This document shows, piece after piece, positions 1-13,976 of a stretch of DNA of 13,976 bases. Each line of letters begins with the position of its first letter. Position 1 is the first letter of the stretch. The stretch comes from Methanobacterium sp. (GTDB lineage Archaea; Methanobacteriota; Methanobacteria; Methanobacteriales; Methanobacteriaceae): assembly GCA_003166335.1 (NCBI GenBank), contig PMWA01000124.1:1-13976 (forward strand), written 5' to 3'. The notes under the pieces are model-generated. The model did not search any database, was not told where the DNA came from, and worked only from the letters and a program-made list of their open reading frames with translations. Position numbers and translations under genes: made by a program.

Positions 1-257
1 AAAACCCTCAAAAACGAATGTTTAAGAGAATTACGTGATAATAAAATGAGTGCTATAAGATAAAACTCTAGTATGGCCAAGACAATTAATTGGGTAGTGT
101 ATACAGCAAATACCACTATAATTAATAAAGTAATTAGCTTAACCCTACCATCTAATGAATGAATGACACTATCCTTCATAGAGGTTCTTTCAACATCAGT
201 AACTGAACCACCAACATGTAAGGCACTTAATAAAACATTCAAGTTCATAAGACTCAT
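1..257 (-). CDS. cbiQ: ECF transporter T component CbiQ/NikQ, 5' part (runs off the left edge of the window)
   Basis: Manual translation from ATG at 257: MSLMNLNVLLSALHVGGSVTDVERTSMKDSVIHSLDGRVKLITLLIIVVFAVYTTQLIVLAILEFYLIALILLSRNSLKHSFLRV. It has the typical CbiQ S-x-IH-x-LD-x-R-x-K motif followed by TM helices, and lies downstream of M and N. Not in the ORF track. Confidence 0.9.
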   Translation of the reverse strand, partial: MSLMNLNVLLSALHVGGSVTDVERTSMKDSVIHSLDGRVKLITLLIIVVFAVYTTQLIVLAILEFYLIALILLSRNSLKHSFLRV

Positions 258-371
258 CCCAGTCCATTTAGTTACATACTATTTAAAATAAAAAATTTTT
301 TTAATTTCAAAATATTTGCTTTTTATCATTCTATAATAATAAAAAATAAAGATAAAAAAAATTAATTTTTT

Positions 372-722
372 TTAGGCGTCGCTTCTTTTTGCATCAATTA
401 TTTTAGCTTCCTCACTTCTTTTTTTTCTTTTTATTATTTCACTAACACCCAATGCAACACCCATTACTATAAATAGACCCAGAACTAAAGCTAATATCCC
501 ACCTAACTTTCCACCTATTTGCCATATCTCATAATTATTGAAAGGCGCATGCCAATAACCAGGATTTACAAAGTCATTATCTTTCATTAGTGCTGGGTTT
601 AAATGTTCTGCTGTTGCACCGAGTCCGTCTGGATTGGTTGATGCTATATATGGTGAGAGGATAGCAATTATTAATGCAACAGCCACCCCTCCAATTACAA
701 CACCTTTAGTTGACCGGTTCAT
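372..722 (-). CDS. PDGLE-domain protein (NikN/CbiN-like accessory component of the ECF Ni/Co transporter)
   Basis: Two TM helices flank ASTNPDGLG (PDGLE motif, here with Gly for Glu). Its ATG overlaps the cbiM stop (ATGA at 719-722), suggesting translational coupling. Confidence 0.85.
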   Translation of the reverse strand: MNRSTKGVVIGGVAVALIIAILSPYIASTNPDGLGATAEHLNPALMKDNDFVNPGYWHAPFNNYEIWQIGGKLGGILALVLGLFIVMGVALGVSEIIKRKKRSEEAKIIDAKRSDA

Positions 723-1429
723 TTTGAAGGAGCCTCCTCTGATTCCTGTGGGCCTGTGCTTAAATCAAAGTCATCTTTATTTTTCTTACTGTTCCAGGCG
801 AGTAAATCTGGCCTTACTCTATGCAGGGTGAAAACAACAATTACGGTTATTATTGCCTCGAATATACCTATCATCACATGATAACCTCCCATGTATAAAA
901 GGCCTAATCCTAATGGAAATGTTCCGCCTAGCCACATTTCTACAGCTGCCATGCAAGCTGCTAAGAATATAGCTATCCATGCTGCTACTCCAACAGACCA
1001 GTATTTGCCTAAATTCAGCAATCCACCTAAACGTGGGTGTTTAAGCGCTTGCCACATGTAAAATCCTACAAAACTACCTATTACACCCATATTAATCACA
1101 TTTGCCCCATAGGTGGTTACTCCTCCATCTCCGAAGAATAAGGCCTGTACCATTAGTACCATAGCGATACATATCACTCCTGCCCAGGGACTCATGAATA
1201 TTATAGCAACCATTGCAGCGCCAACCATATGTCCACTGGATCCAAATGGTATAGGGATATTCATTGACATTATGGCAAATATGCCTGCAGCTAAAACTGC
1301 CATCAATGGTATGTTTTTTTCATTTAGATTGTTCCGTGACCACCGGAAAGCAAAGAATAAAAACGTTAATGCAATAACGTAATAAATTGCACACTGCCAT
1401 AGTGGTATAAATCCATCTGGTATATGCAA
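719..1429 (-). CDS. cbiM: ECF transporter S component CbiM/NikM (NikM-type, probably nickel)
   Basis: MHIPDGF N-terminus when read from TTG at 1429, with SD GGAGGAGG 6 nt upstream. Also has SSGHMVG and QALFFGDGG motifs and multiple TM helices. Confidence 0.93.
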   Translation of the reverse strand: MHIPDGFIPLWQCAIYYVIALTFLFFAFRWSRNNLNEKNIPLMAVLAAGIFAIMSMNIPIPFGSSGHMVGAAMVAIIFMSPWAGVICIAMVLMVQALFFGDGGVTTYGANVINMGVIGSFVGFYMWQALKHPRLGGLLNLGKYWSVGVAAWIAIFLAACMAAVEMWLGGTFPLGLGLLYMGGYHVMIGIFEAIITVIVVFTLHRVRPDLLAWNSKKNKDDFDLSTGPQESEEAPSK

Positions 1430-1490
1430 AATCATCCTCCTCCTCTATATCCCTATTTATAAAGAACCACAAATACATATGCTTATTAAG

Positions 1491-1529
1491 GTATTACTAA
1501 TTCCATCTCATTAATAAACCACGTAATAC
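1491..1529. promoter_or_regulatory. Inverted-repeat operator 1 (GTATTAC-N25-GTAATAC), candidate NikR-family site, in the predicted cbiM 5' leader
   Basis: Perfect 7-bp inverted repeat, 1491-1497 / 1523-1529. The same motif and spacing recur twice upstream. Confidence 0.6.
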
Positions 1530-1578
1530 TCCTTAAACATTATTCTAAACCCCTTAAACTCTTCGTTGGAATTTTAAT

Positions 1579-1596
1579 CATATAAACCTTTTCCCT
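1579..1596 (-). promoter_or_regulatory. BRE/TATA promoter of the cbiM operon
   Basis: Minus strand reads AGGGAAAAGG-TTTATATG (purine-rich BRE plus TATA box), about 150 nt upstream of the cbiM start. Confidence 0.55.
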
Positions 1597-1639
1597 AGTA
1601 TTACATAGATCTAGTTTTTTCCATGAAAAATTAATACTA
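1596..1639. promoter_or_regulatory. Inverted-repeat operator 2 (TAGTATTAC-N26-TTAATACTA)
   Basis: TAGTATTA 1596-1603 and TAATACTA 1632-1639 form a perfect 8-bp inverted repeat that abuts the predicted BRE. Confidence 0.55.
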
Positions 1640-1640
1640 A

Positions 1641-1681
1641 TTTATTACTAAAAAATGTTTTTGAGGAGTAAATGTAATAAA
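1641..1681. promoter_or_regulatory. Inverted-repeat operator 3 (TTTATTAC-N25-GTAATAAA)
   Basis: Perfect 8-bp inverted repeat, 1641-1648 / 1674-1681, with the same spacer length as operator 1. Confidence 0.5.
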
Positions 1682-2086
1682 AAAAGAATATTTTTGTTCA
1701 TTTTGAATGAATTTATTCAGATTTCCAAAAAATTATAAAAATTAATTTCTTAATAAAAACGAGAATTTTTCTCTCTGAAATAGCATTCATACAAAAAGAC
1801 ACTAATATCAATAAAATGGGAGAATAAACTAAATAAAATTTACATTTAAAAAATAGATATGAACGAGTAATGTTAATAAAAAGATAGAATTTAATCGAGA
1901 TTGAAATAAAATATCAATTTCAAAAATTAGGTTAAAATAATATTAGTAAAAAAATTCGAGAATTTAAATACATTTTAAGAAAAAAAATAGGAATTCTAGA
2001 AATTAAATAAAATTTAAGAAAAAAAATTTAATATTTTTATCTAAATTCGAGAAACTTTATGAAAATTAATTCAAAATATTTTAGTT

Positions 2087-2326
2087 TTAATCTACTACTT
2101 CAGCAAAACCAAAATTTCTTCTAGTAGAAGTTATTCTAATTTTAACTTCATCGCCCACTTTGGCACCTGAAACAAAAACCACGAAACCTTCTATACGGGT
2201 GATTCCATCACCATCTCTACCAGTATCTTCAATTTTAACATCGTATTCTTCTCCTTCATTAATAGGAGCAGAATTTCCTTTATTATTATTGTAGTTATCT
2301 CCACTACCGTAACTATTTCTAAACAA
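2087..2326 (-). CDS. Single TRAM-domain RNA-binding protein (archaeal RNA chaperone type)
   Basis: [59 protein letters not shown] is a textbook archaeal TRAM domain. Likely start is TTG at 2326, because the track's GTG at 2335 lies inside the SD-like GAAGTGAT. Confidence 0.92.
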
Positions 2327-2385
2327 ATTTATCACTTCCGATTTATGCCATATTAATATGGCTAACTATACGTATAATTTAAGAG

Positions 2386-2394
2386 TATATAAAG
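2386..2394 (-). promoter_or_regulatory. TATA box of the TRAM gene
   Basis: CTTTATATA on the minus strand, about 60 nt upstream of the start. Confidence 0.45.
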
Positions 2395-2537
2395 TTATGT
2401 ATAAAAACTTTAATATTTTATTCTAAAACTTTTTTGTAAACATATAAATGCTTAGTTTACAATGAATTTGAATTTAATCATATAAAAAATGAAAAGAATC
2501 CAAAAATCATTTAAAACAACTCAACCTACTTAAATAT

Positions 2538-3188
2538 ATGCAAATTGAAAATAATATCATCCTAGCCTTGGATCTTACTACCCTCCAAGAAGCACTCCAA
2601 GTAGCAGAAGATGTTTCAGCTTACATTAATACTATAAAGATTGGATACCCACTGGTTTTAGCTGAAGGATTAGAATGTATACATATTCATAAAGAAAAAA
2701 TTAATTGCAAAATTATAGCTGATTTTAAAGTAGCAGATATCCCCGAGACTAATCAGAAGATTACGGATTTAACCTTTCAGGCAGGGGCAGATGCTATTAT
2801 TGTTCACGGTTTTACAGGCAGGGATAGTGTAAAGGCTACATTTGAATCCGCTGAAAGTTATGGTGGAGATGTTTTCTTAGTCACGGAAATGTCTCATCCT
2901 GGTGCAGAAAATTTCATGCAGAACGTTTCAGAGGATATAGCCCGTATGGGAATGGATATGGGTATAACTAATTATGTAGCACCCTCCACTAAACTGGATA
3001 GATTGAAGAAAATAAGAGGAATCGTGGGAGATGATTCATGTATAATATCACCCGGTGTAGGAGTGCAGGGAGGTGACCCGTCACTGACCCTTGAATTAGC
3101 TGATGCATTAATCATTGGTAGATCCATCTACACTGCGAATAATCCGAAGCAAGCTCTCCAATCCATTATAGATAGCATCAAATTTTAA
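2538..3188 (+). CDS. pyrF: Orotidine 5'-phosphate decarboxylase
   Basis: IILALD, IKIGYPLVL, catalytic ADFKVADIPETN (DxKxxDIxxT), EMSHPG, SPGVGVQGG and IIGRSIY motifs. Confidence 0.98.
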   Translation: MQIENNIILALDLTTLQEALQVAEDVSAYINTIKIGYPLVLAEGLECIHIHKEKINCKIIADFKVADIPETNQKITDLTFQAGADAIIVHGFTGRDSVKATFESAESYGGDVFLVTEMSHPGAENFMQNVSEDIARMGMDMGITNYVAPSTKLDRLKKIRGIVGDDSCIISPGVGVQGGDPSLTLELADALIIGRSIYTANNPKQALQSIIDSIKF

Positions 3189-3734
3189 TCCTGCTATTTC
3201 ATAGGATATCTCGAATAAACAGAAGAATATAAAAGTATAAAAGCTTAAAAATTGTAAATCTGGAATTTGAAGAGAAGGAATCAACACTTTAAATAAACCA
3301 AGAACTGCAAGTAGGAATATTGCTATTTTAAGGGTGAATCTATATTGAAAAAAGTTATAAAGTATATTATTTTGAGTTACCCATGCATTGTCATTACCCA
3401 TCTCATCCAAGAAGGCAGCTCCTGCACATACTATTAATGTTATAATACCTATAGGGGGGATGCCTATTATTAGAATTATCCCTAAAAATATTAGTAGTGA
3501 AATAATATGATTCATGCAATCTATCTTCCAGGCCATTAAAGTTCCAATAAGAATGCCTAAAAATATCACAGCAGCATCCGCATTAGTAACTGCTAAGTAT
3601 CCAATTGAAATCCCGCAGATTACCGCTGCCATTACACCTAAAAAATTATTATTTTTCCGGTCATGAGCATCATCTGAGATTTTCATGAATAAACCAGAGA
3701 TTGCGTAGAAGAATGGTGTAAAAATATTAATCAA
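3108..3734 (-). CDS. Conserved multi-pass membrane protein of unknown function
   Basis: Long hydrophobic ORF with SGLFMKISDD, KIDCMNH and AAFLDEMGND motifs. TTG at 3734 is the more plausible start (track gives 3782). Its 3' end overlaps pyrF. Confidence 0.8.
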   Translation of the reverse strand: MINIFTPFFYAISGLFMKISDDAHDRKNNNFLGVMAAVICGISIGYLAVTNADAAVIFLGILIGTLMAWKIDCMNHIISLLIFLGIILIIGIPPIGIITLIVCAGAAFLDEMGNDNAWVTQNNILYNFFQYRFTLKIAIFLLAVLGLFKVLIPSLQIPDLQFLSFYTFIFFCLFEISYEIAGLKFDAIYNGLESLLRIIRSVDGSTND

Positions 3735-3860
3735 GCATCCTATATTTGTTTTATATAAAATCTTAAAAAAATGGATTATCATTAAATTTTATCTTAATAT
3801 AATAAATAGTATCTACAAAAAAAGAATTTCTTATTTTTTTTGTTCAAATATAATATTATT

Positions 3861-4781
3861 TTATTTGGATAAGATTTCCCATGCTCCCGCTACTATTAAA
3901 GGGAATATTATAGTGGCATCTCCAATAACTGTTACTAAATGGGATCCACATTTAGCTTTAGCCCAGGATTTGGCTTCCTCTAATGGTGCGCCACTTAAAC
4001 TTCCAGTTTCACTACGGTCCATGGTTACCTGGATACCTGCATCTACACCGCCTTTAAGAAGATTTGATGCTAATGCATAATGTTTAGGTAAACCACCACC
4101 CAGCATCACTGCAGATACCTTGGGGGATGCGTAAACAATATCAGATAACTCATGCATGTCACCCACTGCATCTAAAACTAATTCATTCTCCTGTGTATAC
4201 ATCCATAATTGTAATCCTAGCATACTATCCACAATACCAGGGGCGTAAATGGGAATCTTTTTATTAGCTGCAGTTTTTAAAATAGATTCCTCATCATCAA
4301 TTCTATCACCAATTTCAGCTAAGAATTCAGTTATAGTTAAATGATTTTTATTCCCAGCTATATCAGCGATTATCTCCGTGATTTTCTCCTCGAAAACCAT
4401 GAAATCCTCTGATTTAGTGTATATATCCCCTATTCTTCCCACACCCATCTGACAGAGTTTTTCATCATCATAACCTATATTTCGGTGGTGATGGCCTCCG
4501 AAAGCCTCCAGTAAATCATGAGTAATGTTAGCTCCGCTGGTGATTAGCACGTCAATTTCTTCTCGATGTATGAGATCTCGGATGATTTTCCGAAGCCCTC
4601 CCGGTACTAGTGGACCAGCTACACTTAAAAATACAGTGGTTTCCTTATCTTTAATCATCTGTGAGAATAACTGGGTGGCGTGGTGTATACGACCAGCACC
4701 TAGTACTCCTGTTTCTCCCATCTCTTCAATTAATTCCAGGACACTCATTTTATCCTGGAGTTTCATTTGTTTAACTTTCAA
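3861..4781 (-). CDS. dys: Deoxyhypusine synthase
   Basis: AGPLVPGGLR, ITSGANITHD, GRIGDI, PGIVDSMLG, LGGGLPKH, GSLSGAPLEEAKSWAK (active-site Lys region) and GDATIIFPL motifs. Confidence 0.96.
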   Translation of the reverse strand: MKVKQMKLQDKMSVLELIEEMGETGVLGAGRIHHATQLFSQMIKDKETTVFLSVAGPLVPGGLRKIIRDLIHREEIDVLITSGANITHDLLEAFGGHHHRNIGYDDEKLCQMGVGRIGDIYTKSEDFMVFEEKITEIIADIAGNKNHLTITEFLAEIGDRIDDEESILKTAANKKIPIYAPGIVDSMLGLQLWMYTQENELVLDAVGDMHELSDIVYASPKVSAVMLGGGLPKHYALASNLLKGGVDAGIQVTMDRSETGSLSGAPLEEAKSWAKAKCGSHLVTVIGDATIIFPLIVAGAWEILSK

Positions 4782-4950
4782 TTGTCTAACACCATTCCCT
4801 TTATTATTTACATAATAATTTGAAGAAAAAATAGATATCTAAAATTTTTTGAAATTAATATTTATAAATTTAAAATAATTATAAAAAAAGAGAACTAATA
4901 AATTTTTTAATTGCTAATAAAAATCTTTTAATAAATAGGATAATTTTATA

Positions 4951-5838
4951 TTATGCTATTTTAGGGCTGGCTATCTTATCAAGTAAGTCGGTGCGGGTTA
5001 CAATTCCCTGGGGAGCTCCAGTTCCATTTACGACTATGAGTCTCCCTATATTGTTCTTATTCATAATATCAATAGCCTCAGAGATCATTACATCCTCTTT
5101 CACCGTTATAATATTATTAGACATAATTTCTATAACTTTAAGACTCTCTCTATCTTGAGCTAAGGCCCCTGCTATATCGCTGAGAGTTAAAATTCCTAGA
5201 ATCTCTCCATCAGTGATTACTGGAGCACCCTCTATTCCCCCAGTAGTTAAAACTTTTGCAGCTTCTTTAATAGTCAGGGATGGTTTTAGGGTGATTAAAT
5301 CCTTACTAGCTACATCTATAACTTTCTTTTTAGGAATGCTCCGAATACCTGTTGTGTCGAGAAGTAGTATATTATCCATATCATCACGACCAACCACCAC
5401 ACCATTAACCACTAATTTATTAACTGGTGTAGGACCTATCCGTATTCTATCACCTAAATCAATACTTTTAATATTACCAATGGCTTTTATAGCTGCTTCA
5501 CATTCTCCAGGATGAGGTATACTAGTAAACTCAATCTTAGCCACAGTAATATCCTTCAACTCCTTTCCAGCTTTAAAAATAGGTACCTGAGTTTCTTTAC
5601 TAATATCAGTAATATTTAAAGTGTGATAAGCTTCAATTGTGGGTTTATAACCACCACGTGGACCTGGAACACCCTTAACAAGACCTAAACTTCTAAGAGA
5701 CTGCATCTGATTCCTTATCGTGCCTGGATTTCGACTCATCATCACCGCAATTTCCTCACCCTTAATAGACTTACCTTCCGCCTTCCGGTACAAATTAATC
5801 AAACTCTGCAATATTTCCTTCTGAACCGATGTTAACAT
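4951..5838 (-). CDS. Predicted transcriptional regulator: N-terminal HrcA-like winged HTH plus C-terminal CBS pair
   Basis: MLTSVQKEILQSLINLY...GTIRNQMQSLRSLGLVKGVPGPRGGYKPT wHTH. Two CBS repeats (GAPVI..GILTLSDI; GRLIVV..GIVTRTDLL). SD GGGGTGG upstream. Confidence 0.92.
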   Translation of the reverse strand: MLTSVQKEILQSLINLYRKAEGKSIKGEEIAVMMSRNPGTIRNQMQSLRSLGLVKGVPGPRGGYKPTIEAYHTLNITDISKETQVPIFKAGKELKDITVAKIEFTSIPHPGECEAAIKAIGNIKSIDLGDRIRIGPTPVNKLVVNGVVVGRDDMDNILLLDTTGIRSIPKKKVIDVASKDLITLKPSLTIKEAAKVLTTGGIEGAPVITDGEILGILTLSDIAGALAQDRESLKVIEIMSNNIITVKEDVMISEAIDIMNKNNIGRLIVVNGTGAPQGIVTRTDLLDKIASPKIA

Positions 5839-5912
5839 TGAGCAACCACCCCTAAAAAATAACTCAATAAAATTTATGATTATTTATAATTATAATTATT
5901 GATCACTTATTA

Positions 5913-5922
5913 TTATATAAAA
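5913..5922 (-). promoter_or_regulatory. TATA box of the HTH-CBS gene
   Basis: TTTTATATAA on the minus strand, about 75 nt upstream of the ATG. The surrounding sequence is AT-rich, so certainty is modest. Confidence 0.4.
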
Positions 5923-6489
5923 TTATCATTAGTTTTGAAATTCTGATTCATCTGACTCAATTACTTCATTTTTATTAAAATTTTCCTGATACTTTTCTAT
6001 CTGATTTTTCAATCCCATATTTTCATGATAAGTCCATTCATAGGCTATTCATTAAAGCAAATTGGGATATATTTGGGCTTGAAGAACCCTTCTACCAATT
6101 AGATGTTAAAATTTCTTGTTACTCCCGAAATGGAAGTTGAACGGATATTCAATATGTTAGGTATACGTATCTTCTATCAATTTATCTTTCAGGGGATTAA
6201 AAATCCTCAAGAACTTATAAGCGCCAATTATAATCATGCTTTCCAATCATTAGCAGGTATATATGTTTTCCAGTGATTTAAAAAAATTAGAAAAGATAAT
6301 AATTATTATTGGAAAAAAGCCCGGTTTAAAAGCCCATCAGATACAGGAATAACTTTCGAAAATGAAAAAAATGAATTAAAATTCATCCTTAATTATTTAT
6401 AAAAGTTTAAATTTGAATGATTACATGGGGATTTACCGGGAATTAATAACCTTTAAACCAGGGTTCCACGAATTATATATTCATCCTGA

Positions 6490-6875
6490 TTATCAGTGAG
6501 ACCTATTGGAACAATAAAAAACTGCTAATTATGAGAATAGAATCTCAATAGCTTTACAAAATTCAGGGTTTGGTCCTATGATAATTAAATCAATTGAAAC
6601 TGAAAATAATAAGGGTGAAAAAAAAGAAGTATCCCATAGACTGGATGCCTCCAGGAAGTAAAGGTGTAATTTCTAGAAAAAAATTAAAGAATGTAGCAAT
6701 AATGGCAGGTAAATATGAAATCTTGCTCAAATATAAAAGTGGTGAAAACCCAAAATGGAAGTTAGCTCCATTAAGGAAAGTGTTAAGAAGTTTAACATTA
6801 AAAGTAATGTATACCGATATTTATAATCAAGAACAACCAATGCACATTAGAGAATTTAAGGACGATTTTAGATAA
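6490..6875 (+). pseudogene. 5'-truncated, doubly frameshifted hypothetical protein
   Basis: Removing one A from each of two A-runs (about 6516-6521 and 6618-6625) gives the continuous reading LSVRPIGTIK/TANYENRISIALQNSGFGPMIIKSIETENNKGEKK/KYPIDWMPPG...VMYTDIYNQEQPMHIREFKDDFR*. Track ORF 6594..6875 is the last segment. Confidence 0.55.
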
Positions 6876-6909
6876 ATAAAACCGAGAAAAATCTTTTTCA
6901 GGGCTTTAA

Positions 6910-6936
6910 AACTAATAATGGGGTTTCTGGAGTCGG
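6910..6936 (+). repeat. 27-bp direct repeat, copy 1 (att-like core) AACTAATAATGGGGTTTCTGGAGTCGG
   Basis: Identical to 7909-7935. Confidence 0.92.
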
Positions 6937-7058
6937 GTTTAAGTTTTCAATTTTATGGGTGCCATAGTAACAAGTTTGAATAGGTAAATGCAAGAAATTT
7001 TTGAATACTCAATTAAAAATTAAAACCAAAATAATGTGATTTATAAGGAGGTTTTTTT

Positions 7059-7730
7059 ATTTCTAATGGAAATCAGCCCAATTTAGGAGAGGACTTTATT
7101 CGTTTTCACAAGGTTGTGACGCGGAGTCTGGAAGTGGCAATTCAAAATGTTGATGAGTTTTTGGAGAAAGGAGTGTTGGAAACATCTAATCGTGAAGGTT
7201 TCCTTAAATTTCTTCAGAGCTTTTCATCATTTGTGGAAGGGCATCATCTGGTCGAAGATGAGAAAGTATTTCCGTACTTCATGGATAAGTTACCTAAAGT
7301 ACCATATAAAGGATTAATGGACCAACATAAGGAGATTGAAGCAGCATTGCAGGAAATAAATAATGGAATCACTGGTTTAAGGACTCAAAAAGATGAATTA
7401 TGGTCCCTAAAATTATTTAAGTCAGGTTTAGGTCAGATAGATGAGATATGGCAACCGCATATACGGATTGAGGATTCACAATTATATACACTAGTAGGAA
7501 GTCTAAAAATAAATTCAAAAGAGATGATTAGATTAATAAATGAGGTTTCAGAGTTATTTCAAGAACACACTGGTCCTCCATATCTGATTGCGCCCTTTAT
7601 ATTATACAACTTATCACCTGAAGACCGTGCGATACAAGCCAAAGGATTTCCAGAAATTGTAATCGAACAACTCGTACCCATTGACTGGAAAGATAAATGG
7701 GCACCGATGCAACCATATCTACTAAAATGA
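7059..7730 (+). CDS. Hemerythrin/HHE cation-binding domain protein
   Basis: Metal-ligand pattern FHKVV...EGHHLVEDEKVFP...DQHKEI...PHIRIED. The first His is upstream of the track's GTG (7116). The frame opens after TAA 7044-7046, and ATT 7059 sits 7 nt after SD AAGGAGG. Confidence 0.85.
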   Translation: MSNGNQPNLGEDFIRFHKVVTRSLEVAIQNVDEFLEKGVLETSNREGFLKFLQSFSSFVEGHHLVEDEKVFPYFMDKLPKVPYKGLMDQHKEIEAALQEINNGITGLRTQKDELWSLKLFKSGLGQIDEIWQPHIRIEDSQLYTLVGSLKINSKEMIRLINEVSELFQEHTGPPYLIAPFILYNLSPEDRAIQAKGFPEIVIEQLVPIDWKDKWAPMQPYLLK

Positions 7731-7908
7731 ATAGGGAAAATTAATGCGCATTTCAGAAAGTCCTTAACTTCCGGACTATATGAATTAAAATGATCCATGA
7801 ACCCTTTATGGGGACTTAGAAGTGGATCATTATTTGTATAAAAAAAATTTGGAATTTTTTTTATTTTATATTGTCCTATACAAAATATGCACCGTTATAA
7901 TAATTCAG

Positions 7909-7935
7909 AACTAATAATGGGGTTTCTGGAGTCGG
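7909..7935 (+). repeat. 27-bp direct repeat, copy 2 (att-like core)
   Basis: Identical to 6910-6936 at an offset of 999 bp. It overlaps the start of module copy A. Confidence 0.92.
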
Positions 7936-8265
7936 TTTTTATAATTATAATTATTTAACACACATGATAATATATAAGTTTTTCCGTTTAAGCCTTATTT
8001 TTAAGTTTTTTCAGTTCTAATTGCATATTCTGGAGTAAACCTTTCATCTCATCCATCTGATTCTTGTATAACTGATTATCATACATGACTCCTTGAGAGC
8101 TTCTGATAAGTTACGATTTTCCTTTAATAACTCGTCATCTGGAGTTATTTGATTGGCTATTTCGACCATCTGCTGATATAATTCTTTGTTTTCGTTTCTC
8201 AAAGAATTATAGTCCCTTTTGAGTTGTTGGAACTCATCCAGACTCATATGAGAGCTATTTTCTTT
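7925..8265 (-). repeat. Module copy A: att arm + promoter + probable integrase 3' end
   Basis: Aligns by eye with 10731-11074 over its full length (roughly 80% identity) and in part with 12840-13007. Confidence 0.9.
7971..7985 (-). promoter_or_regulatory. BRE/TATA promoter facing the att-like site (module A)
   Basis: GGAAAAAC-TTATATA on the minus strand. The AAAAACTTATATA core is conserved in all three modules. Confidence 0.6.
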
Positions 8266-8307
8266 TATTGTTATGTATTCAATATACCTCAAATAGGCTT
8301 TTCTTCT
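7988..8307 (-). pseudogene. C-terminal coiled-coil remnant, probably of a tyrosine recombinase/integrase (copy A)
   Basis: RRKAYLRYIEYITIKENSSHMSLDEFQQLKRDYNSLRNENKELYQQMVEIANQITPDDELLKENRNLSEALKE/VMYDNQLYKNQMDEMKGLLQNMQLELKKLKNKA*, with a 1-nt deletion near 8090. It resembles, from memory, the post-catalytic-Tyr tail of Methanobacteriales integrases; that assignment is inference. Confidence 0.6.
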
Positions 8308-8380
8308 TTATATTGACGTTAAACGAAGATTTAAAATTAATGTTTAATTGTTTTTGGGAGTGATCTATATTCCATTTCTT

Positions 8381-8759
8381 CTATATTTTTCTTTTTCTCC
8401 TTTCCTGTATAAGTGTTGGTACATACATCACTGCAAAACTAATGATAATGGACAATATAATGTCTAAAGTATTTAGTATTCCAACTATCTAAAAGTTATA
8501 GTATATATATACTGCAACAGGGGCATATATTGCACTTGCAGTTACAACACCTGGAGAATATTCGCCTGTATATAAGGTAAAAGCTGCATGAATTAAAAAA
8601 TTTGAAAACACCCATGCCGCAGTTGATAATCCCAAAACAAGTGTCATTCACTGGGATAAATGTTGCAAGAAATACTGATATGAGAACATAAGCCATGAAA
8701 ATAACGTTCTCAAGAACAAACTGAGCAAATGTCTCGGGTGCACCAAATTTTTTAGTTAA
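8381..8759 (-). pseudogene. HXXEE-domain membrane protein remnant (5'-truncated, frameshift, nonsense codon)
   Basis: ...FAQFVLENVIFMAYVLISVFLATF/TLVLGLSTAAWVFSNFLIHAAFTLYTGEYSPGVVTASAIYAPVAVYIYYNF*IVGILNTLDIILSIIISFAVMYVPTLIQERRKRKI*. N-xxx-H...YSPGVVTA is the C-terminal signature of the HXXEE family. Frameshift near 8650, TAG at 8489-8491. Confidence 0.75.
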
Positions 8760-8815
8760 ACATTATTGTCATTTCATAATTTTTATAATAATGATGCTTT
8801 ATAAATAAACGCTTT

Positions 8816-9092
8816 ATGGAAAAACTTTTATGGTGTTTGATTGCTGGGTCATCAGGAGGCCCTAATCGGGCTAGAATTAAAATGCAATTACATGAAAGAC
8901 CTTATAATACAAATCAAATTGCTGAAAACCTTAATTAAATTATAAGACCGTAAAACATCATATTAAAGTTTAAAGGAGAATAACGTGATCACTTCTAGTG
9001 GAAAGAAAAAATATGGTGAATTATACTTTCTCACTAATCATAATATTAGAAAATTATGACAATTTCCAAAAAATATTTGGAATAAATTGTGA
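8816..9092 (+). pseudogene. ArsR-family winged-HTH regulator pseudogene
   Basis: [74 protein letters not shown]/...ENYDNFQKI/WNKL* matches the archaeal 'LLWxLIAGxxGGxNRARI' ArsR subfamily. At least three frameshifts. Absent from the ORF track. Confidence 0.85.
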
Positions 9093-9293
9093 TTCTCATT
9101 TAATTAGTCCATTCTTAGTTCTTTTCAAAATATCATTATAAATTAATTTTTATTAATTTATTTTTTTCATAGAAAACATTTTTTGAAAATATAAACTTTA
9201 CAATAATTTTTTAATTTAACACTTTTTTATTTATTATTAGTTCTCTCATGCTCTATTTATGGGGTTATATGTTTGGTGATAATCCTGATATTC

Positions 9294-9662
9294 ATGGTGA
9301 ATCTGAAGAAATGGGAATACGTTATAAAATCCCTTAAAAAATTAAATGCCCCTGAAAGAGCCATTGATTTAGTAGAAACTATTCAAGAACAATTAGAAGT
9401 TTATGATTTAAACAGAAATACTATTGCATGGAAATATGAGGGCAGTGGAATGATTGTAGGTGGTATGTTCGATTTAAGAGATGTTTTAGAAGTTTATGCA
9501 GATTATTGTTATTGCTGCGTATCATATCGATCTAATTGTCTTATATGTCCAATTAATTCTCCAAGCATTAAAGGATGCTGTAAAGAACTTATTGAATTAA
9601 TAGATATTGTAGCAGAGTTAGATTACCACCAGAGAAAAGAGCATCATCAATTTGTGGATTAG
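9294..9662 (+). CDS. Cys-rich hypothetical protein (CxCC-x5-CxxCP-x8-CC), possible metal binder
   Basis: Track ORF 9273..9662; ATG 9294 is the more plausible start (GGTGAT upstream). The last ~10 codons overlap the antisense integrase fragment. Confidence 0.6.
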   Translation: MVNLKKWEYVIKSLKKLNAPERAIDLVETIQEQLEVYDLNRNTIAWKYEGSGMIVGGMFDLRDVLEVYADYCYCCVSYRSNCLICPINSPSIKGCCKELIELIDIVAELDYHQRKEHHQFVD

Positions 9663-9956
9663 TCCTTTCAAGTCTAAGGAATTTATCTATAGCTTCAACA
9701 GGCTTCTTCACTTAAAAATGTTGTAAATTTTACATTCAGTTTTAGTGTCTAACCAATTTTAATGGCATATAATTCTTTTTGCTTTTGGTAATTTGATCAT
9801 AAACATGAATTTTACCTTCTTGAAAATCCCTTATTCTCAAATTTAATATATCATTGGATGATAATCTAGATTAAATTTGAGTCAAAATCAAATGCTTTCA
9901 TTTTGAATGTTTTACATGCATCAAACTAATTCTCTAATTTGATCTCTCGTCAAATA
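9631..9956 (-). pseudogene. Tyrosine recombinase/integrase catalytic-domain fragment
   Basis: Reconstructed across frameshifts: YLTRDQIRELV/DACKTFKMKAF/ILTQI*SRLSSNDILNLRIRDFQEGKIHVYDQITKSKKNYMPLKLVRH/KTECK/FTTFLSEEA/VEAIDKFLRLERTNPQIDDALFS. Patch I (LT..QI), box I-like (IL.Q.S.L...DI.NL.I.DF), the R.KT lysine loop and the LF patch occur in the right order. Confidence 0.85.
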
Positions 9957-9965
9957 TTATTAGAG

Positions 9966-10688
9966 TTATCCTGTACCATTGAAGTTGGATAATCCGTACC
10001 TGAATAAGATTACTCCATGTGTATATGGTTTTACAGCGTTGATTTCTGCGAATATGGTATTTGAACTCTTGGAAGTTGTATTTTGATCGGATTGGTAGGT
10101 TTCAAGTCCAGCTACGATTTTTCCTGGGTAAATGAAGTTGTTGATTTTAACCCAGTTTGTTAAACCGGTTGTACTCTGTCCGTAGTCACCTGTATAGAGC
10201 ATGGGAACTATGTAGTCGCATAATGGTGCTATTAGATAATAGTATTGGTTTCCATCCCATCCATCGGGTTTAACACTAAGAGAGAACTTCACTCCTTGTG
10301 TTTCTGATCTCATGGCTTTGATTTGTGGAAGATATGCGGGCATATCATGCGTTTCCACATCTAATTGAACTCCTATGTTCATTTGAGCGACTTGCGAGGC
10401 GTAATTGAATCCGGGATATACCCAAGCGTTGGTTCTTATTCCCACAGTGTCAGCTTTTGTTTTGGCTGCGGATAGTACTGATTGATAATTATCATTTGAT
10501 ACTAAAACGTATATATCAGTAATTCCAGCGCTTTTTAAATCGTTGAAATTGATTTCTGATATGGGTGTGATACTGGGGTTTATATAATAACCTACGATAA
10601 AACCACCCTCTAACGATGAGATAGCCCAATTTATACCTAATAACAGCGTAATTATTATTAAAAATGATAATATCCATTTGTATTTAAT
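9966..10688 (-). CDS. Secreted or membrane-anchored glycoside-hydrolase-like (TIM-barrel) protein of the methanobacterial cell-surface type
   Basis: The frame stays open 81 codons upstream of the track's start: [38 protein letters not shown]...[14 protein letters not shown]...GIRTNAWV...QLDVE...[12 protein letters not shown]...[10 protein letters not shown]...GVILFRYGL. Hydrophobic N-terminus. ATT 10688 lies 6 nt after SD GAGGAG. Confidence 0.75.
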
Positions 10689-10778
10689 GTTTAACTCCTC
10701 TTTATTTGTTTAACGATTTAATTTGCCCGCTCTGGAGTCGGTTTTTATTAATTATAATTTGTTTATCACACATGATTA

Positions 10779-10793
10779 TATATAAGTTTTTCC
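10779..10793 (-). promoter_or_regulatory. BRE/TATA promoter (module B), positioned to transcribe the glycoside-hydrolase-like gene
   Basis: GGAAAAAC-TTATATA on the minus strand, about 90 nt upstream of ATT 10688. Confidence 0.6.
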
Positions 10794-10796
10794 TTA

Positions 10797-11074
10797 TCAA
10801 GCCTTATTTTTCATTCTTTAAGTTCTAACTGCATCTTCTGGAGCAACACTTGCATATTAGTCATCTGATTCTTATATAACTTATTATCATACATTACATC
10901 GTTGAAAGTATATGTTAACTTCCTGTTTTCAATAGTCAAATCTTCATCTGGAGTTATTTGAGTGATTATTTCAACCATTTGTTGATATAATTCTGGGTTT
11001 TTGTTTCTCAAAGAATTATAATCCTTTTTGAGTTGTTGGAACTCATCCAGACTGACAGGAGAGCTATTTTCTTT
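10797..11074 (-). pseudogene. Probable integrase C-terminal remnant (copy B)
   Basis: KENSSPVSLDEFQQLKKDYNSLRNKNPELYQQMVEIITQITPDEDLTIENRKLTYTFNDVMYDNKLYKNQMTNMQVLLQKMQLELKE/LKNKA*, with a 1-nt deletion near 10813. Confidence 0.6.
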
Positions 11075-11172
11075 ATCCTGCCAACTACTCCACTATTTTA
11101 GTAAATCTTTAGTTATAAAATTTTAAATCGTCAGATAAAAGTTCTAACAATTAAAAAAAGGTAAGGAATATT

Positions 11173-11571
11173 TTAGATCCCGGTGGCGACTGCGGTAGCT
11201 CCTCCGTATGGAGCAGAAGTACTTTGTGAAGCGAGTGTTTTTCCACCTGTGGTTATTAAAACGGTTAGAAGTCCATTGCCGCCATCTGTTTTGCGGGCTG
11301 CGGCAGTTACAGATCCAGTTACACTGCCTATATTATTTGTTTGATTTCCAGTACCTGAGAATGAACGATATCCGAAAGGACCACTTACATCAACTGCCCA
11401 ATTACCTGAATAATTTACTACAATATTTACATCATTGGAAGCTGAAGTGTTTGAACTGGAGGTATTAGAACTCGATGTGTTATTACTTGAACTATTATTT
11501 GTAGTACAACCAGATACAGCTATTACAAAACAAATAACTAAAATTAATAGACCTATTTGAAACTTCTTCAT
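11173..11571 (-). CDS. Predicted lipoprotein with a Ser/Asn/Thr-rich linker and a small beta-rich domain
   Basis: MKKFQIGLLILVICFVIAVSGC lipobox-type signal, then an SSSNNTSSSNTSSSNTS linker. ATG 11571 follows SD GAGGGGG. Confidence 0.85.
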   Translation of the reverse strand: MKKFQIGLLILVICFVIAVSGCTTNNSSSNNTSSSNTSSSNTSASNDVNIVVNYSGNWAVDVSGPFGYRSFSGTGNQTNNIGSVTGSVTAAARKTDGGNGLLTVLITTGGKTLASQSTSAPYGGATAVATGI

Positions 11572-11841
11572 ATAATCCCCCCTCAATATTTGTTTTAATT
11601 AATTTTTTTATTAAATAACATTTATCTAAGTTTTTATAATTATTTTTTATGTATAATGGTTCGATCTTGGAATTTGCTCTCCTGGTTTTACCAATTTTCA
11701 TTTGAATGTCTTTCTAAGACTAGTAGTTTCCCTGATTTTTTCTTTAAGAAGTATCAGCTCTCATTTTCGGTTCTAATCATGATTGAATAATAAAAAATAT
11801 ATGATAAGAATTTTATAAATTAAATTTGGGAGGCTGATTAT

Positions 11842-12405
11842 ATGTCAAAAGTTAAAATCAAAGTTGTACCCTTTTCTGTTCCTATTTGCATAGCAGGTTC
11901 TATTATAAACGGAAAAATTAATTATGCCACTTACGGGTGTTTTGGACTTCTATCACCACGACCTACAACATATGTTTATATTGGTTCAGTGGAACCGCAT
12001 TATACGAACACAGGAATCAAAGAAAATGGATATTTCAGTATTAATATACCCTCAGTCGGACAAATGCAGGAAACAGATTATGTGGGACTTGTTTCTGGTC
12101 GTGATACTGATAAATCAACAGTTTTTAAATCATTTTTCGGATCTGTTGATAAGGCACCATTAATAGAAGAGTGCCCCATAAATATGCTCTGCAAACTCAC
12201 AAAAACAGTTGACCTTCCCGGTCGTGATATATTCATTAGTGAGGTTCTGGAAACATATGTGAACGAGGAATGCTTGACGGATGGAGAGTTAGATTTCATG
12301 AAAATAAACCCATTATTATTCACATCTGCTAATGGTTCATACTGGGAATTGGGGAAAATTGTAGGTTCAGCATATAAAGAAGGAAAAACTATGATAAAAC
12401 GATAG
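11842..12405 (+). CDS. Flavin reductase family protein (flavoredoxin-like)
   Basis: HYTNTGIKENGYFSINIPS, DYVGLVSGRDTDKS, APLIEECPINMLCKL and YWELGKIVGSAY motifs. SD GGAGG. Confidence 0.92.
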   Translation: MSKVKIKVVPFSVPICIAGSIINGKINYATYGCFGLLSPRPTTYVYIGSVEPHYTNTGIKENGYFSINIPSVGQMQETDYVGLVSGRDTDKSTVFKSFFGSVDKAPLIEECPINMLCKLTKTVDLPGRDIFISEVLETYVNEECLTDGELDFMKINPLLFTSANGSYWELGKIVGSAYKEGKTMIKR

Positions 12406-12414
12406 ATTCACAAA

Positions 12415-12423
12415 TTTTTTTTT
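12415..12423 (+). terminator. Poly-T archaeal terminator after the flavin reductase gene
   Basis: T9 run beginning 10 nt after the TAG stop. Confidence 0.5.
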
Positions 12424-12531
12424 AAAGATCGTTCATTAATTACAAAAATTCTGTTATCCAAAACTGAAGCTTATAAAAAATAAAGGTCAAATAATAAAGT
12501 TCTTATAAAAATAAACAATTGGGTGTTTAAA

Positions 12532-12699
12532 ATGGCGAATTTAATAGTTAATATATTATATGTAATTTTAGCAATAGTTATTGTAGTCTTTTTAGATTTT
12601 AAATATTTTAGATATGAATTTTGGAAACGGTTGATTGTAAATATATTAATTGTTTTAGTGTTTGCTGTTTTCTATTATTTGTTTTTAGTTAATTTATAA
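12532..12699 (+). CDS. 55-aa two-TM small membrane protein
   Basis: MANLIVNILYVILAIVIVVFLDFKYFRYEFWKRLIVNILIVLVFAVFYYLFLVNL*. SD-like GGGTG 6 nt upstream. Absent from the ORF track, probably because it is short. Confidence 0.8.
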   Translation: MANLIVNILYVILAIVIVVFLDFKYFRYEFWKRLIVNILIVLVFAVFYYLFLVNL

Positions 12700-12839
12700 A
12701 ATAAATGGTTAAATAACATCAATTAAGAATTTAAATGATCCTGTAAAACTTTTATTATTTTTTCGTTCTTCTTGTTTCATAGTTTTCATACATTCTTAAC
12801 ATCTTATTTCATTAAACAATTTTATTTGATATAAAACCC

Positions 12840-13007
12840 CACAAATGATAATATATAAGTTTTTAATTTTCAAGCCTTATTTTTCAATTCTTCACCTTCT
12901 AACTGCATCTTCTGGCGAAACACTTGCATATCAGTCATCTGATTCTTATATAATTCATTATCATACATTACATCATTTGAAAGCATCAGTTAAATTCCTG
13001 TTTTCAA
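12840..13007 (-). repeat. Module copy C: promoter + shorter probable integrase 3' end, att arm absent
   Basis: CACAAATGATAATATATAAGTTTTT...CAAGCCTTATTTTT...CATCTGATTCTTATATAA...TTATCATACATTACATC aligns with copies A and B, and is closest to B. Confidence 0.88.
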
Positions 13008-13010
13008 GTA
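12870..13010 (-). pseudogene. Probable integrase C-terminal remnant (copy C)
   Basis: LENRNLTDAF/NDVMYDNELYKNQMTDMQVFRQKMQLEGEELKNKA*, with one extra base near 12976. Confidence 0.55.
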
Positions 13011-13152
13011 TTTTTAGATTTCTCTTTGAAGTATATTCGTATGGATAAGATTTTGGAAACTTCATTTTGCAGATTAAAAAAAGAAATAATAGATATGTTG
13101 AACATAATATGATGTAGAAAGGAATATTTAAACCTCTAGGAGTGGATAGGAA

Positions 13153-13436
13153 ATGACTTATGTTTTGGTTATACATAAAGTTGAGGACTTTGATAAGTGG
13201 AAGTCTGTGTATGATGAAGATGGTGCTACACGCAAGGATAAAGGTTCTAAAGGTGCTTTTGTCTTTCGAAATGCTAATGATCCAAACCAACTGGTGGTCG
13301 TTAGCCAGTGGGAAAATATAGAGAAAGCTAAAAATTTTGCTGAAGCTGAAGATTTGAGAATTACTATGCAAAAGCTGGCGTTACCGGTCAACCAGATGTT
13401 TACTACTTAGAAGAGATTGAAAGAACACCTTACTAA
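13153..13436 (+). pseudogene. Dimeric alpha-beta barrel (ABM/'cyclase'-like) protein with a frameshifted C-terminus
   Basis: MTYVLVIHKVEDFDKWKSVYDED...FRNANDPNQLVVVSQWENIEKAKNFAEAEDLRITMQK. Adding one A at 13370-13373 restores the family-typical ending AGVTGQPDVYYLEEIERTPY* (TAA 13434-13436). Confidence 0.8.
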
Positions 13437-13602
13437 AAATTTTTGGTTAATAACTAATTTTCTTTTCATCTATTTTTTTTAGGTCTATTATCTCTAATTT
13501 AATTTATTATCAAAAACATTAGATAAATAATTTAAGGATACATATAGCCTTTAAAACTAATGAGGGAATAGTTATTTTTTTTTATTCGCTAAATTTTAAC
13601 TT

Positions 13603-13976
13603 TTAATATTCTGTGCTTTCTATGTTTGGGTTTGGATTGCCGGGACCTATAATAACATATGGTGTACCACCACCGACGTCACCGTAGTGTTGAGAATTAT
13701 AACCTGTATAATTCCATGTTTGCCATCCATTTCCGGTGTTGATTTCAACCCATGCATGTCGGTATCCAATTCCAGTTCCGTCGTTAACATAACCCATAAT
13801 TCTTGCCTGTATTCCTGCTGCCGTTAGTTGGTCGTATAACCATGTTGAATCAGCCCAACAATCCCCGTATCCTAATTTAGTAAGTGAATTAACATCAGAA
13901 GCTCCTTGAACATCTTGGTATTGTGCTTCTTGTTGTCCTATTGCATTTAATTTTGCTGTTGTATTTGTATTATTCG
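13603..13976 (-). CDS. Transglutaminase-like (papain-fold) domain protein, 3' part (start outside the window)
   Basis: Frame is open to the window edge: NNTNTTAKLNAIGQQEAQYQDVQGASDVNSLTKLGYGDCWADSTWLYDQLTAAGIQARIMGYVNDGTGIGYRHAWVEINTGNGWQTWNYTGYNSQHYG... It carries GDC, GIxAR and HAWVE motifs. Confidence 0.88.
   Translation of the reverse strand, partial: NNTNTTAKLNAIGQQEAQYQDVQGASDVNSLTKLGYGDCWADSTWLYDQLTAAGIQARIMGYVNDGTGIGYRHAWVEINTGNGWQTWNYTGYNSQHYGDVGGGTPYVIIGPGNPNPNIESTEY

Follow-up and report, generated by a model that had tools for sequence, protein, structure and literature searches.

The start of an otherwise ordinary Methanobacterium gene holds a stack of strain-variable accessory genes and integrase leftovers, and the question is how it came to be there. 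The stack is found in a stretch of 13,976 nucleotides of Methanobacterium sp. (assembly GCA_003166335.1, contig PMWA01000124.1), referred to here as the window. No account of this locus was found in the open-access literature searched. With a probability of roughly 0.78, the stack consists of decayed tyrosine-integrase elements and their cargo, which repeated site-specific insertion at an AT-rich core would have brought into the gene's leader, at its predicted transcription start.

The probable insertion site and its repeated modules

The array sits in the 5' leader of a gene for an HTH and CBS domain protein (HTH-CBS), which is present in 238 of the 251 family genomes searched. Its extent, first given as 6904-13561, is now placed at 5883 to about 14,460, the outer junction of the outermost unit being at 10033 of contig C95. 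The features of the window are as follows:

4951-5838, minus strand: HTH (HrcA-like) and CBS protein gene, the host target (Pfam PF03444, PF00571)
5883-5900, minus: proximal att core, 18 bp, holding the palindrome ATAATTATAATTAT; putative insertion site
5901-6904: innermost unit, with a broken gene (6022-6493, plus) and a 93-codon ORF (6594-6875, plus)
5913-5920, minus: TATA-like box, by sequence, now preceding HTH-CBS
6905-6940, minus: element end arm (27-mer) with eroded core; same eroded junction in G017 and G016
7116-7730, plus: hemerythrin-domain protein (PF01814), cargo of a 1.0 kb unit
7904-7937, minus: element end arm after core A
7938-7955, minus: att core A, an internal attP-like junction
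7956-7990, minus: BRE/TATA-like promoter of module A, TATA at 7971-7977
7991-8301, minus: frameshifted coiled-coil 3' tail A of the integrase, 55-79% to P0007-P0009 (residues 321-417)
8371-8746, minus: broken HXXEE-family gene, cargo
8816-9093, plus: broken ArsR-type HTH gene, cargo
9273-9662, plus: 129 aa ORF, cargo
9622-9933, minus: integrase middle fragment, residues about 131-241 (E 1e-9 to 1e-15)
9966-10690, minus: secreted glycoside-hydrolase-like gene, split, cargo
10731-10743, minus: short end arm
10744-10761, minus: core B, slightly altered
10762-11110, minus: module B, TATA at 10779-10785, integrase 3' tail at 10808-11110
11173-11586, minus: lipoprotein gene, cargo
11842-12405, plus: flavin reductase gene, cargo
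12523-12699, plus: 58 aa membrane protein gene, cargo
12840-13007, minus: module C, integrase tail at 12873-12977, TATA at 12852-12858, core lost
13153-13976: outermost unit, putatively the oldest, with an ABM-like gene (13153-13410, plus)
13603 to window end, minus: transglutaminase-like gene of the outermost unit

The proximal core lies 45 bp ahead of the HTH-CBS start codon, just past a box that is called TATA-like by the archaeal TATA consensus. Its 18-mer recurs identically at 7938-7955, and these are the only two exact copies genome-wide. The junctions of relatives diverge at the 3' edge of the proximal core, internal leader copies diverge directly after ATAATTATAA(A) in three genera, and the core was found at 60 of the 67 loci examined. 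A genome-wide scan with a 20-mer motif returned 33 stretches, of which the 28 outside methanogens are taken as chance. On sequence grounds, the crossover apparently falls within this 18-bp AT-rich core, adjacent to a 27-mer that the first-pass annotation had regarded as the att core itself; the 27-mer proved to be an element-side end arm, and the neighbouring 18-mer the core. Two copies of the 27-mer, at 6910 and 7909, are exact; a third has 6 mismatches and lies about 490 bp beyond the window end, in the neighbouring contig C95. The core copy in the HTH-CBS leader falls outside the coordinates of the first-pass annotation.

The three-fold repeated module described earlier is real: A (7925-8265), B (10731-11074) and C (12840-13007), which compare pairwise at 83%, 78% and 88% (E 6e-94 to 3e-27), are 3' ends of a tyrosine integrase, each followed by a TATA box, and no further copies occur in the rest of the 2.49 Mb genome. 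Local duplication was rejected as their origin, the modules being only 77-88% alike and A being nearer to its G017 counterpart (93%). Modules of type A stand directly ahead of HTH-CBS in G017, G016, G012, G005 and G002. A tRNA target was likewise rejected: the earlier observation that none is visible holds, with 0 tRNA genes in the window and 0 at 39 metagenome loci, 9 of which have HTH-CBS downstream on the same strand. A single Rfam match was judged to be chance.

The cargo differs between strains. The innermost unit resembles an ORF of 334 aa in the array of G059 (48-52%) and is unlike the innermost units of G017 and G016; the hemerythrin unit is 91-94% identical in these two genomes, and the cargo of 11173-12699 has a different order and orientation in G016. 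The outermost unit is common to six close relatives and the inner units vary; the transglutaminase unit adjoins mntP in G000, G017, G012, G005, G002 and G004. The glycoside-hydrolase-like gene, which encodes 225-236 aa in relatives, matches Pfam DUF4015 only at E 0.075, and its intact form gave no Pfam match. Three DNA runs that were not marked as possible sources (X9, X13, X14) have contigs which, in their assembled form, cross junction A or B.

The integrase family and its elements in relatives

The tails were correctly recognised at first as integrase ends. The enzyme concerned is a tyrosine integrase of 417-418 aa, and the tails show 55-79% identity to the intact P0007-P0009; tail B gives 57% to residues 333-415 of these proteins (E 2e-24), and tail C 65% to residues 383-417 of intact integrases. 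A homologue search with tail B alone returned no match, and the link was made via the DNA of relatives followed by comparison with intact integrases; P0007-P0009 were compared as proteins, and the intact elements seen in place are without the tail of this genus. The catalytic fragment reported near 9631-9956 does belong to an integrase, but it holds box I and the lysine hairpin instead of the HxxR/tyrosine part; as delimited here (9622-9933), it is 87% to a longer pseudogene in G005, which continues into the tail. No intact integrase of this clade is present at the locus in this genome, whose nearest integrase paralogue (C119) is frameshifted and located elsewhere.

Six integrases from this site form one clade with P0007-P0009 (100/97). 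PF00589 was matched above cut-off and the tyrosine-recombinase fold was confirmed, with XerA, Tre/Cre and Tn1549 Int as best fold matches. K198, H274, R277, H300 and Y310 are invariant in the integrase alignment. The canonical box-I (first catalytic) arginine is absent in all 37 integrases, 36 of which have an arginine at 196; among 151 homologues, 145 apparently have an arginine in the lysine hairpin in place of the one in box I. A scan of IMG/VR with P0007 yielded no viral relative and one with the integrase alignment only relatives at 26-36%, none of them close; plasmid relatives reach only 25%.

Pieces of the integrase occur at 26 of 67 HTH-CBS loci, two or more at 14 of them and none at the other 41, in a set that was sampled non-randomly. 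All 67 pieces share the strand of HTH-CBS, and the full-length integrase is the piece closest to HTH-CBS in 3 of 3 cases, and likewise in G127. Intact elements of 7-20 kb with an integrase, a helicase-like gene and defence systems are found at the site in relatives and are bounded by the core, as a direct repeat, in G076, G126 and G127. In G127 a complete element of 7.1 kb and another one lie in tandem, and G076 has an intact element plus nine fragments over 54 kb. Among the 33 ORFs of three intact elements, no Pfam match to conjugation genes or a relaxase was obtained and 22 belong to no family at all; no virion or packaging genes were detected among the element ORFs scanned. The 546 aa helicase-like protein owes its label to Walker A/B motifs and to an Atlas feature match to DEAD/ResIII clusters (score 0.98, the family being on 25-39% of cluster members), and has no match in Pfam, PHROGs or PDB.

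The G134 array has ten junctions in 37 kb; their arms fall into two classes on the left and two on the right, which are found in each of the four possible pairings and swap at the core. In several arrays of genus g18, the motif scan found no internal core and the units are bounded by integrase tails, so that a second mechanism is needed there. Junctions also exist at other loci in G057, G136 and G076.

Growth of the array and competing explanations

Probably a circular element recombines at the core in the HTH-CBS leader, whereby its own arm would give HTH-CBS a new BRE/TATA, and each new element moves the older units outward. Deletions would then strip replication and integrase genes and leave cargo units of 0.6-5 kb between cores or integrase tails; such units might occasionally leave or re-enter the array through the action of a passing integrase or through recombination of the repeats. 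The integrase tail would survive as part of the arm because in this genus the integrase ends just ahead of the promoter. Repeated uptake of related elements at the locus and loss of most of their backbone, both proposed in the first-pass annotation, are borne out, and decayed units that lack integration genes and retain att ends are seen in the window and in G134. The strain-variable cargo with junctions at the core that had been named in advance as support was found in relatives and in X16. Two further proposals are not supported. The promoter had been thought to drive the cargo, yet the first gene after 44 junctions is sense in 19 cases, antisense in 21 and missing in 4, and the promoter is better read as a replacement promoter of HTH-CBS. 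The integrase, taken for a fixed platform, is part of the mobile unit.

The array is not an integron, though it likely gathers genes much as one does. It shares with integrons a polar organisation with insertion at one fixed site; it is set apart from them because it has no IntI signature, no attC fold and no co-orientation of cargo with the promoter. Four intact integrases and one fragment gave no match to TIGR02249 or PRK15417 at E 0.01, seven junction strands did not fold better than shuffled sequences (z -0.82 to +1.46), and no RYYYAAC...GTTRRRY pair within 30-130 nt exists in the window; by folding and box search alike, the earlier statement that attC sites are absent stands.

A maintained analogue of the integron is a doubtful alternative, in which small units (arm, core, arm, cargo) would represent a non-autonomous cassette family that is kept by selection and shuffled by the integrase in trans. 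Such units are suggested by G134, where a non-coding left arm of 270 bp (72-83% identity) is common to seven junctions and the units between these mostly contain one to three genes without any integrase piece, and by a median unit of 3.0 kb (44 units). Moreover, between genomes the cargo genes change order and keep their strand, with 61 discordant gene pairs out of 589 and 3 strand flips out of 193, and loci free of integrase pieces show only 2 discordant pairs in 728; these control loci, however, come from other genera, and the same genome pairs give a weak contrast (25/103 discordant inside, 18/142 outside). Separate insertions of elements with the same cargo would scramble the order too. 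A precise core-to-core variant was obtained in X16, but small units were not observed as circles, erosion or loss has affected many of the window's cores (6937, B, C) and the cargo is not co-oriented with the promoter. A further reading, doubtful as well, is an archaeal attC-free integron equivalent: a family of integrases with a relocated catalytic arginine would keep arm-flanked non-autonomous cassettes at a conserved regulator's transcription start, shuffle them in trans and rewrite its promoter at each insertion or excision. If true, cargo gain would be coupled to the expression of HTH-CBS and possibly of dys.

An inert island graveyard, with old insertions, no current turnover and variants produced by slippage or RecA-type deletion between repeats, is improbable. 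Every integrase piece in the window is broken, as are several cargo genes, the 18-bp repeat can be lost without an integrase, and module A and the hemerythrin unit are common to other species at 92-94% and therefore old. Against this, G076, G078, G126, G127 and L151 have intact elements in the proximal position, and population variants at the site were detected in X15 and X16. A 1,458 nt contig of X16 with 2 differences from the window joins 5882 to 7938, the exact loss of 2,055 bp between two cores; only one run has this joint, and as that run is an RNA library available as contigs, template switching at the 18-nt repeat is possible. The same run also has contigs of the filled form, and the exact joint is absent from four DNA runs. 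RNA runs consist of contigs only that cover silent stretches too and are thus uninformative on promoter activity. A joint of 5838 to 7938 in X9 was not counted; it has 32 letters on one side at a 90% setting and probably stems from a relative. Capture array and graveyard, opposed in the first-pass annotation, are largely one process. This process is known in bacteria as tandem accretion, for which a three-step model has been described in the case of CIMEs (PMC5704250).

A suicidal integrase of the SSV1/pTN3 type, with att inside its gene and a C-terminal fragment left by each insertion, is a type described in archaea (PMC8371274) and would agree with 44 of 67 pieces reaching the C-terminus and only 4 including the N-terminus, but it is largely refuted by the whole integrase genes that integrated elements retain, by fragment starts scattered over residues 113-350 with no fixed break and by missing N-terminal halves, and has hardly any chance of being correct.

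The genus Methanobacterium is central to biogas and to the methane of peat. Repeated site-specific insertion would provide a base-level mechanism for where much of its accessory and anti-virus gene content enters the chromosome, in arrays that reach at least 54 kb. The target is unusual, a predicted protein-gene start at which each insertion would swap the promoter. The integrase and its short core are a candidate integration tool for Methanobacteriales, and the apparent shift of the first catalytic arginine offers a simple test of active-site plasticity.

Comparison with known systems

Tandem accretion of CIMEs and IMEs of the Streptococcus ICESt1 family is alike in site-specific insertion, decay to att-keeping units and later insertion at the target-side att, which leads to composite islands (PMC5704250). 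There the target is a gene 3' end, whereas here the host is archaeal, the target is a 5' leader at a predicted transcription start, no conjugation genes occur among the 33 element ORFs scanned and up to ten junctions are found. The ssrA islands of Dehalococcoides similarly comprise many tandem islands with short direct repeats at one conserved gene, some without an integration module, but involve a serine recombinase and a tmRNA target instead of a tyrosine integrase and a protein-gene leader (PMC3146451). In the tycheposon islands of Prochlorococcus, the newest elements lie at the target end and integrase fragments deeper, heterogeneity peaks near the target, and small elements combine replication and cargo modules; the targets there are tRNA genes, of which there are none here (bioRxiv 10.1101/2020.12.28.424599). 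Integrons, including archaeal ones, likewise form a polar array of small accessory units at a fixed site with an order that varies between genomes (PMC9668308); in the present array, IntI match, attC fold and co-oriented cassettes are missing and the integrase travels with the element.

Closer to the host, PsiM100 ORF29 and the MSTV1 integrase of Methanobacteriales viruses have 26-32% identity to the integrases described here and likewise lack the box-I arginine and possess the RxK hairpin, yet they fall on a separate tree branch and belong to single proviruses. PsiM100 also uses an AT-rich intergenic att, and in pTN3-like integration the target gene, once restored, has a promoter that stems from the element (PMC8371274); pTN3 differs in its tRNA 5' half target and split integrase, the target here being a protein-coding gene and the integrase unsplit. 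The best reading is tandem accretion and decay as in the CIME, ssrA and tycheposon islands, yet with a protein gene's predicted transcription start as the target and with a replacement promoter brought by each element.

Repeated integrase ends upstream of HTH-CBS

The array sits in the 5' leader of the host gene HTH-CBS; the host gene and the main repeat features are as follows (positions in contig PMWA01000124.1 of Methanobacterium sp., genome G000):

4951..5838 (-), HTH-CBS, host gene
5883-5900 and 7938-7955, 18-bp AT-rich core, candidate crossover site
7925-8265, module A
10731-11074, module B
12840-13007, module C

The positions reported by the first-pass annotation for the three modules, an integrase fragment and two exact 27-mers (the element end arm beside the core) were confirmed, and the locus proved real and bigger than first described. 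A genome-wide search placed all these repeats on the window contig, with the exception of a degenerate 27-mer on contig C95, which adjoins the window and shares 151 bases with its end. The junctions as assembled are spanned by independent DNA runs, and the metagenomic runs containing the stretch come from peat and permafrost. Elsewhere in the window, two AT-rich 36-nt copies lie 39 nt apart beside a TRAM-domain gene (1953-2027).

As judged from sequence, the module order runs from the integrase 3' end and its stop through a BRE/TATA-like box (by the archaeal consensus) and the core to the end arm. This reading draws on a long pseudogene in the relative G005, where the counterpart of the window's 9.6-9.9 kb fragment continues into the tail by way of HxxR, HLMGH and the tyrosine, and on a 55-79% match of tails A, B and C to intact proteins of 417-418 aa (P0007-P0009); the integrase-tail interpretation offered earlier thus holds. 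It also draws on the family profile and fold, which exceed the PF00589 cut-off and resemble XerA and Cre, respectively. A homologue search using the tail alone gave no match, and neither did integron-integrase models run against the family. The source organism given for related integrases is Methanobacterium.

Crossover site, promoter and active site

The 27-mer had been proposed as the core, which was not borne out: positions 7938-7977 repeat at 5883-5922 in the HTH-CBS leader with an exact common part of 18 nt, and it is there that the arms switch. These 18 nt have two exact copies in the whole genome. In relatives of three genera, internal leader copies match until ATAATTATAA(A) and then change to the element arm, among the matches listed. 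The genome G134 displays ten junctions within 37 kb (an eleventh motif match, without arm homology, is left out of the count), in which two left-arm and two right-arm classes occur in all four combinations, switching at the core. The loose motif behind these matches occurs 28 times in 4.98 Mb of the window's own genome. One left arm of G134 (L108/L109/L131) is a 270-bp non-coding segment, 72-83% conserved across seven junctions and found also in G136 and G139; it lacks a TATA box at the normal spacing and is a candidate for arm-type binding sites or an origin.

Some form of the core was found in 60 of 67 surveyed loci. The core lies about 20-35 nt downstream of the TATA box, the distance at which archaeal transcription is expected to start, and would therefore coincide with the start site. 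Since a tail module immediately precedes HTH-CBS in G017, G016, G012, G005 and G002, the element arm is the sole promoter-like sequence near the gene there and probably serves as its promoter.

The box-I arginine is missing in 37/37 integrases, and an arginine stands two residues ahead of the catalytic lysine in 36/37. Among 151 aligned homologues (six misaligned rows left out), 145 lack the box-I arginine and possess the hairpin arginine; the remainder have box-I arginine only (4), both (1) or neither (1, with a lysine in the hairpin). An enzyme of this type is unlikely to be dead, because the MSTV1 integrase shares this pattern and the MSTV1 provirus excises, according to PMC11375127. Across Methanobacteriales-type integrases (P0001-P0199, L260, L261; including PsiM100 ORF29 and MSTV1), the box-I arginine is mostly absent, a hairpin RxK is found, and the two are almost mutually exclusive, a swap of which a targeted literature search found no account.

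Elements, turnover and spread

Intact elements
G076, 19.6 kb, plus nine integrase fragments reaching 54 kb
G126, 13.6 kb
G127, 7.1 kb, one of two elements in tandem

These elements encode a divergent, uncharacterised helicase-like protein of 534-676 aa with four conserved cysteines (L102:6555-8192, L255:2423-4426) and no Pfam, PHROG or PDB match; its gene is likely their replication gene. They carry defence genes (Dodola, a TIR/PDC-M50 pair, type II restriction-modification, DSR1), and the cargo of old units consists of membrane, stress and signalling genes. A UG21-type reverse transcriptase immediately precedes an intact integrase of this family (L154:8353-9870), and cargo whose C-terminus is an archaeal MCM winged helix occurs in G017 (L029:15257-15862) and G016 (L031:8994-9488) but not in the window. 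Several cargo genes of the window (8371-8746, 8816-9093, 11215-11568, 12524-12699 and 13151-13941) have 67-81% paralogues elsewhere in their own genome, a hint that cargo may be drawn from the host gene pool.

The array is polar. Its outermost transglutaminase unit, next to mntP, is common to G000, G017, G012, G005, G002 and G004, a hemerythrin unit to G000, G017 and G016, and the innermost unit is different in each of the latter three. With inner units differing among relatives and leader copies diverging at the core, the anticipated strain-variable cargo with junctions at the core was found. Two RNA libraries, in contig form, contain variants, each from one run. The X16 contig (1,458 nt, 2 differences) joins 5882 to 7938, an exact loss of two inner units that leaves the putative module A promoter in front of HTH-CBS; the filled form is present on other contigs of that run, and the exact joint was not seen in four DNA runs compared. 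The X15 contig has 316 different letters in place of 7885-9974. In each of runs X5, X9 and X14, a contig matches 5870-6556 between foreign flanks that are the same in all three, and X5 has a different sequence past the arm at 6905; these are related units placed in other contexts.

Cargo order is discordant in 61/589 pairs among genomes of genus g18, with 3/193 strand flips, and in 2/728 pairs at integrase-free loci, which belong to other genera. For the same genome pairs the contrast is weak, with discordance amounting to 25/103 inside the integrase-fragment span and 18/142 outside. Many g18 units are flanked by integrase tails without a detectable core, which suggests deletions fusing neighbours and recombination between tails. 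A bolder reading, cassette shuffling in the array, seems doubtful.

HTH-CBS is present in 238 of 251 Methanobacteriaceae genomes. The survey covered 67 loci in 66 genomes, with 4.6-79.5 kb of upstream sequence per locus; it was a non-random set drawn from the best HTH-CBS matches. Integrase pieces occur in 26 loci, a floor because the search misses tail-only remnants of this genus, and two or more in 14. All 67 pieces lie on the HTH-CBS strand, 44 extend to the C-terminus, and the full-length genes (3/3) are the pieces nearest to the host gene. On metagenome contigs, HTH-CBS lies downstream in 9/39 loci, many of the others being too short, and a tRNA in 0/39. In a tree that excludes broken copies, among them one on contig C119, six integrases known from the HTH-CBS site and P0007-P0009 share one 23-row clade (100/97). 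The C119 copy (38382-39633, G000) is a frameshifted paralogue adjoining thrS, and metagenome contigs L161 and L162 bear the same frameshift. Some genomes also have complete junctions or integrase-tail arrays at a second site in the chromosome, apart from HTH-CBS (L249:14233 in G057, inside another integrase element; L251:8290 in G136; L252 in G076). Two copies of HTH-CBS exist in G062, both preceded by an array of their own; the gene set of L073 equals that of a contig from G001 (L257), another genus, which may reflect binning or transfer.

Proposed mechanism and known systems

In the most likely mechanism (probability roughly 0.78), recombination at the core, presumably through the element's integrase, inserts a circular element, which would thereby give HTH-CBS a new promoter and shift earlier units outward. 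Deletion of replication and integrase genes would then fix the cargo, and units lying between repeats would now and then be lost or moved. Of this scheme, the elements, their junctions and the polarity were observed directly, and the catalysis, the promoter role and the transfer are inferred. By analogy with an integrase-free 2.9 kb circle in Methanobrevibacter vesicles, reported in PMC12134362, vesicle-borne circles are a possible route of spread.

Judged against the integron criteria of PMC9668308, the integron-like array first suggested does not qualify as an integron: three of four features examined (IntI match, attC fold, cargo co-orientation) fail, and a polar fixed-site array is present. 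PMC8371274 mentions archaeal elements arranged in tandem, AT-rich targets between genes, and promoters supplied by the element for tRNA targets. Searches of open-access literature found no description of the locus; closed papers and supplements, island catalogues among them, could list it. Systems that work in a similar way are CIME accretion islands (PMC5704250), the ssrA islands of Dehalococcoides (PMC3146451) and tycheposon islands (10.1101/2020.12.28.424599). The locus is of a known kind, tandem accretion, in a new setting: throughout a methanogen lineage, it occupies the point where transcription of a protein gene is predicted to start.
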